Shown piece after piece: positions 1 through 64,000 of a DNA stretch of 64,000 nucleotides. Each line of letters opens with the position of its first letter. Position 1 is the first letter of the stretch. The notes under the pieces are model-generated. The model made no database searches, was not told the DNA's origin, and saw only the letters and a program-made list of their open reading frames with translations. This stretch comes from an uncultured Christensenella sp. (GTDB lineage: Bacteria; Bacillota; Clostridia; Christensenellales; CAG-917). The stretch spans positions 4,527 to 68,526 of the forward strand of contig CAJTQT010000001.1 of NCBI GenBank assembly GCA_910578325.1. The letters run 5' to 3'. A program made the translations under genes and the position numbers.

Positions 1-286
1 AATCTCCTTCTTTGAAATCCGCATTGTCATAGCGTTTTGCCCCTTTCGTTGTGAGATACCAAAAACGCCCGCCCTTGTTTTTCTCAAAAAACTCGGCAAG
101 ATTTTCGTACACAATAAAATCCGTCAAATGCCAGTAATCCAGTCCCGCGCGCTTCAACGCTCTGTCGCTTATATCAAAACCCAAAGGCTTTATCAAATGC
201 ACTTTGCAACCTGTCGCCGCCGACGTCCGAACGATATTTCCTGTATTTTGCGGAATTTCAGGTTCTACCAAAACTATGTTAAACAA
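1..286 (-). CDS. trmL: tRNA 2'-O-methyltransferase TrmL (SpoU family), C-terminus cut by window edge
   Basis: Minus-strand translation reads (M)FNIVLVEPEIPQNTGNIVRTSAATGCKVHLIKPLGFDISDRALKRAGLDYWH, the TrmL/SpoU N-terminal signature. TTG start at 286 follows an AGAGGTAAAGGA RBS. It is absent from the ORF track because it runs off the window. Confidence 0.7.
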   Translation of the reverse strand, partial: MFNIVLVEPEIPQNTGNIVRTSAATGCKVHLIKPLGFDISDRALKRAGLDYWHLTDFIVYENLAEFFEKNKGGRFWYLTTKGAKRYDNADFKEGD

Positions 287-366
287 TTCCTTTACCTCTT
301 CTATTTTACTTAAACCGCGCTTTAACCGTTAAATATGGCAGGTTTAAGTGTAATTTCTGTAAATAC

Positions 367-1305
367 TCAACTTTTAAAAAAGTCCCCGACGATCCGCATT
401 ATATCGTCAAGGCACTTCGCCTCGCCCGCCTTTACGCGCACCGCTTTTGCATAGTCCTCTCCCTTTGCATAGTGGCACAGTTGAAGTTTCATCACGTTTG
501 CCACAACTCTGTCGGGCATATATTTGCGCAGTATCGCAATATGTTCGGTTGCCGCCGCGGCTTTGTCGTAAACGTAATTCTCACCGCGCAGTTGCGCAAA
601 TACATACGGTCTGCCCAGCGCGCCGCGCCCTATCATAAACCCGTCCGCGCCCGTTTCGCGCTCAACTCTTTCGAGGTCGGAAACCGAAACTATGTCGCCG
701 TTTGCAATGACAGGAATACTCACCGCCTGTTTGACCGCTTTCGTAATAGAATGGTCCGCCGTTCCGCTGTAAAACTGCGAACGGTATCTCGGATGAACCG
801 TGACAGCCGCCGCGCCATATTTCTCGGCGCTTACAGCGCACTCTACGGCAAGTGGATTTCCCTCCGTAACTCCTGCGCGCATCTTTACGGTTACGGGCTT
901 TTTACTTCCCTCTCTCACCGCCTGCACTATCTCTCCGAGCAACGCCGGATTCATCATCAACGCGCTTCCGTCTCCGTTTCCGAAGACCTTTTTAACAGGG
1001 CAACCCGCGTTTATATCGAACACGTCGAAATTAGCCAGTCGCTCGTCCTTAGCGGCTTTATACATAAACTCCGGTTCGTGACCGAAGAGTTGAACCGCGC
1101 AAGGGCTGTCGAGCGTTGCAAGCAGTTCCGCCGTGCCTTTATTGTTATACACAATTCCTTTTGCGCTTACAAGTTCCGTAAAGGTAAGCCCCGCGCCGTA
1201 TTCGGCGCACAGATGCCGCAGTCCTACGTCCGAAAAGCCCGCGATAGGCGCGAACAAAAGATTGCTTTTAAGATTTACGTTCCCTATACGCAAAGTTTTT
1301 TTCAT
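367..1305 (-). CDS. dus: tRNA-dihydrouridine synthase (Dus family)
   Basis: 312-aa ORF. LLFAPIAGFSDVGLRHLCAEYGAGLTFTELVSAKG, INAGCPVKKV, VTVKMRAG and VTVHPR are typical Dus TIM-barrel motifs. Confidence 0.9.
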   Translation of the reverse strand: MKKTLRIGNVNLKSNLLFAPIAGFSDVGLRHLCAEYGAGLTFTELVSAKGIVYNNKGTAELLATLDSPCAVQLFGHEPEFMYKAAKDERLANFDVFDINAGCPVKKVFGNGDGSALMMNPALLGEIVQAVREGSKKPVTVKMRAGVTEGNPLAVECAVSAEKYGAAAVTVHPRYRSQFYSGTADHSITKAVKQAVSIPVIANGDIVSVSDLERVERETGADGFMIGRGALGRPYVFAQLRGENYVYDKAAAATEHIAILRKYMPDRVVANVMKLQLCHYAKGEDYAKAVRVKAGEAKCLDDIMRIVGDFFKS

Positions 1306-1392
1306 AAACAGCCCGATTTAGTTTTATAAACTTTTAAACCGCCGCTAATGCGCGCTTAATTCTATTTTACCGAAACTTATCAGTAGGATACG

Positions 1393-2445
1393 TCAGTTAT
1401 TTTCCCGTTCCTGCGATTTGACTTCTTCCCAAAAGGCGTCGAGTTGTTCAAGCGTATATTCGGACATCTCTTTGCCGCTTTGCAAAACGAGTTTTTCCAC
1501 GCCTTCGAATCTGCGCATAAACTTATCGCTTGCGCCGCGCAACGCCATCTCCGCTTCCACGCCGTACATCCGTACTACGTTCATCGCCGCAAAAAGCAAG
1601 TCCCCTGCCTCTTCCGTTCTGTGCGCGTCGTCCGCTTCTGCGAGTTCGGAAATCTCCTCTTTCAGTTTTTCAATCGCGCCGATAGGATTGTCCCAGTCAA
1701 AGCCCGCCTTCTTTGCGAGTTTCTGCACTTTTTCTGCATACAGCAACGACGGCAAGTTCTTCGGGACTCTGCTCATCGCGTCGGAAGTGGACTTATACTT
1801 TTTCTCTTTCTTCTTAGCCTCGTTCCAGAACACAAGCGCTTCGTCAGCGTTGCCCGCATGGTTCTTACCGAAGATATGCGTATGGCGGTCTATGAGTTTA
1901 CGGCAAAGTTCCGTCAACATATCGTAATATCCGAACTCGCCGTCCTCCTGCGCTATCTCGGTGTGGAACACCGCCTGCATAAGAACGTCGCCGCACTCCT
2001 CTCTCATCATATCGGCGTCGTTACAGTCAATACCTTCGACGAGTTCATACGCCTCTTCGATGAGATTAATTCTGATACTGCTGTGCGTCTGAGCCTTATC
2101 CCACTCGCATCCGTCGTCTGCGCGCAACCTTTTCATAATCTGAACGAAATCGGAAAAGCCGAACCTCTTGCATTCGGTAACGGCGCAACCGTCAATGATT
2201 ACGGTATCGACCGACATTCCGTCCGAAAGTTGCGAAACGCTTGTTTCCACGTCGTTGCCGTCGCATTCGCAGACAATGCTCACGTCGCCGTAACAATCCA
2301 GAAGTTTGTCACGCAAAGCGGCGATTTCGCCATCGGAAACGTTGTCGATAACAAGCGGAATGCGCTTATCGAAAAAAATCGCCGACAAAAAATCCGCGAT
2401 TATGTAACGCTGATAAGAACCTTTTAAAACCTGATCAAGTTTCAT
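1393..2445 (-). CDS. mazG: MazG-family nucleoside triphosphate pyrophosphohydrolase (YabN-like, reduced N-terminal domain)
   Basis: Two MazG repeats are present (EEAYELVEGI..ECGDVLMQ and EEISELAEA..EAGDLLFAAMN). The position downstream of spoVT and yabM matches Bacillus yabN. Confidence 0.85.
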   Translation of the reverse strand: MKLDQVLKGSYQRYIIADFLSAIFFDKRIPLVIDNVSDGEIAALRDKLLDCYGDVSIVCECDGNDVETSVSQLSDGMSVDTVIIDGCAVTECKRFGFSDFVQIMKRLRADDGCEWDKAQTHSSIRINLIEEAYELVEGIDCNDADMMREECGDVLMQAVFHTEIAQEDGEFGYYDMLTELCRKLIDRHTHIFGKNHAGNADEALVFWNEAKKKEKKYKSTSDAMSRVPKNLPSLLYAEKVQKLAKKAGFDWDNPIGAIEKLKEEISELAEADDAHRTEEAGDLLFAAMNVVRMYGVEAEMALRGASDKFMRRFEGVEKLVLQSGKEMSEYTLEQLDAFWEEVKSQERENN

Positions 2446-4042
2446 CGCTGTACTCCCAAAATCTGACTATTCTGTGCAGAGTGCGGAAAAATCTGCGCAT
2501 AGGCAAATACTCGATTTCGTCTCTGCCGACGATTCCGAAGAGGAAAGTCAGCCAAAGATAAACCGCCGAGCAGACCGCCGCGCCCACTATCGTCGCGACC
2601 AGATTGCTTCTGATAAGACTGCTTACGCCCAACCCTGCCAAAGCCATTATAACACCGCCGAGCAGATTTAGACCAATATTTTTTTCAAGATGCAGACCGC
2701 ATATTTTCAGATACGCGATATTTACTCCCGCAAGCGCAACCGCCGCCATAGCCAGCGAAGCAAGCGCGCCCCCTGCTATACCTATATACCGTACAAGCAC
2801 AACGCTTAGGATAATTTTTACCGTAATCGCACAAACAAGACTTAAAACTGCGAATTTGGTTCTATCAAGTGCCTGTAATAGCGAAACATATATCTGCATT
2901 GCGGAAAGCATAACTACGTTTGCCGCCACAATCCGCAACAGTTGAACTGCAAGATCGAGTTGCGCCGGCGTTAACGCGGGATATATAACCGGCAGAAGTC
3001 TGGGCGCAAAAACCATAAAATAGAAGGCGCAAGGAACGCCGATAAGGTATGCAAGTTTTATCGACAGCCTACTTTTGAGCATTACGCCGCCTATATCTCT
3101 CTGCACTCTCGACACCGAGACCGAGGGGACTATTACGACCGCCAGCGACATTATAATTACGATCGGCATATTTATAAGCGAATTGACAGGTCCCGAAAGC
3201 AGCCCGTATTGAGCGGTAGCGATTTCCTGCGCGACTCCTGAATCTTTGAGTACGTTTACAAGTATAATACTGTCAAAGAAATTTGAAAGCGGCATCAGCA
3301 CCGCGACAATCGCAATAGGGAACGCCACTTTAAACATCGTCCGCGCGTCGTTCCTGCTGACTTTGAGTTTTTCCCCTTTAAGTTTGCGTCCGCGCACGAA
3401 ATACGTTATAACGAGATACGCAAGCGCAAACGCCTCCGACGCCGCAATTCCCAAAAGCGCGCCGTTGACCGCCGCCGTAACTCCCTTAGGCATCAACGCG
3501 ACGGAAAGTCCTATTCCGACCGCCAGTTTGACAACTTGCTCGATAATGTTGGATACAGCCGTCGGGAGCATATACATCTCACCCTGAAACCAACCTCTGA
3601 ATCCCGCTATAAGACTGACAAGTATAATTGTCGGCGCGATTATCATAAAACCCGTACGCGTATCGGAGTTCCCCTGCCACTGCGCAAGTTTACCTGCAAG
3701 CGTAAATGTGAGAATTGCCAGTATCGCCCCGAGCGCGGTCAGCACGAGAATGGCGGATACAAGATATTTCTTCGTAGGCGCTCCCTCCGCCCGCTTCTCC
3801 GCCACCATACGCGAAAGCGCGGTGGGAATACCCGCCGTCGAGAGCACCATAAACAAAGCGAATACGGGAAAGACCAACTGGTACATTCCCATTCCCTGTG
3901 CGCCGAGAATATTCGTAAGCGGAACTCTGTAAAGCGCGCCGAGCATCTTTGCGACTATGCTGCCTATCGCCAGCACCGCCGCGCCCGAAAGCATAAAGCC
4001 TTTATTACGCTTTACCGCGTCTTTGGTCTTCTCTTTCGGCAT
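2435..4042 (-). CDS. MOP-superfamily polysaccharide/lipid-II flippase-like membrane protein (YabM/SpoVB/MurJ type)
   Basis: 535-aa polytopic membrane ORF with a MurJ/SpoVB-like N-terminus (GAAVLAIGSIVAKMLGALYRVPLTNILGAQGMGMYQ). It overlaps the mazG start by 11 nt and sits in spoVT-yabM-yabN synteny. Confidence 0.85.
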   Translation of the reverse strand: MPKEKTKDAVKRNKGFMLSGAAVLAIGSIVAKMLGALYRVPLTNILGAQGMGMYQLVFPVFALFMVLSTAGIPTALSRMVAEKRAEGAPTKKYLVSAILVLTALGAILAILTFTLAGKLAQWQGNSDTRTGFMIIAPTIILVSLIAGFRGWFQGEMYMLPTAVSNIIEQVVKLAVGIGLSVALMPKGVTAAVNGALLGIAASEAFALAYLVITYFVRGRKLKGEKLKVSRNDARTMFKVAFPIAIVAVLMPLSNFFDSIILVNVLKDSGVAQEIATAQYGLLSGPVNSLINMPIVIIMSLAVVIVPSVSVSRVQRDIGGVMLKSRLSIKLAYLIGVPCAFYFMVFAPRLLPVIYPALTPAQLDLAVQLLRIVAANVVMLSAMQIYVSLLQALDRTKFAVLSLVCAITVKIILSVVLVRYIGIAGGALASLAMAAVALAGVNIAYLKICGLHLEKNIGLNLLGGVIMALAGLGVSSLIRSNLVATIVGAAVCSAVYLWLTFLFGIVGRDEIEYLPMRRFFRTLHRIVRFWEYSDET

Positions 4043-4043
4043 A

Positions 4044-4592
4044 TCAGATAAGCGCGGACGTTATGAGTTCCACACAGAAATGAAGATACGAACGGTCGAT
4101 TTCCGACGCCTTCGATTCCGACAGCAAAAGTGCCGCACCCATCAAATCGCCGCCGACTATCACGGGCTCCATCACACAGTTTTCAAATAAAGGCTCTCGA
4201 TCGGCAAACATATTTTTTACGTTGTTTTTTTGCAACTCTTCCGCGCGTCTTTCGCGCACTGCGGAAGCAAAGTCTTCGCTGAGTTTAGCCGACTGATAGT
4301 GCTTCTTATCTTTACCCTCCGAAACGGTAACCGCGGACGTATCCACAAACAAAACGGTGGATTCGGTCGCCTTTGCAAGCAATTTCGCCGTGGATTTGAT
4401 TATCGGCATAACGCTTTCGAAACTGCTGTACTTGCGCAGCGTAAGAGCGTCGCCGCTTGACAGTATTTCCATTTCGTCACCCTCTTTGAGGTGCATAGTG
4501 CGGCGCATCTCTTTGGGAATAACGATACGTCCCAACTCGTCTATTCTTCTGACTATTCCCGCCGCTGTCATTGTTGATGATAATGTAGACAT
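4044..4592 (-). CDS. spoVT: Stage V sporulation protein T (AbrB-family regulator)
   Basis: GIVRRIDELGRIVIPKEMRRTMHLKEGDEMEI is the AbrB/SpoVT swapped-hairpin DNA-binding domain, followed by a GAF-like C-terminal domain. I chose the ATG at 4592 (MSTLSS) because GGAGG lies 5 nt upstream. The track ORF extends to 4643. Confidence 0.85.
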   Translation of the reverse strand: MSTLSSTMTAAGIVRRIDELGRIVIPKEMRRTMHLKEGDEMEILSSGDALTLRKYSSFESVMPIIKSTAKLLAKATESTVLFVDTSAVTVSEGKDKKHYQSAKLSEDFASAVRERRAEELQKNNVKNMFADREPLFENCVMEPVIVGGDLMGAALLLSESKASEIDRSYLHFCVELITSALI

Positions 4593-4703
4593 AATTTCCT
4601 CCGATTTGAAATTAGTATTTTTCAATCGCCGAGGAATATTCAACTCTTATAAACTTTATAAATCTCTATGCCGACACACCGCGGTTTTGACAAATCTTTA
4701 CCA

Positions 4704-4732
4704 TTGACTGCAAACATACGCAGGCGTATAAT
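4704..4732 (+). promoter_or_regulatory. sigma-A type promoter for the collagen/LRR lipoprotein gene
   Basis: TTGACT (4704-4709), a 17-nt spacer, then TATAAT (4727-4732), about 80 nt upstream of the ATG at 4812. Confidence 0.55.
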
Positions 4733-4811
4733 TATTATAGATATTTATACTCATATATTAAGTTAATACTAATGCATATCTAATACGGGTGGAAAATTCA
4801 AGGAGAAAAAT

Positions 4812-6848
4812 ATGAAAAAGAAATCGGTTTTCATAATATCGGCGTTAATGCTAATTGTCGCGTGCATATTCGTTTTAGTTGCCTGCGACAATAACAACGA
4901 AAACAACGGCGGCAATAATAACACACCGTCTGCCGAATGGGGCGAAGTTTATACTGTGGACGCCGCATACGCCCGCGCCGCAGATTTGGGATATGCAGGC
5001 TCGCTTGAAGAATTCATCGCGCTTATAAGCGGTAAAGACGGCATTGACGGAACTAACGGAAAGGACGGTAAAGACGGTATAAACGGGACCGACGGAAAGG
5101 ACGGCATAAACGGAACAAACGGCAAAGACGGAGTGGACGGAATTAACGGAATCAATGGAAAGGACGGCATCGACGGTAAAGACGGAGTCGGCATTGTAGA
5201 CATAGAACTAACTTCATCGGGAAATTTGATAATTCGTCTATCCAACAATGAAAGCATCGACCTCGGAACAGTGTTCAAGTGCGAGCATTCCTATTCCGAC
5301 TGGCAAACCGTGCTCGAACCTACCTGCACCGCTGTCGGATACGATGTCCGCACCTGCACGAAATGCGACAGCAAGGATTATAAATTTTATGAACAACTGG
5401 GGCACGAATGGGACGACGCCTCAATCGCAATAGAACCCAACTGCTTTAATCGCGGTCTGAAGATATACGGATGTTTGGTATGCGACGCAACAAGAAGCGA
5501 AATTTTGGAAAAGCGGCATAACTATGTCGACGGCGTCTGCACCGTCTGCGAAACTCTCGAACCGACTGAAGATTTGCTGGACTTCACTCCTATTGAAGTT
5601 GGATATAGCGTCCGCATAAACCTCATCGAGCAACAATCGGCAAAAAACATTGTAATTCCCGACACATACAACGGATTACCCGTTACTCAAATTGAAATAA
5701 ACGGATTTCGCAATTGTACCGAACTTGAAAGCATATATATTCCTAACAGCATTACGTCTATTATGAACGACGCATTTGCTAATTGCTCAAAACTGAAGAA
5801 TATACATATTCCCGAAAGCGTTACGTATATAAATAAATCCGCATTCATAAGAATTCCTTTGGAAAATATAACGATAGATAAAAGAAACTCCGTTTATCAC
5901 AGTGCGGGAAACTGTATTATTGAGACCGAAAGTAAGACTCTGTTGACAGGTTGCCAAAACAGCGTCATACCCAGTGACGGTAGCGTTGTAAAAATCGGAA
6001 GTTACGCATTTTACCACTCTGCACTGACAAGTATCATCATCCCGGAAAGCATTGTTGAGATAGAAGACTATGCTTTTGGGCAGTGCATTGACTTGAAAGT
6101 GGTCTACAATTTTTCTGACCTGGATATTGTCAAGGGTTCTGCTAACCACGGTTTTGTGGCATATTATGCGGAAGATGTTTACACCGCTCTTGATAATGAC
6201 ACTAAGTATGATTCGATTATGTTCACGTTGACTAATGATTTAACCGGCTATGAAGTGCATGCAAGAAACAAATCAATCACGAGCGCGGAAATACCTGAGA
6301 CATACAAGGGCTTGCCGGTAAAAGAAATCGGCGACAGCGCATTTACTAATTGTACGGAACTCGAAAGCATACAAATTGCCGACAGCATTACACGCATAGG
6401 CAACAATGCATTTGCGAGATGCACAAAACTGAAAAGCCTGAATATTCCTAAAAGCGTAACGAATATCGGACGCAATATATTAACGCTTTCGGGAGTAGAA
6501 AATATAACCGTTGAAGAAGGGAACCCCGTTTTCCACAGCGACGGGAACTGTATTATAGAAACGGAAAGCAAAACATTGATTGTCGGCATAAATAACAGCA
6601 TTATCCCCCGAGACGGAAGTGTTAAAATAATCGGGGAATATGCGTTTCTCCTGTGCGAAGAGTTGACTCAAATCGTAATACCCGAGTGCATTGTCGAAAT
6701 CAAAGAAAGAGCGTTTATGAACTGCACCGCTCTAAAAACGGTTTATAATCTTTCTGCCTTAGATATTACAGTCGGCTCGTCTAAACACGGTAATATAGGA
6801 TCTTATGCCGAGAATATCTATACAACTCTTGAAGAAAACGTATTGTAA
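4812..6848 (+). CDS. Surface lipoprotein with collagen-like GXY repeats, a Cys-motif region and two BspA-type leucine-rich-repeat modules
   Basis: AAGGAG RBS. Signal peptide with lipobox LVAC (Cys25). 18 GXY triplets. CxxxGxxxxxCxxC..LGHEW motifs. Two paralogous LRR blocks (NCTELESIYIPNSITSI.. and NCTELESIQIADSITRI..). Confidence 0.8.
   Translation: MKKKSVFIISALMLIVACIFVLVACDNNNENNGGNNNTPSAEWGEVYTVDAAYARAADLGYAGSLEEFIALISGKDGIDGTNGKDGKDGINGTDGKDGINGTNGKDGVDGINGINGKDGIDGKDGVGIVDIELTSSGNLIIRLSNNESIDLGTVFKCEHSYSDWQTVLEPTCTAVGYDVRTCTKCDSKDYKFYEQLGHEWDDASIAIEPNCFNRGLKIYGCLVCDATRSEILEKRHNYVDGVCTVCETLEPTEDLLDFTPIEVGYSVRINLIEQQSAKNIVIPDTYNGLPVTQIEINGFRNCTELESIYIPNSITSIMNDAFANCSKLKNIHIPESVTYINKSAFIRIPLENITIDKRNSVYHSAGNCIIETESKTLLTGCQNSVIPSDGSVVKIGSYAFYHSALTSIIIPESIVEIEDYAFGQCIDLKVVYNFSDLDIVKGSANHGFVAYYAEDVYTALDNDTKYDSIMFTLTNDLTGYEVHARNKSITSAEIPETYKGLPVKEIGDSAFTNCTELESIQIADSITRIGNNAFARCTKLKSLNIPKSVTNIGRNILTLSGVENITVEEGNPVFHSDGNCIIETESKTLIVGINNSIIPRDGSVKIIGEYAFLLCEELTQIVIPECIVEIKERAFMNCTALKTVYNLSALDITVGSSKHGNIGSYAENIYTTLEENVL
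5031..5192 (+). repeat. Collagen-like triplet repeat (18 x Gly-X-Y) inside the lipoprotein gene
   Basis: aa 74-127 read GKD GID GTN GKD GKD GIN GTD GKD GIN GTN GKD GVD GIN GIN GKD GID GKD GVG. Confidence 0.85.
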
Positions 6849-6875
6849 CTTAGAATACATCGATTCCCCAAAAGC

Positions 6876-6902
6876 AAAACCGCCGGATTTATCGGCGGTT
6901 TT
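6876..6902. terminator. Bidirectional rho-independent terminator between convergent genes
   Basis: AAAACCGCCG-GATTTAT-CGGCGGTTTT hairpin flanked by A and T runs, between the stops at 6848 (+) and 6949 (-). Confidence 0.7.
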
Positions 6903-6948
6903 CAATTATGGTTATACGTTTCTCAGTTCCTTAATTATATAGTTAAAT

Positions 6949-7971
6949 TCAATTGCCCAACATTGTATCATAAATCTCAGCGCAATCATTTTTGACAAGG
7001 CCTTTGGCAACATTGAGTGTAAGCGCGTCGCAATTTTTGGAGGGGCTTACAAAATCCCGCATAACAATATTTATATATTGAAGATACTCGCTGTCCGAAA
7101 ACCCTCTCACGCACGCATTCATATTGCTCTCGTGCTGACCTTCTCTATATCTCGGTCCGAACACGAAACAGCCGTCGGTAAGTTGGCTCTGCAACACAAA
7201 CAATCCGCCTATGCTGTTTTTATAACTCTCTATATAAGCGGGAATCGCTTTATCTATATACTTTTTAGAGGAATAATACCTGTTCCAACTTCCTTTATAA
7301 AAGGATTGCAAGCATCCCACGTTCACGTCGCCGTTATCATCGTTTCGGACGAAATAACGGTTGTCGTTTTTCGCGTAATCGTCATCATATCCCCAAATAA
7401 GCAGGCATTTCCCTCTCGTATCCCCGAGCGTAAGCGTTTCGATAAACTCCAAGTCTGTCTGTCCCGACTCTTTTGCTATAAATTTGCCGCCCAGATACTC
7501 GTCGAGCATAGCCACAGTCTTTTCTATAGCCTCGTCGTTGCCGAATTTATGAACATCAAGAATGACGCATTCGGACGGATTAGAATCCAGAAAATCTCCG
7601 ACATCCGTCAACACGTCTTTGAGATACAAACTGTACGCGGGACCGTGATAAATTCTGCACTCGCCTTTCTTCGCCTTTACGCGCAAATCGAAATATCTTG
7701 TTCCGCAGGCGAGTTGGTCTCCTATATCCCTGTCCTGCGTAATACTGTACCACGGCATACCCACAGTCCCTGCGTCGTGCGACCCCGGTATGACGACCTG
7801 TCGTAGCAAGGCGTCGTCCTTAATATACGACATCCATTCGGACAGTTGTGAAGAGGGTTCGGACGTATCGTTTATACGATTAGAAACAATAGAACCGACC
7901 GTTGCCATAATAACTACTATAAGCAGAACGCAGACAACTGCAATCAATGCGATTTTCAGACCTAATTTCAT
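6949..7971 (-). CDS. Membrane-anchored PI-PLC X-domain (PLC-like phosphodiesterase) protein
   Basis: N-terminal TM helix, then VIPGSHDAGT, YFDLRV and RIYHGP motifs characteristic of the bacterial phosphatidylinositol-specific phospholipase C X domain. Confidence 0.7.
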   Translation of the reverse strand: MKLGLKIALIAVVCVLLIVVIMATVGSIVSNRINDTSEPSSQLSEWMSYIKDDALLRQVVIPGSHDAGTVGMPWYSITQDRDIGDQLACGTRYFDLRVKAKKGECRIYHGPAYSLYLKDVLTDVGDFLDSNPSECVILDVHKFGNDEAIEKTVAMLDEYLGGKFIAKESGQTDLEFIETLTLGDTRGKCLLIWGYDDDYAKNDNRYFVRNDDNGDVNVGCLQSFYKGSWNRYYSSKKYIDKAIPAYIESYKNSIGGLFVLQSQLTDGCFVFGPRYREGQHESNMNACVRGFSDSEYLQYINIVMRDFVSPSKNCDALTLNVAKGLVKNDCAEIYDTMLGN

Positions 7972-8007
7972 AATTCCCCCAACCGAATCGCTTTTTAAAC
8001 GACGGTT

Positions 8008-8295
8008 TTAATAGTTGAGATAAAGTTTTGTTTTCTTTTCGTCCTGAACGCGCTCAATTATGAAAGTATCGAAATCCACTTCTTCTATAAAATCGCGCGG
8101 AAGGTATTTTATGCGGTTAAACTTCTCGAAATGCTTTATGTGATTAGGAAGCGTAACGGGCGCGGAGATATCGAGACGGTAGGCAAGTTCCTGCAAAAGT
8201 TTATGATAATCGGATTTGGACAGAGTGAGATTGTCCTCATATATAACGTCCCGCAGTATCTTGTCTGCCTTCATAACTTTTGCCCAAACTTTCAT
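8008..8295 (-). CDS. Hypothetical small protein (95 aa)
   Basis: The ORF has a GAGGTAGG RBS before the ATG at 8295 (MKVWAKVMKADK..). I recognise no family. Confidence 0.5.
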   Translation of the reverse strand: MKVWAKVMKADKILRDVIYEDNLTLSKSDYHKLLQELAYRLDISAPVTLPNHIKHFEKFNRIKYLPRDFIEEVDFDTFIIERVQDEKKTKLYLNY

Positions 8296-8524
8296 CAACC
8301 TACCTCGCAATTTGCATATATCGTTTATAATCATATCACATAGTGCAATTTACGGCAATACCATATATGGGAATTTAGCGTAAATGCGCGTATACGCAAC
8401 TCATAAACACTATATATGGTATATTTTACGATTGAATGTTTTGCAAATTGATTTAGAGCGCGGAATGTGCTATTCTTATTCTCGCGCCCGCGGGTTCGGG
8501 TAGCAGAAAAGGCAGGGATATTAT

Positions 8525-9967
8525 ATGAGTTTCGCAAGATTTTCAAGCGACTTTCTTATGGAAACTTTCACGCTCGTGGACAATCTTTTTATCAACGAGC
8601 ATCTCCCCTATTGCGACGAAAAGCAGATTAAGGTATATCTGTACGGGCTTTTTCTGTGTTCTAATCCCGCAAACGACAATTCGGTAGACGCTCTATGCGC
8701 GAAACTGGATATGACAGAATCGGCAATTCTTTCAACATACGGTTATTTCGAAGATATGGGGCTCGTCCGCATTATCTCGCAAAAACCGCTTGAAGTAAAA
8801 TATCTCAGTCTCAAAAAATCTATGCAGCCGCCAAAAAAATATAAAGGCGAAAAGTGGAACGATTTCAACGCGCATTTACAGCAACTTTTCCCCGAACGTA
8901 TGCTCACGCCCAACGAGTACAACGAGTTTTATATGTTCCTTGACGAGAGCAAAATGGAACAGGACGCTATGCTTATGATAGTGCAATACTGCATAGACCT
9001 CAAAGGTATGAACGTACGCTATCCGTATATTCTCACCGTAGCAAGGAACTGGGCTTCAGACGGAGTGCGCAATGCGTCCGACGTGGAAGATAAACTCAAA
9101 GAATACGACACACAGTCTGAACAGATGAGAACGGTGCTTGCGGCTTTGGGAAGAAAAGGAGCGGCGGAACTGGAAGACAAGCAGATGCTTCTAAAATGGA
9201 CTCGCGTATGGGGCTATGAACTCGACGCAATCCTCACCGCGATAAAGACGCTCAAAGGCGGCAAGAGTTTCAACAAACTCGACGCAAGGCTGGACGAGTT
9301 TTACAGAATGTCGATATTTACAGCCGCGGAAATGAACGACTATCGCGCGCACCACGAACACCTGAGGAATCTCGCGCTTTCCGTCAACAAAAACCTCGGC
9401 GTGTTTTACGAATCGTTCGACCACGAAATCGAAGTTTACATCGTACCGTGGACGGCAAAGGGTTTCTCTGACGACGCTCTTGTCAAAATTGCGCACCACT
9501 GTTTTATTACAAACGTACGCACTCTTGACGGAATGAACAACGTCGTAAACAAATTCTACGCGCAGGGACTTCTTACAAGCGAGAGCATCGACGAATATTT
9601 GCATACGCAAATCGTAACGGACGGAAAAATCAAGAAGATAATCGAGAAAAGCGGGCGCTCCCGCGCCGTCACTCAGTCCGACCGCGAATACTATCGTACC
9701 TGGACGGTTGTTTGGGGGTTTGACGATTCCGTTATCCTCTACGCCGCCGAGATGTCAGTAGGCAAAACCTACCCCACTCCGTACATAAATCAACTTTTGT
9801 CGGGGTATAAGTCAAAAGGCGTGACAACCGTAGAAGATGCGAAAAAGATTTCGCCTGTAATTCCCGAGCAAACCCGCAAAGCGAATTTCGAAGAACGCTC
9901 CTACACAAAGGAAGAATTACAGTCTATAGTCACAAGCATAGACAGTCTTAAAGACGCGAAGGTCTGA
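8525..9967 (+). CDS. DnaD-domain replication initiation / membrane attachment protein (Bacillus DnaB/DnaD-like helicase-loading partner)
   Basis: 480-aa ORF with repeated DnaD C-terminal-type segments (YILTVARNWASDGVRNASDVE; YINQLLSGYKSKGVTTVEDA). A DnaI-like loader follows immediately, with the stop 1 nt before the next ATG. Confidence 0.75.
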   Translation: MSFARFSSDFLMETFTLVDNLFINEHLPYCDEKQIKVYLYGLFLCSNPANDNSVDALCAKLDMTESAILSTYGYFEDMGLVRIISQKPLEVKYLSLKKSMQPPKKYKGEKWNDFNAHLQQLFPERMLTPNEYNEFYMFLDESKMEQDAMLMIVQYCIDLKGMNVRYPYILTVARNWASDGVRNASDVEDKLKEYDTQSEQMRTVLAALGRKGAAELEDKQMLLKWTRVWGYELDAILTAIKTLKGGKSFNKLDARLDEFYRMSIFTAAEMNDYRAHHEHLRNLALSVNKNLGVFYESFDHEIEVYIVPWTAKGFSDDALVKIAHHCFITNVRTLDGMNNVVNKFYAQGLLTSESIDEYLHTQIVTDGKIKKIIEKSGRSRAVTQSDREYYRTWTVVWGFDDSVILYAAEMSVGKTYPTPYINQLLSGYKSKGVTTVEDAKKISPVIPEQTRKANFEERSYTKEELQSIVTSIDSLKDAKV

Positions 9968-9968
9968 T

Positions 9969-10886
9969 ATGAAGAGAAGAGTAATGCAGGTTGTGCAGTC
10001 AAAACGGCTGGCAAGAATAAATACCCGCAAACGCGAAGTCGAACAACGTCTTACGCACGCTCTTTCTGTGCCCGAAATTTCAACCGCGCAGGAAAGATAT
10101 ATCAATATGCGTTTCGACGCGGCAAAAGGTGCCGACGAATCCGAGGTATCCGCCGCGCTTGAAAACTATCGCAACGCGCTTACAAAACACGGATACAGCG
10201 AATCCGACTTCGAATATACCCCCCTCTGCCCTATATGCGAAGACAAAGGAGTTGTCAACGGTAAACTTTGCAAATGTGTTTGGAAAGAATTTATACGTGC
10301 ATTGAAAGCGGAATGCGATATAGAACGCAAAGCGCCTTTTACTTTCGCCGATTGCGACCTCGATACGGTCAATAACGCAACTCAGCGCAACACGCTTGAA
10401 CAACTGTACGGATTTATGCAAAAGTATGCGGCGCAACTGCCTCTTGTACACAACCTGAACATTGTGCTGTCGGGAGGAGTCGGAAGCGGAAAAACCTGCC
10501 TTGCAAGCGCAGTAGCGCGCGCCGCGGCAGACAGAGGCAAAAGTTGCCTGTTTATGTCCGCGTACGAATTCAACGGCGCAATGCTTGCCTGTCATACTTC
10601 ACCCATATCCGAACGCAACGCACGTATGCACGATATCATAACAGCCGATTTACTCGTAATAGACGACCTCGGCACCGAACCGTTTTTGAAGAACGTCACC
10701 GAAGAATATCTGCTGCTCATACTCGAAGAAAGGCACAATGCACATTTGTGCACAATCATTACTACAAACCTAAACTCGGAGCAACTGCTCACAAGGTATC
10801 ACGAGCGCATATATTCACGTCTCAGCCACAAACGTAACTCGATGTTTTTCGTAATTGACGGCGACGATTTGCGGCACAACCTATAA
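9969..10886 (+). CDS. dnaI: Primosomal helicase loader DnaI/DnaC-type AAA+ ATPase
   Basis: Zinc-ribbon CPICEDKG..CKC. Walker A GGVGSGKT. Walker B DLLVIDDLGTE. IstB/DnaC-like C-terminus. Confidence 0.85.
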   Translation: MKRRVMQVVQSKRLARINTRKREVEQRLTHALSVPEISTAQERYINMRFDAAKGADESEVSAALENYRNALTKHGYSESDFEYTPLCPICEDKGVVNGKLCKCVWKEFIRALKAECDIERKAPFTFADCDLDTVNNATQRNTLEQLYGFMQKYAAQLPLVHNLNIVLSGGVGSGKTCLASAVARAAADRGKSCLFMSAYEFNGAMLACHTSPISERNARMHDIITADLLVIDDLGTEPFLKNVTEEYLLLILEERHNAHLCTIITTNLNSEQLLTRYHERIYSRLSHKRNSMFFVIDGDDLRHNL

Positions 10887-10901
10887 ACTAAATATAAATA
10901 T

Positions 10902-10932
10902 AAAAATCCACCGCGCTTAGGTGGATTTTTTA
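10902..10932. terminator. Bidirectional rho-independent terminator
   Basis: AAAAATCCACC-GCGCTTA-GGTGGATTTTTT between the convergent dnaI and ABC permease genes. Confidence 0.7.
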
Positions 10933-10955
10933 TAATTCTAAATTTTCTATAACCG

Positions 10956-11912
10956 CTATCTCTCTTCTCGGAAATACGAAGTTCCGAGAGCCGCAGGCGG
11001 TTGAGATTCCCTCTTGTTGACTATACTCGTTATTATAAGAACAATAATTGTAACTACATAGGGTATAAGTTTAACGAGTTCCTTCTGTGAGAATGAAACA
11101 TTCAGATAATTAGGCGCGATATACAATGCTCCAAACAGTATCGATCCCAAGATGCCCCAGTTCGGTTTCCAAACCGAGAAAATAACGAGCGCGACCGCCA
11201 TCCAGCCGTAAGTATCGACGCTATATTCTATGTTTCCGCCGAGATAGTCCATAATATAGAACAGTCCGCCGAGTCCGGCAAAAGCACTGCCCACTATAGT
11301 GGCTATATATCTGTATTTTGTGACGTTTATGCCCGCCGCATCTGCGGTTGCGGGATTTTCACCGACTGCTCTCAGATTAAGTCCCGTACGAGTCCTTTTT
11401 ATAACTACCGCCGCGATAACGGCAATTATGATAGCCAGATACACAAGCGTTCCGTAAGACAAAAACATCTGCCCGAACCATCCTGCATCCGCGGCACAAG
11501 GAAAACCATTAGTAAAATATGTGCTTGCTATACCGAAATTCGTCTTGTCTATACGGTTCATATAAAACCCTATAAAACCAATGCCAAACGTTGTTATGGT
11601 AAGTCCCGTTACGTTTTGATTACAACGCAGAGTAACTGTCATAAAACTGAACAGCAGTCCTGCAAGCGCGGCAAAAAGCATTGCAAAAATTATAGGAACA
11701 AATACCGCGGCAAAACCGTTAATGTTGCTTATATCAGCAAGAGATTTCAGATATAACGACTCGCCTATTACTCCGCCGACCGCGCCTATACACATTATTC
11801 CGGGAATACCGAGGTTGAGGTGTCCGGACTTTTCGGTTATTATTTCGCCGGTTGCACCGTAAAGAAATATAGTACTGAATCTTATAGATCTTTGTAAAAA
11901 CGTCCAGAACAT
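10956..11912 (-). CDS. BMP/nucleoside-type ABC transporter permease (NupQ/RnsD-like)
   Basis: 318-aa polytopic ORF and last gene of an SBP-ATPase-permease-permease operon. Its start shares nt 11912 with the upstream stop. Confidence 0.8.
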   Translation of the reverse strand: MFWTFLQRSIRFSTIFLYGATGEIITEKSGHLNLGIPGIMCIGAVGGVIGESLYLKSLADISNINGFAAVFVPIIFAMLFAALAGLLFSFMTVTLRCNQNVTGLTITTFGIGFIGFYMNRIDKTNFGIASTYFTNGFPCAADAGWFGQMFLSYGTLVYLAIIIAVIAAVVIKRTRTGLNLRAVGENPATADAAGINVTKYRYIATIVGSAFAGLGGLFYIMDYLGGNIEYSVDTYGWMAVALVIFSVWKPNWGILGSILFGALYIAPNYLNVSFSQKELVKLIPYVVTIIVLIITSIVNKRESQPPAALGTSYFREER

Positions 11913-13255
11913 TATTCCTGCACCTCCTTATCGGATACTTCTGCACAATCTGAATTTTGTATAGTCGCAGTTAAATCATCGGTTTGAGAAGTTGCCGGTA
12001 TCTGCAAACACTCATTCTCGACTGCTGCGACCGAATTGTCGGCTACTGTTTTCGTCTTTCTTTTTGTAAACAACCTGAATATCTTATTTTCTATATTAGC
12101 AAAAAACTCGGTGATGGAATTATCAAACTTTTCAAGTTTGCTCGGCTGAATTTCCTCTCCTTCTACATTCATTTTTCTACGCAACTTAATTCTATAACTT
12201 ATGAAAAATTCACTTGCAATAACTAAGAAGAAAAACACTGCCGTAATAATATTCGGAAACGAACCTCCGAATCCGAAAGTAGAGGCTGCCTGCATAGAAC
12301 CTTGACTCAAAAATGCAATCAGAAAAGAACTGATAACCATAGCAATCGGATTGAAATGCGCAAGCCAACTTATAAGTATCGCGGTAAATCCCCTTCCTGC
12401 GACAATCGACGTGCTTATAGTGTAACTGGTACCTCCCACAAGCAACCATCCTGCAATTCCGCACAGCGCGCCCGACAAAATCATAGTACGCACTATAACT
12501 TTTCTTACGTTTATTCCGATATACTTTGCCGTGTTGACTGATTCACCGACAACGCTGAGTTCATAGCCGTGTTTAGAAAAACGAAGATAAATATACATTA
12601 TGACAACAAGGACGGCCACAATGATTATATTCAGAATATATGGATACTGACCGAGGCGGGGAAATTGACCATAGCGTATTATGCCTACTACGCCAGAACC
12701 GCTTGGCACCCATACCGTAATGATAAACGCAATCAAGCCCATTGCTATATAGTTCATCATAAGCGTAAACAGCGTTTCATTTGTATTCCACTTCGCTTTA
12801 AAAATCGCGGGAATCGCGCCCCAAACAGCGCCGCCGGCTACGCTGGCAACAAGAGCCACTATTATTATAACAGGATCTGCCACGCTTCCGCCCATATAGC
12901 GCATACACGTTGCGCACATCAATGCGCCCATCAGAACCTGACCTTCCGCACCGATATTCCAAAACTTCATTTTGAACGCTGGCGTAACCGCAAGAGCAAT
13001 GCACAGGAGCATAGCGGTTTCCTGAAAAAGATTTACTATTCTTCTCGGAGTGCTGAAAGTCCCTTTAAACATTTCGTCAAAAAAAGTGCCGAAACTGTTC
13101 GGTTTAAGAATAGAACTGATAATGCCGCACAGCAATAATGATACAAGTACGGTAACAAGCCTTATAACCCATTTTTTCCATCTGGGAATATCAGTGCGCT
13201 TAACGATATGAAAAGGTGCTTCCGTTTTCAACTTTTTAAAAATATTCGTCACCAC
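11912..13255 (-). CDS. BMP/nucleoside-type ABC transporter permease (NupP/RnsC-like) with a hydrophilic C-terminal tail of about 90 aa
   Basis: 447-aa polytopic ORF. The tail RKMNVEGEEIQPSKLEKFDNS...SDKEVQE is non-membrane. Confidence 0.8.
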   Translation of the reverse strand: MVTNIFKKLKTEAPFHIVKRTDIPRWKKWVIRLVTVLVSLLLCGIISSILKPNSFGTFFDEMFKGTFSTPRRIVNLFQETAMLLCIALAVTPAFKMKFWNIGAEGQVLMGALMCATCMRYMGGSVADPVIIIVALVASVAGGAVWGAIPAIFKAKWNTNETLFTLMMNYIAMGLIAFIITVWVPSGSGVVGIIRYGQFPRLGQYPYILNIIIVAVLVVIMYIYLRFSKHGYELSVVGESVNTAKYIGINVRKVIVRTMILSGALCGIAGWLLVGGTSYTISTSIVAGRGFTAILISWLAHFNPIAMVISSFLIAFLSQGSMQAASTFGFGGSFPNIITAVFFFLVIASEFFISYRIKLRRKMNVEGEEIQPSKLEKFDNSITEFFANIENKIFRLFTKRKTKTVADNSVAAVENECLQIPATSQTDDLTATIQNSDCAEVSDKEVQE

Positions 13256-15016
13256 TCAGCCCTCCTCAATCATTGATTCAATAACATCTTCTGTCATTTT
13301 TGTATTATTTGTCATAAGCAGACCTATCTCATCTTTCTTTGCGCTTCTTCCGTCTACTATACCTGTGATCTTTCCTCCGCAGATAACCATTATGCGGTCG
13401 CAGAGATCAATTAAAACGTCGAGATCTTCTCCGACAAATATGACAGCCACGCCTTTTTCTTTCTGGTCATTTAAAAGGTTATAAATGGTGTAGGAAGAAT
13501 TTATATCCAGCCCTCTTACTGGATAAGCCGCCATAAGCACCGTCGGTGCAGCCGCGATTTCACGCCCCACAAGCACCTTCTGAACATTACCGCCCGACAG
13601 CCTGCGAACGGGAGTATGAGTACTCGGAGTTACTACCTCGAGATCATCGACTATTGTTTCGGCAAGCGTTTTAGGGCTCTTTCTGTCAAGGAACATCGTC
13701 TTGCCTTTGTTGTATGAGCGCAGCATCATATTGTCGATTAAATCCATATTACCGACAAGCCCCATTCCGAGTCTGTCTTCCGGAACAAACGAGAGACGCA
13801 CGCCCATATTTCTTATCTGAACGGGAGATTTGGAACGCAAATCCACCTTTTCATTTTCTTTCGTCGGATCGAAATACCAAATATCTCCCGCATTCAACTT
13901 CTGCAATCCCGCAATCGCTTCAAGCAGTTCGCGCTGACCGCTGCCCGCTATACCCGCAATTCCGAGAATTTCGCCCGAACGCGCCGTAAACGACACGTTA
14001 TCAAGCACCTTGACGCCGTCGTGACTTGTAGACGAAATATTCTCCACAATAAGCCTATCCTCAACGTCGTGCGGCTCGGTACGGTCTATATTGAGTTCAA
14101 TCTTCTTACCTACCATCATCTCGGTAAGTTCCTGTTCATTCGTTTCGGAAGTATTTACCGTTGCAATATGCTCGCCTTTTCTGAGAACCGCAACTCTGTC
14201 GGAAATTTCCATAACTTCGTTGAGTTTGTGCGTTATGATTATAATAGACTTTCCGTCCTCTCTCATACGTCGCAAAACCGCAAAGAGTTTTTTTATCTCC
14301 TGCGGCGTCAAAACAGCGGTAGGCTCATCGAGAATAAGAATATCTGCATTGCGATAAAGAACCTTTATAATTTCAACTGTCTGCTTCTCAGATACAGACA
14401 TATCGTATATTTTCTTTTTTAAATCGATTTCGAAACCGTATTTGTTTGCAATGCTTTGCAGTACTTGCGCACGGTTGCGTGCAAGCCAGCCGAATTGAAT
14501 ATGCTTTTTCAATTTTATGAAAGGCAACGCCGCAATTTTGCGTTTGGTTTCTTTTTCGGTATGGAATTTCGGAGCGGTCATATAAGACAAAATTCCCGTA
14601 TGTTCTTCGGGAACGTACGCTTCGAATTCTTCGTTTTCTTTTTTATGAGCGGCGCGGATAGCGGCTTCCTCTGTCTTTATATTGAAACCTTTAAACTCCT
14701 CGCCGAGTATGATATTATCAGCCGCGCTGAAAACGTCCACCAGTTTGAAATGCTGGTGTATCATTCCGATATGATGCGAAAACGCATCTTTTGGCGAACG
14801 TATTGACACCGCTTCGTCGTCGATAATTATTTCTCCCGCGTCGGGATAATAAATACCGGCAATCATATTCATAAGCGTAGTCTTGCCGCTTCCGTTTTCG
14901 CCCAAAATCGAAAGGACTTCGCCGCGATACACGGTCAAGTCCACGTTATTGTTGGCAATCACTTCTCCGAAAGTCTTCGTGATGCCTTTAAGTTGTATAG
15001 CAACATTATTTTCCAC
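13256..15016 (-). CDS. Duplicated-NBD ABC ATPase of nucleoside/sugar (CUT2) type (NupO/RnsA-like)
   Basis: Two ATP-binding cassettes. Walker A is GENGSGKTT in the first NBD and degenerate in the second (GIAGSGQ). Signature-like LSGGNVQK. It is larger than usual (586 aa) because of an insert in NBD1. Confidence 0.9.
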   Translation of the reverse strand: MENNVAIQLKGITKTFGEVIANNNVDLTVYRGEVLSILGENGSGKTTLMNMIAGIYYPDAGEIIIDDEAVSIRSPKDAFSHHIGMIHQHFKLVDVFSAADNIILGEEFKGFNIKTEEAAIRAAHKKENEEFEAYVPEEHTGILSYMTAPKFHTEKETKRKIAALPFIKLKKHIQFGWLARNRAQVLQSIANKYGFEIDLKKKIYDMSVSEKQTVEIIKVLYRNADILILDEPTAVLTPQEIKKLFAVLRRMREDGKSIIIITHKLNEVMEISDRVAVLRKGEHIATVNTSETNEQELTEMMVGKKIELNIDRTEPHDVEDRLIVENISSTSHDGVKVLDNVSFTARSGEILGIAGIAGSGQRELLEAIAGLQKLNAGDIWYFDPTKENEKVDLRSKSPVQIRNMGVRLSFVPEDRLGMGLVGNMDLIDNMMLRSYNKGKTMFLDRKSPKTLAETIVDDLEVVTPSTHTPVRRLSGGNVQKVLVGREIAAAPTVLMAAYPVRGLDINSSYTIYNLLNDQKEKGVAVIFVGEDLDVLIDLCDRIMVICGGKITGIVDGRSAKKDEIGLLMTNNTKMTEDVIESMIEEG

Positions 15017-15071
15017 GTTGCTACCTCCGATACTTTACGCAATCTCCCGTCGCAAGGACGGGAAACGCGCT

Positions 15072-15106
15072 CAAAATGGTTGGACGGAGTTCAACACTCC
15101 GTCCAA
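15072..15106 (-). terminator. Intercistronic hairpin / partial terminator between the SBP and ATPase genes
   Basis: On the minus strand, TTGGACGGAG-TGTTGAA-CTCCGTCCAA is followed by CCATTTTG. This is a typical way to give excess SBP transcript. Confidence 0.45.
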
Positions 15107-15124
15107 CAAATCAATTTTTATACA

Positions 15125-16363
15125 TTAGTTTCCAAATGCTTGATTGAGAAGCGTAATTCCGTCTATTTGCAATGCAAAATAAGGAGCAGAACGGAAAAAG
15201 GATTCCTTGAAGATTCCGTTCACAATCGCTTCAGTATCACCGGCAAACGCCGCGTCCGTGTCAACGTCTGCAAGATAAGTCGTTACTGCTTTGCCGTTTA
15301 CGGTGAAGTTTGCCGTGTCAAATACGTTAAGCGTGCCTGCAATAAGTTTTGCTTTTGCCTCGTTGACAGCCGCTTCCGTTCCCGCTGCAACGGTTTTGCC
15401 GTAGTCTTCAACAATAACGGAACCCGTTTCAATAGTACCGGTCCAGTCATAAGCAATTTCAGTGTTATTGATAGCGCTGTTTACAATATACTCATAGTAT
15501 GGCGCCCAGTTGATTCTGGAGTGCACGAGATAGGAATCGGGGCATTCGGTCTTTGTGCTGATATTGTAAGTAACGTTAGGAACTCCCGCGGTTTTGCAAG
15601 CGTTAGGCGCACCCCACGAGTCTGCGTGTTGGCTGATGAGTTTGCAACCTCTGTTGATAAGGTTCGTTGCACTCTCGCCTTCCGCAACTTCATCATACCA
15701 GGAACCTGTGAACGTAACATCCATCGTTACAGTCGGGCAAACCGATTTTGCCCCGAGATAGAAAGAGGTGTAACCGGAGATAACTTCAGCATACGTAAAC
15801 GCACCGACATAGCCCATTTTCGCTTCCGCCGCTGTGAATTTGCCTGCTGCGATCATTTCGTTGAGTTTCATACCCGCAACGACACCTGCAAGATAACGTC
15901 CTTCGTAGATGGAAGCGAACGCATTGTAGTAGTTGCCGTATTTAGCGGTGTGCGCTTTCGTACCCGTAGCGTGGCAGAAACGAACGTCGGGATATTCCCA
16001 AGCCGCCTGCATAATGTAATCCTCGTGGCCGAAACTGTCCGCGAAGATAATGTTGCAACCGTCCTCGACAAGGTCTACCGCCGCATTATAGCAAGCCTCA
16101 CTCTCCGAAATATTCGTTCTGATAACAAGTTGAGTCTCTTTATTCAAACCAAGATTCTCAACCGCTTCGTTCATTGCATTGATGAAGTTCGCGTCATACG
16201 TAGAGTTCTCGTCGTGCAAGCAGATGAGACCGATTTTGATATTCTCTTTCTCAATAGCCTGAAGGTTGACTTCACGTTCCGTCTGGTTGCAAGCAACAAG
16301 ACCGATAGCCAAAGCCGCAACAAGTGCAATAGCAAGCACAAATGCTAAAACTTTCTTTTTCAT
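15125..16363 (-). CDS. BMP-family (Med/PnrA/TmpC) ABC substrate-binding lipoprotein, probably nucleoside-binding
   Basis: Lipobox GLVAC. The BMP fold is indicated by IGLICLHDENSTYDANF and GYVGAFTYAEVISG. It sits upstream of the CUT2-type ATPase and permeases. Confidence 0.85.
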   Translation of the reverse strand: MKKKVLAFVLAIALVAALAIGLVACNQTEREVNLQAIEKENIKIGLICLHDENSTYDANFINAMNEAVENLGLNKETQLVIRTNISESEACYNAAVDLVEDGCNIIFADSFGHEDYIMQAAWEYPDVRFCHATGTKAHTAKYGNYYNAFASIYEGRYLAGVVAGMKLNEMIAAGKFTAAEAKMGYVGAFTYAEVISGYTSFYLGAKSVCPTVTMDVTFTGSWYDEVAEGESATNLINRGCKLISQHADSWGAPNACKTAGVPNVTYNISTKTECPDSYLVHSRINWAPYYEYIVNSAINNTEIAYDWTGTIETGSVIVEDYGKTVAAGTEAAVNEAKAKLIAGTLNVFDTANFTVNGKAVTTYLADVDTDAAFAGDTEAIVNGIFKESFFRSAPYFALQIDGITLLNQAFGN

Positions 16364-16400
16364 TTTGTTTCTCCTTATACAGCCCCTCGGGGCATTATTT

Positions 16401-16979
16401 TCAATTTTGATGTCTGAAAGTTAGCGAATCGTCTGTCATACTCTCAACGATTGCCAGACTCTCGATACGTACGCCCTCAGCGCGCAGTTCCTCTCCGCCT
16501 TTCTGAAAGCCCTTTTCTATCGCGATAGCGCAACCCACAAGCGTTGCTCCCGCTTGCTCTATGAGGCTTCTGAGTCCGCGGATTGCCGCGCCGTTGGCAA
16601 GAAAATCGTCTACAATGAGCACCCTGTCCTCGGGGAGCAGAAATTCTTTATCCACAATCACGGTTGAAGTGTTGTTATGCGTATAAGACACTACGTCCGC
16701 GCTGTAACAGTCGGCGGATACGTTTGCCGTCTTGCTCTTCTTAGCAAAAAGCACCGGCGTATGCATATAGTGTGCAGCAGCGCACGCTATGGCTATACCC
16801 GATGCCTCTATCGTCATAATTTTGGTAACGTTCTGCTCGCAAAAGCGCGCGGAAATTTCCTTGCCTATCTCGTCAAGCAGATGCTCGTCTATGAGATGAT
16901 TGAGAAACCCGCTGACTTTGAGGACATTTCCGGGATAAACCTTGCCGTCTCTCAAAATACGCTCTTCCAAAAGTTGCAT
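16401..16979 (-). CDS. xpt: Xanthine phosphoribosyltransferase
   Basis: MQLLEERILRDGKVYPGNVLKVSGFLNHLID is the Xpt N-terminus. PRPP loop is RVLIVDDFLANGAA. Confidence 0.9.
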   Translation of the reverse strand: MQLLEERILRDGKVYPGNVLKVSGFLNHLIDEHLLDEIGKEISARFCEQNVTKIMTIEASGIAIACAAAHYMHTPVLFAKKSKTANVSADCYSADVVSYTHNNTSTVIVDKEFLLPEDRVLIVDDFLANGAAIRGLRSLIEQAGATLVGCAIAIEKGFQKGGEELRAEGVRIESLAIVESMTDDSLTFRHQN

Positions 16980-17069
16980 TTTGCACTCCTCTCCACATAA
17001 GACTGTGGCAAACGCGGTAAATATCCGCTAACGTGCAGGTGCTTTTGTTTGCTTGCAAATGATAAACGA

Positions 17070-17098
17070 ATTATATCCAAATAAAAATTCTCTGTCAA
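17070..17098 (-). promoter_or_regulatory. Near-consensus sigma-A promoter of the xpt-nucleoside ABC operon
   Basis: The minus strand reads TTGACA (17098-17093), a 17-nt spacer, then TATAAT (17075-17070), about 85 nt upstream of the xpt ATG. Confidence 0.6.
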
Positions 17099-17272
17099 AC
17101 GAAAAGGGCGGATAACTCAAATATTTTAGGAGATTTTGTCGTAAAAACACGAAAGGTATATTTTAAAAAAATATTGTCTTCTGACAGCATAAAAAAACAG
17201 GAAAATTTTTCCATTAAACTGCGGATATTACTATGGTTTTCCTCTTGCAAAAACGTGTTTTTAAAATACGCG

Positions 17273-17304
17273 CAAAATTGAAACGGCGGATGTCTCCGCC
17301 GTTT
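17273..17304 (-). terminator. Rho-independent terminator of the aldolase-like gene
   Basis: On the minus strand, AAACGGCGGA-GACA-TCCGCCGTTT is followed by CAATTTTG. Confidence 0.65.
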
Positions 17305-17354
17305 GCAAACTATTTATTATTGTATTTAAATAAAATAATATAACTACGATATAA

Positions 17355-18491
17355 TTATTTGCTTTCTATAAACTTTTTGCAGGCTTTTTCAAGCGTACGG
17401 CAAACTTCAAGCGCGTCGTCTGCGTCCGAACCGCGTACGACAACTCCGTGACCTGCGATAAAGCAAGCGGGAGATTCGCCTATAACTTCGCAAACGTTTT
17501 TGACCGCCCTCTTAGTGCACGTCATAGCGGAAGCGGCGCAGGGAATTTCTTCTCCGAGTTCCTCTTTAAACTCCTCGGGCACAGGCATAGGCTTGCCCAT
17601 AGCCGAAAGCACGCTTGCATAAAACGGATGCAAAAGCAAAGCGACTTCTTCCTGCGACTCGTCTTTGAACAGCGCGAATTCCGTTGCTTTTCCGAGTTCG
17701 CATTCTCCGTTGCCGTCGGATTCTTCCGACGTTTCGGGTTGATTTGTTTCTTCCGTCCGCTCCTGCTCTTCGGTCTGTTCGCTCTGCGCGTCCTCCGCAA
17801 TCGCGTCGGGCTGAGCGGATGGCTGGCTTTGCGCCGCCGTTTCGGAAGCGTTATTATCTCCGCCTTCGGTCTGATTTTTTAATTCTTTTGCCGTTTTAAA
17901 TCTGAACACCGTCTGTTCGATCAGCGCGCCGAACATATTTATGTGTTGCGTATCGTTCCCGCAATTGTCCGCAATGAGTTGCGCGGTGCAGGCTTTGTCG
18001 AGCACGGCAGTCGCGTCAAACGCCTCTTTAAGACTGCGCGCCTTTATAACCGCGCCAGCGTCGGGCATAAAGCACGCATTGCGGCAACCCGACAGCGACG
18101 TAACTACTTCCGCCGCCACGTTTTTAGTCGCGCACTTTACGGAAATTCCGCACAACTGAGCGACCTCGTCAATAATGGGCATAAGCGACTTCCTCTTTGA
18201 CGAGAATTTCAATATTGCGTCGCTGTCTGCAATGACAGCCGCTCTCGCGTGTTTATCCTGTCTGATCGCGCAGAAGAGAATAACCGCCGCAGCGCGGAAA
18301 TTACCCTCGAACGAATCTATATTTTTATCGTTGACAAAAACGGCGTCATCGTCTTTGAGATTGTCGAAATCCGCTTTCGTGACAGTGATAATTATTCCGT
18401 CGTTATCGCGAACGGCGATATAACCGCATTCTATAAATTTTTTCGCTTTGAAGGATTGCGCGTACTTTCTTATAATGTCGATGTTTTGCAT
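17355..18491 (-). CDS. Class II aldolase/adducin-like protein interrupted by an acidic low-complexity linker
   Basis: The C-terminus ACFIAGHGVVVRGSDADDALEVCRTLEKAC resembles the class II aldolase fold end. The N-terminal 200 aa are also aldolase-II-like. The two parts are separated by about 60 aa rich in E/Q/T/S. Confidence 0.55.
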   Translation of the reverse strand: MQNIDIIRKYAQSFKAKKFIECGYIAVRDNDGIIITVTKADFDNLKDDDAVFVNDKNIDSFEGNFRAAAVILFCAIRQDKHARAAVIADSDAILKFSSKRKSLMPIIDEVAQLCGISVKCATKNVAAEVVTSLSGCRNACFMPDAGAVIKARSLKEAFDATAVLDKACTAQLIADNCGNDTQHINMFGALIEQTVFRFKTAKELKNQTEGGDNNASETAAQSQPSAQPDAIAEDAQSEQTEEQERTEETNQPETSEESDGNGECELGKATEFALFKDESQEEVALLLHPFYASVLSAMGKPMPVPEEFKEELGEEIPCAASAMTCTKRAVKNVCEVIGESPACFIAGHGVVVRGSDADDALEVCRTLEKACKKFIESK

Positions 18492-18540
18492 AACTGTCTC
18501 CTGCTAAGTGCTCTGACTGCACTATTATTGACTATTAATT

Positions 18541-18568
18541 ATATTATCAAACTATTTGTTTAAATCAA
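18541..18568 (-). promoter_or_regulatory. Candidate extended -10 promoter for the aldolase-like gene
   Basis: The minus strand reads TTGATT, a 16-nt spacer ending in TGA, then TAATAT. An AGGAGA RBS follows. Confidence 0.4.
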
Positions 18569-18640
18569 AGCAAAAAATCGCATATTGACAAAATTTATTT
18601 ATTCTTATGCCGCAACGCGAAACTTTGCGGTAAATCCTAA

Positions 18641-18668
18641 AACAAAAATCGCCCCGAACGTTCGGGAC
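18641..18668 (-). terminator. Rho-independent terminator of lysC
   Basis: On the minus strand, GTCCCGAACGTTCGGGGC is followed by GATTTTTGTTTT. Confidence 0.65.
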
Positions 18669-18704
18669 GAATCAGTTTAAAAAAAGTTTAACGGACGGCA
18701 TTTA

Positions 18705-20021
18705 TCATTGTTCACAGCAGAACGCGTGATAAATGGAATTGATTGCTTTTTCATAGTCGAACGTGTCGACTCCGACTATAATATTGAGTTCCGAAGAGCC
18801 TTGATCTATCATACGCACGTTGATATGGTTGCTTGCAAGCGCGCCGAACAGAGTCGCCGCAGTTCCGTGTCTCGACGACATATTGTGTCCGACTGTCGCT
18901 ATAAGCGAAAGTCCGCTGTGAATTTCAATATTGTCGCTGTTGACCGCTTCCTGCAACTTTGCAAGAATTTTCTGCATTTTCCCGACAAGGTATTCATCCC
19001 TTATAACGACCGAAAGCGTATCGATTCCGGACGGCACGTGCTCGAAAGAAATGCCCTCGTCCTGCAACACTTCAAGGACCTTTCTGCCAAACCCGATTTC
19101 GCTGTTCATCATATCCTTTTCGATGTTTATAATCGTAAATCCTTTTCGTCCCGCAATACCCGTAATAACCTTATGTTCTTTTGGCAGTTTATTGCTTGCG
19201 ACAATCATAGTTCCCTTATAATCGGGATTGAACGTATTTCTTATATTGATGGGAATCCCCGCGCTTCGGACAGGGAAAATTGATTCGGGATGCAAAACCT
19301 CCGCGCCCATATACGCCAACTCGCGCAGTTCTCTGTAACTGAGACAGTCTATAAGTTCCGGCTTATCGACTACCCTGGGATCTGCGCTGAGGAATCCGTC
19401 CACGTCCGTCCAGTTTTCATAGACGTCCGCGCTCACCGCTCTTGCCAAGATTGCTCCCGAAATGTCCGAACCGCCTCTAGAAAACGTCCGCACGTTTGAG
19501 TTGCAGTCGGTGCCGTAAAATCCGGGGAGCACCGCCTTTTCCACGCCTTTTAATCTGTCGCCCAACTTTTCTATGGACTCGTCCAGCAAGAGATTTCCGC
19601 CCGCGTCGAAAAGAATTAACCCTGCCGTATCTATAAACTCCGCCCCTGTTTTTGCCGCGAGCAACCTTGCGCTGAGATATTCGCCTCTCGATGCGCAATA
19701 GTCTTTTGTGCGGAATTTCTCCATATCGGCTTTAACCTGAGAAAGTAAAAGTTGAATATCCACGTCGAGAGACAATTCTGTCGATATGTCTTCAAAACGC
19801 TTTTTTATCAATGCAAAAGTTGTGTCACAACTGCCTGTTTGTGCAATTTCGTTATAACAGTCATACAGCGCGTCGGTGACTTTCAAATCCGAGGCGTCCC
19901 GTTTTCCGGGCGCAGAAACGACGACAAACCTTCGTTCGCCGTCGCTGTTTATGATATCGGCAACTCTCGAAATTGTCTTCCCGTTTGCCATTGACGTTCC
20001 GCCGAATTTACATACCTTCAT
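18705..20021 (-). CDS. lysC: Aspartate kinase
   Basis: MKVCKFGGTSMANG N-terminus, amino-acid kinase core, and C-terminal ACT-domain region (LIATVGHNMSSRHGTAATLFGALA). Confidence 0.9.
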   Translation of the reverse strand: MKVCKFGGTSMANGKTISRVADIINSDGERRFVVVSAPGKRDASDLKVTDALYDCYNEIAQTGSCDTTFALIKKRFEDISTELSLDVDIQLLLSQVKADMEKFRTKDYCASRGEYLSARLLAAKTGAEFIDTAGLILFDAGGNLLLDESIEKLGDRLKGVEKAVLPGFYGTDCNSNVRTFSRGGSDISGAILARAVSADVYENWTDVDGFLSADPRVVDKPELIDCLSYRELRELAYMGAEVLHPESIFPVRSAGIPINIRNTFNPDYKGTMIVASNKLPKEHKVITGIAGRKGFTIINIEKDMMNSEIGFGRKVLEVLQDEGISFEHVPSGIDTLSVVIRDEYLVGKMQKILAKLQEAVNSDNIEIHSGLSLIATVGHNMSSRHGTAATLFGALASNHINVRMIDQGSSELNIIVGVDTFDYEKAINSIYHAFCCEQ

Positions 20022-20117
20022 TGTATTACCCCGATTGTCGTATCAATTTAGTATCAATTTATTGTATTATCCCACGGCGGTTTTGCGTCACTTCCGTTCG
20101 GACTAATTTAAAATTTC

Positions 20118-21317
20118 CTAAATGCGTTTAGCCTCGATATAATATCTCTTCTCCTGAGCCTCTCCCATAGAAAACGTCTTCTTGCAAAGCGCTCCGTGAG
20201 CCTCAACGTAAGAGAACAGTTCCTCTTTACGCATAGGAGGCATAACGATTGCGACGCCGCTGTTTTGGCTTGCAACCGACAGCAGATTGTCTTCGCCGTG
20301 GATATAATCGGCTTTGCATCCGACGTTGTTTTTTACAAACTCTTCAACTACCGCCTGCACCGCGCTTATCGCTTCCGCGCTGTTTTGCGGAACGCCAAGA
20401 GCAATCTTCTCCCCTCCGAGATACGCATTGACAGTCGCATCTCCGCCGACTTTTTCGGCAAGCATATCGATAAGACGTCTGTCTGCGCCGAACACAAATC
20501 TGTGTATCGGCTCGAACTTTATGCCGTCGTCATACAGGTTTTCCACCTCGCAAAGAGCGAATCTTGCAGGATGGGTTTTGCGTTGTTCCTCGGTCAGAGT
20601 CGGCTTTATCTCATTCCAGTATGCCTGTGCGGAAGCAAGCGAATGATTGCCGTCGCCAACAGCAAACAGGAAGTCCTTTCCCTGCGAAAGTTTATCTGCC
20701 GCATAGTTTTCAAACAACGCAACCGCCTCGTCTGCGTTTACCCTGTATCCCGTAACGTGGCCGCCGCCCATATTTAGGTCGAAATCGTAAACGACGTCGT
20801 TTGCATTTTCACGCAGTTTTTCTATGACGCATTTTTTTCCGTCGTCTATCAGGATTATGACGTGCGGCAGTTCGAGAGGCGCGCCTCTCCTGATTTTAAG
20901 TCTCGGAGGAATCCTGTCCATAACGACGTCTTCGGTCGAGCGCACCTGCGCGTGGGACGGATGAGTAAAGCAGTAGCAGTCAAGGTCAAGTCCTACGACT
21001 ATACCCCAACGCACGTTGCCGAACGGCGTTTGTCTTTTGACGAGTATGAAAGTATTCTTATACTTCTCGAACACGCCGTCGCGCAGATAACGCGCCATTT
21101 GAGTATGTATGTCCGAGATACGCGCGTCGCCGTTTTCCTCGCCGAGATATACCTCGGGATAGATGAGTCGCAAAGTGCTCTGTCCGTCCCCGACAAGACT
21201 GTCGAGAGACTTCCAATAATCCTCTTGCGAAGTGAATTGGTCACAAGCCACGACAGCCCATTTATTCAAATCGGCGTTGCGCGGCAGAAGAATATCAATC
21301 GGTTTTATCGCTATCAT
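20118..21317 (-). CDS. DUF1015 family protein
   Basis: MIAIKPIDILLPRN..WAVVACDQFTSQ N-terminus and a length of about 400 aa are typical of DUF1015. A 4-nt overlap with the cdaA stop suggests coupling. Confidence 0.75.
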   Translation of the reverse strand: MIAIKPIDILLPRNADLNKWAVVACDQFTSQEDYWKSLDSLVGDGQSTLRLIYPEVYLGEENGDARISDIHTQMARYLRDGVFEKYKNTFILVKRQTPFGNVRWGIVVGLDLDCYCFTHPSHAQVRSTEDVVMDRIPPRLKIRRGAPLELPHVIILIDDGKKCVIEKLRENANDVVYDFDLNMGGGHVTGYRVNADEAVALFENYAADKLSQGKDFLFAVGDGNHSLASAQAYWNEIKPTLTEEQRKTHPARFALCEVENLYDDGIKFEPIHRFVFGADRRLIDMLAEKVGGDATVNAYLGGEKIALGVPQNSAEAISAVQAVVEEFVKNNVGCKADYIHGEDNLLSVASQNSGVAIVMPPMRKEELFSYVEAHGALCKKTFSMGEAQEKRYYIEAKRI

Positions 21318-22183
21318 AAGAATCTGTTGTTTTTGTGTTTCTTTTTGGTTTGAGTGTCTCTGGTTGCTATTATACTGGGCGAAATGCCGTACGCGATTTC
21401 GATCTCGTCGTTGAGTTTGTCCATCGTCATATAGCGTTTTATTTCGCCGTGCTTTACGACGGAAATAATTCCGGTCTCCTCGCTGACGACGATTGAAAGC
21501 ACGTCGGTCTCCTCCGTTATGCCTATCGCCGCGCGGTGGCGGGTGCCCATTTCTTTATTGACGTTGCGCTGTGTCAAGGTAAGGAAACATCCCGCGGCAA
21601 TTATTCTGTTGCCTCGGACGATAACCGCTCCGTCGTGCAAAGGGGCTTTGGTATTGAATATGCTTTCAAGCAAAGGCGCGGACAGCACAGCGTCGAGTCT
21701 CGTGCCCGTATCGAGTATGTTGTCGTGAATGTCGCCCAACGAATCTATGATTATTATCGCGCCGACGTCCTGCTTCGCCATATCCTGACAGGCGGTAAGT
21801 ATTTCCATAGTGGAAGCACGGAGTTCCTCGTTGCTGTTGTGAAGTTCGAGACTTCTCGCGCTTGACACTTTCTGGAAGATGTTTTTCAAATCGTTTTGAT
21901 ACACGACGCAAGCCGCAACTATATCGAATACGACAATAAAGTGCGTGACGTATCTCGCGATTTCGAGCGCGGAATGTCCCAGTATTTCTGCGAGCACGTT
22001 GACTATTACGTCAAGCACGCCGCCCAAAAGCAACAGGAACAACGCTCTTACGTTGCGCTTGTAAACGAAAAAGCAGATGATGACCGCAAGCACTAAAATC
22101 AAAAGTACCGCGTCAATCACCATCGACCAATGATGAGTTTCAAAAAACTCTTTGAAATTATATTGCATATTGCCCCTCCGCAA
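21314..22183 (-). CDS. cdaA: Diadenylate cyclase CdaA (membrane-anchored DAC domain)
   Basis: Three N-terminal TM helices, then DAC motifs GAIIII, PLHDGAVIV and GTRHRAAIGITEETDVLSIVVSEETG. Confidence 0.9.
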   Translation of the reverse strand: MRRGNMQYNFKEFFETHHWSMVIDAVLLILVLAVIICFFVYKRNVRALFLLLLGGVLDVIVNVLAEILGHSALEIARYVTHFIVVFDIVAACVVYQNDLKNIFQKVSSARSLELHNSNEELRASTMEILTACQDMAKQDVGAIIIIDSLGDIHDNILDTGTRLDAVLSAPLLESIFNTKAPLHDGAVIVRGNRIIAAGCFLTLTQRNVNKEMGTRHRAAIGITEETDVLSIVVSEETGIISVVKHGEIKRYMTMDKLNDEIEIAYGISPSIIATRDTQTKKKHKNNRFL

Positions 22184-22188
22184 TAATA

Positions 22189-23064
22189 TTACAAATCGAA
22201 TTCTTCAAATACGTTGTCTTCCTTTCTCTTTTCCGCAGAGTGCTTTACGCTTTCCTCTTCGAAAACTCTTTCCGCGTCGTTACGAACGCTGTACGCCCTA
22301 CCGTCATACTGCGAATAATACTCCCCTCTCGTTTCGGGATTGCGGAATTTGTTTGCTCGACTGCGCATAATTTCGCCTATAACGATAAACGCAACTAGAT
22401 ACGCAACGTATATGCAAATCGCGGCGATACTGCATCCGACCTGAACTTCGCTGAGAAAAATCCCGTATCCCAGTTCTTTCAGTCGCAACAGTATTTCAAC
22501 GGACAAACCGCTATCTGCGGCAAGCATAAGAATCATTCCGTTTCCGCCGATTGCGCTCAGCCCCGTAAGCACCATAAATACGATGGACCACGCTCTGAAC
22601 GCGTTGTATTTCTCGACGGGATTGAATCTGTGCATTTTCGCAAATATGAAAAAGAACATTGCAAGAAACGCGCCCATAAGCAACGCGGGTTCCAAAACCG
22701 TGGAAGAAACCGCGGAGATTTCAGGACTGAGAATGGAAAATATCTCGATAAGTCCGACCGTAAAATATACGCCGGCAGTCACGGACATAACCGTATAGCA
22801 GAAATCGTTGCGCGATATGCATCTTACGTATCTCGAAAAACCTATCTGCCACGTTATCAGCGCAAGCACGAACACCACCGCCGTCGGAATCACCCCGTAA
22901 GAGAATATAGAAATGAACACGTCTCTTATTATCAAAAGACGCGACACGTCCTCCATAGCGGAGAACATCAGATACATCTGATAGGAGTTCCGCATAAAAC
23001 AGGCTACGAGCAACGCAAGCCATATCAATACGAAATACTTTCTGTCGATTTTACCGTTTGTCAT
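22189..23064 (-). CDS. Hypothetical polytopic membrane protein with acidic C-terminal tail
   Basis: 291-aa ORF with about 7 hydrophobic segments. I recognise no family. It is tightly packed upstream of cdaA. Confidence 0.5.
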   Translation of the reverse strand: MTNGKIDRKYFVLIWLALLVACFMRNSYQMYLMFSAMEDVSRLLIIRDVFISIFSYGVIPTAVVFVLALITWQIGFSRYVRCISRNDFCYTVMSVTAGVYFTVGLIEIFSILSPEISAVSSTVLEPALLMGAFLAMFFFIFAKMHRFNPVEKYNAFRAWSIVFMVLTGLSAIGGNGMILMLAADSGLSVEILLRLKELGYGIFLSEVQVGCSIAAICIYVAYLVAFIVIGEIMRSRANKFRNPETRGEYYSQYDGRAYSVRNDAERVFEEESVKHSAEKRKEDNVFEEFDL

Positions 23065-23107
23065 TATTCACCTATATCCGCCCCGAACGCCCGTGCGGGG
23101 GAATCTT

Positions 23108-24091
23108 TCATATTCCTAGCAATTCGAACATCGCCTGTTGCAATGCGGAATTCTCCGTACGTTTTCCGCTCAGCACCGCGCATTGCAGGGAGTGCAGGCA
23201 GTCTACGCATTTTTTCAGTCTGACCTGCGAATATGCCGACGAACTCTTTTTAATAAAATACACCGCCGCGCCCTTAACGCCGAGCAGCGCGCCCAACTCG
23301 TCGTTGCCCATACCTTTGTTGAGTTCGGCAAGCAACATCTTGCGGTATCTGTCGTAAAGTTGATTTATTATGCGCATAGGCCGTACGCCGTCGTTATAGA
23401 ACACATCCAACGCCCTGAACGCCTTTTCCGCGTTTTTATCGCTGACCGCCTGCGTCAAATCGTACACCTGAAATTCAAAATCGGCGGTCACCATTTCGCA
23501 GACGTCACGTCTGGTAATAACGCCGTTGCAATAGGATTTGAGTTTCACGATCTCGCAGGCTATACGGGACATCGAGCCTTGCGTTCTCTGCGAGAGTTCC
23601 GTTATCGCGGCAGGCTCTATTTCAATAGACGGCGACTGCTCGCAGACTTTTTTTATCTCTGCGACAAGCGCGTCGTTTTTGAGTACGGAACAGTCCACCG
23701 ACTGCGCGCCTTTGACTTTTACAGTCTTCGCCACGTCCGCAGACTCGCAGTCGACGACCAGCACCGACGACTGCAACGGAGCGGCAACATATCCTTTGAG
23801 CGCGTCCTTATCCGCGTCGGAAAACTTCTGCGCGACCGTAAGCACAACTACCCGATATTCCCCGAACACGGGATAAGTGTTGAGCACGTCGATAGCGTCC
23901 CCCACTTCGCCGTCGGATGAAAACACTGACACGTTAAAGGAAGCGAAATCCTCCTCGGCTATATCTTTCAGCATTTTGACGGCGTGCGAGCGCAGATAGT
24001 CGTCGTTTCCGTAAACCACGTAAGCGGGAGCAAGTTTTTCGCTTCCGCCGAGGGCGCAGACTATGTGACGTTCAAGTTCGCCGTATTCCAA
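23108..24091 (-). CDS. holA: DNA polymerase III delta subunit
   Basis: 327-aa ORF with the overall HolA pattern (APAYVVYGNDDYL N-terminus and helical C-terminal domains). The call is from general similarity only. Confidence 0.7.
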   Translation of the reverse strand: MEYGELERHIVCALGGSEKLAPAYVVYGNDDYLRSHAVKMLKDIAEEDFASFNVSVFSSDGEVGDAIDVLNTYPVFGEYRVVVLTVAQKFSDADKDALKGYVAAPLQSSVLVVDCESADVAKTVKVKGAQSVDCSVLKNDALVAEIKKVCEQSPSIEIEPAAITELSQRTQGSMSRIACEIVKLKSYCNGVITRRDVCEMVTADFEFQVYDLTQAVSDKNAEKAFRALDVFYNDGVRPMRIINQLYDRYRKMLLAELNKGMGNDELGALLGVKGAAVYFIKKSSSAYSQVRLKKCVDCLHSLQCAVLSGKRTENSALQQAMFELLGI

Positions 24092-24252
24092 AACGCAATA
24101 CTCCGATTTTTAGTATATTTATATTATCACTATTTAAATGATGTGTAAAGATAATATAAACCTATTATTTGAAATTTAAGCGGTTATTTGCGCAATTCTC
24201 ACAAACAGATATAAAACACGGCGATATTCAATGTATCGCATAAAATCAGCAT

Positions 24253-24280
24253 ATAAAAAGCGCGGACGCAATGTCCGCGC
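24253..24280 (-). terminator. Rho-independent terminator of the amino-acid ABC operon
   Basis: On the minus strand, GCGCGGAC-ATTGC-GTCCGCGC is followed by TTTTTATAT. Confidence 0.75.
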
Positions 24281-24305
24281 CGATGTGACGAAAATCCCCG
24301 TACGT

Positions 24306-25607
24306 TTACAAAACTTTTCTTAGAAACTCCTGCAATCTCGGGTGATCGGGATTTCCGAAAAACTCGGATGGCGCGCCCTGAGCCAGAATTTTGCCCTGCG
24401 CCATAAACAGTATACGCGTCCCCACCTCTCTTGCAAACGCCATTTCGTGAGTAACCACGACCATTGTCATTCCCTCGTCCGCAACCTGTTTAATGAGGTC
24501 GAGAACCTCTCCGACCATTTCGGGATCCAGCGCGGACGTCGGCTCGTCAAACAGCATAACTTTCGGACTCATCGCAAGCGCGCGGGCAATTGCGACGCGC
24601 TGTTTTTGACCGCCGCTCAGCGTGGACGGATAAACGTCCGCTTTTTCGGAGAGTCCGATACGTGCAAGCAGTCTGTCCGCAGTGTCCGACGCGTCCGTTT
24701 TTATCTGCTTTGCAGAGACGTATTCGGGCGAGACTTTCTCCCTCAGGCAGGCGTGCGCCTTACGTCCGATTTTACGCTCCGTCTTCTCTATTTTATCGGT
24801 GAGTTTAAGTTTTAAAGCGGTCAGTTTACTGTCGTATTCCACATACGATTTTCCCGCGATCTCCTTAGTGCCTTTTGTGCTTTCCCACGCAGAAAGTATA
24901 GGTTTAAGTTTCGTATTGAGCGATTCAAGTTCCGAATTGAGCCTTACAATGCATCTATCGACATAGTTGTTGTATGCATTCCCGAAAACCTTGTACCAGG
25001 CGTTATACACAGGCACCCAGACGTTTTTGAGTTTGGCTTTGCGCATATTCGCCAGCCCGATTCTGACAGGCGCAAGCATTATATTCTGCTTCACCGTCAT
25101 ATTGTTGAACAGATTGAATTGCTGAAACACCATTCCCATTTTCTGTCTGTGGATATTGATGTTCACCCTGACGTCCGCTATATCTACGCCGTCGAAAAAA
25201 ATCTTGCCTGCGGACGGATCTTCCAGACAGTTCAGGCAACGCAGAAACGTCGACTTTCCGCCGCCCGACGGTCCGATGACAACAACTCTTTCACCCTCGT
25301 ATATATCCGCGGAAATATCGTCAATAACAAGCAAATCTCCAAATTTTTTAGATAAATTTTTAACCTCGATAAGCGGGGCTTTTGCAGAACCCTTTTGCTT
25401 TGAAGCATCGGCAACCATCGCCGTTTCTCCTGCTTCCGAACGAGAGTCTGTCGCATTTATTCCGATTTTCAAACCAGTGTCCGCTCCGTAAGGCGCGTCT
25501 GATTCTTCCGCGTTTACGTTTTTGGAAACCTGCGTATCGACGTTTTCGTTTTCAGTGATATCTGCGGTTATGCCGTCAAAGCAAATGTTATTTTTAACGT
25601 CTTTCAC
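24306..25607 (-). CDS. Polar amino-acid ABC transporter ATPase (GlnQ/HisP type) with N-terminal extension and large internal insert
   Basis: Walker [11 protein letters not shown]-loop MVFQQFNLF, signature LSGGQKQR and Walker [12 protein letters not shown] are present. About 80 extra N-terminal aa and about 105 aa are inserted between the Q-loop region and the signature. GTG start overlaps the permease stop. Confidence 0.85.
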
Positions 25608-26298
25608 TCTTACGCAACCTCCTTTCGATAAGTTTTATCACAAGCGTCAGCGCAAGCACGATGACAAGATAGAAAATCGCAAGCACGATATACGGAATCA
25701 TATATTCGTATGATGACGAGCCTATAAGTTTAAACGCCTGAGTGAGGTCGAACACCGCGATAAATCCCGCTACGGAAGTATCCTTTACAAGCGCGATAAG
25801 TTCGTTGCCCAGCGCGGGCAGACTGTTTTTGACAGCCTGCGGAATGACTATTCTCATCATCGCGCCCGAGTACGAAAGCCCGAGACAGCGTCCCGCTTCG
25901 AGTTGTCCCGCGTCAACGGACTGAATGCCGCTGCGCATAATCTCGCTCACATACGCGCCGCTGTTCAGTCCGAACGTAATTATCGCAACGGCGAGTTTAT
26001 CCACCTGAACGCCGATAAGCGGAAAAAACACGTAGTATATCAAAAGCAGTTGTACGATTATAGGAGTTCCGCGGAAAAAGCCAACGTATATATCGCCTAT
26101 TCTCGACGCTACTTTCGCAACCTTATTGCGTTTCGCGCTCACCTTGATTATGGCGATTACGGTACCTATAAGGATACCTATCAAAAACCCGAATAAAGCA
26201 ATGTATGCTGTGTTTTTAAAACCCAGCAATACATTCTTGTAACCTTCATTCGTCACGAACGAGCGGACGAATATATTCCATTGTTTAGAAAAATCCAC
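25594..26298 (-). CDS. Polar amino-acid ABC transporter permease (His/Glu/Gln/Arg/opine family)
   Basis: 234-aa ORF with 5 TM segments. [13 protein letters not shown] and the EAA-like loop [21 protein letters not shown] are present. Confidence 0.85.
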
Positions 26299-26311
26299 TT
26301 TCTACACCGCC

Positions 26312-27193
26312 TCAGGCGTTGAAACTTTTCAGCAACGAAATCGCAACCGCCTTATCGACTATGACGAACCCGATGTTTCCGTTGAGCATCGACTGAACCG
26401 CCTGCGCTGGAGAGTCGTACGCGCTGAATTCAAGGTTGGAATATCCGTCGAACTCAAGCGATTCGTTTCCTATCACAAACTGCTGTCCCGTCGTTCCGTT
26501 CTGTCCGCCGCATTTTGCCGCATTGCCGCTCAAAGTTGCAAGCACTGCTTTCACCTCGTCCGCCGTAGTGCAGTAATCGAACACCGTCAGATCGTTTTTG
26601 GTGAGTATAACCTGAGTCGTATCATAATAAGGATTGCTGAAATTGACAACTTGTGCGCGCTCATCCGTCACCGTCAGCGCAGCCATACCTATGTCGTAAA
26701 CGGACTGCGTTCCCACAGCGTTTACAACCGCTTCGAATTCCATATGTACCACAACCAGCGTTTTTCCCAAAGCGTTGGCGATCAACTCCGCTATCTCGAT
26801 ATCGATACCCGCAATTTTGTTTCCGTTGACGTATTCAAAGGGTGCAAAATCCAGATTCGTCGCAACGACAAACTCGTTTTCGGGATTCGACGGCTCTGTC
26901 TGATACGCCTTTCCGAACGTACTCGCCTGCTCTGAAGTCGCTCCGAGATACTTTGCCTTTATCGCTTCGATTTCCGTAGATTTCTCGTCGAGCAAACCGT
27001 TGACCTGCGACATAAGTTCGGTCTTGTCTTTGTTGAATATAAAAGCATACTGCTCGCTTGACAATTCCACGTTAACCATATTTATTGACTTCGTCACTTC
27101 CGCCGAACCGTTGCAAGCAACCAACGCGAAGCAAAGTCCGACCGCAAGAGTCAGACACATTATAACGGTGATAATTTTTACTGTTTTTTTCAT
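26312..27193 (-). CDS. Polar amino-acid ABC substrate-binding lipoprotein
   Basis: Lipobox LVAC. Family-3 SBP motifs (ATNLDFAPFEY, GIDIEIA). I chose the ATG at 27193 (MKKTVK) behind AGAGG. The track uses a GTG at 27202. Confidence 0.85.
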   Translation of the reverse strand: MKKTVKIITVIMCLTLAVGLCFALVACNGSAEVTKSINMVNVELSSEQYAFIFNKDKTELMSQVNGLLDEKSTEIEAIKAKYLGATSEQASTFGKAYQTEPSNPENEFVVATNLDFAPFEYVNGNKIAGIDIEIAELIANALGKTLVVVHMEFEAVVNAVGTQSVYDIGMAALTVTDERAQVVNFSNPYYDTTQVILTKNDLTVFDYCTTADEVKAVLATLSGNAAKCGGQNGTTGQQFVIGNESLEFDGYSNLEFSAYDSPAQAVQSMLNGNIGFVIVDKAVAISLLKSFNA

Positions 27194-27387
27194 TGTATAC
27201 ACCTCTTAAATTCAATCGATTTCCCGTTTGTGTCGTTATACTATCATTTTGAAAAAAATAATGCAACTGATTTTGCATAAATTTTCAAAATTTTTTAATT
27301 TTAATCAGTTTTTATCAATTTTATGCACAGTTTATGCAAATATGCGCTTTGATTTTGTATAAATTGCATATGAGGGCGCGAATTGCG

Positions 27388-27416
27388 TTGACGGACGGCG
27401 GCAATTGATATATTAT
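27388..27416 (+). promoter_or_regulatory. Candidate sigma-A promoter for leuA
   Basis: TTGACG (27388-27393), a 17-nt spacer, then TATTAT (27411-27416), about 70 nt before the leuA ATG. Confidence 0.5.
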
Positions 27417-27486
27417 ATCTATATTTAAATCAGATGTACGTTCAATCAGAGGTTGCCGACTATCCCCTGATAAGGTTTAAGGTGCT

Positions 27487-29001
27487 ATGAACAATAAAAA
27501 GATTATAATTTTTGATACCACCCTTCGCGACGGAGAACAATCTCCCGGATGCAGTATGCACATCGGCGAAAAACTCGACGTGGCGGAAGCGCTCGAATCT
27601 CTCGGAGTGGACGTAATCGAAGCGGGATTTCCCGCGGCGAGCGAAGGAGAGTTCAAAGCCGTGCAGGCAATTGCCGCAACCTGCAAGCGCAGCGCGGTAG
27701 CGGGGCTTTGCAGATGCAGGAAAACGGATATAAACAAAACCTACGAAGCGATTAAAAACGCTGTTCATCCGCGCATACACATCTTTATCGCCACATCCCC
27801 CGTACACCTTGAACGCAAATTGAAAATATCCGAATCGGAGTGTCTTGATATAATAGACGAATATACTCGCTATGCCCGCACGCTCGTAAGCGACGTGGAA
27901 TTCAGTTTCGAAGACGCTTCCCGTACGCCCGTCGAGTTTCTTACAAAAGCCACTCAAACCGCTGTCGACGCAGGCGCGACCACGGTAAATCTGCCGGACA
28001 CCACGGGCTACGCTACCCCGCAGGAAATATTCGGTATGATTACGCATATACGCAAAAACGTACGCGGTATCGACGGCGTGGTTTTATCGATGCACTGTCA
28101 CAACGACCTCGGAATGGCGGTTGCAAATTCACTCGCGGGCGTAAGCGCAGGCGCGCGTCAAATCGAATGCACTGTCAACGGCATAGGCGAGCGCGCAGGC
28201 AACGCGCCGCTCGAAGAAATCGTTATGGCGATAAAAACGCGGGAAAACTTTTTCAACGCGCGCACGGACATAAAGACATCTCTGCTGTATCGCACTTCAA
28301 AACTGGTTTCCAACATCGTCGGCGTAAAACTTCCCCCAAACAAAGCGGTGGTCGGAGCAAACGCTTTCGTACACGAATCCGGCATTCACCAGCACGGAAT
28401 ACTTCAAGACAAAGCGACGTATGAAATCATAAATCCCGAAGACGTCGGCATTCCCAAAAACACTCTTCTTCTGGGCAAACACAGCGGAAAGCACGCGTTT
28501 AAAGAGTTGATAACCGAAATGGGTTACACCCTCAACGACAGTCAGATCGACGACGTATTCCCCTCCTATAAAGCGCTTGCGGAGCGAAAAAAATCCCTGT
28601 CGCGCATTGACATCGACGCTCTTTTGAACGGCTACACGCGCAGAATAGTCAAACGTATTTATAAACTGAAAGAATACGATATCTCCACCTATAACAACAG
28701 CGCGGCGGCAACCGTTACGTTGGAATCCGACGGCAAACTCACCTCGGACAAGATGAGCGGCAACGGTCCTATCGACGCGGGATTTAAAGCGATAAGCGCG
28801 GCAACGGGACAGAACTTTAAACTCATCGACTATCAGGTGCACTCCGTTACGGGCGGAAAAGACGCGCTCGGCGACGCCACCGTCAAACTCGCACACGGAG
28901 ATATCCAGACAACCGGACAGGGCATTTCCACCGACGTGCTCGAAGCGTCGCTTTTAGCATATCTTGACGCAACAAACAAACTTCTGCAATACGAACAGTA
29001 A
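27487..29001 (+). CDS. leuA: 2-isopropylmalate synthase
   Basis: IFDTTLRDGEQSPG, HCHNDLGMAVANSLA and the C-terminal LeuA-dimer regulatory domain are present. 504 aa. Confidence 0.9.
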   Translation: MNNKKIIIFDTTLRDGEQSPGCSMHIGEKLDVAEALESLGVDVIEAGFPAASEGEFKAVQAIAATCKRSAVAGLCRCRKTDINKTYEAIKNAVHPRIHIFIATSPVHLERKLKISESECLDIIDEYTRYARTLVSDVEFSFEDASRTPVEFLTKATQTAVDAGATTVNLPDTTGYATPQEIFGMITHIRKNVRGIDGVVLSMHCHNDLGMAVANSLAGVSAGARQIECTVNGIGERAGNAPLEEIVMAIKTRENFFNARTDIKTSLLYRTSKLVSNIVGVKLPPNKAVVGANAFVHESGIHQHGILQDKATYEIINPEDVGIPKNTLLLGKHSGKHAFKELITEMGYTLNDSQIDDVFPSYKALAERKKSLSRIDIDALLNGYTRRIVKRIYKLKEYDISTYNNSAAATVTLESDGKLTSDKMSGNGPIDAGFKAISAATGQNFKLIDYQVHSVTGGKDALGDATVKLAHGDIQTTGQGISTDVLEASLLAYLDATNKLLQYEQ

Positions 29002-29079
29002 TCTTATCAAGTCAAAAACGACGTCGATAAAATCGCCGTAATTGACGAAACAAGCAGTTTATTTACATAAAACAAGCCT

Positions 29080-30633
29080 ATGAAATCTAAGATCGAACTT
29101 TTAGACACAACGTTACGCGACGGAGCGCAGGCGGTCGGAATCAGTTTTTCCGACTGCGACAAGTCCTGCATTCTATCCTTACTCGACAGCATCGGCATAA
29201 ATCTTATTGAAAGCGGAGTATCGAATCCGAAAGATCGCGAATTTCTGTCTAATACGAAAAATGCGAAACTTGTGTCGTTCGGGGCGACCTGCCGCAAGGA
29301 CTTTGTTCCTGCGCAAGACGAGGGGCTTAATTCGCTTGTAAATGCCGAAACGAGCACAGTATGCATATTCGGAAAATCCTGCGCCGAACAGGCTCGGCGC
29401 GTACTGGGCGTATCTGCCGAGCGCAATCTGCAAATTATACGGCAATCAGTGGAATATCTGAAATCAAAAGGCAAACGCGTTATTTTCGATGCGGAACACT
29501 TTTTCGACGCATATTTTCAGGATAGGCATTACGCTCTTTCGGCACTGCGCGCCGCGTTTGAATCTGGCGCGGACACGCTTGTGCTTTGCGACACCAACGG
29601 GGGCACTCTGCCGCAGCGCGTTTACGACGCAACTAAGGAAACGGTATGCGAATTTGCAAATTCTCCTCACTCCCCCGTTATCGGAATACACGCGCACAAC
29701 GACTGCGCGATGGCAGTCGCCTGCACGCTTGCGGCAGTCGACGCAGGCGCAAGACACGTTCAGGGCACCTTCCTCGGTTTCGGCGAAAGGTGCGGAAACG
29801 CAAACCTCTCTTCCGTCATAGCCAACCTGCATTTCAAGACAGAGTTCGAAACGGACTGCGACGTGAAAAATCTTACGGCGGCAGCACGCAAAATCGCTGA
29901 AATCTGCAATGTAAAACTTCCCGAAGATATGCCCTACGTTGGCGCGGCGGCTTTTGCCCATAAAGCGGGAATGCACGTCGACGCCGTTCTCAAAGACGAA
30001 CGGAGTTTCGAGCATATTCCCCCGTCGCAGGTGGGCAACGAACACCGATTGATTCTGAGCGAAGTATCGGGCAAAAGCGCGGTATCCGAAAAGTTGCAAA
30101 GCCTGTTTCCTCATATTGAGAGACAGCATCCGAAGACGAAAGAAATCCTCAATGAAATCAAAAATTTAGAAAAGGACGGATTCCAGTTCGATACGGCGGA
30201 CGCAAGTTTTGCACTGCTCGCCGAAAGGATACTCGAAGTGTATCAACCCTCTTTCAAACTCGTGCGGTATTCCATTCACGCAAGTCAACCGGACGGCACA
30301 AGCACCGCGGAAGTTTGCATAGACGTCGACGGAGTTGTCACATCTGTCACAGAAAACGGCAACGGTCCCGTTAACGCGCTGGATAAGGCTTTGCGCGGCG
30401 CGCTTATAAAACACTATCCGCAGATTGCAGATATGTGTCTGGAAGATTATAAAGTCCGAGTCGTCGACTTCGCCGCAGCAACGGGCGCAATGGTAAGAGT
30501 CCTCATAACCTCCTCCGACGGCAAAGACAGTTGGACTACGGTCGGCGTATCGCGGGATATAATAGAGGCAAGTTGGTTTGCGCTGCGCGACAGTTTCGAA
30601 TACAAACTGACGGGAAGAAGAAAGTTCCTTTAA
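29080..30633 (+). CDS. cimA: (R)-citramalate synthase-like DRE-TIM synthase
   Basis: LLDTTLRDGAQAVGISFS, IHAHNDCAMAVACTLA and a C-terminal LeuA-dimer domain are present. The 517-aa length and N-terminus are typical of CimA. Specificity is not provable from sequence alone. Confidence 0.75.
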   Translation: MKSKIELLDTTLRDGAQAVGISFSDCDKSCILSLLDSIGINLIESGVSNPKDREFLSNTKNAKLVSFGATCRKDFVPAQDEGLNSLVNAETSTVCIFGKSCAEQARRVLGVSAERNLQIIRQSVEYLKSKGKRVIFDAEHFFDAYFQDRHYALSALRAAFESGADTLVLCDTNGGTLPQRVYDATKETVCEFANSPHSPVIGIHAHNDCAMAVACTLAAVDAGARHVQGTFLGFGERCGNANLSSVIANLHFKTEFETDCDVKNLTAAARKIAEICNVKLPEDMPYVGAAAFAHKAGMHVDAVLKDERSFEHIPPSQVGNEHRLILSEVSGKSAVSEKLQSLFPHIERQHPKTKEILNEIKNLEKDGFQFDTADASFALLAERILEVYQPSFKLVRYSIHASQPDGTSTAEVCIDVDGVVTSVTENGNGPVNALDKALRGALIKHYPQIADMCLEDYKVRVVDFAAATGAMVRVLITSSDGKDSWTTVGVSRDIIEASWFALRDSFEYKLTGRRKFL

Positions 30634-30681
30634 AACAAATAAAATTAAACGAAGCGGCTAATTATGCCGCAAGGCTGAGAT

Positions 30682-31686
30682 ATGAAAACCGATTATAAAA
30701 TTCTTACACTCTGCGACGGAGCCGCGTCGGCGGAAACGATAGACTGCGCTAAACGTATACTCTGCTCCGTTGCGGCAAAGTCGCACGCAGAATTCACATT
30801 TGACGACTGCTCCCTGTCCGACATCTGCACGGAATCGGAAACGGACGCGCTCGAAAAAGCCAAACGCGCGCACGCCGTTTTATACGCGGCAACCGACGAT
30901 TCGCGCCAAAAAACGGCGTTGACACTGCTACGCAAATCCTTAGGTCTTTATGCCGAAACCCGCCGATATAATTCCGCAGTCGCAACGTCAACGTATTCCG
31001 CATCGAATGCCGATTCTAAAAAAGAATTCGATTTTATCACGGTATGCGACGCCGCGAGCGGAATCTGTTTCGGGGAACAGGGATATTCAAACAATCCCTC
31101 TTTCGGGCGGGAAGCGTATGACGTAGAAAGATACAGCGAACTCGAAATCGAACGCGTCGCACGCGTCGCATACGAACTTGCAGACCGCCGCCATAGAATT
31201 CTGACGCTTGCCGATAAAGCGGATTCGATGACGACCTCCAAACTGTGGCGCAAAATCGTCACGGATATAAACGAAGACTATCCTTACGTGCGCGTAGACG
31301 CTTTATCAACAGGCGAAGCGGCGGCAAAAATAGTTTCGGAGCCCTACTCGCAGGACGTAATTCTGACGTCGAATCTTTTCGGGAGCATTCTGAACGGAAT
31401 GTGCTCGGCGCTTGCCGATTCAGACAGCGTCGCTCAATCGTCTTTCGGAGAAACGGCGCTCGGAATTTACGGAGTGCAAACCGAGGGCGGCTCTATCTAT
31501 AACAACGGAGAAACTAATCCCTGCGGAATGATACTCGCCTGCGCGGATATGCTTAAAAACTCCTTCGACTTACAAACCGAAGCCGATATAATTGAAAAAG
31601 CGACAATCCGAACTATGTCGCAAATAAGGTCTTCCGGCAGTCTCCCGACAGCAGCGGTTTTGGAAGAAATCATAAAAGAGTTGTAA
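30682..31686 (+). CDS. Isocitrate/isopropylmalate dehydrogenase-family protein with degenerate catalytic motifs
   Basis: The length (334 aa) and the order of family blocks (DKA.., NLFG.IL.., ..NP.G.ILA.A.ML) fit LeuB. Several invariant residues appear substituted, as described in the findings. Confidence 0.65.
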   Translation: MKTDYKILTLCDGAASAETIDCAKRILCSVAAKSHAEFTFDDCSLSDICTESETDALEKAKRAHAVLYAATDDSRQKTALTLLRKSLGLYAETRRYNSAVATSTYSASNADSKKEFDFITVCDAASGICFGEQGYSNNPSFGREAYDVERYSELEIERVARVAYELADRRHRILTLADKADSMTTSKLWRKIVTDINEDYPYVRVDALSTGEAAAKIVSEPYSQDVILTSNLFGSILNGMCSALADSDSVAQSSFGETALGIYGVQTEGGSIYNNGETNPCGMILACADMLKNSFDLQTEADIIEKATIRTMSQIRSSGSLPTAAVLEEIIKEL

Positions 31687-31710
31687 AACACAACTCTATA
31701 ATAATGATTA

Positions 31711-31733
31711 AAAGCACGCAACTGCGTGCTTTT
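31711..31733. terminator. Bidirectional terminator between the leuB-like and ACP genes
   Basis: AAAGCACGC-AACT-GCGTGCTTT with A/T runs on both sides. Confidence 0.75.
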
Positions 31734-31789
31734 AAATTCCCCGCGAAAATCCGCGGCAAATAAAAGTTGTTATTTAACTCGAATACAAA

Positions 31790-32020
31790 TCATTTCGTTC
31801 TGGCTTCTATATAATCCGCCACGCTTTGCACTGTGGAAAATTTAAGCATATCTTCGTCGTCGATAACAAGTCCCCACTCCTCTTCGACGGTCATAAGCAT
31901 TTCCACAATATCGAGACTGTCCGCGCCGATATCTTCTTTGATTCTGCTATCCGCCTTTACCTCGCATTCTTCAATGCACATCTGCTCGGCAATAAGTTGC
32001 CTGACTCTGTCTAAAACCAT
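31790..32020 (-). CDS. Acyl carrier protein
   Basis: 76 aa. DIGADSLDIVEMLMTVEEEWG contains the phosphopantetheine-attachment DSL motif. Confidence 0.85.
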   Translation of the reverse strand: MVLDRVRQLIAEQMCIEECEVKADSRIKEDIGADSLDIVEMLMTVEEEWGLVIDDEDMLKFSTVQSVADYIEARTK

Positions 32021-32109
32021 AACTCACCTCTGAATTTTTTTCTTGCCGCCACCGAGCGGACATTGCCCCTCTGTGCGGGAATATTATTATACCGCCTCTT
32101 TGCGCGTCA

Positions 32110-32595
32110 TCAAATTACGTCCGCACTGTTTATGTCGTACGCTCTGATATTCTGCTCCTCCGCGCAAACGCAGGCGTGATAATCTCCGTATACAGGAAAG
32201 TGTTCGAAATGCGCGTCCTTAGGTATCTCGCACCTAAGCGCACCCAGTCCTTCACCCGTAAATTTAAGATAACTCTCTCTTTCCGTCCACTTCTCGAAAA
32301 ACTCTTCCTCGTCCTGCGCTTCGATAAAACCGAATTTAGCAAAGTCTATTGGACGCACCTTTTCGATATCCACCCCTATCGGCGAGTGGGATATGCCGAG
32401 CATAACCGCGCCGTAAGAATGCGACAGATTGAAATATACCGAATCCGTATCCAGACGGGGCTTTTGTCCCTCTTCCCGAATCACGCTTACTTTTTTAGGC
32501 AGGTCTTCGTCGCCGATAATATCGCGATAGTAGTTATAACAATATCCGACAAACTTATCGCTGTCAACCTCGCCTCTGGTAAAAAACAGTATCAT
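32110..32595 (-). CDS. Short Sfp-type 4'-phosphopantetheinyl transferase
   Basis: Motifs KPRL, FNLSHS, GVDIEKV and WTERESYLKFTGEG are present. At only 161 aa it is shorter than typical Sfp enzymes. Confidence 0.75.
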   Translation of the reverse strand: MILFFTRGEVDSDKFVGYCYNYYRDIIGDEDLPKKVSVIREEGQKPRLDTDSVYFNLSHSYGAVMLGISHSPIGVDIEKVRPIDFAKFGFIEAQDEEEFFEKWTERESYLKFTGEGLGALRCEIPKDAHFEHFPVYGDYHACVCAEEQNIRAYDINSADVI

Positions 32596-32597
32596 CG

Positions 32598-34121
32598 TTA
32601 TCTCATTCTCCCGTACGTGCTGTTGAGGTCGAGGAAGTAGTTTCTGTCAACGGTTGTCATAAGATGATACGGCAATCTGTACGTCCAGTTGCCCTCCGCA
32701 ACGCCCGGAATATTCATTCTGGTATCGCCGCCGTAGCCGAGCAAGTCCTGATAAGGTATCACGGCAAGCGTTGACGACGACATCATTATCGTCTTAACAA
32801 TCGCCTTTGTAGAACCGCATTCGGGACCGCCGGCTCCCCAGCCTGCGCCCTTGAATCCGCAGTATTTGAGAACGTAATCCCTTGCGCCCTCGTTGAGTTC
32901 ATACAGCCAACCGAGCGTAGTGTTGTTGTCGTGCGTACCCGTATACGCAACAGTGTTAACGTCATAGCGGTACGGAAGATGCGCGCTCGGAGTACCGTCG
33001 AAGCCGAACTGAAATACTCGCATAGTCGGTATGCCGGTAGAGTCGATATACTCTCTGCACTCCGCGTCGATGAGCCCGAGGTCCTCCGCAATAAAGAGCG
33101 CGTCTTTGTTGTCCGCATAAACCAAATCGAGAAGGCTGTCGGCAGGTCCCTTTTCCCAGTGCCCGTTTTCTGCCGTATTGTAGTCTCTGGCAGGAATTGA
33201 GAAATAATTGTAGAACGCGCGGAAATGGTCTAATCTTAGCGCGTCGTACATTTTCAGACAGTGGGAGATTCGGTTGCGCCACCAGCGATAACCGTCTTTT
33301 TTCATATTTCCGAAATTGTACAGACAGTTTCCCCACACCTGACCCGTCTTTGAAAACGCGTCCGGCGGAACTCCCGCTATCGCCTTTGGCAACAGATTTT
33401 CATCAAGTTCGAAAGCCTCGGGATGCGCCCATACGTCCACGCTGTCGGTTGCGACGTAGAATGGTAAATCTCCTATAATTTTTATGCCGCGGGTATTAAC
33501 CCGTTCTTTAAGGGCGTTCCACTCCCTGAAAAATTCAAACTGTTCGAACACATAAAAATCGATATCGCTTTTATACTCTTCACGCGCTTTACGCATTGCC
33601 TCGGGACGGCGGAATTTAAGCCCGTCTTCCCACTTCCACCAGGATGTAGACCGCTCGTCGGCAAGAGCCATAAACAGCGCGTAGTCTTCAATCCATTGCG
33701 ATTGTTCTTTGCGGAAATCTGCAATCTTTTGCGCAATTTCAGGGTTTATACGTTCAAACGCAATACGTAAAAACCTTTCCGTGTTAAGTCTGGCAAAATC
33801 GTAATCTGTGCGGTACGGCTCCCCGTGATACTTTGAAGCGTTTACTTCATCGCTTGTAAGCAGACCGATTTTTTCAAGTTCGGCAGGACAAATATACAGC
33901 CTGTTACCCGCATAAGTTGACAGCCCCGAATACGGAGAATTCCCGCATCCTATGGTAGTGATCGGCAGTATCTGCCACCATCCGAACCCCATATCCGCCG
34001 CCATATCCGCAAACGCATCCGCGTCCGCAGAAAAGCAACCGATCCCGTACTCTCCGGATAACGACGACACGTTTAGCAGTATCCCAGACGCTCTGTCGAA
34101 TTTTCTGAACTTCTTTTGCAT
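32598..34121 (-). CDS. malQ: 4-alpha-glucanotransferase (amylomaltase, GH77)
   Basis: RASGILLNVSSLSGEYGIG, LRLDHFRAF, IAEDLG and YTGTHDNNT are GH77 signature blocks. Confidence 0.9.
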   Translation of the reverse strand: MQKKFRKFDRASGILLNVSSLSGEYGIGCFSADADAFADMAADMGFGWWQILPITTIGCGNSPYSGLSTYAGNRLYICPAELEKIGLLTSDEVNASKYHGEPYRTDYDFARLNTERFLRIAFERINPEIAQKIADFRKEQSQWIEDYALFMALADERSTSWWKWEDGLKFRRPEAMRKAREEYKSDIDFYVFEQFEFFREWNALKERVNTRGIKIIGDLPFYVATDSVDVWAHPEAFELDENLLPKAIAGVPPDAFSKTGQVWGNCLYNFGNMKKDGYRWWRNRISHCLKMYDALRLDHFRAFYNYFSIPARDYNTAENGHWEKGPADSLLDLVYADNKDALFIAEDLGLIDAECREYIDSTGIPTMRVFQFGFDGTPSAHLPYRYDVNTVAYTGTHDNNTTLGWLYELNEGARDYVLKYCGFKGAGWGAGGPECGSTKAIVKTIMMSSSTLAVIPYQDLLGYGGDTRMNIPGVAEGNWTYRLPYHLMTTVDRNYFLDLNSTYGRMR

Positions 34122-34122
34122 A

Positions 34123-35388
34123 TTATTCCTCTATTCTTATGATTGCGGCGACGCGGTCTACTCCCGAAAGTTGTTCGGCTTCGCCTATTGCTTTGCGTAC
34201 AACGCTTTCCTTGACTTCGTGTGTGACGAACACGAGAGTGTCCTCGCTCTTTTGCAATACGCTTTTGAGCGACACGTTGTTTTTTCTCATCGCTCCCGCT
34301 ACTTTTTCAAGCGTTCCGCAATCCGATTTCACGTCGAAACGCAGATAGTATTCAGAAGAAAAATCCTCCGTAAATTCTGCCGGTTCACCGTCGGTTTCAA
34401 AATCAAACCGTCTGTGCTCGCACTGTCTTGCGGCAAATACGATATCGCTGACTATCGCGCTTCCCGTAGGCAACGCCCCCGCACCTCTGCCGTAAAACAT
34501 AACGTCGTCCACACTGTCGCCCTGCAAAAACAACGCGTTGAACGAGCCTTTAACAAACGACAGCGGATGAGAATCCGGCAGGAATGCGGGATGTACTCTC
34601 GCCTCGATTTTGCCGTCCCTGAGTTTGGATACGGCAAGCAGTTTAAGCGTATATCCCAGTTCCTTTCCGTACGCTATATCCTTGACGTCAACGTCCTTGA
34701 TGCCTTCGCGATATATTCTGTCGACAGGCACCCGCCTGCGATATGCGAGCGAACTGAGAATGCTGTTTTTATACGTCGCGTCGTATCCCTCTACGTCTGC
34801 CGTCGGATCAGCCTCGGCGTAACCGAGTTTCTGCGCCTCTTTAAGACAGGTTGCATAATCCGCGCCTTCGTCGCTCATTTTTGTGAGAATATAATTAGTA
34901 GTTCCGTTGACAATGCCTTTCAACGATAAAACGCGGTTTGCCTGCATACTGTCGGTAATCGCCCTTATGACGGGCACTCCGCCCACGCAACTGGCCTCGA
35001 AATACAGTCCGCCGCCGCCTTGTTTTGCGGCTTGTTCGAGTTCGCTCCAACATTTGGAAAACATTTCTTTGTTTGCAGTGACGATACTTTTGCCAGCAAG
35101 AAGAGCCTTGATAAGAAAAGTCTTCGCAGGTTCGACCCCGCCGAAAAACTCGGCTACTATATCGACTTTCGGATTGTTTATGATTTCATCGATGCCGCCC
35201 GCAACAAGAGCCCCGTCTATGCCGAGTTCCCGTACTCTGTCCGCATTTCGTTCGAGCACGCTCACGACCTGAATATCGACTCCGTCGTTGCGCATTATCA
35301 TCTCGCGCTTATCACGCAATATTTGATACGTTCCGCCGCCCACGACTCCCAGTCCGAGCAACGCTACGCCCGCTTTTTTTATTTGCAT
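34123..35388 (-). CDS. hom: Homoserine dehydrogenase with C-terminal ACT domain
   Basis: GLLGLGVVGGG Rossmann motif, NKE...EASVGGGIP-like block (YFEASCVGGVPVI), and an ACT-like C-terminus. Confidence 0.9.
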   Translation of the reverse strand: MQIKKAGVALLGLGVVGGGTYQILRDKREMIMRNDGVDIQVVSVLERNADRVRELGIDGALVAGGIDEIINNPKVDIVAEFFGGVEPAKTFLIKALLAGKSIVTANKEMFSKCWSELEQAAKQGGGGLYFEASCVGGVPVIRAITDSMQANRVLSLKGIVNGTTNYILTKMSDEGADYATCLKEAQKLGYAEADPTADVEGYDATYKNSILSSLAYRRRVPVDRIYREGIKDVDVKDIAYGKELGYTLKLLAVSKLRDGKIEARVHPAFLPDSHPLSFVKGSFNALFLQGDSVDDVMFYGRGAGALPTGSAIVSDIVFAARQCEHRRFDFETDGEPAEFTEDFSSEYYLRFDVKSDCGTLEKVAGAMRKNNVSLKSVLQKSEDTLVFVTHEVKESVVRKAIGEAEQLSGVDRVAAIIRIEE

Positions 35389-35413
35389 ATTATCTCCCTT
35401 GTGCGCGATGCCT

Positions 35414-36184
35414 TCATTTGTTCGCGTCGTATATAAATCTCAGTCCTTTGAGCGCGAGCGCCCTGTCCACGACGTCGAACAATTTAGGCTCCGTCGCCGC
35501 GACAATTTCGCTCAGTCCGCCAGTGGCAATCACTTTCGCGCCGCTCATACGCGGCAGTTGTTTATACTTTTCCACCATATATTTTACGAGTCCGCTATAA
35601 CCGAATATGATCCCGCTCTGCATACATGCCCGCGTATTCGTTCCGACAACGTCCTCCGGCGGAGTAAGTTCGATACGCGGAAGTTTTGCCGTCGAAGTTA
35701 CAAGCGATTCGGTTGCAGTCATAATGCCGGGTGCAATCGCGCCGCCTATAAATTCGCCGTTTCCCGTAACCAGATTGAACGTAGTTGCCGAGCCGAAATC
35801 TATCTCTATGACAGGGCCTCCGTAAAAGTGATACGCGGCGGCCGCGCCGACGATTCTGTCCGCCCCGAGTTCGGAAGGATGATCGTATCCGAGCGTGATG
35901 CCCGTGTTGAGCGTATGCGTCACGCAGAGCGGTTTTCTGCCTATGTAATACTGGCACATATGCTCTATTGTATAGTTGAGCGCAGGCGCAACAGACGACA
36001 GCACCGCGTCGGTTATATCCTCGAACTTCGCGCCTCTCTGTTTGAGCAAATCGTAGAGAACCATTCCGTATTCGTCGGCAGTACGGTACGCTTTTGTAGA
36101 CATACGCCAGGACGCGACGACCTTATCATTGTCAAACACGCCGATTTTCACGTTTGTATTTCCGATATCCATAGCAAGCAACAT
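35414..36184 (-). CDS. coaX: Type III pantothenate kinase
   Basis: MLLAMDIGNTNVKIGVF, DFGSATTF and ATGGLS motifs are present. I chose the ATG at 36184 behind AGGAGA. The track ORF extends to 36211. Confidence 0.85.
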   Translation of the reverse strand: MLLAMDIGNTNVKIGVFDNDKVVASWRMSTKAYRTADEYGMVLYDLLKQRGAKFEDITDAVLSSVAPALNYTIEHMCQYYIGRKPLCVTHTLNTGITLGYDHPSELGADRIVGAAAAYHFYGGPVIEIDFGSATTFNLVTGNGEFIGGAIAPGIMTATESLVTSTAKLPRIELTPPEDVVGTNTRACMQSGIIFGYSGLVKYMVEKYKQLPRMSGAKVIATGGLSEIVAATEPKLFDVVDRALALKGLRFIYDANK

Positions 36185-36274
36185 AAGTTTCTCCTGCGCG
36201 CGTAGGCGCATATTATACAGATAAAATTAGTATATCAAAAATATTCTCTTTTATCAAGCGCGTATTTGACTGAA

Positions 36275-36739
36275 TCAGTTGTTCATCGCAATGCTCATAA
36301 TGCATAAAAAACAGTATACGTAAAACAAAAACGCCGGCAGGAATTCTACGGCAATTTTGACGTCTTTGAGCAGAAACCGCACAAAAAGCGTGTACGCCAT
36401 TGCCAGCGACAGCGTGATAAACACAAGCCCCGCGATTATGTTTTTAAAGTAGAAGAAACTCATTACGAACATCACGCTGCAAAAGCCCAGTATCGCAAAA
36501 AATATCATCGACGGAAATATGTGTTTAAACTCCACGAGTCTGCTTATTGCCAGAATAGATGAAAGATAACTCGCCGCTACGAATACGGTAAACCAGCCGC
36601 CGCTCACTAAAAATATCGGTTTGTTGAGTTCGACGTACCACTTTAAGTCGAGTTTGAAGAAATAGGAACACAGTCCCGCAACTATCAAAGTGCAGAACAA
36701 AGCCGCCACTATTCCCAACATACGTTTCAAGTACTCCAC
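36275..36739 (-). CDS. tspO: TspO/MBR-like five-TM membrane protein
   Basis: 154 aa with 5 hydrophobic helices. The WYVELNKP motif is in the position of the TspO WYxxLxKP block. The remainder is divergent. Confidence 0.5.
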   Translation of the reverse strand: MEYLKRMLGIVAALFCTLIVAGLCSYFFKLDLKWYVELNKPIFLVSGGWFTVFVAASYLSSILAISRLVEFKHIFPSMIFFAILGFCSVMFVMSFFYFKNIIAGLVFITLSLAMAYTLFVRFLLKDVKIAVEFLPAFLFYVYCFLCIMSIAMNN

Positions 36740-36844
36740 GCAATAATATATTGAAGATTATTATTTTCAATGCTTAGGAACACATTTTTTTAAATAAGCG
36801 TAAGGTAATGTAGGAGAAATCCAAAAAACTCGGAGGTACATACT

Positions 36845-37054
36845 ATGAACTTTTTTGCAAACGGTGGCTCAAACGGTTGTGGTTGTGGTTGCAATTGCTG
36901 CGACCTGATTCTTCTTATGCTCATACTCAACAGTTGCGGATGCGGCTGCGGATGCGGCAACACGGGATGCGGCGGCTGCACCAACAGTTGCGACCTCGTA
37001 TGGCTTATCCTCATTCTGTCCTGCGTATGCGGCAATAACTGCTGCTGCAAGTAA
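36845..37054 (+). CDS. Cys/Gly-rich hydrophobic mini-protein (69 aa, 17 Cys, two-fold internal repeat)
   Basis: GGAGG RBS 8 nt before the ATG. Sequence is MNFFANGGSNGCGCGCNCCDLILLMLILNSCGCGCGCGNTGCGGCTNSCDLVWLILILSCVCGNNCCCK. A strong hairpin follows directly after the stop. The antisense ORFs are nonsense. Confidence 0.6.
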   Translation: MNFFANGGSNGCGCGCNCCDLILLMLILNSCGCGCGCGNTGCGGCTNSCDLVWLILILSCVCGNNCCCK

Positions 37055-37178
37055 GGAATCCTTACACCCGCAAAATAGTTTTGCGGGCCCTTGCGGAACG
37101 CAGTACACCCCGACGGACGGGAGTGTAAACAAGAATGAAGTGCGTATGTTCGCCCTGCCGCGAACACGCGAGGGACGG

Positions 37179-37204
37179 AAAGCGGGAAGCGATTCCCGCT
37201 TTTC
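37179..37204 (+). terminator. Rho-independent terminator ending the Cys-rich gene transcript
   Basis: GAAAGCGGGAA-GCGA-TTCCCGCTTTTC, about 125 nt after the stop codon. Confidence 0.6.
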
Positions 37205-37273
37205 GCTTCGTCGCGCTACATTATATGCACTGAAAACCCGAAATGATATTCGCCGCATAATAATGCGAAGTAT

Positions 37274-37302
37274 TTGACTTTATAAGAGTTTTTATTTATT
37301 AT
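37274..37302 (+). promoter_or_regulatory. Candidate sigma-A promoter for glyQS
   Basis: TTGACT (37274-37279), a 17-nt spacer, then TATTAT (37297-37302). Confidence 0.5.
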
Positions 37303-37431
37303 CATAATTACAATAAGGTACGCATTCCGGCGTGCCGACATCGTCGCATTGAAACGGTTAGCGTCAAATAATTGCTATAAGGTAAATACAAGACGCGTCC
37401 GATTCAAACGCGCGAAGTGTGGAGGTATAAT

Positions 37432-38817
37432 ATGGCACAACTTACAATGGAAAAGATTGTCGCGCTTGCAAAAAACCGCGGCTTTGTCTATCCCGGCAGC
37501 GAAATTTACGGCGGACTGTCCAACTCGTGGGATTTCGGTCCTCTCGGCGTCGCGCTCAAAAACAACATCAAACAAGCCTGGTGGAAAAAATTCGTCGTCG
37601 AAAATCCTCACACAGTGGGTATCGACAGCGCGATTCTTATGAATCCGACTACCTGGCAGGCTTCCGGACATATCGGAGGATTCTCCGACCCGCTTATGGA
37701 CTGCAAAAGTTGTAAATCCCGTCACCGCGCAGACAACCTCATCGAAGACTATATGGCAAAGCACGGCATCGAGGGCAACATCGCAGGCTGGACCAACGAA
37801 CAAATGGAACAGTACATCGCAGAAAATAAAATTCCCTGCCCCGTATGCGGCAACAGCGATTTTACCGGCGTAAGAAAATTCAACCTTATGTTCAAGACCT
37901 TTATCGGCGTAACGGAGGACAGCACTTCAACCGTATATCTCCGTCCCGAAACCGCGCAGGGCATTTTCGTGAACTTCAAAAACGTTCAGCGCACTACGCG
38001 CAAAAAGATACCTTTCGGAATAGGTCAGATAGGAAAGAGTTTCCGCAACGAAATCACGCCCGGGAACTTCATCTTCCGTATAAGAGAATTCGAACAAATG
38101 GAAATGGAATTCTTCTGCAAACCCGACACCGATCTCGAATGGTTTGCATACTGGAAAAACTTCTGCCATCAGTGGTTGCTCGGTCTGGGTATGCGCGAAG
38201 AGAATCTCCGTCTGCGCGATCACGACGCGGAGGAACTCTGCTTCTATTCAAAAGCAACAACCGACTTCGAATATAAATTCCCCTTCGGATGGGGCGAACT
38301 GTGGGGCGTTGCCGACCGTACCGATTACGACCTTAATCAGCATATCAAGACGAGCGGCAAAGATTTGAGTTATGTAGACCCTGTCACAAACGAAAAATAC
38401 GTACCCTACGTTGTCGAGCCGTCGCTCGGCGCGGACCGTGCGTTCCTCGCGTTCCTCTGCGACGCATACGACGAAGAACAGGTCGGCGAAAACGATACGC
38501 GAGTCGTGCTTCACTTCCACCCCGCGCTCGCACCCGTCAAAGTTGCAGTACTTCCGCTTCAAAAGCAACTCAATGAAAAAGCGGAATCTCTGTACGTCGA
38601 ACTCTCCAAACACTTTGCCTGCGATTTCGACACGTCCGCGTCAATCGGCAAACGTTATCGCAGACAGGACGAGATAGGAACTCCGTACTGCGTAACGGTT
38701 GACTTCGAATCCCTCGAAGACGAGTGTGTAACCGTGCGCGAGCGCGACACGATGGCGCAAGTCCGCCTGCCTATCGAAGATTTGGTGAAATACTTCGAAG
38801 ACAAAATGGAATATTGA
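37432..38817 (+). CDS. glyQS: Glycine--tRNA ligase (single-chain alpha2 GlyQS type)
   Basis: [34 protein letters not shown], class II motifs ([11 protein letters not shown]) and an anticodon-binding C-terminus are present. I chose the ATG at 37432 behind GGAGG. The track starts at a GTG at 37417. Confidence 0.9.
38787..38817 (+). repeat. Direct repeat copy 1 (last 10 codons of glyQS, including the stop codon)
   Basis: GAAATACTTCGAAGACAAAATGGAATATTGA recurs at 40774-40804 with 30/31 identity. Confidence 0.85.
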
Positions 38818-38834
38818 ATACAAATTTGATTTAT

Positions 38835-38866
38835 AAAAGAAGCGCGCATTTTTGCGTGCTTCTTTT
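38835..38866 (+). terminator. Rho-independent terminator after glyQS
   Basis: AAAAGAAGCGCGCA-TTTT-TGCGTGCTTCTTTT. Confidence 0.75.
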
Positions 38867-38883
38867 ATAAATCAACAAAATTC

Positions 38884-39096
38884 TTAATTTAAAGTTATAC
38901 TTATTTTTGTATCAGGCTCATCAACCATATTCGAAATAATCAATTTATCCGAAATATCCCCCTTTTCAATATTTAATTGAATTACCTCAAGAACATAATG
39001 CTTTAAATCCATTAAATCATTTAAATACATTTTTTTTCTTAGTTTATCACTGTTCGTCTTATGAACCTTTTCAAAATTTTTTAAAACCTGCTTCAT
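38884..39096 (-). CDS. Hypothetical 70-aa protein (island gene)
   Basis: AT-rich ORF with a GAAGG RBS 6 nt upstream. Sequence begins MKQVLKNFEKVHKTNSDKLRKKMYLNDLMDLKHY. I recognise no family. Confidence 0.45.
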   Translation of the reverse strand: MKQVLKNFEKVHKTNSDKLRKKMYLNDLMDLKHYVLEVIQLNIEKGDISDKLIISNMVDEPDTKISITLN

Positions 39097-39128
39097 ATTA
39101 ACCTTCTTTTTATAAATTTTACATTAAA

Positions 39129-39272
39129 TCAATTTAAGTACTCTATTTCAATTGTTGCCTTAGAATTATCAGATAAAAAAATCAATATCTTGTTATTGTC
39201 ATAAATTATCTCATTTGAAACTTCTAGATTCATACCTGCTCTAATTAACTCCAAAATCAAAGGTATTCCCAT
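39129..39272 (-). CDS. Hypothetical 47-aa protein (island gene, below ORF-track cutoff)
   Basis: Hand translation gives MGIPLILELIRAGMNLEVSNEIIYDNNKILIFLSDNSKATIEIEYLN*. GAGGAGG lies 9 nt upstream. It sits 32 nt upstream of the 70-aa ORF on the same strand. Confidence 0.35.
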   Translation of the reverse strand: MGIPLILELIRAGMNLEVSNEIIYDNNKILIFLSDNSKATIEIEYLN

Positions 39273-39403
39273 AATGCATCACCTCCTCTATTGCTTATTC
39301 GTTCGAATTATATTGCATAGGCTCATTTTAACATCTCCTAAGACTGACACAAAGCATTTTTACTCATACTTTGCAATAAAATTTTAGCAGAAGGTGGCTT
39401 ATT

Positions 39404-39862
39404 ATGTCGAAACTTGTCTATAGGCTTAAAACACTTTTTGATAGTTATGATTTATCAACCGTAACTGGACAACAAGCGTTAGAAATCAGCAAAACACAAT
39501 TAGGTAGATACTTATCGGGATTTTATGTGCCGTCATTAAAAAACGCAATAAAGATTTGTGATTACTTTGACTGTTCACTGGATTACCTACTTGGTATAGA
39601 CGAAGAAAAAAATCGATTCGGAAATTTTGAAGAACCTAATTTTGAGATTTTTTCAAAAAGATTCCTACAAATTCTCAGCGAGCACAATTTAAGCATATAT
39701 CAGGTTGCGAAGAAATTAGAAATCAATAGAAACAATTGGACTTATTGGAATAAGAAAAAAACTTTACCGACTTTGGAAACAATTTATAAGTTGGCTAAAG
39801 AGTTCGAAGTATCTGCCGAATTCCTAATCGGTCGGACAAAAATTAAAAAAGGATCACTATGA
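39404..39862 (+). CDS. Dual-HTH XRE-family regulator, paralog 1
   Basis: Two Cro/C1-type HTH modules are present (..ISKTQLGRYLSG..AIKICDYFDCSLDYLLG and ..IYQVAKKLEINRNNWTYW..LAKEFEVSAEFLIGR). AAGGTGG RBS. Confidence 0.8.
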   Translation: MSKLVYRLKTLFDSYDLSTVTGQQALEISKTQLGRYLSGFYVPSLKNAIKICDYFDCSLDYLLGIDEEKNRFGNFEEPNFEIFSKRFLQILSEHNLSIYQVAKKLEINRNNWTYWNKKKTLPTLETIYKLAKEFEVSAEFLIGRTKIKKGSL

Positions 39863-40293
39863 ATTTCAATCTAAGATTAAAAGAACTTCTTGACGAACAA
39901 GAGATTTCTGCAAGAAAACTGTGCGAACAAATAGGTATCGACCATACGTCGATATATATGTATTTACAAGGCGGTTATCCAAATTTAGAAAACGCAGTTA
40001 AAATTGCGAACTATTTCGACTGTACGCTAAATTTCTTGTTCTGTATTGATGAACTTCCTAATCAATATAAGTTTTTCTATGAATATAATGCAGGCTTATT
40101 TTTCAAAAGATACACGGATTTATTACGACTAAACAAAATCTCTCATTACAAGGTCGGTAAGGAACTGAAATTAGGGAATTCTACATTTAAAAAATGGCAA
40201 AGTGGCTGCATCCCTAAAATCGAAACGCTGACAAAACTATCAAAATATTTTGGCTACTCTATTGATTACCTCGTTGGTCGTAGCGATACGTAA
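39859..40293 (+). CDS. Dual-HTH XRE-family regulator, paralog 2
   Basis: Same two-module layout as paralog 1 (..ARKLCEQIGIDHTSIYMYL..IANYFDCTLNFLF and ..HYKVGKELKLGNSTFKKW..LSKYFGYSIDYLVGRSD). ATGA start/stop overlap with paralog 1. Confidence 0.8.
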   Translation: MNFNLRLKELLDEQEISARKLCEQIGIDHTSIYMYLQGGYPNLENAVKIANYFDCTLNFLFCIDELPNQYKFFYEYNAGLFFKRYTDLLRLNKISHYKVGKELKLGNSTFKKWQSGCIPKIETLTKLSKYFGYSIDYLVGRSDT

Positions 40294-40305
40294 AGGATAA
40301 AACAT

Positions 40306-40749
40306 ATGACCGAATTTACAAGAATTTTAAAAGAATTATTAGATGAACAAAACACTACAATTCGTTCTTTAAGTCCGCAAATTGGTATTCCCTACCAGGA
40401 ACTGTACACATACGTTAATGATGATTATTTTCCGTCAATATATAACGCCGAAAAACTTGCGAACTATTTCGACTGTTCGTTTGATTATCTCTTCGGTCTT
40501 TCAGATACTTTTAAAACATCCGAATTTAAAGAAGTCGACATTTCTAAATTTTATCCGAGGTACTTAGAATTATTACAAGAAAACAAAATTAGCCACCACC
40601 ATTTATACAAAACATTAGGGTTGAGCAAATCAGGTCTGAGTAAATGGAGAAACGGTTCTGTTCCAAAGATTGAAAGCCTGTTAAAAATCGCCAAATTTTT
40701 TGGCACTCACATAGATTATTTAGTAGGACGTAGCGACATAAGGTATTAG
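40306..40749 (+). CDS. Dual-HTH XRE-family regulator, paralog 3
   Basis: Same layout (..LANYFDCSFDYLFG and ..IAKFFGTHIDYLVGRSD). AAGGA RBS. Lies 12 nt after paralog 2. Confidence 0.8.
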   Translation: MTEFTRILKELLDEQNTTIRSLSPQIGIPYQELYTYVNDDYFPSIYNAEKLANYFDCSFDYLFGLSDTFKTSEFKEVDISKFYPRYLELLQENKISHHHLYKTLGLSKSGLSKWRNGSVPKIESLLKIAKFFGTHIDYLVGRSDIRY

Positions 40750-40773
40750 CAAATCAAAACCCACAGTATCGGA

Positions 40774-40804
40774 GAAATACTTCGAAGACAAAATGAAATA
40801 TTGA
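40774..40804 (+). repeat. Direct repeat copy 2 (relic glyQS 3' end)
   Basis: GAAATACTTCGAAGACAAAATGAAATATTGA differs from copy 1 by one substitution. In the glyQS frame it would read KYFEDKMKY*. Confidence 0.85.
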
Positions 40805-40832
40805 TATATCATCATCTATATATTTATAATAT

Positions 40833-40865
40833 GAAGAAAACGCGCAGGACTGCGCGCTTCTTTTT
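40833..40865. terminator. Bidirectional terminator between the island/relic glyQS end and rex
   Basis: GAAGAAAACGCGCAGGACTGCGCGCTTCTTTTT has a GC-rich stem with A/T runs on both sides. Confidence 0.6.
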
Positions 40866-40898
40866 AAGTTGCGATATATACAAAAGCGACAGACCTGT

Positions 40899-41546
40899 TT
40901 ATTCTCCGAGCGGCGGAGTTTTCAACTGCATACTCAAAAGCGCGAGCGACGCCGCCAAATCTTCGCCTTTGACCGCTATGCCTTCGGGCAATGTAAGATG
41001 TACAGGCGCAAAACACCATATCGCTTTAATGCCCGCGTCAACCATACTGTCGGCAACCGACTGAGCCGCAGCCGACGGCACGCAGATAATGCCGAGCCGT
41101 ATTTTGTATCTTTCCACAATGCCTTTAAGTTTATCCGTCGAATAAACGGGCTTTCCGTTGACCGAAGTATCTACCACTTTTTCGTCGGCGTCGAAAGCGC
41201 ATACGATATTCAAGCCGTAGTTACGAAATCCGTCATAGCCGAGGATTGCCCTTCCCAGTCCGCCTACACCTACAAGCACAGCGTCGCGCGTATTGTTATA
41301 GCCGAGGAAATCTTCGAGGTCGGCAATGAGTTCTTTTGTGACGAATCCCGTCTTAGGCTTGCCCGCCACCGAGGATACGAGCGCAATGTCTTTGCGCACC
41401 TGTACGGGATTGAGCCCAAGTCCGTTTGCTATCGTAGTGCTCGAAACGTTGGGAACGTTCTGTTTGTTGAGTTGATACAGATAGCGCAAATAGGACGGCA
41501 ACCGCCTCAGCGTTGCTTTTGACATTTCGCTGTTCTGTTCCTGCAT
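40899..41546 (-). CDS. rex: Redox-sensing transcriptional repressor Rex
   Basis: ATLRRLPSYLRYL winged-helix N-terminus and a Rossmann GVGGLGRAI motif. 215 aa. Confidence 0.9.
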   Translation of the reverse strand: MQEQNSEMSKATLRRLPSYLRYLYQLNKQNVPNVSSTTIANGLGLNPVQVRKDIALVSSVAGKPKTGFVTKELIADLEDFLGYNNTRDAVLVGVGGLGRAILGYDGFRNYGLNIVCAFDADEKVVDTSVNGKPVYSTDKLKGIVERYKIRLGIICVPSAAAQSVADSMVDAGIKAIWCFAPVHLTLPEGIAVKGEDLAASLALLSMQLKTPPLGE

Positions 41547-41593
41547 ACTTTCACCTTATTCCGTCTCCTGCAAGGAGATTAGTAGTATTTTAT

Positions 41594-42967
41594 TCAGTCA
41601 TTCTGATTTTCAAGCGCTTCGTCGACTTTGAGCATTATTGCGCACTCGATGCGCTTTTTAAAGAGGTCGCAACCGTAAGCATAAACGCCGTTGACGCTTC
41701 CCGTCGCATTGTACGCGTTCGCCGCGCATCCTCCCGAACAATAGAGTCTCGCCCAGCAGTCGGCGCATTCCGTGCGAGAATATGCGTTGCATCTTTTAAA
41801 CTCGTCCCTGATATCCGTGCGGATTACGCCCTGCCAGATATCGCCCATAAGATAGTCTTTGTTCCCTACAAACTGGTGGCAGGGATACAACTCGCCCGTC
41901 GGTGTGACGGCAAGATATTCCGTGCCGCTCCCGCAACCCGATATCCTCTTATATATGCACGGTCCGCCGTCGAGGTCGAGCATATAGTGATAAAACGTAA
42001 ACGGCTTTCCTTCTTTGCGCCTTTTTATCATCATCTCTGCGAGTTTGCCGTACTCGGCGCAAACAATCAACTTGTCCTCTTCGGTCAAAGCGTACTTATC
42101 TGTCGGCGGAGATACAACAGGCTCCATACTCAGTTCGTCGAATCCGAGGTCGAGCATCGTCTGTATGTCCTTCGTGAAATCGGGATTGAAATGCGTAAAC
42201 GTGCCGCGCATATAATAACTCTTATCGCCGCGGGCTTTTACGAACTTCTGAAATTTCGGGACTATTACGTCGAAACTGCCCACGCCTCCCGCCGTTTTGC
42301 GGAAGCGGTCGTTCACCTCTTTTCTGCCGTCGAGACTGAGCACGACGTTGTCCATTTCTCTGTTGGCAAATTCGATAACCTCGTCATCAAGAAGCATACC
42401 GTTGGTCGTAAGCGTAAAGCGGAAATTCTTGCCGTGTTCCTTTTCGACCGAACGCGCGTAAGCGACAAGTTTTTTTACTACGTCGAAGTTCATAAGCGGT
42501 TCGCCGCCGAAAAAATCCACTTCGAGATTGCGACGCGTTCCGCTGTTTTCTATGAGGAAATCAAGGGCGCGTTTGCCCACTTCAAACGTCATAAGCGCGC
42601 GTTCGCCGTGGTATTTCCCCTGAGCCGCAAAACAATACTCGCAATCGAGATTGCACGTATGCGCAACGTGCAGACACATCGCCTTTACAACCGTTTCGCG
42701 CTTTGCAAGCGCGTCTGCGTTGGGGCGGAATTCATCGCAAGAGAATAAAACTCCCTGCGCTTTCAATGCGTCGACATCATCGAGACAAGCCTTTACTTCT
42801 TCCTCGCTTATCCCGTGTCGTATTGAAACCTGCCCAATGAGTTCTTCCCGCGGAGTGCTTTCGTATAAATTGATAATATCAAACGCAACGTCATCCACGC
42901 AATGCACGCTTCCGCTCGCTACGTCGAGCACGATATTATATCCGTTTTGTCTGAACGAATGTATCAT
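41594..42967 (-). CDS. Radical SAM/SPASM thioether cross-link-forming SCIFF peptide maturase
   Basis: CNLDCEYC radical-SAM cluster motif, a Cys-rich SPASM C-terminus (CADCWARLYCSGGCAANA), and a location immediately downstream of a SCIFF precursor. Confidence 0.9.
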   Translation of the reverse strand: MIHSFRQNGYNIVLDVASGSVHCVDDVAFDIINLYESTPREELIGQVSIRHGISEEEVKACLDDVDALKAQGVLFSCDEFRPNADALAKRETVVKAMCLHVAHTCNLDCEYCFAAQGKYHGERALMTFEVGKRALDFLIENSGTRRNLEVDFFGGEPLMNFDVVKKLVAYARSVEKEHGKNFRFTLTTNGMLLDDEVIEFANREMDNVVLSLDGRKEVNDRFRKTAGGVGSFDVIVPKFQKFVKARGDKSYYMRGTFTHFNPDFTKDIQTMLDLGFDELSMEPVVSPPTDKYALTEEDKLIVCAEYGKLAEMMIKRRKEGKPFTFYHYMLDLDGGPCIYKRISGCGSGTEYLAVTPTGELYPCHQFVGNKDYLMGDIWQGVIRTDIRDEFKRCNAYSRTECADCWARLYCSGGCAANAYNATGSVNGVYAYGCDLFKKRIECAIMLKVDEALENQND

Positions 42968-43003
42968 AATTTCTTTCGCTGACCTGAAAATTGCCGTATT
43001 TCA

Positions 43004-43030
43004 CAAAAAACGCCTATCGTCGGATAGGCG
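43004..43030 (-). terminator. Intra-operon terminator/attenuator between the SCIFF precursor and its maturase
   Basis: On the minus strand, CGCCTATC-CGAC-GATAGGCG is followed by TTTTTTG. Confidence 0.6.
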
Positions 43031-43056
43031 GCTTTCTGTATCTGATGCAAGTCGGA

Positions 43057-43203
43057 TTATTTGCCCGCTTTCTCGCACTTCTGATTTGCTACTCCGCAGG
43101 ATGTTTTGCACGCGGACTGGCAGGAAGTTTGGCATTCGCCGCAACCGCCGTTCTTTTTGCTATCGCTGAGATTGCGGGTTTTCAAAGTGACAATTCTTTT
43201 CAT
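43057..43203 (-). CDS. SCIFF (six-cysteines-in-forty-five) ranthipeptide precursor, 48 aa
   Basis: Hand translation gives MKRIVTLKTRNLSDSKKNGGCGECQTSCQSACKTSCGVANQKCEKAGK*. The GGCGECQTSCQSACKTSC core is the SCIFF hallmark. AAGGAG RBS. It is below the ORF-track size cutoff. Confidence 0.9.
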   Translation of the reverse strand: MKRIVTLKTRNLSDSKKNGGCGECQTSCQSACKTSCGVANQKCEKAGK

Positions 43204-43244
43204 TATCGGTACTCCTTTGAGTGTTGTTTTTATATTCTATAAGC

Positions 43245-43273
43245 ATTATATATACCTATGCGCCTTTTGTCAA
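43245..43273 (-). promoter_or_regulatory. Consensus sigma-A promoter of the SCIFF operon
   Basis: The minus strand reads TTGACA (43273-43268), a 17-nt spacer, then TATAAT (43250-43245). Confidence 0.65.
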
Positions 43274-43363
43274 GCGCAACGGCTTGTATACTTTACCGCG
43301 CCTTAATCACGTATTTACAACTTGCACAAACTGCAAGTCGTGATTAAACCGAATCAATATTTC

Positions 43364-44857
43364 CTATTCTTTTTCGGGAGCCTGCGCCACGACGTAAATT
43401 CTGTCGGGAAACTGTTTGCGTTCGCTCTCCACACTCACTCCGCTTTCATACAGAAACATCGCGTGTCTGATGAAATCCGGACTTATCTTTTCTCCTTTAC
43501 ATATTATGGGACATCCCGGAGGGTACGCCCAGACGTTTTCGGCGCATACAAGTCCGGTTGAAGTATCAAGATTTGCAAATTCGCAGTTTAATTTATACGT
43601 TTCGTGCGGTTCAAATACCTTTTTCGGAATTTTAACGTTATTTATATTCACGAGTCCGTATCTTTCGTTCACTGAGTTTTCCATTGCGAAAACCGCTTCT
43701 GAAAGCGCGAGATACGCGTTTAACGAATCGCCCGCACCCGTCATTGCGAGCGCGTAATTTGCGCTTGCCATTTCAAGTTCGATCTTATAATCGCCGCGAA
43801 GTTCACGCATAAAAGATATGCCGCTTATCGCGCTGTCGACTGTCAGGAAAACAAGTTTGGTTTTATCGTACGCAAACACTCTGCCCTCTCCGTTGCCGTT
43901 GAACAGCCTTATACGCTTAAAACGGGACAGGCTTCGTCTGAATTTATCAACCTGTTCGCTCCACCTGTCGAGTTCGCGCAGACCGTCGCATTCGAAAAAC
44001 CGCATACAGCCCTCGATTGACGCCATCAGAACGTACGACGGCGAACTTGTCTGAAACACCGCAAGATTTCTGTCTATTGCGTTTACATCGACGTTGTCGC
44101 TGCAAATATGCAGAATCGCCGTCTGAGTTAGACAGGGAAGCGTCTTATGCAGACTGTTTACGACAACGTCCGCGCCGAGATTTCTCGCGCTCTGCTCAAA
44201 CTTTTTGCAAAGCCCCAGATGCGCGCCGTGCGCCTCGTCCACAAACAGTTTCGCATTGTGCGACCGACAGATTGCCGCTATGGATTTTATATCGGAAATC
44301 ACGCCCTCGTAGGTAGGACTCGTGACGACTACAAGCGTCACGTCAGGATGTTCGTCAAGCGCATTTGCTATATCCTCGGGCATTACGGAGCCGTAAAAAC
44401 CGTATTCCTCGAAGTATGCTGGCGCAACGTAATACGGACGCAAGCCGCACAACTCCACCGCATTGTACACGCTCCTGTGGCAATTTCGGGCAACGAGTAT
44501 TCCGTCCCCGCTCGACGTCATCGCTCTGATTGCCGCAAGCACTCCGGCAGTACTTCCGCAAGTGAGATATCTGCTCTCTCTCACCCCGTACAGATCTGCC
44601 GCCCTGCGCTGCGCGTCGGCGAGAACGCCGTTGCAATTGTGCAGATTGTCAAATCCCTCGATTTCCGTAATATCCATTTCCTGCAAATTGCTCAGAAACG
44701 AATAGTCCTTAGAACGCTTATGTCCGGGCATATGAAAAGGAATATAGCCCTCTTGCGAGTGCTCGCGCAAAAGCATTGCAACCGACTTTGCATCCCGCGA
44801 TTTCACGCCCGCGACCGCTTTACCCGACGTTTGAATGTTTTTAAATTTCTTTCTCAT
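43364..44857 (-). CDS. PLP-dependent Orn/Lys/Arg decarboxylase family protein (YaaO/SpeA-like)
   Basis: IPFHMPGHK, the SLHKTL (PLP lysine) block and a C-terminal OKR_DC_1_C-like domain are present. 497 aa. Confidence 0.85.
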   Translation of the reverse strand: MRKKFKNIQTSGKAVAGVKSRDAKSVAMLLREHSQEGYIPFHMPGHKRSKDYSFLSNLQEMDITEIEGFDNLHNCNGVLADAQRRAADLYGVRESRYLTCGSTAGVLAAIRAMTSSGDGILVARNCHRSVYNAVELCGLRPYYVAPAYFEEYGFYGSVMPEDIANALDEHPDVTLVVVTSPTYEGVISDIKSIAAICRSHNAKLFVDEAHGAHLGLCKKFEQSARNLGADVVVNSLHKTLPCLTQTAILHICSDNVDVNAIDRNLAVFQTSSPSYVLMASIEGCMRFFECDGLRELDRWSEQVDKFRRSLSRFKRIRLFNGNGEGRVFAYDKTKLVFLTVDSAISGISFMRELRGDYKIELEMASANYALAMTGAGDSLNAYLALSEAVFAMENSVNERYGLVNINNVKIPKKVFEPHETYKLNCEFANLDTSTGLVCAENVWAYPPGCPIICKGEKISPDFIRHAMFLYESGVSVESERKQFPDRIYVVAQAPEKE

Positions 44858-44955
44858 ATTTTCAGTATAGCATAGATTTATAAAAAGAATATAGCATTTA
44901 TTTGTCTGTTATGGTATAATAAACATATTAAATTTGCGAAACGGGATAAAATCGT

Positions 44956-45747
44956 ATGCCTGTAAAAGTAAAATCACGAATTCTATATGCAATCTGCGCG
45001 GCAATTCTCGTTGCCGTATTCGCGATAGGTCTGTGCGCCTGCAACAAGGAGCAGTCTCCTTACGCGTCCGATAACGCCTTCGAAATCGAGATTTCCGATT
45101 CCGAAGACGCGCTCGTTTTCGCGCCAAAAGGCTTTTCATACACTTACGGCGTAATCTTTTACGTAGGCGCGCTTGTAGAGCCGACATATTATAGTTATTT
45201 AGGCGAAGCGCTTGCAAAGCAGGGGTATCTCGCTGTATTTCCCAAAATCGACGGAAACAATGCGTATAACAATTATACGGAATCCGAACCTGCGCTCGAA
45301 AAATACAAAAAAGTGAAATTCTTTATAGCGGGACACGATTTCGGCGGCGGCGCGGCTGTACGCAGAGCGTCCGAAAACGTCGGAGCAATAGGGGTAATGC
45401 TGTATGCGCCGCTCGGTTTTGCTAAACAGAAATTCGATGAAAACGGAAAACTGGAATATGACGATGACGGAAACGTAGTCTGGGAGCATTACAGCATTGC
45501 AGGATTGAGCATTCCCACCCTTCTTGTCGAAACGGACGACGCTTTGCGCACGGAGGATCTGAAACTTGCCGCAACGCAGCATACCGATGCTTCGAGCACG
45601 GAGATCGTGCTTTTGACGAACTCCGATTCGATTTCTTTCAGTTCGATTGACGCGTTCTCTTCGCTTACCGAAGAACAGCGGAGCGCTCAGCGGGAAAACA
45701 CATTGAACCACACCCTGTCTTTCCTCAAAAAGGTTGTTTGCGGATGA
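44956..45747 (+). CDS. Lipoprotein with alpha/beta-hydrolase-like fold
   Basis: Lipobox GLCAC. The nucleophile-elbow-like segment reads FFIAGHDFGGGAAV, with Asp where most hydrolases have Ser. Confidence 0.55.
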   Translation: MPVKVKSRILYAICAAILVAVFAIGLCACNKEQSPYASDNAFEIEISDSEDALVFAPKGFSYTYGVIFYVGALVEPTYYSYLGEALAKQGYLAVFPKIDGNNAYNNYTESEPALEKYKKVKFFIAGHDFGGGAAVRRASENVGAIGVMLYAPLGFAKQKFDENGKLEYDDDGNVVWEHYSIAGLSIPTLLVETDDALRTEDLKLAATQHTDASSTEIVLLTNSDSISFSSIDAFSSLTEEQRSAQRENTLNHTLSFLKKVVCG

Positions 45748-45770
45748 CGGAGACTAACTGACTATATTCA

Positions 45771-45796
45771 AAAAGAGCGGATTTCCGCTCTTTTTT
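45771..45796. terminator. Bidirectional rho-independent terminator
   Basis: AAAAGAGCGG-ATTT-CCGCTCTTTTTT between convergent genes. Confidence 0.75.
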
Positions 45797-45863
45797 ATTA
45801 CTCCTGTTATCACATAAATTATATCCGACAACGCTTACAAAAGATTATCCGCTAAGAGTTTTA

Positions 45864-46841
45864 TCAGTCTATTGTGAACATTACGGTGTTGTATTTATAT
45901 GGATATTTTATACACTCGTCGTAGATTTTGGGCAATTCGCCGAAGTCCTCTCGGGCAGTGATAATCCCGTCCGTATGCACAATGCTGTTTGCAAGCAGAT
46001 TTATCGCGGACGGCATTTCTCCCGCGCCGTTGCAAACGCCTTTGACGACAAGTTGCTTTTTCATAATGATATTCATATCGACGTGGTGTTGATTGCACGC
46101 GCTGTGTCCCGCTATGACAACTTCGCTCGCGTTCTTTACAAGCCTGAGAGCCGCGTTGAGTCCGACGCCTTCCGCCGTGAAAACCGCCGCCTCGCACATA
46201 CGTCCGCCCGTAATCTGTTCCACCCTGCGTTCGAGGTTGTCGAAAGTCGGATTGAGAGTATAATACACTCCCCACTTCTTTGCGAGTTCCAGTTTCTCCT
46301 CGTCCAAATCGACAAGTACGGGCACCATCTGATAATACATAGCCAACTGGCAGAGAATCAGCCCCAGCGTTCCTGCGCCAACAACTACTACGTAATCGCC
46401 CTCTTCGCAGGATAACGCCGAAAACACTTTGTTGCCCATAGCGATATAGTCCGCAAAAACAGCGTCTTCGTCCGCAATTCCGTCGGGCAGGTTGAACACG
46501 TTCTGCAAAGGTACGCAGACGAAATCCTGCATAAGTCCGTCGGTGTCGACTCCCATAGTCTTTATCGCTTTAACACCGTGTTCGACAACGTGCAGATAAG
46601 GGCTGACCACCACTCGGGAACCGAGTTTAAAGCCGAACTCTTCATTGTCTTCCGTCACGTGCGCAATCGCGGCGTGTCCGGGGACAGTGACGGAGTCGTT
46701 CTGCCGCTGAGCAAAACAGGCTACGTCCATTGCCGACAGTGCGACTTTGGATATCTTGACTTTTATCTCGCCCTCGCGGGGAGCAAGAGTGCCTTCTTCG
46801 AGATTGAATTCATTGAAATTTCCGATACGCCACGCTTTCAT
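45864..46841 (-). CDS. Medium-chain dehydrogenase/reductase (alcohol/polyol dehydrogenase-like)
   Basis: GroES-like N-terminus and a Rossmann VVVGAGTLGL motif. The usual catalytic-Zn GHE block reads GHAAIAH. I chose the ATG at 46841 (MKAWRI) behind AAAGGA. Confidence 0.7.
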   Translation of the reverse strand: MKAWRIGNFNEFNLEEGTLAPREGEIKVKISKVALSAMDVACFAQRQNDSVTVPGHAAIAHVTEDNEEFGFKLGSRVVVSPYLHVVEHGVKAIKTMGVDTDGLMQDFVCVPLQNVFNLPDGIADEDAVFADYIAMGNKVFSALSCEEGDYVVVVGAGTLGLILCQLAMYYQMVPVLVDLDEEKLELAKKWGVYYTLNPTFDNLERRVEQITGGRMCEAAVFTAEGVGLNAALRLVKNASEVVIAGHSACNQHHVDMNIIMKKQLVVKGVCNGAGEMPSAINLLANSIVHTDGIITAREDFGELPKIYDECIKYPYKYNTVMFTID

Positions 46842-46966
46842 AATCAAGTCCTTTCTATATATTTTACCACACAAGGCGGAATTTGGCAACACCGCGTTGA
46901 TCTATAACATTTTAGCGCGCGTCCTGTACCGAAAACGCCGCATTCAACAAATATAAACTTTTACGG

Positions 46967-48460
46967 TTACGGGCAAACTCCGCAGTCATCGCACAGGCGT
47001 GTGATGCATTTGTTTTGTTCCGGAAGAGCGAAAGGCGGCTCTTCTGAAATCTCGAATCTCTCGCGTCTTATGTTTTCGTCCGCATATAGATAAATTCTCT
47101 TATCAGCCCACGCCGTTTCCACGTGTTTTTGCAGTATTCCGCTTTGAATCAACATCTCGTACAGCCCCGGATACACGCCTACGTAAGCGGTTCCGCGCCT
47201 GTGCGCCAACATAAAGTCCACAAGTTCTTCTCTGAGCATAAACGCAAGTTGCGCGTCGCTGATAACAAAACCGCTTTCGCAGAGTTTACAGGGTTGCAAC
47301 ATAAAATCGTCTATGGGAAGCCTTGTCTTCTTGCGCGTGAGTTCTACCAGTCCGAGCGCGGTCATCCCCACAGTTGTGGTTTTCAGACGGTCGTGTTTGA
47401 GAACCCGTTTCAATTCGGCAACGACGGCGTCCCTGTGTTCTTCGAGCGCCATATCTATAAAATCGATGATGACGATTCCGCTGATATTGCGAATACGCAA
47501 CTGTTTTGCAATGCACTCCACCGCAAGCATATTCGTCTTAAAAACCGTATCTTCCAAGTCCCGCGAGCCGACGAATTTACCCGTATTAACGTCGATAACC
47601 GTGCACGCTTCGGTTTTGTCTATTACAATATATGCGCCGTTTGACATTGCGACTTTGCGGTCGCACAAATGATTTATCTGCGTACTAAGCCCGAAATGCG
47701 ACATAATGTTTCGTTCACCGCAATAAACTTCCACCTGCGCTCCGCCCAAGCCGCACAACTTATCCGCGATATCCGCGTCGTTTACAACCACTCTGTCCAG
47801 ATGTTCCCCGAAAGTATCGCGTATGGCGCGTTCAAACAGAGTCGCCTCCTCGAATACCGCGCATTTTTCTGGAGTACGTTCATAGTCCGACAGCACTTTT
47901 TTCCAAAGCGCGACAAGCCTTTTTGCGTCGCGCACTATATCGTCGTCGTCCGCCTTGTCCGACGCGGAGCGGATTATAAATCCCGAACCCTCGGGACATA
48001 CGGACTTTACAAGTGCTTCGAGATACTCGCGGCGTTCCTCGTTTTCGATTTTTCGCGACACGCCGATAAAATCAGACGTGGGTAGGTATACGAGATACGC
48101 ACCCGCAAGCGTAATATCCGTCGTCAGCCGCGCTCCTTTCTGCCCAAACTGGTCTTTTACAACCTGACACATTACGGTGTCGCCCGCCGAGAGGTTTTGG
48201 CTCTTCTTCGGCATAACGCTGTGCAGTCTGCTCTTATCGACAAGGGAGTCTCCGACGTACAGAAATCCGTTGCGTTCAAGGCCTATGTTTACAAACGCGG
48301 CCTTCATTCCGCCGAGCACATTCTCGACCTTTCCTTTGTAGATATTTCCTACAATACCCTTTACACTTGTCATCTCAACCGAAAATTCCAGCATTTCGCC
48401 GTCCTCGACAAGTGCGGCGCGAGTGCAGTAAGGTGTGTAGTCAAGTATGAGTTGTTTCAC
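46967..48460 (-). CDS. rng: Ribonuclease G/E family endoribonuclease
   Basis: S1 domain (GNIYKGKVENVLGGMKAAFVNIG) and RNase E/G catalytic core (VIDVNTGKF, IIIDFIDM) are present. Confidence 0.9.
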   Translation of the reverse strand: MKQLILDYTPYCTRAALVEDGEMLEFSVEMTSVKGIVGNIYKGKVENVLGGMKAAFVNIGLERNGFLYVGDSLVDKSRLHSVMPKKSQNLSAGDTVMCQVVKDQFGQKGARLTTDITLAGAYLVYLPTSDFIGVSRKIENEERREYLEALVKSVCPEGSGFIIRSASDKADDDDIVRDAKRLVALWKKVLSDYERTPEKCAVFEEATLFERAIRDTFGEHLDRVVVNDADIADKLCGLGGAQVEVYCGERNIMSHFGLSTQINHLCDRKVAMSNGAYIVIDKTEACTVIDVNTGKFVGSRDLEDTVFKTNMLAVECIAKQLRIRNISGIVIIDFIDMALEEHRDAVVAELKRVLKHDRLKTTTVGMTALGLVELTRKKTRLPIDDFMLQPCKLCESGFVISDAQLAFMLREELVDFMLAHRRGTAYVGVYPGLYEMLIQSGILQKHVETAWADKRIYLYADENIRRERFEISEEPPFALPEQNKCITRLCDDCGVCP

Positions 48461-48555
48461 GGTGTCCTCTTACACTATCATTTGAATTTTTATCATAACC
48501 GAACGTTTATATGCGGGAAATGATCAAATAAACGTTATTTATTGCAATTCCGAAG

Positions 48556-49212
48556 TCAATCGGATCTCTTTTCCGCTTTAAGCAGATACTCGTCCGCAGA
48601 GACAAATCCGTCCCCGACTTTCACAAACTGTTCAATTTTGACGACATCCTGAACATTCAGATTAAGACCTCTGGTCTTATTCAGCGCGGCAATCACTCTG
48701 TCAGGTCTGAGGTTCACGTTGCCGCTTGCAAGTCTCATCGAAAGTCTGCCGTTGGCGTCATACACCCCGAATATTTTGTCCGACGCGTTTTCTAAAACCG
48801 TCTGTCCTTTTTTCTCGTATTCTATCTGGAATCCGCCGGCCGTATCGATGTCGAAATACTCCGTATCGAAAACGTAATCCGCCGCGGAAATCACCGCCTG
48901 TAAGTTCGGATTTTTGCCGCAATCGAAGCACTCCACCGCTTTAAGCGACGGCATTACCGAATTGTTGTAACGTTCAAAAACTTCCTGTTTCGACATATCG
49001 GTGTCAATCGCGATATACTCCGAAAAAGAAGTGACTCCAACCGCAGTCGGCGGCGAAAAGAAAACGAGCGCGTGCGGATTGAATCCCTGTGAAAACTTTA
49101 CGGGAATCTGCGCGCGCCGCAATATTCTGGACGCGTGCCTCAGCATATCTATGTGCGAAATAAACCGCGCGCCGTCCTTTTTTTCATATTTCAAAACAAT
49201 CATATAGTGCAC
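48556..49212 (-). CDS. Radical-SAM-associated protein (DUF2344 / TIGR03936-like)
   Basis: The FSQGFNPH motif, about 218 aa, a 13-nt overlap with the upstream B12-binding radical SAM gene, and the conserved pairing upstream of rng in Firmicutes support the call. Confidence 0.75.
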   Translation of the reverse strand: MHYMIVLKYEKKDGARFISHIDMLRHASRILRRAQIPVKFSQGFNPHALVFFSPPTAVGVTSFSEYIAIDTDMSKQEVFERYNNSVMPSLKAVECFDCGKNPNLQAVISAADYVFDTEYFDIDTAGGFQIEYEKKGQTVLENASDKIFGVYDANGRLSMRLASGNVNLRPDRVIAALNKTRGLNLNVQDVVKIEQFVKVGDGFVSADEYLLKAEKRSD

Positions 49213-50963
49213 CTCGCGCTACGGTTTGCTCCGCACGCATTGCAACCTTCGCGACAGTTTCTCGTCGTCCTGCCTGCATAAGCGTTTTCACGCTCTTTAA
49301 GAAGATATTCTTTGGAAACGCCGCAATCGATAAAATCCCACGGCAGGGGCTGCGACAGGTCGCGGGCGCAGACGTACTCTTCCACGCTCAGACCGCATTC
49401 TGCAAACGCGCGTGTCCAGACGTCCCACTTGAACCCCTCCGTCCAAGCGTCGAATTTTGCTCCGAGCCTGTACGCTCTTTCTACAACCGCGCTCAACCGT
49501 CTGTCTCCCCTTGCAAGCGCGGCTTCGAGCACCGAAGTTTCCGCTCCGTGCCAAGAGAACGTAACGCCCTTTATTTCCCTTAGTAATCCTCTCAGATAAC
49601 TCTGCTTTCTAAGCATTTCTTCAAAACTTATCTGCGCCTCCCACTGAAACGGAGTACACGGTTTCGGGATAAACACCGCGCAACTTACAGATATATTCAA
49701 TCCTCTTTTGCGGCGCTTCTGATAATAAAGATTTTTCAACCGCTTGCAGATTTCCGCGATACCTGCGATATCCTCGTCCGTCTCGGTCGGAAGCCCGAGC
49801 ATAAAATAGAGTTTTATGCTTTCGTATCCGACTTCGAACGCTTCCGCGAGATTGTCTATCTCCTCGTCGGTGACGTTTTTATTTATTACGTTTCTCAATC
49901 TTTGAGTCCCCGCCTCCGGCGCGAACGTAAGCGAACTTCTCCTTGAACGCATAACCATATCCGACTTAAAGGAACTGATACGCAGACTCGGCAACGCAAG
50001 ATTGACGTGCTTTTCGTCGCAAAAGGGGACGAGTTCGTTTTCAAGGTCGAGCAATCCCGAATAATCGCCCGTCGACAGCGAACACAGCGACATCTCGCCG
50101 AAGCCCGTACTGTTTATCATCTCCTTTCCGAGCAACGCGCACTTCTGCGCACTGCGCTCTCTTATGGGACGGTACCAGAACCCCGCCTGACAGAATCTGC
50201 AACCGCTGCCGCAGCCTCTGTACAGTTCGAGCACGGCACGGTCGTGCACTGATTCGAGATTCGGCACAAGCGGACGCGTGGGGAACGGCGCGTTTTCAAA
50301 ATCGCGTACGACCGCTTTTCTGACAGTTTCGCCGTCCTTGTGCAGAGAGGGCACGTATGCGCCCTCGACGTCCTTTATCAACGCGAGTATTTCAGACTTT
50401 TTAAGTCCGCGTTTTCTTCCGTCGGACACTATGCGCAGTATTTTCAAGTCCGCCTCTTCACCTTCGCCGCAGACGATTACGTCAAAATAATCCGCAAAAG
50501 GCTCGGGGTTGACCGAGCACGGTCCTCCCGCTATAATCACGGGATACTCCTCTCCTCTGTCCTTAGCATAAAACGGGATCCGGGCAAGGTCCAACATATA
50601 CAGCACGTTGGTATACAGCAATTCGAAACCGACCGAAAAACCCACGACCGTAAAATCTTTAAGCGGCTTTTTGCTTTCGACAGACAAGAGCGGAATGCCG
50701 CTTTCTCTAAGTTTTTCGGCAAGGTCCTTTGCGGGCGCAAAGCACCTCTCCGCCACGAAATCGCTGTCGGAATTGATCATGTCGTAGAGAATCTGAACCC
50801 CGAGATTGCTCATACCTATCTCGTACAGTTCGGGGAAACAGAAGCACATATCGCCTATATGCGGTTTGTTTACGTCGGGAGTATTCCACTCTCCGCCGCA
50901 GTACCTTGCCGGCTTTTCCACTTCCGATAAAATTTTGTTGAATCTATCTTGCAAATTTTTCAT
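49200..50963 (-). CDS. B12-binding-domain radical SAM protein (TIGR03960-like)
   Basis: CGSGCRFC cluster motif (CxxxCxxC), an N-terminal B12-binding-like domain, and 587 aa. Confidence 0.8.
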   Translation of the reverse strand: MKNLQDRFNKILSEVEKPARYCGGEWNTPDVNKPHIGDMCFCFPELYEIGMSNLGVQILYDMINSDSDFVAERCFAPAKDLAEKLRESGIPLLSVESKKPLKDFTVVGFSVGFELLYTNVLYMLDLARIPFYAKDRGEEYPVIIAGGPCSVNPEPFADYFDVIVCGEGEEADLKILRIVSDGRKRGLKKSEILALIKDVEGAYVPSLHKDGETVRKAVVRDFENAPFPTRPLVPNLESVHDRAVLELYRGCGSGCRFCQAGFWYRPIRERSAQKCALLGKEMINSTGFGEMSLCSLSTGDYSGLLDLENELVPFCDEKHVNLALPSLRISSFKSDMVMRSRRSSLTFAPEAGTQRLRNVINKNVTDEEIDNLAEAFEVGYESIKLYFMLGLPTETDEDIAGIAEICKRLKNLYYQKRRKRGLNISVSCAVFIPKPCTPFQWEAQISFEEMLRKQSYLRGLLREIKGVTFSWHGAETSVLEAALARGDRRLSAVVERAYRLGAKFDAWTEGFKWDVWTRAFAECGLSVEEYVCARDLSQPLPWDFIDCGVSKEYLLKERENAYAGRTTRNCREGCNACGANRSARCTI

Positions 50964-50996
50964 ACCGTTGATATAACGCGCCTACACGCGTTCGAA

Positions 50997-51941
50997 TCAA
51001 AAACAAAGCGCCGCCGCGCCTATTATACCCGCGTCGTTTCTGAGCGTTGCCGCCACAACTTTGATTTCTGGATTGTACTCCGCTCCGTAAACATTTTCCG
51101 AAACGTATTTCTGCAACGGCTTGACAAAACTCTCGCCCTGATTTGAAATCCCTCCGCCGATAATGATGACTTCGGGGAAAAATATATTCGCAAACGTGAC
51201 AAGTCCCGCGCCGACGTATTCTATATAGCGTTGCAAAGTTTCCGACGCTACGGCATCCCCCATCTGAGCGCAGGTAAATACGGTTTTTCCGTCAACGCCG
51301 TGTTCGAGCGCGTATTTTGCAAGCAGACTGTCGGGGTGTTTTGCGCAAGCCTCGCTAACCTGAGATATCAGCGCGGTTGCCGAGGCATACGCTTCGTAAT
51401 GCCCGCGCTTTTTACAGCCGCAGGTTGCGCCGCCTATGTTTATCTGAATATGTCCGCCTTCCGCGCCCGCCGAGCAATTGCCAGTCAGCAATTTTCCGTC
51501 GACTACGATTCCCGTGCCGACGCCCGTGCCGAGAGTTACCAGCACACTGTTCTCCGCGCCGTTGCCCGCTCCGAACAGAGTTTCGCCGAGCGCGGCGCAG
51601 TTTGCGTCGTTGCTCACTTTCACAACCTCGACGTTAAGAAGAGATTTCATCATATCAACTATGGGAGTATTTCTGAAATTTATATTGCAACTGTATCTTA
51701 CAACGCCCTTTTCATCGTGTACCGAACCGGGACAGCCTATCCCGACTCCGCATATCTCCGATTTATCCGTTCCGCTTTTGCGAAGCACGTCCTCCGCGAG
51801 GGCGGCGATATCCTTTACAATCTCCGTGTCCGCTTCGCCTGCGCGTATAGGCGCGGCGTCCTTAAATAAAAGCGAACCGTCGCGCGAAACAACGCCGCAC
51901 TTGACGCTCATTCCGCCGATGTCTATGCCTAAGTATTTCAT
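50997..51941 (-). CDS. glcK: ROK-family glucokinase
   Basis: MKYLGIDIGGMSVKCG, the ROK signature region and a CGCKKRGHYE zinc motif are present. I chose the ATG at 51941 because a consensus promoter occupies the extended N-terminus of the track ORF. Confidence 0.85.
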   Translation of the reverse strand: MKYLGIDIGGMSVKCGVVSRDGSLLFKDAAPIRAGEADTEIVKDIAALAEDVLRKSGTDKSEICGVGIGCPGSVHDEKGVVRYSCNINFRNTPIVDMMKSLLNVEVVKVSNDANCAALGETLFGAGNGAENSVLVTLGTGVGTGIVVDGKLLTGNCSAGAEGGHIQINIGGATCGCKKRGHYEAYASATALISQVSEACAKHPDSLLAKYALEHGVDGKTVFTCAQMGDAVASETLQRYIEYVGAGLVTFANIFFPEVIIIGGGISNQGESFVKPLQKYVSENVYGAEYNPEIKVVAATLRNDAGIIGAAALCF

Positions 51942-51981
51942 AAATTTCCCCCGTTGCGAATTATATATAAAATCTTTTAAT

Positions 51982-52010
51982 ATTTTATAATATTGCATCT
52001 GAATTGTCAA
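51982..52010 (-). promoter_or_regulatory. Sigma-A promoter of glcK
   Basis: The minus strand reads TTGACA (52010-52005), a 17-nt spacer, then TAAAAT (51987-51982). Confidence 0.6.
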
Positions 52011-52036
52011 ACGAATAAAAAAGTGCTTGTAGAATG

Positions 52037-52063
52037 AAAAAAAGCACTCATAAAGAGTGCTTT
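52037..52063 (-). terminator. Rho-independent terminator closing the candidate sRNA
   Basis: On the minus strand, AAAGCACUC-UUUAU-GAGUGCUUU is followed by a U run. Its 3' arm can alternatively pair with AAGCACU (52028-52022), which is also followed by a U run. Confidence 0.7.
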
Positions 52064-52066
52064 TAG

Positions 52067-52164
52067 TCTTTGGTGTTTAAAAACTCATAAGTATTTCAAC
52101 AAACCTTAGTAACCCGAACTCTTTGGTGTTTCAAGTCGCGTTAGTTTCTCGAAAATCCTTAGTA
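52067..52164 (-). repeat. Two tandem 45-nt units sharing conserved ends
   Basis: The units at 52120-52164 and 52067-52111 (read on the minus strand) both have the form UACUAAGG-N25-AAACACCAAAGA. The period is 53 nt. Confidence 0.8.
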
Positions 52165-52173
52165 TATGATGAT

Positions 52174-52202
52174 ATATTACTACAAATTGCGACGAATGTC
52201 AA
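52174..52202 (-). promoter_or_regulatory. Consensus sigma-A promoter of the candidate sRNA
   Basis: The minus strand reads TTGACA (52202-52197), a 17-nt spacer, then TAATAT (52179-52174). Confidence 0.6.
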
Positions 52203-52352
52203 CAAATTTCGCGCTTAATTATAAATAAATCTCGCGCAACCCCTCAAGTTTAACAGAACGTTTAACTTCCTTTCAACCCCTCAACGCTTATCCGCACATC
52301 ACAAACAGATGTAAGCGTCATACTAGCCGCGCGATGATTATACAATTTCAAA

Positions 52353-52574
52353 ATGGAATACGGTTTGAAAACTACGGTCGGCAAAAATCTCAAAGAAAGC
52401 CGCACCGCCGCAGGGTACACTCAGGCGCAGGTTGCAAAACTAATGAATATGACGCAACAGCAATACAGTCGGTTTGAAAACGGCATATTCGAACTCAACT
52501 ATGACCAACTCGTATATCTTTGCACGCTTTTCGACGTTTCAAGCGATTTTTTATTAGGTCTTTCGCTGTTTTAA
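52353..52574 (+). CDS. Small XRE-family HTH transcriptional regulator (73 aa)
   Basis: GKNLKESRTAAGYTQAQVAKLMNMTQQQYSRFENG is a canonical Cro/C1 HTH. No SD is visible. TACAAT ends 6 nt before the ATG, so a leaderless transcript is possible. Confidence 0.75.
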   Translation: MEYGLKTTVGKNLKESRTAAGYTQAQVAKLMNMTQQQYSRFENGIFELNYDQLVYLCTLFDVSSDFLLGLSLF

Positions 52575-53483
52575 ACTTTTGGCAAAAAATGATTTTTTTG
52601 TTTTCGCGTTTTCAACCGCCTCTTTTTGCAATCTGTTTTTTTGCGTCTTCGCAGGCTTTCCTTTTCCGCTCAAAGCAGATTCGAGCGTATTAGATAGCCT
52701 GTTTTTCAGCGCAAGAGCCTTTAAATCCGCTTCTGAAAGCACCGCGACGGGTTCGCCTTGCGGACCTATGATTTCAAACGTCGTTTCACAAGTCGACGCG
52801 ACGTGATGATACAGCCTTATAATCGGAGCGTCCTGCGAAATTCTCACCGTCTTACGCTCTACCCCCAGCATATAATTCTTGCTCGCACTGTCCAGAATGC
52901 TGATATACATCTCCTCTTTTGTTCCGAACGCCGAACCGTAAAACAGAAATACCGCTATTATTCCGAAAGTAAAATTGAGTCCGAAAAAGAAGGAACCTAT
53001 AAAAAGCCCTAAAAATATCACGCTGCAAACTATCCCCGCAATTTGCAAGCCTTTTATCGCTTTGAGTTTGTTTTTGCAAAGTCCGAGAACTATGCGCGAG
53101 CCGTCCAAAGGATATATCGGAAGCAGATTGAAAATGCCCAGAGAAAGATTTGCGTAAAAGAAAATCTCCGTATACGAATATACCGAGGGGAACAGCCACC
53201 ATACGCCCAGCGTGATAAGCGAGAGCACAAGATTGCAAACAGGACCTGCAAGCCCCACAAGTACAGAGGACGGACGGTCGAAATTCTCTTCCGTACTCAT
53301 CATTGCGCCGAACGGAAGGAGCACCATTTTCTTTACGGTAAACCCTCGCAGCCGCGCCATAGCCGCGTGCGCGAGTTCGTGAAGAATAAGCGCGATAAAC
53401 GTCAGCACAAACGCCTGCGCCCGCCCGAGCGCGACAAGCGCGAGAGCGAGCACGAAAAACAGCGGATGCACTTTTATCTGCAT
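52554..53483 (-). CDS. spoIVFB: M50 site-2 metalloprotease, SpoIVFB-like
   Basis: HELAHA zinc motif in a TM helix, the NLLPIYPLDG motif, and a C-terminal CBS-like domain are present. The position after the min genes matches Bacillus. Confidence 0.8.
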   Translation of the reverse strand: MQIKVHPLFFVLALALVALGRAQAFVLTFIALILHELAHAAMARLRGFTVKKMVLLPFGAMMSTEENFDRPSSVLVGLAGPVCNLVLSLITLGVWWLFPSVYSYTEIFFYANLSLGIFNLLPIYPLDGSRIVLGLCKNKLKAIKGLQIAGIVCSVIFLGLFIGSFFFGLNFTFGIIAVFLFYGSAFGTKEEMYISILDSASKNYMLGVERKTVRISQDAPIIRLYHHVASTCETTFEIIGPQGEPVAVLSEADLKALALKNRLSNTLESALSGKGKPAKTQKNRLQKEAVENAKTKKSFFAKSLKQRKT

Positions 53484-53496
53484 AGCGAAACTCTTA

Positions 53497-53733
53497 TCAG
53501 ATATTAGTCAGGAAATTCGCAACCGATTTGATTGCGTCCACAGCCGCGGACGCCTTAAAGATGTTCGCAAACAAAAATCCCAAAGATACGAATACGCCGA
53601 GCACGACAGGAACTATCGCGACATCGAGAAAGTCGATAGAATGTTTGCGGCGGCGTTTTTCCGTCACTCTGTTTTCTACAAATTCGTTTGTCGAAATTTC
53701 TACGTCAAGTTTTTTATTCTCGTCAAATTCCAT
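53497..53733 (-). CDS. Small bitopic membrane protein (78 aa), unknown function
   Basis: GAGGTG RBS and one TM helix (VAIVPVVLGVFVSLGFLFANIF). It occupies the slot upstream of spoIVFB. Confidence 0.5.
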   Translation of the reverse strand: MEFDENKKLDVEISTNEFVENRVTEKRRRKHSIDFLDVAIVPVVLGVFVSLGFLFANIFKASAAVDAIKSVANFLTNI

Positions 53734-53794
53734 ATTGTCACCTCGGCAATATCCTATTCTTTGAGAATCCGTTTTATACCTGACTTTGCAAAAA

Positions 53795-54046
53795 TCAGTA
53801 CCTTTTTATATCGAACGTCGTTTCAAACTGTTTTATTCGCGTTGCCGAAGCGGAAACGGTTATTCTGTACTCGCCGCTATCCATAAGAACTATGTCTATT
53901 TCCGCCGCGTCCGTCAAATCGAAATAATCGTTTAAAATACGGTTTAAGTCACCCGTCAGCGCGGTGGAAAACCCTTCTTTTACTCCCACCTTGTCGTGAA
54001 TGAGCATATCCCGCATACGTTTTGCAATCTCTCTGTCCCTTTTCAT
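53795..54046 (-). CDS. minE: Cell division topological specificity factor MinE
   Basis: 83 aa directly after minD. IAKRMRDMLIHDK matches the MinE AKERLxxxLxHDR block. Confidence 0.7.
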   Translation of the reverse strand: MKRDREIAKRMRDMLIHDKVGVKEGFSTALTGDLNRILNDYFDLTDAAEIDIVLMDSGEYRITVSASATRIKQFETTFDIKRY

Positions 54047-54058
54047 AATACCTCTCTA

Positions 54059-54808
54059 TTACCTTCTGCGGAACAAACGGTGTCTGTACTTTACGTCAAC
54101 GAAATTCTTTGTCGAATTCGCTACGTTTTCGGCAAGCGCGTCGTACGCCCTGTCGGACACCGAAGACTGCGGCATAGTTCCGAGTTGCTGATAAAGAGTT
54201 ATCATATCGTCTTCGGGAATTACGCCCACCGGCGGCGTATGGAGAAGGGAACCTATTTCAGCCGCGCCGATCATCTCTCCTCTCGAAACCATATCGGGAC
54301 GAACCCTGTTTACCACTATGGAAATATCGGAAAGTCTGTATCCTGCAAGCAGACTTATCACCTTGTCCGCGTCCCTGATTGCCGAAGCGGACGGCGTTGT
54401 AACTACAATAGCCTCGTCCGCAGCCGAAACAGCGCGGTGAAAACCGTGTTCAATTCCGGCGGGACAGTCTATAATGACAAAATCGAATTCGGAAAATCCG
54501 TCCACTATGCCTCTAAACGCCTGAGCGGTCAGCAATGTACTGTCCTTTGACGACGGGAGTATGCGCATAGGGCTCAGCGTATCCGCCACCAACGCCTGAA
54601 ACGCGCGGCATTTACCTGCAAGCACATCGCTCATATCGTAAACGACGCGGCGTTCTATTGCGGTCACGACGTCGAGATTGTTTAATCCCACGTCTCCGTC
54701 GACGAGCACTACTCTGTATCCGTTCAGCGCGAGTTTGCGCCCGAGCGCGGCGGTTACGGTCGTTTTGCCAACGCCGCCCTTTCCGGAAGTTATAACTATT
54801 CTTCTCAT
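54059..54808 (-). CDS. minD: Septum site-determining ATPase MinD
   Basis: Deviant Walker A SGKGGVGKTT and a ParA/MinD fold. The C-terminal amphipathic tail is basic. Confidence 0.9.
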   Translation of the reverse strand: MRRIVITSGKGGVGKTTVTAALGRKLALNGYRVVLVDGDVGLNNLDVVTAIERRVVYDMSDVLAGKCRAFQALVADTLSPMRILPSSKDSTLLTAQAFRGIVDGFSEFDFVIIDCPAGIEHGFHRAVSAADEAIVVTTPSASAIRDADKVISLLAGYRLSDISIVVNRVRPDMVSRGEMIGAAEIGSLLHTPPVGVIPEDDMITLYQQLGTMPQSSVSDRAYDALAENVANSTKNFVDVKYRHRLFRRR

Positions 54809-54914
54809 AGATATATAATAAAAAACAGACGGATGAAACTCCTGTCTGTTTTTGAGATAAAACGTATTTATTTGGCGAAAAAATATTATATTTCCCGCGC
54901 CTGTCTCCCCATTG

Positions 54915-55913
54915 TCAGGACAGTTTTATGCCAAGCATATCACCGAGCAGAACTTTATTGTCGAAAAACTTCGCGCCGCCGCTCGCAACGGCATTGTCCA
55001 TATCGCGCAAAAGCGTAATGGGCAATTCCAACGCCTGTTCAAGATACTGCAAGAGTCCGGGGATATGCAAACTGCCGCCCGTAACAAAAATACCCTTTCT
55101 CAGAATTTCCGCCGCAAGTTCGGGGGGAGTCTGATTGAGTACGGACATAATAACTTCGATAATATCGTCTACAAGCGGAATAACCGCGTCGCGCATCTCC
55201 TCGGCAGATACGTACAGGCTTCTCGGACTACCGTCCTTTCCGCCGCCCGACACCGCATAACTTCCCGCATCGTTCAGATAAAACGAAAGCGCGGACTGTT
55301 TCAGATTTTCAATTGTGTACTCGCCGACCTTTACTCCGTAATGCATATAAAGGCTATCGATAATAGCGTTATTAAACGCGTCTCCCGCTATATTTACGGA
55401 ACAACCCGCCGCAATACCTCTGTTGGTCACCGCGGAGATTTCCGTCTTTCCTCCGCCGATATCCACAAAAAGACCTCCGATACTCCCCGTATATGCCAGA
55501 AGCGACAGCGGAGCCTCGACGAGAGTAACCTCTTTTATCCCCGCTTTCAGACAGCATTTTTCAACGGCGCGACGCTCCGAACCCGAAGACGACATACAGA
55601 TTGATACAATCGCTTTGATGCGCGGCGCAACGAGACTCGGCGGAAGGATTTTTTTAAGAAAATATTTAAGCATCATCGCCGCCATTTCCTCATCGACGAC
55701 AATTCCTTCCTTTATAGGAGCAATAATCTTTGCTCCGCCCAGCGAACCCGTCATAATGCTTTGCGCGCGATAACCGGCTTCGCGGATTTCAAGCCTGTTG
55801 CGCGCCTGCACCGCAATAGCAATAGCGGGCTCGCGCAAAACGGGACCTATTCCTTTTTGACAAATCGTAATGAATTTGCTTCCCAAATCGATAGAAAGTT
55901 CAACCGTTGACAT
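54915..55913 (-). CDS. mreB: MreB/Mbl-family actin-like protein (divergent)
   Basis: IDLGSKFITI phosphate-1, VDIGGGKTEI phosphate-2 and VTGGSLHIPGL adenosine motifs are present. 332 aa. Confidence 0.8.
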   Translation of the reverse strand: MSTVELSIDLGSKFITICQKGIGPVLREPAIAIAVQARNRLEIREAGYRAQSIMTGSLGGAKIIAPIKEGIVVDEEMAAMMLKYFLKKILPPSLVAPRIKAIVSICMSSSGSERRAVEKCCLKAGIKEVTLVEAPLSLLAYTGSIGGLFVDIGGGKTEISAVTNRGIAAGCSVNIAGDAFNNAIIDSLYMHYGVKVGEYTIENLKQSALSFYLNDAGSYAVSGGGKDGSPRSLYVSAEEMRDAVIPLVDDIIEVIMSVLNQTPPELAAEILRKGIFVTGGSLHIPGLLQYLEQALELPITLLRDMDNAVASGGAKFFDNKVLLGDMLGIKLS

Positions 55914-56493
55914 TTCTTACTCCGAATCCCGCAAGCACTTTTGCGAGTTTTTCCATCGGCAATCCCACAATATTTGTATAACTGCCCCTGTATTTTTCAA
56001 CTATAAGTCCGTCCTGTATGCCGTATGCGCCGGCTTTGTCGAGCGGATTTACGTCGTCCACATATTTCCTTATCTCATCTACGCTCAGTTTTTTGAGTTT
56101 TACCTTAGACTTCTCCGAAAAGCAAATTTCCCGTCCGTCGCAGATGACCATAACTCCAGTATACACCGAATGCCAACGTCCGCACAGCCTTGAAAGTATC
56201 TTTTCTGCGTCCTTATAGGAGCACGGCTTGCCGTAGACTTTTCCTCTCAATGCAACAACGGTATCCGCACCTATAACCGCAGCGTCAGGCTGTTGTTCCG
56301 CCCGCGCTTTTGCGGCGGACAACCGCTTTACAAGCATCCGCGGAGACGGAGCGCGCACCGCGCTCTCATCGATATCGGCGGGACGAATCTCAAATTCCAG
56401 TCCGTTAGATTGCAGAATTTCTCTTCTCCTCGGAGACGCCGAAGCAAGAATAATCCGCTTGTTGTTTGCATTCATATCGTCTTTTGCAGTCAA
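55900..56493 (-). CDS. maf: Maf-like nucleoside triphosphate pyrophosphatase
   Basis: IILASASPRRREIL and GAYGIQ motifs are present. It overlaps the mreB start by 14 nt. Confidence 0.9.
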   Translation of the reverse strand: MTAKDDMNANNKRIILASASPRRREILQSNGLEFEIRPADIDESAVRAPSPRMLVKRLSAAKARAEQQPDAAVIGADTVVALRGKVYGKPCSYKDAEKILSRLCGRWHSVYTGVMVICDGREICFSEKSKVKLKKLSVDEIRKYVDDVNPLDKAGAYGIQDGLIVEKYRGSYTNIVGLPMEKLAKVLAGFGVRNVNG

Positions 56494-56526
56494 ACCGCAC
56501 CTCTTTGCGGCAGGTAAGAACTTTTA

Positions 56527-58047
56527 TCAGAGTATTTCGAGATTCTTTCCGTAAGCCGCCTTGAAATCAGCAGACGCGCTTATGGCGTCTTTTATTTCAA
56601 GCGAACAGTCTCCGCCGTTTTCAGTTTCGGTTTTGACGATAACGCTGTCGCCCAGCACGTCGCAGTTGACGCCCGTCACGACGCCGCTCTGGCTTCTGTC
56701 GAAACTCTCGGCTATCCGCAGAATTACGCTCAGTTTCCTTATCGCTTCAAGATCCTCCTGCGTAATCATATCCTTATACTTCAATATATCATCTCTCGAA
56801 AACTCCGTCTTTCTGTGACCGTACGCCACAAACGAAGCGAGAACGATGTCTTTATGCGGCACTCCGTAAAGGTTGCTGTTGAGAATTATATACTGAGAAT
56901 GTATCTGATGATTGTAGAATTTTATTCTCATACCGCTATCGTGCAAAAGCGCGGCGATTTTGAGCACTCGCACGTAAGCGCGCGGCATTTTGTGCAGAAC
57001 TTTAAGTTGCTTGAACAACTGTATGGAAAGATTGTATACGTGTTCGGCGTGATCGACGTTGATGTCGAAATACTTCATCTGCGTGAGAAGCGAATGTCCC
57101 AAAACGTCGCTGAGCGGACGTTCGTTTACGGACGGAACCGCATAGCGGAACATCGCTCCCTCCCTGAGTCCGCAACCGCTTACCGTTATTTTCTGGAACC
57201 CGAATTTACCTATCACCGCTTTCATAACCGCAAGCGCACTGGGGAAGATATCCGCCCTTCCGCTGGAAAGCCCCTTTATCTTCATAGTGCTGTTGAGGTC
57301 GAGTTTTTTTATCGTGTTATAGATATTGTCAAAATCCGAAGTGCTCAACTCGTAATTGTGAGTCATATTGAAAGGATATTTGCTTATCATTCTGCTGATT
57401 CTTCCGAGGTTGCGGAAACTTCCGCCCACGCCGACAAAAGAAGTATCCGGCTCCACCGTGTCAAGCCAGGACACCTTTTCCAACTGATCCGAAATGAAAT
57501 CCTCTATTTTCTGCGCTCTTTCCTGCGGAGTGGATACGTCCGCCTTGAACAAATCCGTGAGCGTAACCGCGCCGAAAGGAAGCGTCTCGTAATGTATGAG
57601 ATTGCGTCTGTTGTAATAAATGAGATTCGTCGAACCGCCGCCCATTTCCATTATGAGACCTTTGGGGATATCCATAGAATTTATAACGCCCTGATATACG
57701 AGCATAGCCTGTTCTTCTACGGAGAGCACCTTGATCTTAATCCCGCAGGTCATCGCCACTTCGTCAAGAAAACTCTTCTGGTTTTTGGCACGGCGCACCG
57801 CGGCGGTGGCATACGCGAAAATCTTGTCCACGCGGTTAGCGTCGCAGAGCCTGCGGAACATAGTTAGCGTCTTTATGGTCTGTGCAATACGCTGCGGTTT
57901 GATGAAACCGTCCCAATCCATATCCTGACCGAGACGCACCGTTTCTTTAAGTTCGTCAAAAACGACGAAATGTCCGCCGTCGAGGACGTTGACAAGCACT
58001 AATCTTGCCGAATTCGAACCGAGATCGATAATTGCTATCTTTTCCAT
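56527..58047 (-). CDS. ppx: Ppx/GppA-family exopolyphosphatase with C-terminal HD domain
   Basis: IAIIDLGSNSARLV, the GGGS block and the HD-domain LLHDSG are present. Confidence 0.85.
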   Translation of the reverse strand: MEKIAIIDLGSNSARLVLVNVLDGGHFVVFDELKETVRLGQDMDWDGFIKPQRIAQTIKTLTMFRRLCDANRVDKIFAYATAAVRRAKNQKSFLDEVAMTCGIKIKVLSVEEQAMLVYQGVINSMDIPKGLIMEMGGGSTNLIYYNRRNLIHYETLPFGAVTLTDLFKADVSTPQERAQKIEDFISDQLEKVSWLDTVEPDTSFVGVGGSFRNLGRISRMISKYPFNMTHNYELSTSDFDNIYNTIKKLDLNSTMKIKGLSSGRADIFPSALAVMKAVIGKFGFQKITVSGCGLREGAMFRYAVPSVNERPLSDVLGHSLLTQMKYFDINVDHAEHVYNLSIQLFKQLKVLHKMPRAYVRVLKIAALLHDSGMRIKFYNHQIHSQYIILNSNLYGVPHKDIVLASFVAYGHRKTEFSRDDILKYKDMITQEDLEAIRKLSVILRIAESFDRSQSGVVTGVNCDVLGDSVIVKTETENGGDCSLEIKDAISASADFKAAYGKNLEIL

Positions 58048-58235
58048 TATTATTCTCCCGTCTAAATACTCCGAAGTGTATACGGAATATCAGTTCTTGA
58101 ATTACACGCGTTTTCCGCGCCCCTGTTTCCGCCCTTAAACACAATAATCAAGAAGTATACTTCTTGAACTTCAAACGGCGCGTCGGCAACACAGTACCTT
58201 GCAACCGAAACACCGCCGCTATTAAACTTGTATTG

Positions 58236-58264
58236 ATTATAACTTAATTGAAATGAGTTGTAAA
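58236..58264 (-). promoter_or_regulatory. Candidate sigma-A promoter upstream of ppx
   Basis: The minus strand reads TTTACA (58264-58259), a 17-nt spacer, then TATAAT (58241-58236). This leaves a leader of about 185 nt. Confidence 0.45.
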
Positions 58265-58326
58265 TACCCCTTTTTATGTTTTTGTCAACTTTTCGGATTA
58301 AAAGCGGAATAAATTCAACACGAGGG

Positions 58327-58737
58327 TTAAGTTTGACGGCTTGTTTTTTTATTTTTTTGTTTTCCGAACCTGAAATTCGCGGCTGTCTTGAACACCAGCG
58401 AACCGACCGCGACAACGCACAGGAATCCGCCGAAAAGTTTTTTGAGCAAATCGCCGTCTATCCGCGTTGCAAAAACGGAAGCGGCGGCGCACGTAACTAA
58501 CGCGGGCAGCAACAGCCATCCCAGATTTTGAGTCTTTACAAGTCCGTTATTTGTGTGTAACGCAAGCGCGATGGCGCCCGACGGCAAAAACGCAATCAGA
58601 TTTGCATACTGGGCAGTAAGTTGCCCTACCCCCAACACCAACACTAACAGCGGAAGCGTCAGCGTTCCTCCGCCCATACCCATTCCTGCAAGAATCCCTC
58701 CGAGCACGCCCGCGAGAATAAAATATAAAAAATTCAT
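58327..58737 (-). CDS. Half-size TauE/SafE (TSUP) family membrane protein, second half
   Basis: 136 aa with 4 TM segments. ILAGVLGGILAGMGMGGGTLTLPLL is a TSUP glycine-rich motif. Confidence 0.7.
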   Translation of the reverse strand: MNFLYFILAGVLGGILAGMGMGGGTLTLPLLVLVLGVGQLTAQYANLIAFLPSGAIALALHTNNGLVKTQNLGWLLLPALVTCAAASVFATRIDGDLLKKLFGGFLCVVAVGSLVFKTAANFRFGKQKNKKTSRQT

Positions 58738-58779
58738 AATCTTCTCCTAAATCAATATTACTGCATTAGAATATCGAAA

Positions 58780-59214
58780 TCATCCTGTAATCATCTTTAT
58801 TCCCGCAAAAAGCATAAGTCCGTAAAAGAGAAACGAAAGCAATTCGTTGGAAAGTTTTTTGAGCAATAACGCGCCGATTATTCCCCCTCCGACCACACCG
58901 ATCACGGTGGGCAGAATCACTCCCCACTCGAACGAGCCTCTTACGGAATAAACCACCGTGCTCACGAGACACAGCGGAAGAATCACCGCTATTGCGGTCG
59001 CGTGCGAATGCCTGTCGTCAAGTCCGCCTATAAACGAGAGCGCGGGAACGGCAAGCATCCCGCCTCCCGCTCCGAAAATTCCGTTTACTATTCCTATAAA
59101 CAAACCCGCAAGAGCAAGAAACAATCTGCGTTTTTTTATGCTCTTTGCTTTTAGACGGTTATATTTAAAGGTGTTGCCGTCAATTATTCTGTTGTAAAAC
59201 ACCGTATCCGCCAT
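58780..59214 (-). CDS. Half-size TauE/SafE (TSUP) family membrane protein, first half
   Basis: 144 aa with 4 TM segments. GIVNGIFGAGGGMLAVPAL is a TSUP motif. Confidence 0.7.
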   Translation of the reverse strand: MADTVFYNRIIDGNTFKYNRLKAKSIKKRRLFLALAGLFIGIVNGIFGAGGGMLAVPALSFIGGLDDRHSHATAIAVILPLCLVSTVVYSVRGSFEWGVILPTVIGVVGGGIIGALLLKKLSNELLSFLFYGLMLFAGIKMITG

Positions 59215-59293
59215 ATAAAATCCCCCTTTCGCAGCCGCGAAACATTAAAATCACGATTAGTGTTTTTAATTTAACGGAAAGTATGAAAATTTA

Positions 59294-59322
59294 TTGCCAA
59301 AAGGGGCTTTTTGTATTAGAAT
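59294..59322 (+). promoter_or_regulatory. Candidate sigma-A promoter for the 1465-aa surface protein gene
   Basis: TTGCCA (59294-59299), a 17-nt spacer, then TAGAAT (59317-59322). The leader contains the 14-bp palindrome GCGCGTATACGCGC. Confidence 0.5.
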
Positions 59323-59415
59323 GTTTAATCATATATATTTATGCGGCGCGTATACGCGCACGCGTTTAGGTATTGATAGGGCGAAAGCCTAAAAATAAAT
59401 CTTTACAGGTTTGGT

Positions 59416-62400
59416 ATGAACAAGAAGAAATTTACTGTACTGGCTCTACTGATGGTTGTGATACTTACGCTCACCACCTGCCTGTTCGTTGCCTGCAACC
59501 CCGATAATTCGGACGACGGCACGAATAAGGAAATCAAGGCGACGGAAGGATTGCTCATCAACAACAGCGACTTCAAGGTCGTGGACACGTCCGTAAAGAC
59601 GTATCCGCGCTCACTGACGAGTTGGACGGGCGCGAAGATGTATTCGACGAGCACGTTCAGAGACGACGTAACCGCGGGTATTATAAACCTCGAACAGTCG
59701 TTGTACAACGCGAACAAGTCGAAGTGGGAAGACGTTGACGACGTCATTCGCGAGAAACTTCTCGCAGGCGGAAGATACGGTTCCGACGACGAAATCAAAA
59801 ACGCGCTTATGATTTATATGCCCGAGGAAACCACAAACAGCAACGGCAATAAAATCCACGGCGCAACCGCATACGGCTATACGTCCACGAGTTTCACTCT
59901 CGACAAAGGTTCGTACTATAAACTCACCGTCGACGTACTCACCTACGACATCGCAGGCGAAAAAGACGACAAGGGCAACCCCGTCGAGGGAAGCCAGCCC
60001 GGAGCGCGCATTTACGTAAGTTCCAACACTTACGCCGAATTTGCGGGCATCGACACGAAGGGCGAGTGGAAGACTTACACCATTTATATCGAAACGGCTC
60101 CCGCCGCTACAACCAGCCTTACGCTTCAACTCGGTCTGGGTAAATATCAATCCTACTTCACCAAAGGTCTGACGACGGGATATGCGTTTTTCGATAACGT
60201 TCTTCTCGAAAAAATCGAAGAAGACGGCTCCGAAAAATTCGCTGACGCTTTGGAGCAGGAAAAGACCGACGGCGGAGTTGCAACCGCTACTCTGAAAGTT
60301 CCCAACGGACGTTTCGAGTTCGGCTCCACCACCATTTCGTCTTCCGGCGCGCCCAGTTCCTGGACGCTCACTCCCGGCAACAGCGGCAAGGACGATCCCG
60401 CACCCTCTTCTCTGGGCTACAACGCGGTTATCGATCTGAGCAAATTTGCCGACAACTATACAAAGTATTCCTCGACATATCACACCAGAAGCGGCGACAA
60501 CTCCACTAATACGGAATATATCCCCGCCAAAAATCTGAGCAACATCGTCGATTTGATTACCGCGTACGAAGGCAGAGTCGGCAACAACGCCTTTATGCTC
60601 TCCCAGCAACTTATGACCGCTCAGGGCATAAAGTCCTCTCGTACTATCACAATCGAAAAGAACAAAATCTATAAACTCTCCGTTCAACTGTACACTTACG
60701 CAATCCACGGAGCGGGCGTTTCGCTTATCCTTACCGGAAGCGACGGCAAGGACATCGTCATAAAGGGCATTTCCTCCGCGCCGTCCGACAACGTGTTTAT
60801 CGGTTCGACCATTATAGACCCCGACAACAAGGGCTATACCAGCGGCGAAGACACGGGCGCGAGCACAAACGGCTGGACAACGTATTCCTTCTATATTCAG
60901 GGCAACCAGTTCAAAGATTATTCGTACAATATGAACATCTGGCTGGGTACGGAAGGCACAAACAGCAATAAGCAGGTCAAATATCACAGTTACACATCCA
61001 ACTCCGACAACGCGACGACTTATCGCGCCAACGGAACGTTCTCGAACGGCTGGGTGTTTATCGACGACCTCGCTCTTGACGAAATCAGCGTACTCCCCGA
61101 GGCTGACGCAGGCGTCGGCATTATGGGCGCAAACGAAAATCAGACTCTCGACTGCGCAGTAAGCGGCAACAATTACACATCTCTCCTTGTCGACCTGACG
61201 ACTGATAACCTCTTTGGCGAAGGAGAAGATTACATGCTCGATAACGCGTCCGGCAAGACGTCTCTCGACGGCATCAACGCAATCGGAAGCGGCGCGCCGA
61301 AAGGCTGGAAGAGCAACTTCGACGTCACCGACGAATCGAATCCCGTCATCGCGGATAACTCGGGCGAGAGTTTCATAAGCGAAGGCATCGTTGACCTCAC
61401 AAGCGAAAGCACTTTCAAAACCGCTGTCGGCGACGCGCACGTCTATCCCGGTCTACCTTACAACACCGTTTCCAAAAACGCGTATATGATGCACTCCGCA
61501 AAAGTCGGATATTTCGAAGTAGACACGGATACGTTAACAATCAAAGCGAATCAATTCTACCGCATCTCACTGTGGCTCAAAACGACGGACGTCAGCGCGA
61601 CAAGCGGCGCGTACGTATACCTCGTCGATAAATCCGCCGAGGAAGAAGCGAATCTGACCAGTTTCACTAAAATCAACACCAAAGATTACGACGAGTATCT
61701 CAACGACTGGTGCGAAATCACAATGGTCATTCGCGGCGCGTCCGACAAAGACACCGACGTTGCGTTGCGCTTCACTCTGGGTACAGGCAACAGATTTGCC
61801 GCGTCCACTTTGACGAGCGGCGCGCTGTTCATCACAAATATGAATATGTCCACCATTACGTATGCAAACTTCAACGATACGAAGACGAGCACCTACGTAA
61901 AATCCGTGGATATGAGCGAATCGTATACCTACACTTTCACAAACGGAAACTTTGACGATTACGACCTCGACGACGAGAATCTTGCGGACGGCAAGCCCCT
62001 CAAAGAGCAGGACGTTGCCGCAACTCCCGACGAGTGGACAATCAACGACAATACGCTCGATATAAACGGCAAAAACGATTCCACCCTCTTCGCGGGCGTT
62101 ATCGCGCTCACTCCCGACGAGGACAGACTGCACTTCTCCACCAGCCATCAGGCTGAAACGGCGACCGGCATATCTTCGGATATTTTCAACAACTTCTATG
62201 ACGTTGACAATTATTCCGAGGAATACCTCAATTCGCTCGGCGGTCCGAATATGCTTGCAATAGGCAGCAAGGACGACAAGAGTTATGCCGCGGGCTTCGC
62301 TTCCGCAAGCGTAACGCTTTCGGCGAACACCTATTACAGCCTCAGCGTTTACGTCAAAACCGTAGGAAAAACGACTGCGAGCGTATTCCTCACAGGTGAA

Positions 62401-63813
62401 TCCAGCGCAACCGGCGAGAACGCGTTCATAATTCAACAGACCGCGTCCAACGGCGACTGGACGAAATACACTTTCTATATCGAAGTCGGCAACGCAAGCG
62501 TTTCCGTCAAACTCAACCTGTGGCTCGGAAGAGACGTTAAATATATGAACGTCGAAGGCGACGGCGAAGAGGAAAAAGAAGAGAACGCCAAATCTTCGGG
62601 CGCGGTATTCTTTGACAATATCAACTATCAGACTATCGACGAGGAAACTTACAACGAGTCCGCAGATATAGAAAGCAACAAAAAGATATCCTTCCTCACC
62701 GACAGTTTCGACTCGCTTTCCAGCACTATCGAATCCAGAAGTTCCCTCACCACCCCCAACGGCTGGACGGGAGCGGCGGATACCAACCAGAGCACTTCGA
62801 ACACCAAATCGGGTATTGCTTACGCAGACAGCGATTACTATGAAACCGAAATGGTGGACGGCACTCTCTACGCGAGACTGCTCGGCGTCGACTACAAGAT
62901 AGAAGACGTCAAAATAACCGACGAGGAACTCGAAGAGGCAAAAGAAAGCGGCAATTACGAAGATATGGAAGACTCCGATATCATCGCCGCGCTCAAAGAA
63001 AAGAAAGTGCTCGACCAGAAGAAAGAAAACTGGATTCCCGTCAGCGAACTCAAAGCGTTCAGCGGAAACAGAATGCTCGTCATCAACAACACCGTCAAGA
63101 GCGCGTACCGCTACACAAGTTCCTCCAACACTCTCAAAGAGAACAGTTGGTACAGAGTCAGCGTATACGTCCGCACTTACGGTCTTATCGGAGAAGATGA
63201 CGACGATACTATCGGCGCAAACGTCGAACTGTATCTCGGCTCCGCAAACGAATCCGACAATCCGTTCATCTTCAAAGCAATAAACACCCAGAAGCCCGAA
63301 ACGGAAGTCTCCCCCGCATCCAACGAATGGACTCGCTATGAGTTCTACGTAAAGACGCTCGACGACGACATCACTTCTGTCACAATCAAACTTTCGCTCG
63401 GCTCATATTCTTCTAACAACATCGACGGCGAAGACGTTGTCAAAGGTCTGACAAGCGGTTACGCGATGTTCGACGACGTCACGATTGAAAAAATCGACGA
63501 AGATACTTTTGAAAAAGTTGAAGAGAGCGATACCGTTCTCAAACGTACAGTAGCGGCATATCAACCGGGCGACAGCAATGATCCCGGAGAGAACGATACG
63601 CCTAACAATAAATTCAACCTCGATTATCTGTGGTGGATGATCCCGACCATCGTAATCGGACTTGTTATCATAATCGTTGTTATAGTCTTAGTCGTCCGCA
63701 AAGTTCGCAAGAATATGGTCGGCAACAAGAAGAAAGTCAAGAAATCGAATGCCCCGACGCGCTCGGAAGCAATCGACCACAAGCACAGCAGATACGACGA
63801 AGGCAAAGAATAA
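59416..63813 (+). CDS. Large surface protein: lipobox signal, five CBM/jelly-roll-like repeat modules, C-terminal TM anchor
   Basis: Lipobox LFVAC (Cys27). Five modules each carry the series YYKLTVDV / EWKTYTIYIE / LTLQLGLG / GYAFFDNVLLEKI, with variants at about aa 420, 715, 974 and 1246. TM helix at aa 1405-1427 followed by a Lys/Arg tail. Confidence 0.8.
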   Translation: MNKKKFTVLALLMVVILTLTTCLFVACNPDNSDDGTNKEIKATEGLLINNSDFKVVDTSVKTYPRSLTSWTGAKMYSTSTFRDDVTAGIINLEQSLYNANKSKWEDVDDVIREKLLAGGRYGSDDEIKNALMIYMPEETTNSNGNKIHGATAYGYTSTSFTLDKGSYYKLTVDVLTYDIAGEKDDKGNPVEGSQPGARIYVSSNTYAEFAGIDTKGEWKTYTIYIETAPAATTSLTLQLGLGKYQSYFTKGLTTGYAFFDNVLLEKIEEDGSEKFADALEQEKTDGGVATATLKVPNGRFEFGSTTISSSGAPSSWTLTPGNSGKDDPAPSSLGYNAVIDLSKFADNYTKYSSTYHTRSGDNSTNTEYIPAKNLSNIVDLITAYEGRVGNNAFMLSQQLMTAQGIKSSRTITIEKNKIYKLSVQLYTYAIHGAGVSLILTGSDGKDIVIKGISSAPSDNVFIGSTIIDPDNKGYTSGEDTGASTNGWTTYSFYIQGNQFKDYSYNMNIWLGTEGTNSNKQVKYHSYTSNSDNATTYRANGTFSNGWVFIDDLALDEISVLPEADAGVGIMGANENQTLDCAVSGNNYTSLLVDLTTDNLFGEGEDYMLDNASGKTSLDGINAIGSGAPKGWKSNFDVTDESNPVIADNSGESFISEGIVDLTSESTFKTAVGDAHVYPGLPYNTVSKNAYMMHSAKVGYFEVDTDTLTIKANQFYRISLWLKTTDVSATSGAYVYLVDKSAEEEANLTSFTKINTKDYDEYLNDWCEITMVIRGASDKDTDVALRFTLGTGNRFAASTLTSGALFITNMNMSTITYANFNDTKTSTYVKSVDMSESYTYTFTNGNFDDYDLDDENLADGKPLKEQDVAATPDEWTINDNTLDINGKNDSTLFAGVIALTPDEDRLHFSTSHQAETATGISSDIFNNFYDVDNYSEEYLNSLGGPNMLAIGSKDDKSYAAGFASASVTLSANTYYSLSVYVKTVGKTTASVFLTGESSATGENAFIIQQTASNGDWTKYTFYIEVGNASVSVKLNLWLGRDVKYMNVEGDGEEEKEENAKSSGAVFFDNINYQTIDEETYNESADIESNKKISFLTDSFDSLSSTIESRSSLTTPNGWTGAADTNQSTSNTKSGIAYADSDYYETEMVDGTLYARLLGVDYKIEDVKITDEELEEAKESGNYEDMEDSDIIAALKEKKVLDQKKENWIPVSELKAFSGNRMLVINNTVKSAYRYTSSSNTLKENSWYRVSVYVRTYGLIGEDDDDTIGANVELYLGSANESDNPFIFKAINTQKPETEVSPASNEWTRYEFYVKTLDDDITSVTIKLSLGSYSSNNIDGEDVVKGLTSGYAMFDDVTIEKIDEDTFEKVEESDTVLKRTVAAYQPGDSNDPGENDTPNNKFNLDYLWWMIPTIVIGLVIIIVVIVLVVRKVRKNMVGNKKKVKKSNAPTRSEAIDHKHSRYDEGKE

Positions 63814-63840
63814 TCCCCGCCTTTAAGTAATCGACATCGG

Positions 63841-63870
63841 GACGCCGCTCTTATGAGCGGCGTCTTTATT
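63841..63870 (+). terminator. Rho-independent terminator of the surface protein gene
   Basis: GACGCCGCTC-TTAT-GAGCGGCGTC is followed by TTTATTATT. Confidence 0.8.
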
Positions 63871-64000
63871 ATTAGCAGGTACGGACAAAACTCTGCAATC
63901 TTACGCGCGTATAAAGTGTTCTTATGCGCGCTCAGACAGCATAAAGTTTTAGCAATGAATAAAACTGCCAAATCTTTCGGAATCGTAACGAGTTTTGCCG

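Follow-up and report, generated by a model that had tools for sequence, protein, structure and literature searches.

Tandem two-domain XRE proteins of Christensenellales and their candidate operators of phased direct repeats in a compact AT-rich cassette

What is controlled by three consecutive genes that each encode two helix-turn-helix (HTH) domains of the XRE type, set together on a small AT-rich island? The locus that raises this question comes from an uncultured Christensenella sp. and was analysed within a window of 64 kb, the whole stretch of DNA considered here. Its three genes are named p1 to p3.

p1, 39404-39862, plus strand: 152 aa, two-domain XRE/HTH_3 protein of the position-1 lineage, C-terminal tail ...FLIGRT
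p2, 39859-40293, plus strand: 144 aa, two-domain XRE protein of the position-2 lineage
p3, 40306-40749, plus strand: 147 aa, two-domain XRE protein

An earlier note had described these three ORFs, with two XRE modules in each product and translational coupling between the genes, and the description holds in coordinates, lengths and domains. The start codon of p2 overlaps the stop codon of p1 in an ATGA at 39859-39862, and p2 and p3 are separated by 12 nt (40294-40305), with an AAGGA that overlaps the p2 stop codon. HTH_3, HTH_26 and HTH_19 score above the Pfam gathering thresholds (E = 1e-14 to 1e-18) in two separate stretches of each protein, one N-terminal and one C-terminal. The HTH_3 (PF01381) scores of p1, p2 and p3 are 53.4, 55.4 and 67.4 bits against a cutoff of 23, which makes all three members of that family by profile. 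The conserved tails of the first module, YFDC(S/T)(L/F)(D/N)(Y/F)L, and of the second, (I/A)(D/E)(Y/F)L(V/I)GR(S/T), are present as the note had them, as are the motifs LKELLDEQ, NKISH and PKIE(T/S)L. Pairwise identity is 38% for p1-p2, 30% for p1-p3 and 48% for p2-p3. Across the paralogues, N-terminal domains resemble N-terminal domains and C-terminal domains resemble C-terminal domains more closely than the two domains of any one protein resemble each other, so the domain duplication is older than the gene duplications. The recognition helices differ among p1, p2 and p3, and each is conserved within its own lineage.

The AlphaFold2 (AF2) model of p3 (pLDDT 94.8, pTM 0.87) consists of two five-helix bundles, with helices at residues 3-14, 19-26, 30-38, 45-55 and 59-62 in the first and 79-92, 97-104, 110-115, 122-132 and 136-139 in the second. 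In a Foldseek search of the PDB, single p3 domains superpose on the DNA-binding domains of P22 c2, SinR and ImmR; the matches are to single domains, and no solved structure there has the two-domain arrangement of p3. A phmmer search of the PDB with these proteins also found no solved structure. The multi-HTH phage proteins matched in BFVD differ in domain arrangement (best TM-score 0.59). Within the body of literature searched, no paper on proteins with tandem XRE domains was found. The RstR family (NCBIfam NF041951) was rejected as an assignment, since p1, p2 and p3 reach 73.5, 50.3 and 53.0 bits against a curated cutoff of 80, with the match split over two stretches.

Almost all of the 65 loci found in GTDB species genomes (numbered L007, L176 and so on) belong to Christensenella/Christensenellaceae or to gut metagenome-assembled genomes (MAGs) labelled 'uncultured Clostridia', and a search with the family profile returned 255 clusters at 50% identity (E<=1e-30). 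The loci are chromosomal. In dozens of species their neighbours are unrelated housekeeping genes, and phage or conjugation genes are missing from the vicinity. The earlier note had weighed its array against the possibility of ordinary single-copy regulators with unrelated neighbours, and the family shows something of both: one gene amid housekeeping genes at 43 of the 65 loci, and arrays of two to four at the remaining 22. It had also allowed that the frames might be broken in related islands, where they are in fact conserved intact. The association with toxins, defence genes or prophages that it proposed to look for was not found with PADLOC or in viral contigs, and 2.9 million of the latter gave only two weak, single-domain matches to the family profile.

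Judged by their sequences, the paralogues are older than the species. Position-matched orthologues of p1 occur in L176, L177, L029, L013 and L032 (42-67% identity), as do those of p2 (44-67%), while p1 shares only 28-38% with the compared position-2 and p3-lineage genes. The p3 lineage is separate and includes genes of L007, L026 and L008. The layout of small ORF or ORFs on the minus strand followed by p1 and p2 recurs in L176 and L177, and L029 has a three-gene array. Recent tandem duplication under diversifying selection is ruled out by the tree and the identity matrix; the earlier note had offered diversifying duplication as one possibility, and as a recent event it fails because five other species-level loci hold orthologues of p1 and p2 in matching positions. 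Comparing dN/dS among the three paralogues is uninformative because synonymous sites are saturated even between orthologues (dS not computable or >1.5). The island genes have intact frames with dN of 0.22-0.46, and in the two island-gene comparisons with computable dS, itself near saturation, dN/dS is about 0.2-0.3.

The array had been thought to lack an effector gene beside it. An operon of two small conserved ORFs, divergent from p1, adjoins it within the island.

orf47, 39129-39272, minus strand: 47 aa, first gene of the divergent operon, Shine-Dalgarno sequence GGAGGTG at 39280-39286 (minus strand)
orf70, 38884-39096, minus strand: 70 aa, second gene of the divergent operon

Both genes have strong Shine-Dalgarno sequences. 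Homologues of orf47 with 47-48 aa lie directly divergent from p1 in L176 (49% identity) and L177 (39%). Orthologues of orf70 are found in the same position in L007 (70 aa, 48% identity) and in L176 (65 aa), with a dN/dS of about 0.29 between the window and L007. No family in Pfam, NCBIfam, PHROG or PADLOC matches orf70, and an index of 5.8 billion proteins returned only orf70 itself. A single-sequence AF2 model of orf70, of low confidence (pLDDT 74, pTM 0.44), has a long helix and a beta-hairpin. Searches of Pfam, NCBIfam and PHROG with the small divergent proteins gave no match of HTH or Cro-like type.

A small divergent gene is present at no fewer than 31 related loci as well. There, the next gene upstream invariably runs on the opposite strand and comes from one of three mutually unrelated small-protein families, C1 (11 loci), C2 (11) and C3 (9). 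C2 matches YpsA/SLOG proteins weakly (Pfam E=2e-5, below the cutoff; PHROG 289, E=6e-8). The SLOG fold has been associated with the sensing of nucleotides, and YpsA with a block in cell division. Profile comparison by hhalign gave weak matches to C3 (probability 7.6% with two sequences; with three, 49% for orf70 and 35% for orf47), so that kinship of the two proteins to the C3 family is suggestive only.

Between the two operons lies a shared control region, and its features were predicted from promoter consensus sequences and from alignments of the intergenic region with those of L013, L029 and L032 and, separately, with those of L176 and L177.

Shared control region, 39273-39403: predicted back-to-back promoters, with boxes taken from the orthologous alignments
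Conserved block GTTCGAATTATATTGCATAGG, 39301-39321: 21 nt
Predicted leftward extended -10 element TGTTAAAAT: reverse complement of 39325-39333
Box ACTGACA, 39343-39349
Predicted rightward -10 region TTTGCAATAAAAT, 39370-39382
p1 ribosome-binding site GAAGGTGG, 39390-39397
Two TGTC(G/T)A boxes TGTCGAAACTTGTC, 39405-39418, plus strand: direct repeat, 10 bp apart, over the p1 start codon; proposed operator

Amid diverged surroundings, the 39301-39321 block hardly varies between the window, L176 and L177. The pair of boxes at 39405-39418 is the sole phased match in the 64-kb window, where 0.14 would be expected by chance. Phased boxes precede the first family gene or lie at its start at 13 to 18 of the 65 loci, depending on the counting rule, and the density of TGTC[GT]A-N3-6-TGTC is 1.0 per kb from -120 to +40 of the first gene, compared with 0.007 elsewhere. 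Among 62 upstream regions, the only TGTC-TGTC spacings of 30 bp or less are 10 bp (13 times), 20 bp (three times) and 30 bp (once), where shuffled sequences give about 0.08 per spacing. Part of the conservation could be coding constraint, because the first box overlaps Met-Ser-Lys/Asn codons in the p1 clade. Another clade has, instead or in addition, the palindrome GTTACA-N9-TGTAAC, which would suit a dimer. Box number shows no clear trend with gene copy number.

These proteins are taken to be sequence-specific DNA-binding regulators, most likely repressors. On balance we favour a more specific reading, in which each of p1-p3 is a repressor with two HTH domains in a single chain, binds phased direct repeats and controls both its own operon and the divergent one. 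Within a self-contained cassette of about 2 kb, p1-p3 would be co-transcribed from one promoter, back-to-back with that of orf47-orf70. The two HTH domains of one protein would lie head-to-tail along the same face of the DNA, each in one of two consecutive major grooves, so that a single chain would read the two TGTC(G/T)A boxes exactly 10 bp apart, which here cover the p1 start codon. The proteins would also read the further conserved boxes between the two promoters, and binding would shut off the p1-p3 operon together with that of the small genes, although activation instead of repression may apply. As the recognition helices differ and are conserved by lineage, each paralogue would be expected to recognise boxes of its own within the control region, and perhaps sites elsewhere, which would give the cassette an output beyond itself.

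The proposed binding mode sets these proteins apart from the canonical XRE repressors (434, P22 c2, SinR, ImmR, C.AhdI). The five-helix HTH fold is the same, with p3 domains superposing at an rmsd of 1.4-2.9 A, and the canonical proteins are also small autoregulators that often act at divergent promoters. They have one HTH per chain, however, whereas p1-p3 have two and no separate oligomerisation or sensor domain, and they act as symmetric dimers on palindromes, the norm for XRE regulators (PMC12565409), in contrast to the conserved direct repeats phased at 10 bp found here. The proposed binding has a functional analogy, and an analogy only, in the AraC-family proteins MarA, SoxS and Rob. A monomer of these proteins recognises an asymmetric site of some 20 bp by inserting its two HTH motifs into neighbouring major grooves on the same side of the DNA. 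Their fold family is unrelated, the window proteins have no HTH_18/AraC match in Pfam, and MarA is mainly an activator. The poly-HTH_3 proteins of Firmicutes (P0021-P0027) have ...DYL(L/V)GR(S/T)D tails in common with p1-p3, but they carry 3 to 12 XRE repeats per chain, are much longer and belong to a different lineage, whereas members of the present family always have two domains and about 145 aa. Streptomyces XRE-DUF397 (WhiJ/BldB-like) pairs likewise comprise many paralogous XRE copies tied to a small protein; there, the gene for the DUF397 partner follows downstream in the same direction, and only one HTH is present in the XRE protein (PMC10364602). The cassette has no DUF397 and occurs in other taxa.

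A different use of the same proteins, which we regard as unlikely, is that p1-p3 act mainly in trans, as a hetero-oligomeric or functionally overlapping set controlling genes elsewhere, for example to silence other mobile elements or to set a cell-state switch. The model for this is the Caulobacter/phage phiCbK cluster of XRE paralogues (RtrA, RtrB, CdxA, CdxB and TgrL), which form heteromers and share a regulon (PMC10688885). That cluster is likewise a radiation of paralogous XRE regulators that may act together, but its members are single-HTH proteins of Alphaproteobacteria shared with phage, whereas the present family is two-domain, clostridial, arranged in tandem operons and practically absent from viral contigs. 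Co-expression of the paralogues, with their distinct and lineage-conserved recognition helices, would suit action in trans, as would the MAGs that hold more than one module (L036/L051, L070/L074 and L033/L055). Against it, the 64-kb window has no second phased match, the flanks of related loci show no enrichment, and most related loci manage with a single copy.

As the earlier note had it, the three genes sit on an inserted island, and its GC is low (0.24-0.34 over about 38800-40800, flanks 0.47-0.55, genome about 0.50). Its five ORFs are p1-p3, orf47 and orf70, and its boundaries are as follows.

Left repeat copy (attL-like), 38784-38817, plus strand: last codons and stop of glyS, the glycyl-tRNA synthetase (GlyRS) gene (37447-38817)
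Left GC hairpin, 38826-38875: from a terminator scan; inverted repeat I2, 23-nt arms, 96% complementary
Right repeat copy (attR-like), 40771-40804, plus strand: displaced pseudo 3' end of glyS, which would encode ...EKYFEDKMKY*
Right GC hairpin terminator, 40837-40860: from a terminator scan; inverted repeat I1, 35-nt arms, 77% complementary

The two copies form a 34-nt direct repeat that bounds the island and duplicates its target, the end of glyS; they match at 32 of 34 positions and have in common an identical 21-nt core, AAATACTTCGAAGACAAAATG. The glyS-like frame of the right copy ends in KY*, as does the native glyS of L176 and L007. The left hairpin looks like a bidirectional terminator, ending glyS on the plus strand and the orf47-orf70 operon on the minus strand. 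The right hairpin, which resembles it, is common to the p1-p3 operon and the convergent rex gene (40899-41546, minus strand). Rfam matches in the island are sub-threshold only and fall on these hairpins. The island is present in all five contigs whose GlyRS is identical; in the search for an empty site, exact matching of GlyRS and p2 led only to island-bearing contigs, and none of the 80 loci of a Rex-based metagenome scan had glyS adjoining rex. Three short metagenome contigs diverge right after the right repeat, and these could be assembly chimeras at a 31-nt repeat. Pfam and NCBIfam revealed no integrase or recombinase among the five ORFs. The cassette, which has no recombinase gene of its own, was apparently inserted at the 3' end of glyS through site-specific recombination.

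Such ends would also befit a remnant of a decayed integrative element (prophage, ICE or IME): its former immunity or regulatory region, no longer functional itself, with cI-like repressors, divergent cro-like small genes and att repeats kept and the integrase and cargo lost. We find this more doubtful still. The low GC, the att-like repeats at the end of a housekeeping gene and the apparently strain-variable junctions just past the right repeat all agree with it, as do the divergent layout, which is like that of a lysogeny switch, the best PHROG and BFVD matches, which are 'repressor CI' proteins, and L007, which has a truncated version with only a p3-like gene. Against it stand the two weak matches in the viral contigs, the orthologous modules amid unrelated housekeeping genes of so many species, the intact frames with constrained non-synonymous change, and small divergent proteins that match nothing Cro-like. 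Nor does the island encode an S24 autopeptidase, a C-terminal oligomerisation domain or an ImmA partner; the second half of each protein is HTH_3, and there is no adjacent protease gene. A CI-type repressor or lysogeny switch was itself rejected, as the island has no phage genes and the family is nearly absent from viral contigs, where the att core and the hairpin of the alternative junction also gave 0 and 0 matches.

The island can also be compared with CIME-like elements, with which it has in common att repeats duplicating a housekeeping 3' end, the lack of a recombinase and apparently variable junctions, but no partner element, integrase, empty site or circular junction was recovered here. 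Described CIMEs are far larger than the 2-kb island. As a long shot, the modules of about 1-2 kb could be unrecognised mobile regulatory cassettes without a recombinase, whose repressors would have a way of recognising DNA that is distinct among XRE proteins, a monomer reading direct repeats phased at 10 bp. Such cassettes may integrate at the 3' ends of genes or at terminator hairpins, duplicating 31-35 bp, and reach several copies per genome. Their role might be that of a switch, selfish or protective, which could for instance silence related elements as they arrive or gate a growth-arrest peptide.

Least probable is a toxin-antitoxin (TA)-like or defence module in which the dual-HTH repressors silence growth-inhibiting effectors (orf47/orf70 here; C1, the SLOG/YpsA-like C2 or C3 elsewhere), as the tight linkage of repressor and small gene in a compact, AT-rich, apparently mobile cassette and the weak YpsA/SLOG matches of C2 might suggest, but which is opposed by the mutual unrelatedness of the three partner families and by a divergent arrangement where type II TA systems are co-operonic. 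PADLOC, Pfam, NCBIfam and PHROGs gave no specific toxin, nuclease or defence family for any island protein. A type II antitoxin of the HigA/MqsA/PezA type was rejected because the neighbours are divergent and belong to no toxin family (Pfam, NCBIfam, PADLOC), and the score for the HigA model, 22.8 bits, falls short of its cutoff of 47.7. A known anti-phage system in PADLOC-DB was rejected too, as only the generic HTH parts of RmrA, CapH and HTH_VI match; the match of orf70 to a PADLOC 'effector' model (E=0.0095) is not credible.

XRE regulators are among the commonest bacterial transcription factors and are generally treated as dimers that read palindromes. The Christensenellales-wide family defined here, with two XRE domains fused in a chain of about 145 residues, is unusual in that its operator-like boxes are conserved as direct repeats phased at exactly one helical turn, and in its compact cassettes with a small divergent partner and sometimes ordered arrays of old paralogues. 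That a 2-kb cassette lacking a recombinase should seem to be mobile is itself notable. If the proposed binding mode is true, p1-p3 would be a natural single-chain counterpart to engineered single-chain repressors, and would make the operators of tandem-XRE proteins, thousands of which lack a known function, predictable by a simple rule. The Christensenellaceae are prominent in the gut microbiota, and because the group is hard to study genetically, its self-contained switches could also serve as genetic parts.

The AT-rich island between glyS and rex encodes three tandem dual-HTH genes:

39404-39862, plus strand, p1, 152 aa
39859-40293, plus strand, p2, 144 aa
40306-40749, plus strand, p3, 147 aa

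ORF calling confirmed these coordinates and lengths as claimed in the earlier note, together with the overlap of the p1 stop and p2 start (ATGA at 39859-39862) and the 12-nt spacer with AAGGA ahead of p3, and every motif quoted there was found in p1-p3. Each protein contains two HTH modules, with Pfam models HTH_3, HTH_26 and HTH_19 matching two separate stretches above curated cutoffs, and sequence and fold both place the proteins in the XRE/HTH_3 superfamily. The AlphaFold2 model of p3 (pLDDT 94.8, pTM 0.87, built from a 21-sequence family alignment) predicts two five-helix bundles with a linker of ~15 residues between them; no solved structure with this two-domain arrangement was found. Pairwise identity is 38% for p1-p2, 30% for p1-p3 and 48% for p2-p3. 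The N-terminal domains resemble one another, as do the C-terminal domains, more than the N- and C-terminal domains within one protein do, implying that the two-domain architecture arose before the gene was triplicated. The p2 coding sequence contains, at 39935-39955 (+), a terminator-like hairpin whose 8-pair stem (3 G-C pairs) is followed by a T-rich tail; this is probably a chance match, but might attenuate p2 and p3.

The earlier note also described the regulators as standing alone, with no effector gene beside them. This does not hold, as two small minus-strand ORFs form a divergent operon within the island that ends at a hairpin (38826-38875):

39129-39272, minus strand, orf47, Shine-Dalgarno GGAGGTG
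38884-39096, minus strand, orf70, Shine-Dalgarno AGAAGG

ORFs of 47-48 aa are divergent from the adjoining p1 orthologues at the related loci L176 (49% identity) and L177 (39%), and ORFs of 65-70 aa come next in L176 and L007. Neither orf47 nor orf70 has a family match in Pfam, NCBIfam, PHROG or PADLOC. When every ORF lying up to 3.5 kb from a family gene was clustered, the immediate upstream neighbour proved in most cases to be divergent and a member of one of three small-protein families:

C1 partner, ~130-145 aa, 11 loci, without a family match
C2 partner, ~155-185 aa, 11 loci, weak YpsA/SLOG match (Pfam E=2e-5, below cutoff; PHROG 289 E=6e-8)
C3 partner, ~67-90 aa, 9 loci

When compared with the C3 family by hhalign, orf70 gave a probability of 49% and orf47 one of 35%, so the two may be remote C3 relatives, a sequence likeness that is suggestive only.

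The motif TGTC[GT]A-N3-6-TGTC occurs at 1.0 per kb between -120 and +40 of the first family gene, compared to 0.007 elsewhere in the loci. Across 62 upstream regions, all TGTC-TGTC spacings of 30 bp or less are exactly 10 bp (13), 20 bp (3) or 30 bp (1), against ~0.08 occurrences per spacing in shuffled sequences; only roughly one locus in four has recognisable phased boxes. The only TGTC(G/T)A direct-repeat match in the 64-kb window, TGTCGAAACTTGTC at 39405-39418, overlies the p1 start codon, and in the p1 clade the first TGTC box doubles as Met-Ser-Lys/Asn codons. Alignment of the window with L176, L177, L013, L029 and L032 gave the following p1-clade footprints in a control region that has no RNA family match in Rfam:

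39301-39321, block GTTCGAATTRTATTGCATRGG, nearly invariant
39325-39333, reverse complement, putative leftward extended -10
39343-39349, ACTGACA
39370-39382, putative rightward -10 region

Another clade, mostly C2- or C3-paired, has a GTTACA-N9-TGTAAC palindrome between back-to-back -10-like elements. Upstream regions totalling 22 kb contain it 18 times, compared to 11 times in 731 kb elsewhere (~50-fold enriched upstream), and it is absent from the window's control region. Its extended form, TAGGnAnAnnTGTTACA-N9-TGTAACAnnnTTnCCTA, sits between two outward-facing -10-like elements, and the palindrome lies 36-109 nt upstream of the called family-gene start (L031, L033, L034, L036, L038-L041, L043, L046-L048, L050, L052, L053, L059, L063, L071 and L084).

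Direct repeats phased by one helical turn are the expected target of a head-to-tail HTH pair on one DNA face, whereas a symmetric XRE dimer would read a palindrome instead. A fixed two-domain chain without a separate dimerisation or sensor domain fits head-to-tail reading, and from the phased repeats and this chain we propose that p1-p3 each act as a single-chain two-HTH repressor. Through boxes covering the start codon and early transcript they would regulate their own operon (p1-p2-p3), and through those between the promoters the divergent orf47-orf70 operon, with each of the three paralogues reading different boxes. We infer this whole mechanism from comparative sequence only.

A neighbour-joining tree and identity matrix place p1 with array gene 1 of L176, L177, L013, L029 and L032 (42-67% identity, compared to 28-38% with position-2 and p3-lineage genes), p2 with array gene 2 of the same loci (44-67%), and p3 with L007 (59%), L026 (56%) and L008/L027 (50%). 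The window's 4-nt p1/p2 overlap recurs in L029, whose array comprises three genes. Recognition helices are distinct between paralogues and conserved inside each lineage, those of p1 being ISKTQLGRYLSG and INRNNWTYWNKK and their L013 counterparts ISRTQLGRYISG and INRNNLVYWNKK. Between orthologues, synonymous sites have reached saturation; island genes have a dN of 0.22-0.46, versus 0.05-0.14 for GlyRS and Rex, and dN/dS is ~0.2-0.3 where computable, indicating that the island genes are constrained yet fast-evolving. The position-matched lineages, the lineage-kept helices and the dN/dS values speak against recent diversifying duplication, which had been considered earlier, and on these sequence comparisons three non-redundant regulators are favoured.

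The island has a GC content of 0.24-0.34 over ~38800-40800 compared to ~0.50 outside, and modules in general are consistently lower in GC than their flanks (mean difference 0.045), the extremes being the window (0.33 vs 0.49), L007 and L018. A 34-nt direct repeat, alike at 32/34 positions, flanks the low-GC segment, with similar GC hairpins after the two copies:

38784-38817, left copy, functional glyS 3' end
40771-40804, right copy, displaced gene end that would still encode ...EKYFEDKMKY*

The native GlyRS of relatives ends KY* or RY*. Together with the KY*-type reading frame of the right copy, these ends fit a crossover inside the 21-nt core that is identical in both copies, in which case the right copy would be the original glyS end. 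The repeat pattern is a classic footprint of site-specific integration at a housekeeping-gene 3' end. The island encodes no recombinase gene, and the searches revealed neither an empty site nor a circular junction or partner recombinase.

Three related species (GlyRS ~92% identical) have modules at the same glyS 3' site but with different content (o47 and o70 denote orf47 and orf70):

Window, o70-o47-p1-p2-p3
L176, o65-o47-p1-p2
L007, o70 and an N-terminally truncated p3-like gene only

The L007 layout points to an internal deletion, since the truncated gene lies just 7 bp from the o70 start. The flanks of the site are saturated at synonymous sites, yet the non-coding repeat copy is still 32/34, which suggests recent recombination at the site or selection on the repeat. 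Between the truncated gene and rex, L007 contains 570 bp of GC-rich sequence (8415-8984) with several stem-like GC stretches, no long ORF and no counterpart in the window. Short metagenome contigs from other samples (L004, L005 and L006) have an identical p3 and depart in sequence directly after the right 34-nt repeat. One alternative AT-rich junction, with the hairpin AAAAATCCACC...GGTGGATTTTT, is common to L004 and L005 (two samples), while L006 has another, 21 nt of left-junction sequence followed by unrelated DNA. These junctions could represent tandem accretion or replacement at the att site, or assembly chimeras across the 31-nt repeat. Separate modules of one goat-caecum MAG (L070 and L074), both a small minus-strand ORF followed by a plus-strand dual-HTH gene, each carry identical copies of a 34-35-nt palindromic terminator hairpin on either side (L070:5441-5473 and 6434-6467; L074:5500-5534 and 6430-6464). 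The hairpin sequence of L070 is unlike that of L074, a pattern that duplication of the target terminator upon insertion would give.

Upstream of glyS, a 69-aa ORF (36845-37054, +) is extremely Cys/Gly-rich with two hydrophobic stretches (MNFFANGGSNGCGCGCNCCD...CGCGCGCG...CCCK) and has no NCBIfam match. Its counterpart in L007 (5977-6186), nearly unchanged in sequence, is called as a gene; for the window's species, an overlapping 129-aa minus-strand ORF was called instead. Downstream of rex (40899-41546) is an ordinary clostridial SCIFF locus (41594-43203, -), comprising a six-cysteine ranthipeptide precursor (43057-43203, -; TIGR03973, 81 bits) and its radical-SAM maturase (41594-42967, -).

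A word-indexed search with p3 returned only 20 clusters, and a full profile search 255 clusters (50% identity) at E<=1e-30 and 5,024 at E<=1e-10. The profile list is headed by unrelated poly-XRE proteins containing as many as 12 HTH repeats, so a single chain with tandem XRE domains is not rare in Firmicutes; a literature search found no paper characterising a tandem-XRE-domain protein. In public data, the proteins P0021-P0025 and P0046 are 700-3,700 aa long with 5-12 tandem XRE HTH_3 repeats, each ending ...DYL(L/V)G.... With each GTDB species represented by one genome, a scan recovered 65 loci; Christensenella, Christensenellaceae or 'uncultured Clostridia/Eubacteriales' gut MAGs account for nearly all of them, and host animals of MAGs with the family are humans, mice, ruminants, rabbits and chickens. 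The loci are flanked by unrelated housekeeping genes that vary by locus (BipA, DnaB, CTP synthase, PBP, RF-1 and others). ORFs called in all 65 and searched with the family HMM gave one copy in 43, two in 16, three in 3 and four in 3. In L008-L012 and L027 the p3-lineage homologue P0003 is in a different operon, in which a 68-aa single-HTH XRE gene is followed by the dual-HTH gene and an overlapping gene for a 206-aa protein, predicted to be membrane-anchored and with weak Ig-like matches. This operon is divergent from a gene for an 895-aa ABC_tran+FtsX transporter; the downstream region in L008 contains an integrase and a MobL relaxase.

The proteins failed the tests for an XRE antitoxin, for known defence systems (PADLOC), for the RstR family (73.5 bits against a cutoff of 80) and for a phage CI-type repressor; the family is essentially absent from 2.9 million viral contigs. 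The likeness of MarA/Rob to the proposed dual-HTH reading mode would be one of function only, as ancestry differs. Conceptually, p1-p3 come closest to the paralogous XRE cluster of Caulobacter, whose members form heteromers (PMC10688885), and to the Streptomyces XRE-DUF397 pairs, but these are single-HTH proteins whereas the p1-p3 family has two HTH domains. The genes belong to a taxon-restricted, uncharacterised family of tandem-domain XRE regulators in compact cassettes, with a putative non-canonical operator geometry; the architecture and operator phasing are testable and somewhat unexpected.

What the first reader, a model, noticed from the sequence alone, without database searches (positions are those of the whole stretch)
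41594..43273. Unannotated SCIFF ranthipeptide precursor with built-in attenuator ahead of its radical-SAM maturase
A 48-aa ORF at 43057-43203 on the minus strand encodes MKRIVTLKTRNLSDSKKNGGCGECQTSCQSACKTSCGVANQKCEKAGK. This is the hallmark six-Cys SCIFF core, and the ORF is invisible in the six-frame track. It is driven by a perfect TTGACA-17-TATAAT promoter. A hairpin plus U6 (43004-43030) follows before the SPASM radical-SAM maturase at 41594-42967, which would give precursor transcript in excess of enzyme transcript. The family is known from Clostridia, and its maturases form Cys-to-Thr/other thioether links. The physiological role of SCIFF peptides is still unknown, and here the operon sits next to rex.
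Basis: partly seen in the sequence, partly recalled or inferred. Interest (0 to 1): 0.5.

Follow-up and report, generated by a model that had tools for sequence, protein, structure and literature searches.

The report
Uncalled SCIFF peptide gene with terminator
This is a real but ordinary copy of a well-known two-gene system of Clostridia: a small cysteine-rich peptide (SCIFF), the enzyme that cross-links it, and a conserved terminator hairpin between the two genes; the peptide gene was simply missed by gene callers.

Summary
The 48-aa ORF at 43057-43203(-) scores 81.4 bits on TIGR03973/PF13165 (cut-offs 50/27). The 457-aa protein at 41594-42967(-) scores 751 bits on TIGR03974 (cut-off 425) and aligns end to end with CteB (PDB 5WGG, E 9e-167). 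A 12/12 TTGACA-17-TATAAT promoter and an 8-bp hairpin plus T6 sit where stated.

Gene calls on the source contigs skip the peptide, although relatives are routinely named "six-cysteine ranthipeptide SCIFF".

Comparison shows the layout belongs to the family, not to this locus:
- 72 of 74 loci have a hairpin plus T-tract between scfA and scfB, against 10.5% of shuffles.
- 68 of 76 have a near-consensus promoter with a 17-nt spacer.
- The characterised cteA-cteB locus has both.

There is no room for a separate scfB promoter, so read-through is required. I found no evidence of regulated attenuation. A leaky terminator after the precursor gene is a known device, as in mccA-mccB.

The rex adjacency is specific to this lineage, and no Rex box is present.

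Three side observations are more interesting:
- A PLP "amino acid decarboxylase" gene sits next to scfAB in 70 of 80 relatives.
- Six relatives carry fused double-SCIFF precursors.
- One relative has TGA at the first Cys codon.

Verdict: a new member of a known kind, of low interest.

The parts
43268..43273 (-). -35 hexamer TTGACA of the scfA promoter
   Evidence: 12 of 12 matches with a 17-nt spacer; 2 perfect sites in 64 kb against 0.01 expected; a promoter with at least 10 of 12 matches and a 17-nt spacer in 68 of 76 loci, against 66 of 1520 shuffles.
43245..43250 (-). -10 hexamer TATAAT of the scfA promoter. The inferred transcription start is near 43238, giving a 5' UTR of about 35 nt.
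   Evidence: The transcription start is inferred from the spacing, not measured.
43212..43218 (-). Shine-Dalgarno AAAGGAG, 8 nt upstream of the scfA ATG
   Evidence: Read. A GGAGG or AGGAG motif is present in nearly all relatives (last column).
43057..43203 (-). scfA, the 48-aa SCIFF ranthipeptide precursor (the end coordinate includes the stop codon)
   Evidence: 81.4 bits on TIGR03973 and on PF13165; core codons 19-44 show 10-15 synonymous against 0-1 nonsynonymous differences from relatives; not called on the source contigs.
43005..43037 (-). Intrinsic-terminator-like hairpin. The core stem is 43030-43011 with loop CGAC; the A-tract at 43037-43031 pairs with the T6 at 43010-43005. Proposed to act as a leaky terminator between scfA and scfB.
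   Evidence: -14.0 kcal/mol; covariation. Conserved in 72 of 74 loci and in the A. thermocellus, P. thermosuccinogenes and R. josui loci. Its termination efficiency has not been measured.
41594..42967 (-). scfB, a radical SAM/SPASM thioether-forming SCIFF maturase, 457 aa
   Evidence: 751 bits on TIGR03974. Radical_SAM, Fer4_12 and SPASM domains; aligns with CteB (5WGG/5WHY) at E 9e-167 over residues 1-450, with the CX3CX2C motif and all SPASM cysteines aligned.
40899..41546 (-). rex, the redox-sensing repressor gene. It starts 47 bp after the scfB stop with no terminator between, so it is possibly co-transcribed. This placement is specific to this lineage.
   Evidence: NF003994, 271 bits; no terminator-like site on the - strand between 41547 and 41593, and weak 9 of 12 promoter-like sites at 41613-41584; adjacent only in the window.
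40837..40860 (-). Terminator-like hairpin after rex; the probable 3' end of the transcription unit
   Evidence: 10-pair stem with 5 GC pairs, followed by TTTTCTTC.
43364..44857 (-). Gene for a PLP-dependent enzyme of the Orn/Lys/Arg-decarboxylase fold (OKR_DC_1), immediately upstream and in the same direction. It is a conserved neighbour of scfAB in this and related orders. Its role in the system is unproven.
   Evidence: PF01276 at 4.9e-49. PDB 2X3L at 5.9e-44; adjacent in 73 of 83 loci.
43303..43347 (-). Nested inverted repeat (TTAATCACG...CGTGATTAA around ACTTGCA..TGCAAGT) between the PLP gene stop and the scfA -35 hexamer. It has no T-tract. It could be a 3' stem-loop of the PLP gene or an operator; its function is unknown.
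   Evidence: the region folds at -27.9 kcal/mol. It is not conserved in L001-L005.

Best explanation
The locus is a standard SCIFF ranthipeptide cassette, scfA-scfB, from an uncultured gut member of the Clostridia.

Proposed mechanism, step by step:
1. A consensus sigma-A promoter drives a short leader with a good ribosome-binding site and the 48-aa precursor ScfA.
2. About 20 nt after the stop codon, an intrinsic terminator stops a fraction of the polymerases. This gives an abundant monocistronic scfA mRNA whose 3' hairpin also protects it.
3. The remaining polymerases read through into scfB, and here probably into rex as well, ending at the hairpin after rex.
4. ScfB, a radical SAM enzyme with a SPASM domain and an N-terminal leader-binding domain like CteB, binds the ScfA leader and installs thioether cross-link(s) from Cys to a side-chain carbon. 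The link would most plausibly be Cys32 to Thr34, because Thr34 is invariant here whereas the other reported acceptor position, 37, is Gly.

What is shown: family membership of both genes, the sequence elements, their conservation, and the lack of room for an scfB promoter.

What is inferred: partial termination, the resulting excess of precursor over enzyme transcript, co-transcription of rex, and the chemistry of the cross-link.
For: Family membership: searches give HMM scores far above the curated cut-offs. One search shows a full-length alignment to CteB with all cluster cysteines conserved.

The ORF is translated and under selection: 10-15 synonymous against 0-1 nonsynonymous codon changes in the core.

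Promoter: 12 of 12 matches. At least 10 of 12 with a 17-nt spacer in 68 of 76 loci, against 4.3% of shuffles. Of the eight loci that fell below 10 of 12, three of the fused double-SCIFF genes (L014, L023, L048) showed a perfect promoter once the true start was used; a fourth fused gene (L072) already scored 12 of 12.

Terminator: a hairpin plus T-tract in 72 of 74 loci against 10.5% of shuffles, with quite different stem sequences. Compensatory changes occur among the nearest relatives. The same element is present in the distant, experimentally studied cteA-cteB locus and in two other genera.

Read-through is needed: only 37 nt lie between the T-tract and the scfB ATG. The only promoter-like site there (9 of 12) has its -10 hexamer overlapping the start codon. 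In relatives the whole spacer is typically 52-97 nt, mostly taken up by the hairpin.

Precedent for the logic: at mccA-mccB an intergenic intrinsic terminator yields an abundant short precursor transcript and a minor long one (PMC4231749).

Thr34 against position 37: together with the reported cross-links summarised in PMC8326336.
Against: No transcript data exist for this organism, so the termination efficiency and the scfA:scfB mRNA ratio are unknown.

The hairpin might act mainly as a barrier to 3' exonucleases or as a processing site rather than as a terminator.

The scfB ribosome-binding site here is weak (GAAAGAAA), so translation could limit enzyme level independently of transcription.

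Weak 9 of 12 promoter-like sites near the end of scfB could give rex its own transcript.

The cross-link position is disputed even for CteA (PMC8326336) and was not tested here.
Confidence: 0.8

Rival explanations
1. The hairpin is mainly an RNA-stability or processing element. The operon would be transcribed as one unit and then cleaved, with the stem-loop protecting the 3' end of the scfA segment from exonucleases. The precursor excess would then come from differential decay, not from termination.
For: The element is a stable stem directly after the ORF in nearly all loci. In some loci the T-tract is short or interrupted, for example L005 TTTGTC, L016 TAATG and L062 CCTCTTTG, which would make them poor terminators but still good 3' protectors. 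In mccA both termination and message stabilisation contribute (PMC4231749).
Against: In the window and in most relatives the stem is followed by 5-8 T, often with a matching upstream A-tract. That is the signature of an intrinsic terminator rather than of a bare stabiliser. The two mechanisms do not exclude each other.
Confidence: 0.12
2. The hairpin is an efficient, complete terminator, and scfB (with rex) is transcribed from its own promoter. The two genes would then be expressed independently.
For: A weak promoter-like site (TTTTCA-16-TATGAT, 9 of 12) lies at 42990-42963. A few relatives have long scfA-scfB spacers (224-1313 nt in L020, L022, L029, L052, L057 and L070) that could hold a promoter.
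Against: The -10 hexamer of that site overlaps the scfB start codon, so its transcripts would lack the ATG. Only 37 nt separate the T-tract from the ATG. Most relatives have 52-97 nt in total, mostly hairpin.
Confidence: 0.04
3. The element is a regulated attenuator. Read-through into scfB and rex would be switched by a signal such as redox state through Rex, ribosome position or a ligand, rather than being a fixed leak.
For: Rex lies directly downstream in this genome. Ribosome-controlled termination is documented for mccA (PMC4231749). In the relatives the hairpin usually begins only about 3-28 nt after the stop codon, close enough for a terminating ribosome to influence its folding.
Against: No Rex operator lies within the locus under either of two consensus patterns. 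There is no Rfam element or riboswitch. No alternative antiterminator pairing appears in the fold of the transcript. The rex adjacency is not conserved.
Confidence: 0.04

Closest known systems
CteA/CteB of Acetivibrio (Clostridium) thermocellus (SCIFF precursor and maturase; PDB 5WGG, 5WHY)
   Same: - ScfB aligns with CteB over its full length at E 9e-167, with the CX3CX2C and SPASM cysteines conserved.
- The peptide core GGCGECQTSCQSACKTSC is identical, with the same numbering of Cys32 and Thr34.
- The gene order is the same, with a hairpin plus T6 between precursor and maturase and a near-consensus promoter about 33 nt before the start.
   Different: - Position 37 is Thr in CteA but Gly here and in 79 of 80 related core copies. 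A Cys32-Thr37 link cannot form here.
- The neighbours differ. cteAB and its relatives in Pseudoclostridium and Ruminiclostridium lie in housekeeping clusters just upstream of secDF, with yajC immediately upstream in the latter two. Here the neighbours are a PLP decarboxylase-fold gene and rex.
SCIFF loci of Oscillospirales and other gut Clostridia (for example Faecalibacterium; 'Firmicutes bacterium CAG:475')
   Same: - ScfB is 66-80% identical and the peptide 70-92% identical.
- The promoter, Shine-Dalgarno and terminator layout is the same.
- The peptides are annotated by NCBI as 'six-cysteine ranthipeptide SCIFF'.
   Different: - In 58 loci the PLP gene follows scfB, mostly with overlapping stop and start codons. 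Here and in 12 other loci a PLP gene from a different clade precedes scfA.
- Rex is adjacent only here.
- The peptide gene of this genome was not called.
mccA-mccB intergenic terminator of the microcin C operon (PMC4231749)
   Same: A very small precursor ORF under a promoter is followed by an intrinsic terminator ahead of the modifying-enzyme gene. The result there is an abundant short precursor transcript and a minor read-through transcript.
   Different: The peptide and enzyme families are unrelated, and the host is a Gram-negative plasmid. Ribosome-induced termination was demonstrated there. Here nothing is measured and no upstream anti-terminating sequence is evident.

Membership tests
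SCIFF precursor (TIGR03973 / PF13165) | Score above the curated HMM cut-off over the full model | tested here: met
   81.4 bits on each model against cut-offs of 50 (TIGR03973, positions 1-43 of 43) and 27 (PF13165, positions 1-44 of 44).
SCIFF precursor (TIGR03973 / PF13165) | Six Cys in about 45 residues with the conserved core GGCGECQTSCQSACKTSC...C | tested here: met
   Cys at 21, 24, 28, 32, 36 and 43 in a 48-aa peptide. The core is identical to CteA and to 79 of 80 related copies.
SCIFF precursor (TIGR03973 / PF13165) | Encoded immediately upstream of an ScfB-type radical SAM gene | tested here: met
   An 89-nt spacer on the same strand. PMC5300114 describes the pairing as obligatory.
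ScfB, SCIFF maturase (TIGR03974) | Score above the equivalog cut-off and below the cut-off of the 'not_ScfB' exception model | tested here: met
   751.2 bits against 425. NF040492 scores 552, below its cut-off of 855. PapB, QhpD, CcpM and anSME models all score far below their cut-offs.
ScfB, SCIFF maturase (TIGR03974) | Radical SAM CX3CX2C motif plus SPASM auxiliary-cluster cysteines, and an N-terminal leader-binding domain as in CteB | tested here: met
   C105, C109 and C112, and all C-terminal Cys, align with CteB. The alignment starts at residue 1. Pfam finds Radical_SAM and Fer4_12; its SPASM hit (20.8 bits) falls just under the 21.5-bit cut-off, but the TIGR04085 SPASM-domain model scores 63.5 against 27.
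Ranthipeptide (radical non-alpha thioether peptide) | A thioether from Cys sulfur to a beta or gamma carbon of an acceptor residue, installed by the rSAM enzyme | not testable with these tools
   This needs co-expression with MS/MS and NMR. By sequence, acceptor Thr34 is present and Thr37 is absent (PMC8326336).
Intrinsic (Rho-independent) terminator acting as a leaky terminator within the operon | A GC-rich stem-loop followed directly by a U-tract on the transcribed strand | tested here: met
   8-bp stem with 5 GC pairs, a 4-nt loop and T6. -14.0 kcal/mol when extended. Conserved with covariation.
Intrinsic (Rho-independent) terminator acting as a leaky terminator within the operon | Partial termination, with both short and read-through transcripts | not testable with these tools
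   Only indirect evidence is available: there is no room for an scfB promoter.
Regulated transcription attenuator | A mutually exclusive antiterminator structure, or a sensor element that controls the terminator | tested here: not met
   No alternative pairing in the MFE or centroid fold of the transcript. No Rfam family matches. No Rex box is found.
Rex regulon member | A Rex operator (TTGTTAA-N4-TTAACAA or TGTGAA-N4-TTCACA type) in the promoter region | tested here: not met
   No match lies within 40800-43400 at up to 3 or up to 2 mismatches respectively. Counts over the whole window are at or below the chance expectation.

The most novel reading that the evidence does not exclude
In the gut orders related to this genome, the SCIFF cassette may really be a three-gene unit. 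An uncharacterised PLP-dependent enzyme of the Orn/Lys/Arg-decarboxylase fold sits in the same direction and immediately next to scfAB in 70 of 80 species-level genomes.
- In 56-58 of them it follows scfB, mostly with overlapping stop and start codons and no terminator between.
- In the window's lineage, an enzyme from a second clade sits just upstream of scfA.

If this linkage is functional, SCIFF maturation or action would involve a PLP-dependent step or an amine product. That would be a first handle on what SCIFF does.
Probability: 0.15. Interest if true: 0.55.

Novelty: new member of a known kind. Interest (0 to 1): 0.2.

Why it matters
For this window the practical result is an annotation fix. 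A conserved, translated 48-aa gene is missing from the gene calls, a failure already described for SCIFF (PMC5300114).

Beyond this locus, the comparison shows that SCIFF genes carry the expression signature of a strongly and constitutively expressed housekeeping peptide: a consensus promoter, a short leader, a strong ribosome-binding site and a terminator placed before the enzyme gene. This fits their description as 'housekeeping-like' small proteins (bioRxiv 10.1101/494179) and argues against a typical inducible antibiotic cluster. I found no paper linking SCIFF with a terminator, but the device itself is well known from other RiPP operons.

The invariant Thr34 and the Gly at position 37 bear on the published disagreement over which residue accepts the thioether.

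Tried and rejected
- Rex control. I searched two Rex-operator consensus patterns with mismatches. Neither hit the locus, and the window-wide counts were at or below chance. The rex adjacency is not conserved. Rejected as a family feature.
- Riboswitch, known sRNA or leader element. Rfam gave no match at gathering thresholds over the whole window, and only an irrelevant weak hit at E up to 1 over 40700-43500.
- Regulated antiterminator. The fold of the full scfA transcript shows only the terminator.
- Separate scfB promoter. The only candidate overlaps the start codon.
- PDB search with the peptide. Only an insignificant match (E 0.22) to a ferredoxin-type Cys motif of epoxyqueuosine reductase. 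Not pursued.
- The inverted repeat upstream of the promoter (43303-43347) as a conserved operator. It is not conserved in the five nearest relatives.
- B. subtilis-like synteny as an explanation for the PLP neighbour. In Faecalibacterium the gene after the PLP gene is a SipL-domain gene, and the Acetivibrio-type loci lack the PLP gene altogether. The link is therefore specific to some lineages and remains unexplained.
- Selenocysteine reading of the TGA in L031. No distinctive downstream hairpin compared with the other loci. Left open.
- Literature searches for SCIFF with 'terminator' and with 'decarboxylase'. Nothing relevant. A search for scfA/scfB was swamped by 'SCFA'.
Full report
**Observation.**
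- The 48-aa ORF at 43057..43203(-) encodes MKRIVTLKTRNLSDSKKNGGCGECQTSCQSACKTSCGVANQKCEKAGK.
- The promoter is TTGACA (43273-43268), a 17-nt spacer and TATAAT (43250-43245), scoring 12 of 12. Perfect sites of this form occur twice in the 64-kb window against 0.01 expected.
- AAAGGAG lies 8 nt upstream of the ATG.
- The stem CGCCTATC/GATAGGCG with loop CGAC (43030-43011) is followed by T6 (43010-43005). With the flanking A-tract it forms a 33-nt hairpin of -14.0 kcal/mol that persists in the fold of the whole transcript.
- The 457-aa ORF at 41594..42967(-) starts 37 nt after the T-tract.
- Rex (40899..41546) follows 47 bp after its stop, and a terminator-like hairpin closes the unit at 40860-40837.

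**Identity.**
- The peptide scores 81.4 bits on TIGR03973 (cut-off 50) and on PF13165 (cut-off 27).
- The enzyme scores 751.2 bits on TIGR03974 (cut-off 425).
- The 'not_ScfB' exception model (552 against 855), PapB, QhpD, CcpM and anaerobic sulfatase maturase (98 against 349) all fall far short.
- The enzyme aligns from residue 1 to 450 with CteB of Acetivibrio thermocellus (PDB 5WGG/5WHY, E 9e-167). The CX3CX2C motif and every SPASM cysteine are conserved.
- The ORF is translated and under purifying selection. Against seven relatives, core codons 19-44 carry 10-15 synonymous and 0-1 nonsynonymous differences.

**Is it unannotated?** ScfB, Rex and the upstream PLP enzyme of this very contig are in the 15-billion-protein collection (NCBI, ENA, Logan), but the peptide is not. 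The gene calls on the source contigs (an ENA metagenome assembly and a Logan assembly) jump from the PLP gene to scfB. Peptides of relatives are present and named 'six-cysteine ranthipeptide SCIFF'. [quoted passage not shown]

**Comparative anatomy.** A scan of one genome per species returned 80 loci with ScfB 66-80% identical. Most are gut and rumen Clostridia MAGs, along with Faecalibacterium and Hominifimenecus. scfA lies upstream on the same strand in 78 of the 80 loci in the set analysed, the window included.
- A stable hairpin (at most -7 kcal/mol, usually -13 to -28) ending in or followed by a T-tract lies between scfA and scfB in 72 of 74 testable loci. The same test passes in 78 of 740 shuffled spacers.
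- The stems differ widely in sequence (TGCCGCC.., CGCATAGG.., GTGAAAAG..). An unguided alignment of the five closest sequences shows compensatory changes in 3 of 15 pairs.
- A promoter with at least 10 of 12 matches and a 17-nt spacer lies about 30-35 nt before the start codon in 68 of 76 loci, against 4.3% of shuffles. Seventeen loci score 12 of 12.
- Three of the eight loci below 10 of 12 (L014, L023, L048) are fused double-SCIFF genes whose true start has a perfect promoter.
- To reach beyond this clade I rebuilt the CteB sequence from the PDB alignment, searched with it and fetched the A. thermocellus, Pseudoclostridium thermosuccinogenes and Ruminiclostridium josui loci. All three have a hairpin plus T6 between precursor and maturase. 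Two of them have TTTTCA-17-TATAAT 32-34 nt before the start.

**Mechanism.** Only 37 nt separate the T-tract from the scfB ATG. The single promoter-like site there has its -10 hexamer on the start codon. Relatives usually have 52-97 nt in all, mostly taken up by the hairpin. scfB can therefore be expressed only by read-through, which means the terminator must be leaky. This is an inference, not a measurement. The expected outcome is an abundant short scfA mRNA and a minor scfA-scfB(-rex) mRNA. The same logic was shown experimentally for mccA-mccB (PMC4231749).

I found nothing that would make the leak regulated. There is no alternative pairing, no Rfam element and no Rex operator. 'Leaky terminator' is a better name than 'attenuator'. 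A contribution from 3'-end protection of the mRNA cannot be separated from termination without transcript data.

**Chemistry.** CteA carries Cys32, Thr34 and Thr37. The literature disagrees on whether Cys32 links to Thr37 or, through the gamma carbon, to Thr34 (PMC8326336). The window peptide and 79 of 80 related core copies read C32-K-T34-S-C36-G37. Thr37 is absent and Thr34 is invariant. If one conserved cross-link exists across the family, Thr34 is the better candidate. This is an inference from conservation only.

**Rex.** Rex is directly downstream only in this genome. It lies 2.3 kb downstream in L001 and L003, behind a tRNA-editing-domain gene and a membrane-protein gene. It is absent within 4 kb in the other loci. 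Co-transcription of rex with scfB is possible here, since there is no terminator in the 47-bp gap, although weak promoter-like sites lie near the end of scfB. It is not a family trait.

**A conserved neighbour.** The gene upstream of scfA (43364..44857) is a PLP enzyme of the Orn/Lys/Arg-decarboxylase fold (PF01276, 4.9e-49; PDB 2X3L, 5.9e-44).
- A homologue lies next to scfAB and in the same direction in 73 of 83 loci. It is downstream of scfB in 58 and upstream of scfA in 15.
- The two positions correspond to two clades that are 23-32% identical to each other. Both keep the S[AL]HKT lysine motif.
- In the downstream type, the start overlaps or abuts the scfB stop (-4 to +4 nt) in most loci. 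No locus has a terminator between the two genes, and 33 of 54 have one after the PLP gene.
- The Faecalibacterium protein is annotated with exactly that overlapping start and only as 'amino acid decarboxylase'.
- The Acetivibrio-type loci lack it. There scfAB sits just upstream of (HD-)secDF, with yajC and a DUF3792 gene immediately upstream in two of the three loci and lspA and a pseudouridine synthase gene in A. thermocellus. A recent pangenome study likewise reports only the precursor and the RRE/rSAM gene as conserved across orders (bioRxiv 10.1101/2025.02.12.637840).

Whether the PLP link is functional or merely inherited gene order is open. I rate a functional link at about 0.15.

**Verdict.** The locus is a new, previously uncalled member of a very large and well-described family; more than 8000 ScfB homologues were scored in each of two searches. 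The terminator-before-the-enzyme design is a known device. The quorum-sensing proposal for SCIFF (Chen et al. 2020, cited in PMC8326336 and PMC8102284) shows the function is no longer wholly unexplored. Interest is low. The by-products are the family-wide expression architecture, the PLP neighbour, the fused double precursors and a TGA at a Cys codon, and these are worth more than the locus itself.

Noticed in passing
window 43364-44857(-); loci L001-L080 next to scfAB: A PLP-dependent Orn/Lys/Arg-decarboxylase-fold gene lies next to scfAB and in the same direction in 73 of 83 loci. It falls into two clades: one downstream of scfB, mostly with overlapping stop and start codons, and one upstream of scfA as in the window. 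It is absent from the Acetivibrio-type loci and is annotated only as 'amino acid decarboxylase'.
   Followed up: partly
L014 3676-3939, L023 3677-3940, L048 3596-3871, L070 about 2915-3190, L072 about 3649-3924, L080 about 1079-1342: Single ORFs of 87-91 aa encode two complete SCIFF units in tandem (leader plus core, twice). Two were scanned and each gives two full TIGR03973 matches. The three tested for a promoter (L014, L023, L048) have a perfect one. The two exact sequences I looked up are not in the protein collection.
   Followed up: partly
L031 3742-3891: In an AT-rich Clostridia MAG (29.7% GC) the scfA gene has TGA exactly at the first Cys codon (Y-G-TGA-G-E-C), plus A31E, T34A and G37D. 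Its promoter, Shine-Dalgarno and two tandem terminators are intact, and scfB has no in-frame TGA. It could encode selenocysteine, be a pseudogene or contain a sequencing error. No distinctive SECIS-like fold was seen.
   Followed up: partly
L083-L085 (A. thermocellus, P. thermosuccinogenes, R. josui): In these genera scfA-scfB sits just upstream of (HD-)secD-secF, among housekeeping genes. In P. thermosuccinogenes and R. josui the order is queA-tgt-yajC-DUF3792-scfA-scfB; in A. thermocellus the upstream genes are lspA and a pseudouridine synthase gene. This places the SCIFF pair next to protein-export genes.
   Followed up: no
window 43303-43347(-): A nested perfect inverted repeat (TTAATCACG...CGTGATTAA enclosing ACTTGCA..TGCAAGT) lies between the PLP gene stop and the scfA -35 hexamer. 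It has no T-tract and is not conserved in the five nearest relatives. Its function is unknown.
   Followed up: partly
window 17070-17098(-) and 16401-16979(-): The only other perfect TTGACA-17-TATAAT site in the window lies about 90 nt upstream of a 192-aa ORF that looks like xanthine phosphoribosyltransferase. This identification rests on reading the sequence and is not HMM-tested. No purine riboswitch or other Rfam family is detected in the leader.
   Followed up: no
window 39404-40749(+): Three tandem paralogous genes of 144-152 aa each (HTH_3/XRE-type DNA-binding proteins) lie head to tail, converging on the end of rex.
   Followed up: no
window 43057-43203(-) and 79 of 80 related core copies: Residue 37, one of the two acceptor residues reported for the CteA thioether (Thr37), is Gly throughout this clade, while Thr34 is invariant.
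   Followed up: yes

Follow-up and report, generated by a model that had tools for sequence, protein, structure and literature searches.

We describe a candidate small RNA gene, credible as a lineage-specific orphan, that lies in the intergenic region between an M50 membrane protease gene and a glucokinase gene (glcK) of an uncultured Christensenellales-like gut Clostridia bacterium. The element was analysed within a stretch of 64,000 nucleotides, hereafter called the window. Our preferred, though tentative, reading is that of a small, independently transcribed non-coding RNA which is restricted to its lineage and which may act through repeated unpaired 12-mers. The transcription unit itself is more secure than this reading as a whole, and we regard it as probable; expression of the candidate RNA, its action in trans and a binding partner are what we infer for it. 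In both the window and its closest sampled relative (locus L002), the predicted features have the generic layout of a stand-alone small RNA gene, in which a promoter and an intrinsic terminator enclose 50-300 nt of intergenic DNA.

The element interrupts a conserved housekeeping cluster with the order mreB, minD, an 83-aa gene, a 78-aa gene, the M50 protease gene, the element, glcK, a radical SAM gene, DUF2344 and RNase E/G, and relatives of the source carry the labels Christensenella or Christensenellales. The window derives from a metagenome scaffold; the source samples are ENA ERZ28595601 / SAMEA5690331 for the window and SRR21474239 for L002. The coordinates of the features are collected in Table 1. 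In the window alone, a small gene for an XRE-type HTH protein sits between the M50 gene and the element, at 150 nt from the RNA promoter, and it is an insertion specific to this genome that is absent at that position from L002 and from all other relatives. This gene converges on the M50 protease gene (52554-53483, minus strand), whose 3' end it overlaps by 21 nt.

Table 1. Features of the candidate RNA gene and of its immediate surroundings, in window coordinates.
Feature	Coordinates	Strand	Remarks
Sigma-70-type promoter TTGACA-17-TAATAT	52174..52202	-	10/12 consensus matches
Unit 1: UACUAAGG, 25 nt, AAACACCAAAGA	52120..52164	-	weak hairpin possible, GG:CC-closed, -6.3 kcal/mol
12-mer copy 1, AAACACCAAAGA (shared motif AARCRCMAAAGA)	52120..52131	-	mean unpaired probability of last 7 nt (CCAAAGA) 0.89
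Unit 2: UACUAAGG, 25 nt, AAACACCAAAGA	52067..52111	-	weak hairpin possible, -4.1 kcal/mol, no better than shuffled
12-mer copy 2, AAACACCAAAGA	52067..52078	-	mean unpaired probability of last 7 nt 0.42
Intrinsic terminator: AAAAGCACUC, loop UUUAU, GAGUGCUUUU, 7 U	52037..52064	-	-15.6 kcal/mol, z = -7
AAGCAC + 6 U, partial copy of terminator 5' arm	52017..52028	-	repeat D2
glcK own promoter TTGACA-17-TAAAAT (context, outside RNA)	51982..52010	-	11/12 consensus matches; conserved 5' of glcK in relatives
ROK-family glucokinase gene (glcK), downstream neighbour	50997..51941	-	PF00480, E = 1.6e-62
XRE-type HTH gene, 73 aa, divergent from RNA (context)	52353..52574	+	HTH_3

The minus-strand promoter from which a first, sequence-only reading of this DNA had started is present where that reading placed it, and we predict a transcription start near 52167, taken as 7 nt past the -10 box. 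Such a 10/12 site is not rare in AT-rich intergenic DNA, and in both the window and L002 promoter-like sites are observed at only about double the mean of shuffled sequence. Two exact copies of an 11-nt direct repeat, TTGAGGGGTTG, were also found on the minus strand (52237-52247 and 52274-52284, 37 nt apart). Another promoter-like site on this strand (52247-52218, TTGAGG-18-TATAAT) takes its -35 box from the downstream copy, and one more (52276-52247) is next to the upstream copy; these two sites could give rise to longer isoforms that enter the RNA unit. The promoter that the sequence-only reading had assigned to glcK itself, past the terminators, was likewise recovered. Since glcK keeps this near-consensus promoter, also in relatives that have no such unit, the earlier view of the element as a stand-alone unit and no simple leader is supported in silico.

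Downstream of the promoter are two repeat units of the form TACTAAGG-N25-AAACACCAAAGA, which had been described as having identical ends and spacing. Both are exact (52164-52120 and 52111-52067), they recur with a period of 53 nt, and none of 100 shuffled windows contained the pattern, even with 3 mismatches allowed. Over their 45 nt the units are 76% identical, both ends being identical throughout and the interior in 14 of 25 positions (56%), with the 11 mismatches confined to the inner 25 nt (P ~4e-4, with block boundaries that were set after seeing the data). Unit 2 also contains an 11-mer, TGAAATACTTA (52087-52097), that is identical to the start of glcK (51930-51940), covering the end of the start codon and the next three codons (ATG AAA TAC TTA). 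An origin of unit 2 from the glcK start region by way of this 11-mer was rejected because, striking as its position is, such matches occur at chance level across the window (E ~2). We found no credible open reading frame in the predicted transcript, in agreement with the earlier statement that no frame with a ribosome binding site is present: minus-strand frames of at least 20 aa begin upstream of the -35 box or are situated beyond the terminator, and those within the transcript comprise 3-4 codons without a proper ribosome binding site.

The terminator hairpin (52064-52040) had been given a 9-bp stem. It is indeed a strong terminator with a run of 7 U, but its stem has 10 pairs; as judged from its symmetric sequence, it could work in both directions. 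A tandem or alternative terminator had also been proposed, in which the terminator 3' arm pairs with a second segment further downstream. This segment, AAGCAC (52028-52023), is followed by a U run and is able to pair (-7.4 kcal/mol alone), yet the alternative is minor: in full context it is not populated and the main hairpin makes up 84-91% of the ensemble. AAGCAC and its U run are absent from L002. Outside the terminator the RNA body has no significant fold (z = -1.9). The claim that the unit ends are not self-complementary was correct only in part, because the minimum-energy hairpin of an isolated unit is closed by the GG of UAAGG and the CC of CACC, but these unit hairpins fold no better than shuffled sequence. 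The 12-mer copies are mostly unpaired in the predicted ensembles (0.42-0.89), copy 2 having the lower value because it is able to pair with an upstream GAGUUUU. By eye, most 12-mer copies stand directly 3' of a small AU-rich hairpin, the 3' strand of which is the AAA(C) start of the motif.

We compared the DNA upstream of glcK in 80 species-representative genomes (kinase identity <=68%) and in the ten closest metagenomic relatives (73-79% kinase identity). Among the roughly 100 related loci examined, only L002 carries a counterpart at the same position; L002 is the closest sampled relative of the window (kinase 79% identical), and the window in turn is the closest relative of L002. As the upstream regions showed when read, 9 of the 10 closest sampled relatives lack the element, as do about 90 that are more distant; in all of these the M50 terminator is followed more or less directly by the conserved glcK promoter. 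Regex, profile and pattern searches of ~637 kb of related DNA revealed no unit-like sequences beyond the window and L002. The sequence-only reading had allowed that the idea would fall if the region were not conserved even in close relatives: one sister species has the same architecture and length, but some 100 other loci lack the element, which comes near to that outcome. Several Christensenellales relatives (L004, L006, L007, L010 and L014) share a different feature, a perfect palindrome or hairpin of the form CAAAGTCT-N3/4-AGACTTTG that is conserved within the ~35 nt preceding the glcK start codon and directly adjoins the ribosome binding site on its 5' side. Neither the window nor L002 has this feature, which could serve glcK as an operator or in translational control.

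The L002 counterpart, also between M50 and glcK, consists of a promoter (TTGACT-17-TAGAAT), a body of ~110 nt and a terminator (AAGCACTCTTTAAGAGTGCTTTTT). The two promoters are identical in 18 of 29 positions with a 17-nt spacer in both, the terminators are identical in 23 of 24 positions, and the predicted transcripts, measured the same way, come to ~134 nt in the window and ~135 nt in L002. The bodies, on the other hand, align no better than random. That the two elements are homologous is argued from synteny, promoter, length and motif taken together. The terminator by itself contributes nothing to this argument: its exact hairpin, AAGCACTCTTTANGAGTGCTTTTT, recurs 3' of unrelated phage structural genes in viral contigs (L089-L094), and 3' of a membrane-protein gene from a low-GC organism on an unrelated metagenome contig (L102 1781-1808). 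Here a single hairpin sequence has been reused convergently, a warning against taking a terminator on its own as evidence of RNA homology; when used as a homology probe, the terminator yielded no new members of the element. The L002 sequence from the M50 stop codon to the shared hairpin holds no other terminator, so that the RNA region serves as the 3' UTR of the protease mRNA as well. Between the L002 unit and the glcK promoter, a second terminator, likewise strong (13 pairs, 2874-2903), insulates glcK, and an opposite-strand 11/12 promoter-like site at the glcK start (2995-2966) faces back across the intergenic region; neither feature has a counterpart in the window.

What the two bodies have in common is the 12-mer motif AARCRCMAAAGA, which we derived by aligning all AAAGA-containing sites and which was thus defined after seeing both sequences. 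The window holds two copies (AAACACCAAAGA twice), and L002 holds two strong copies (AAGCACAAAAGA and AAACGCAAAAGA, each matching the window 12-mer in 10 of 12 positions) as well as two weaker ones (ATGTACAAAAGA and TCGCGCAAAAGA). Two 12-nt segments as close to the window 12-mer were found in only 4 of 20,000 shuffles of the L002 body. The 7-nt core of the motif, CMAAAGA, is over-represented in each of the bodies, the observed count being reached in 3 of 5,000 and 0 of 5,000 shuffles, respectively. Across the window and 104 loci, paired degenerate 12-mers occur only in these two elements. The copies are spaced at 53 nt in the window and at 29, 20 and 28 nt in L002. The other conserved unit end, UACUAAGG, is specific to the window and does not occur in the L002 RNA. 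The promoter, terminator, length and motif are kept while the body drifts, as would be expected if the unit and its short motifs were under selection. Repeated unpaired motifs that are kept, with variable copy number and spacing and unconstrained linkers, fit a trans-acting RNA that works through its motifs.

Viral contigs were also scanned for the motif. Paired degenerate 12-mers were found there at 127 hit loci in two scans, all of which we discarded as unrelated to the element; 154 of 166 matches lie in long open frames as coding tandem repeats, and the remainder are low-complexity repeats. Pairs of AARCRCMAAAGA are common in the coding tandem repeats of giant-virus MAGs, which encode lysine-rich periodic proteins (L109, L115, L134, L145, L148 and other viral or giant-virus contigs). 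The full unit pattern gave two matches in viral contigs, both at chance level and inside coding sequence.

Database searches gave no indication of a known RNA family, and the sequence-only reading had matched the element to none either. Rfam 15 at gathering thresholds had no match anywhere in the window, and permissive scans of the element and L002 gave best scores of 10-26 bits against thresholds of at least 48 (E 0.14-2.8), matches that were all driven by the terminator hairpin and are at chance level. A blastn search of the element against phage and plasmid records was negative, and in the literature on the motif and on sponge RNAs of Clostridia we found nothing relevant. For eight orthologous neighbour genes, duplex prediction with their start regions produced no outlier in either genome (all |z| < 1.6), and exact complements of the motif, UCUUUGG and UCUUUUG, were matched in non-orthologous genes. 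A K-turn, a preQ1-I-like tail, a cre or CodY box, a CRISPR-like repeat-spacer layout and tiny ORFs were considered by inspection and set aside, their features being mismatched and without model support.

Homologues of the small HTH gene next to the element, with 62-77% identity (L097-L101), occur in differing housekeeping neighbourhoods, for example between tsf and pyrH or beside gap, and are accompanied by divergent small genes such as those for a 49-aa protein with CxxC pairs and a 41-aa hydrophobic peptide, which suggests that the HTH gene and its companions form a small mobile repressor-plus-cargo cassette. Between the HTH gene and the RNA promoter lies a palindrome, ACATC-N7-GATGT (52296-52312; ACATCTGTTTGTGATGT in minus-strand reading). 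Palindromes of this type also accompany HTH homologues of unrelated genomes, where they occupy the -35/-10 spacer of a divergent promoter (L097 ~1850-2000, L100 ~1874-2000), and they are probably the operator of this small group of HTH repressors. The equivalent divergent promoter of the window appears to be degraded. We rejected the HTH regulator as a partner of the RNA because its homologues stand in unrelated contexts with small-protein cargo and with a different operator-like palindrome, and because L002 has no HTH gene.

The general form of the element is shared with several well-known classes of RNA. Trans-acting small RNAs of the Firmicutes such as RoxS/RsaE, SR1 and FsrA are likewise ~100-200 nt long and non-coding, with a sigma-A-type promoter, an intrinsic terminator and a short unpaired motif repeated within the molecule. 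However, the seed of RoxS/RsaE is C-rich whereas AARCRCMAAAGA is A/C- and purine-rich, and the element matches no Rfam sequence or structure and is limited to two sampled lineages. Like the sponges CsrB/RsmY/RsmZ (CsrA) and CrcZ/CrcY (Hfq/Crc), it is a promoter-to-terminator unit with several mostly unpaired short motifs, the number and spacing of which vary by species (2 versus 4 here) while the linkers drift freely; a change in motif copy number is a pattern seen in sponge RNAs. It differs from them in having just 2-4 copies of a motif that is neither ANGGA nor a clean AANAANAA. CrcZ and CrcY carry A-rich AANAANAA motifs, and the element does not fit a CrcZ-type titrator of Hfq/Crc, in which several such motifs are contiguous, because the 12-mer reads in triplets as AAA-CAC-CAA-AGA or AAR-CRC-AAA-AGA, where the CRC triplet interrupts the ARN run of AANAANAA. 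As in the type I 3'-UTR-derived small RNAs MicL and DapZ, the L002 unit uses the terminator of an upstream mRNA (M50) in common with it and is served by a separate promoter within the 3' region, but this promoter is located past the stop codon and not inside the coding sequence, and in the window the unit and M50 are set apart by the opposite-strand HTH gene insertion. Type III toxin-antitoxin loci (ToxIN, CptIN, TenpIN) resemble the element in their succession of a promoter, direct repeats of ~45-53 nt, a terminator and a downstream gene. We discarded this possibility given that the gene downstream, in place of a ToxN/AbiQ/CptN-type endoribonuclease gene co-transcribed by terminator read-through, encodes a conserved glucokinase of the ROK family and has a separate promoter, and that the synteny is that of housekeeping genes; the repeats of the element are, moreover, merely 76% identical.

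The most serious challenge to a functional RNA, although we judge it less likely, is that the element is a by-product with little or no function, put together from the M50 terminator, a 53-nt tandem duplication and a fortuitous promoter or pervasive non-functional transcription. The hairpin would then end the M50 transcript and insulate glcK, and duplications in L002 would be independent. The very narrow distribution (2 of ~100 loci) is in line with this, as is the fact that in relatives M50 is followed at once by a terminator and next by the glcK promoter, and in L002 the hairpin is needed anyway, being the first terminator past the M50 stop codon. The modest twofold excess of promoter-like sites over shuffled sequence, the lack of a significant fold in the RNA body, and unit interiors that still agree in 14 of 25 positions, as duplication predicts, point the same way. 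However, neutral decay should spread mismatches evenly, which is at odds with unit ends that are fully identical and interiors that are 56% identical; the 12-mer is kept across species in a body that cannot otherwise be aligned; and the two species agree in promoter position, spacer and transcript length.

Readings in which the repeats serve another purpose fare less well. It seems quite improbable that the unit is a cis-acting leader, that is, a second glcK promoter with a regulated attenuator at which a protein or ligand bound to the repeats controls read-through. In both genomes the unit is directly upstream of glcK on the same strand, 12-mer copy 2 abuts the terminator stem, and the occurrence of UUAUGAGU in both unit 2 and the terminator 3' arm (repeat D6) hints at competing pairing. 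Yet we found no convincing antiterminator, with the main hairpin so dominant in the ensemble, and no match to an Rfam riboswitch or leader family; past the terminator, moreover, the 11/12 glcK promoter is conserved in relatives without the unit, L002 interposes its second strong terminator and ~80 nt before the glcK promoter, and almost all glcK orthologue loci examined are missing the element. Very low plausibility also attaches to the view that the repeats act at the DNA level, as direct-repeat sites (in double-stranded form, TCTTTGGTGTTT) for a DNA-binding protein such as the adjacent XRE-type HTH regulator, controlling divergent promoters. The HTH gene is indeed divergent and only 150 nt from the RNA promoter, and a 53-bp period amounts to about five helical turns, but L002 has a motif array without an HTH gene, with spacings (29, 20 and 28 bp) that are out of helical phase. 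All motif copies, furthermore, have the same orientation and are placed past the promoter, within the transcribed DNA, and what recurs beside HTH homologues is the operator-like palindrome at 52296-52312, outside the units. Least tenable of all is a CsrA/RsmA-type sponge that sequesters CsrA through AAGGA motifs, an analogy drawn in the sequence-only reading. The SELEX consensus for CsrA is RUACARGGAUGU, which AUACUAAGGAUUU in unit 1 resembles with one extra base. Sponges of this type carry many GGA/ANGGA motifs (usually at least 7), mostly in hairpin loops and conserved among homologues. The window has a single GGA-type site, unit 2 having AAGGU in place of AAGGA; the L002 RNA lacks UACUAAGG and has GGA just once, in a CGGAA; unpaired probability at the CUAAGG sites is merely 0.37 and 0.63; and the Rfam models of CsrB, RsmY and RsmZ gave no match. 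The analogy is hence not upheld, the motif common to the two species being AARCRCMAAAGA.

Under our preferred reading of a young trans-acting small RNA, the sigma-70-type promoter would start a transcript of ~130 nt that runs on the minus strand from about 52167 to 52038, where the strong intrinsic terminator would end it. The A/U-rich, weakly structured body would display the 12-nt A/C-rich AARCRCMAAAGA copies as multivalent binding sites acting in trans. Two modes of action may be envisaged: the RNA could be a sponge or decoy that titrates an RNA-binding protein, or it could pair with G/U-rich (UCUUUKG) sequences of other RNAs. The unit would have arisen recently, in the common ancestor of the two sampled lineages, and in the sister species it would double as the 3' end of the protease mRNA.

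To the best of our knowledge no protein-sequestering sponge of the CsrB/CrcZ kind has been described in Clostridia, and sponge RNAs are, as far as we are aware, scarcely known in Firmicutes at all. Although it is a long shot, 2-4 unpaired AARCRCMAAAGA copies might titrate a global RNA-binding protein such as Hfq, a KH-domain protein or a new regulator. Such an RNA would be the functional counterpart, in a Gram-positive organism, of CrcZ or CsrB, with a recognition motif that is new, and its adjacency to glucokinase might link titration to carbon metabolism. More generally, if the element is real and expressed, it would represent an unannotated small RNA, absent from Rfam, in a poorly studied uncultured gut lineage of Christensenellales-like Clostridia, and it would offer a clean example of small-RNA birth and turnover, captured in two sister lineages within an otherwise conserved gene cluster.
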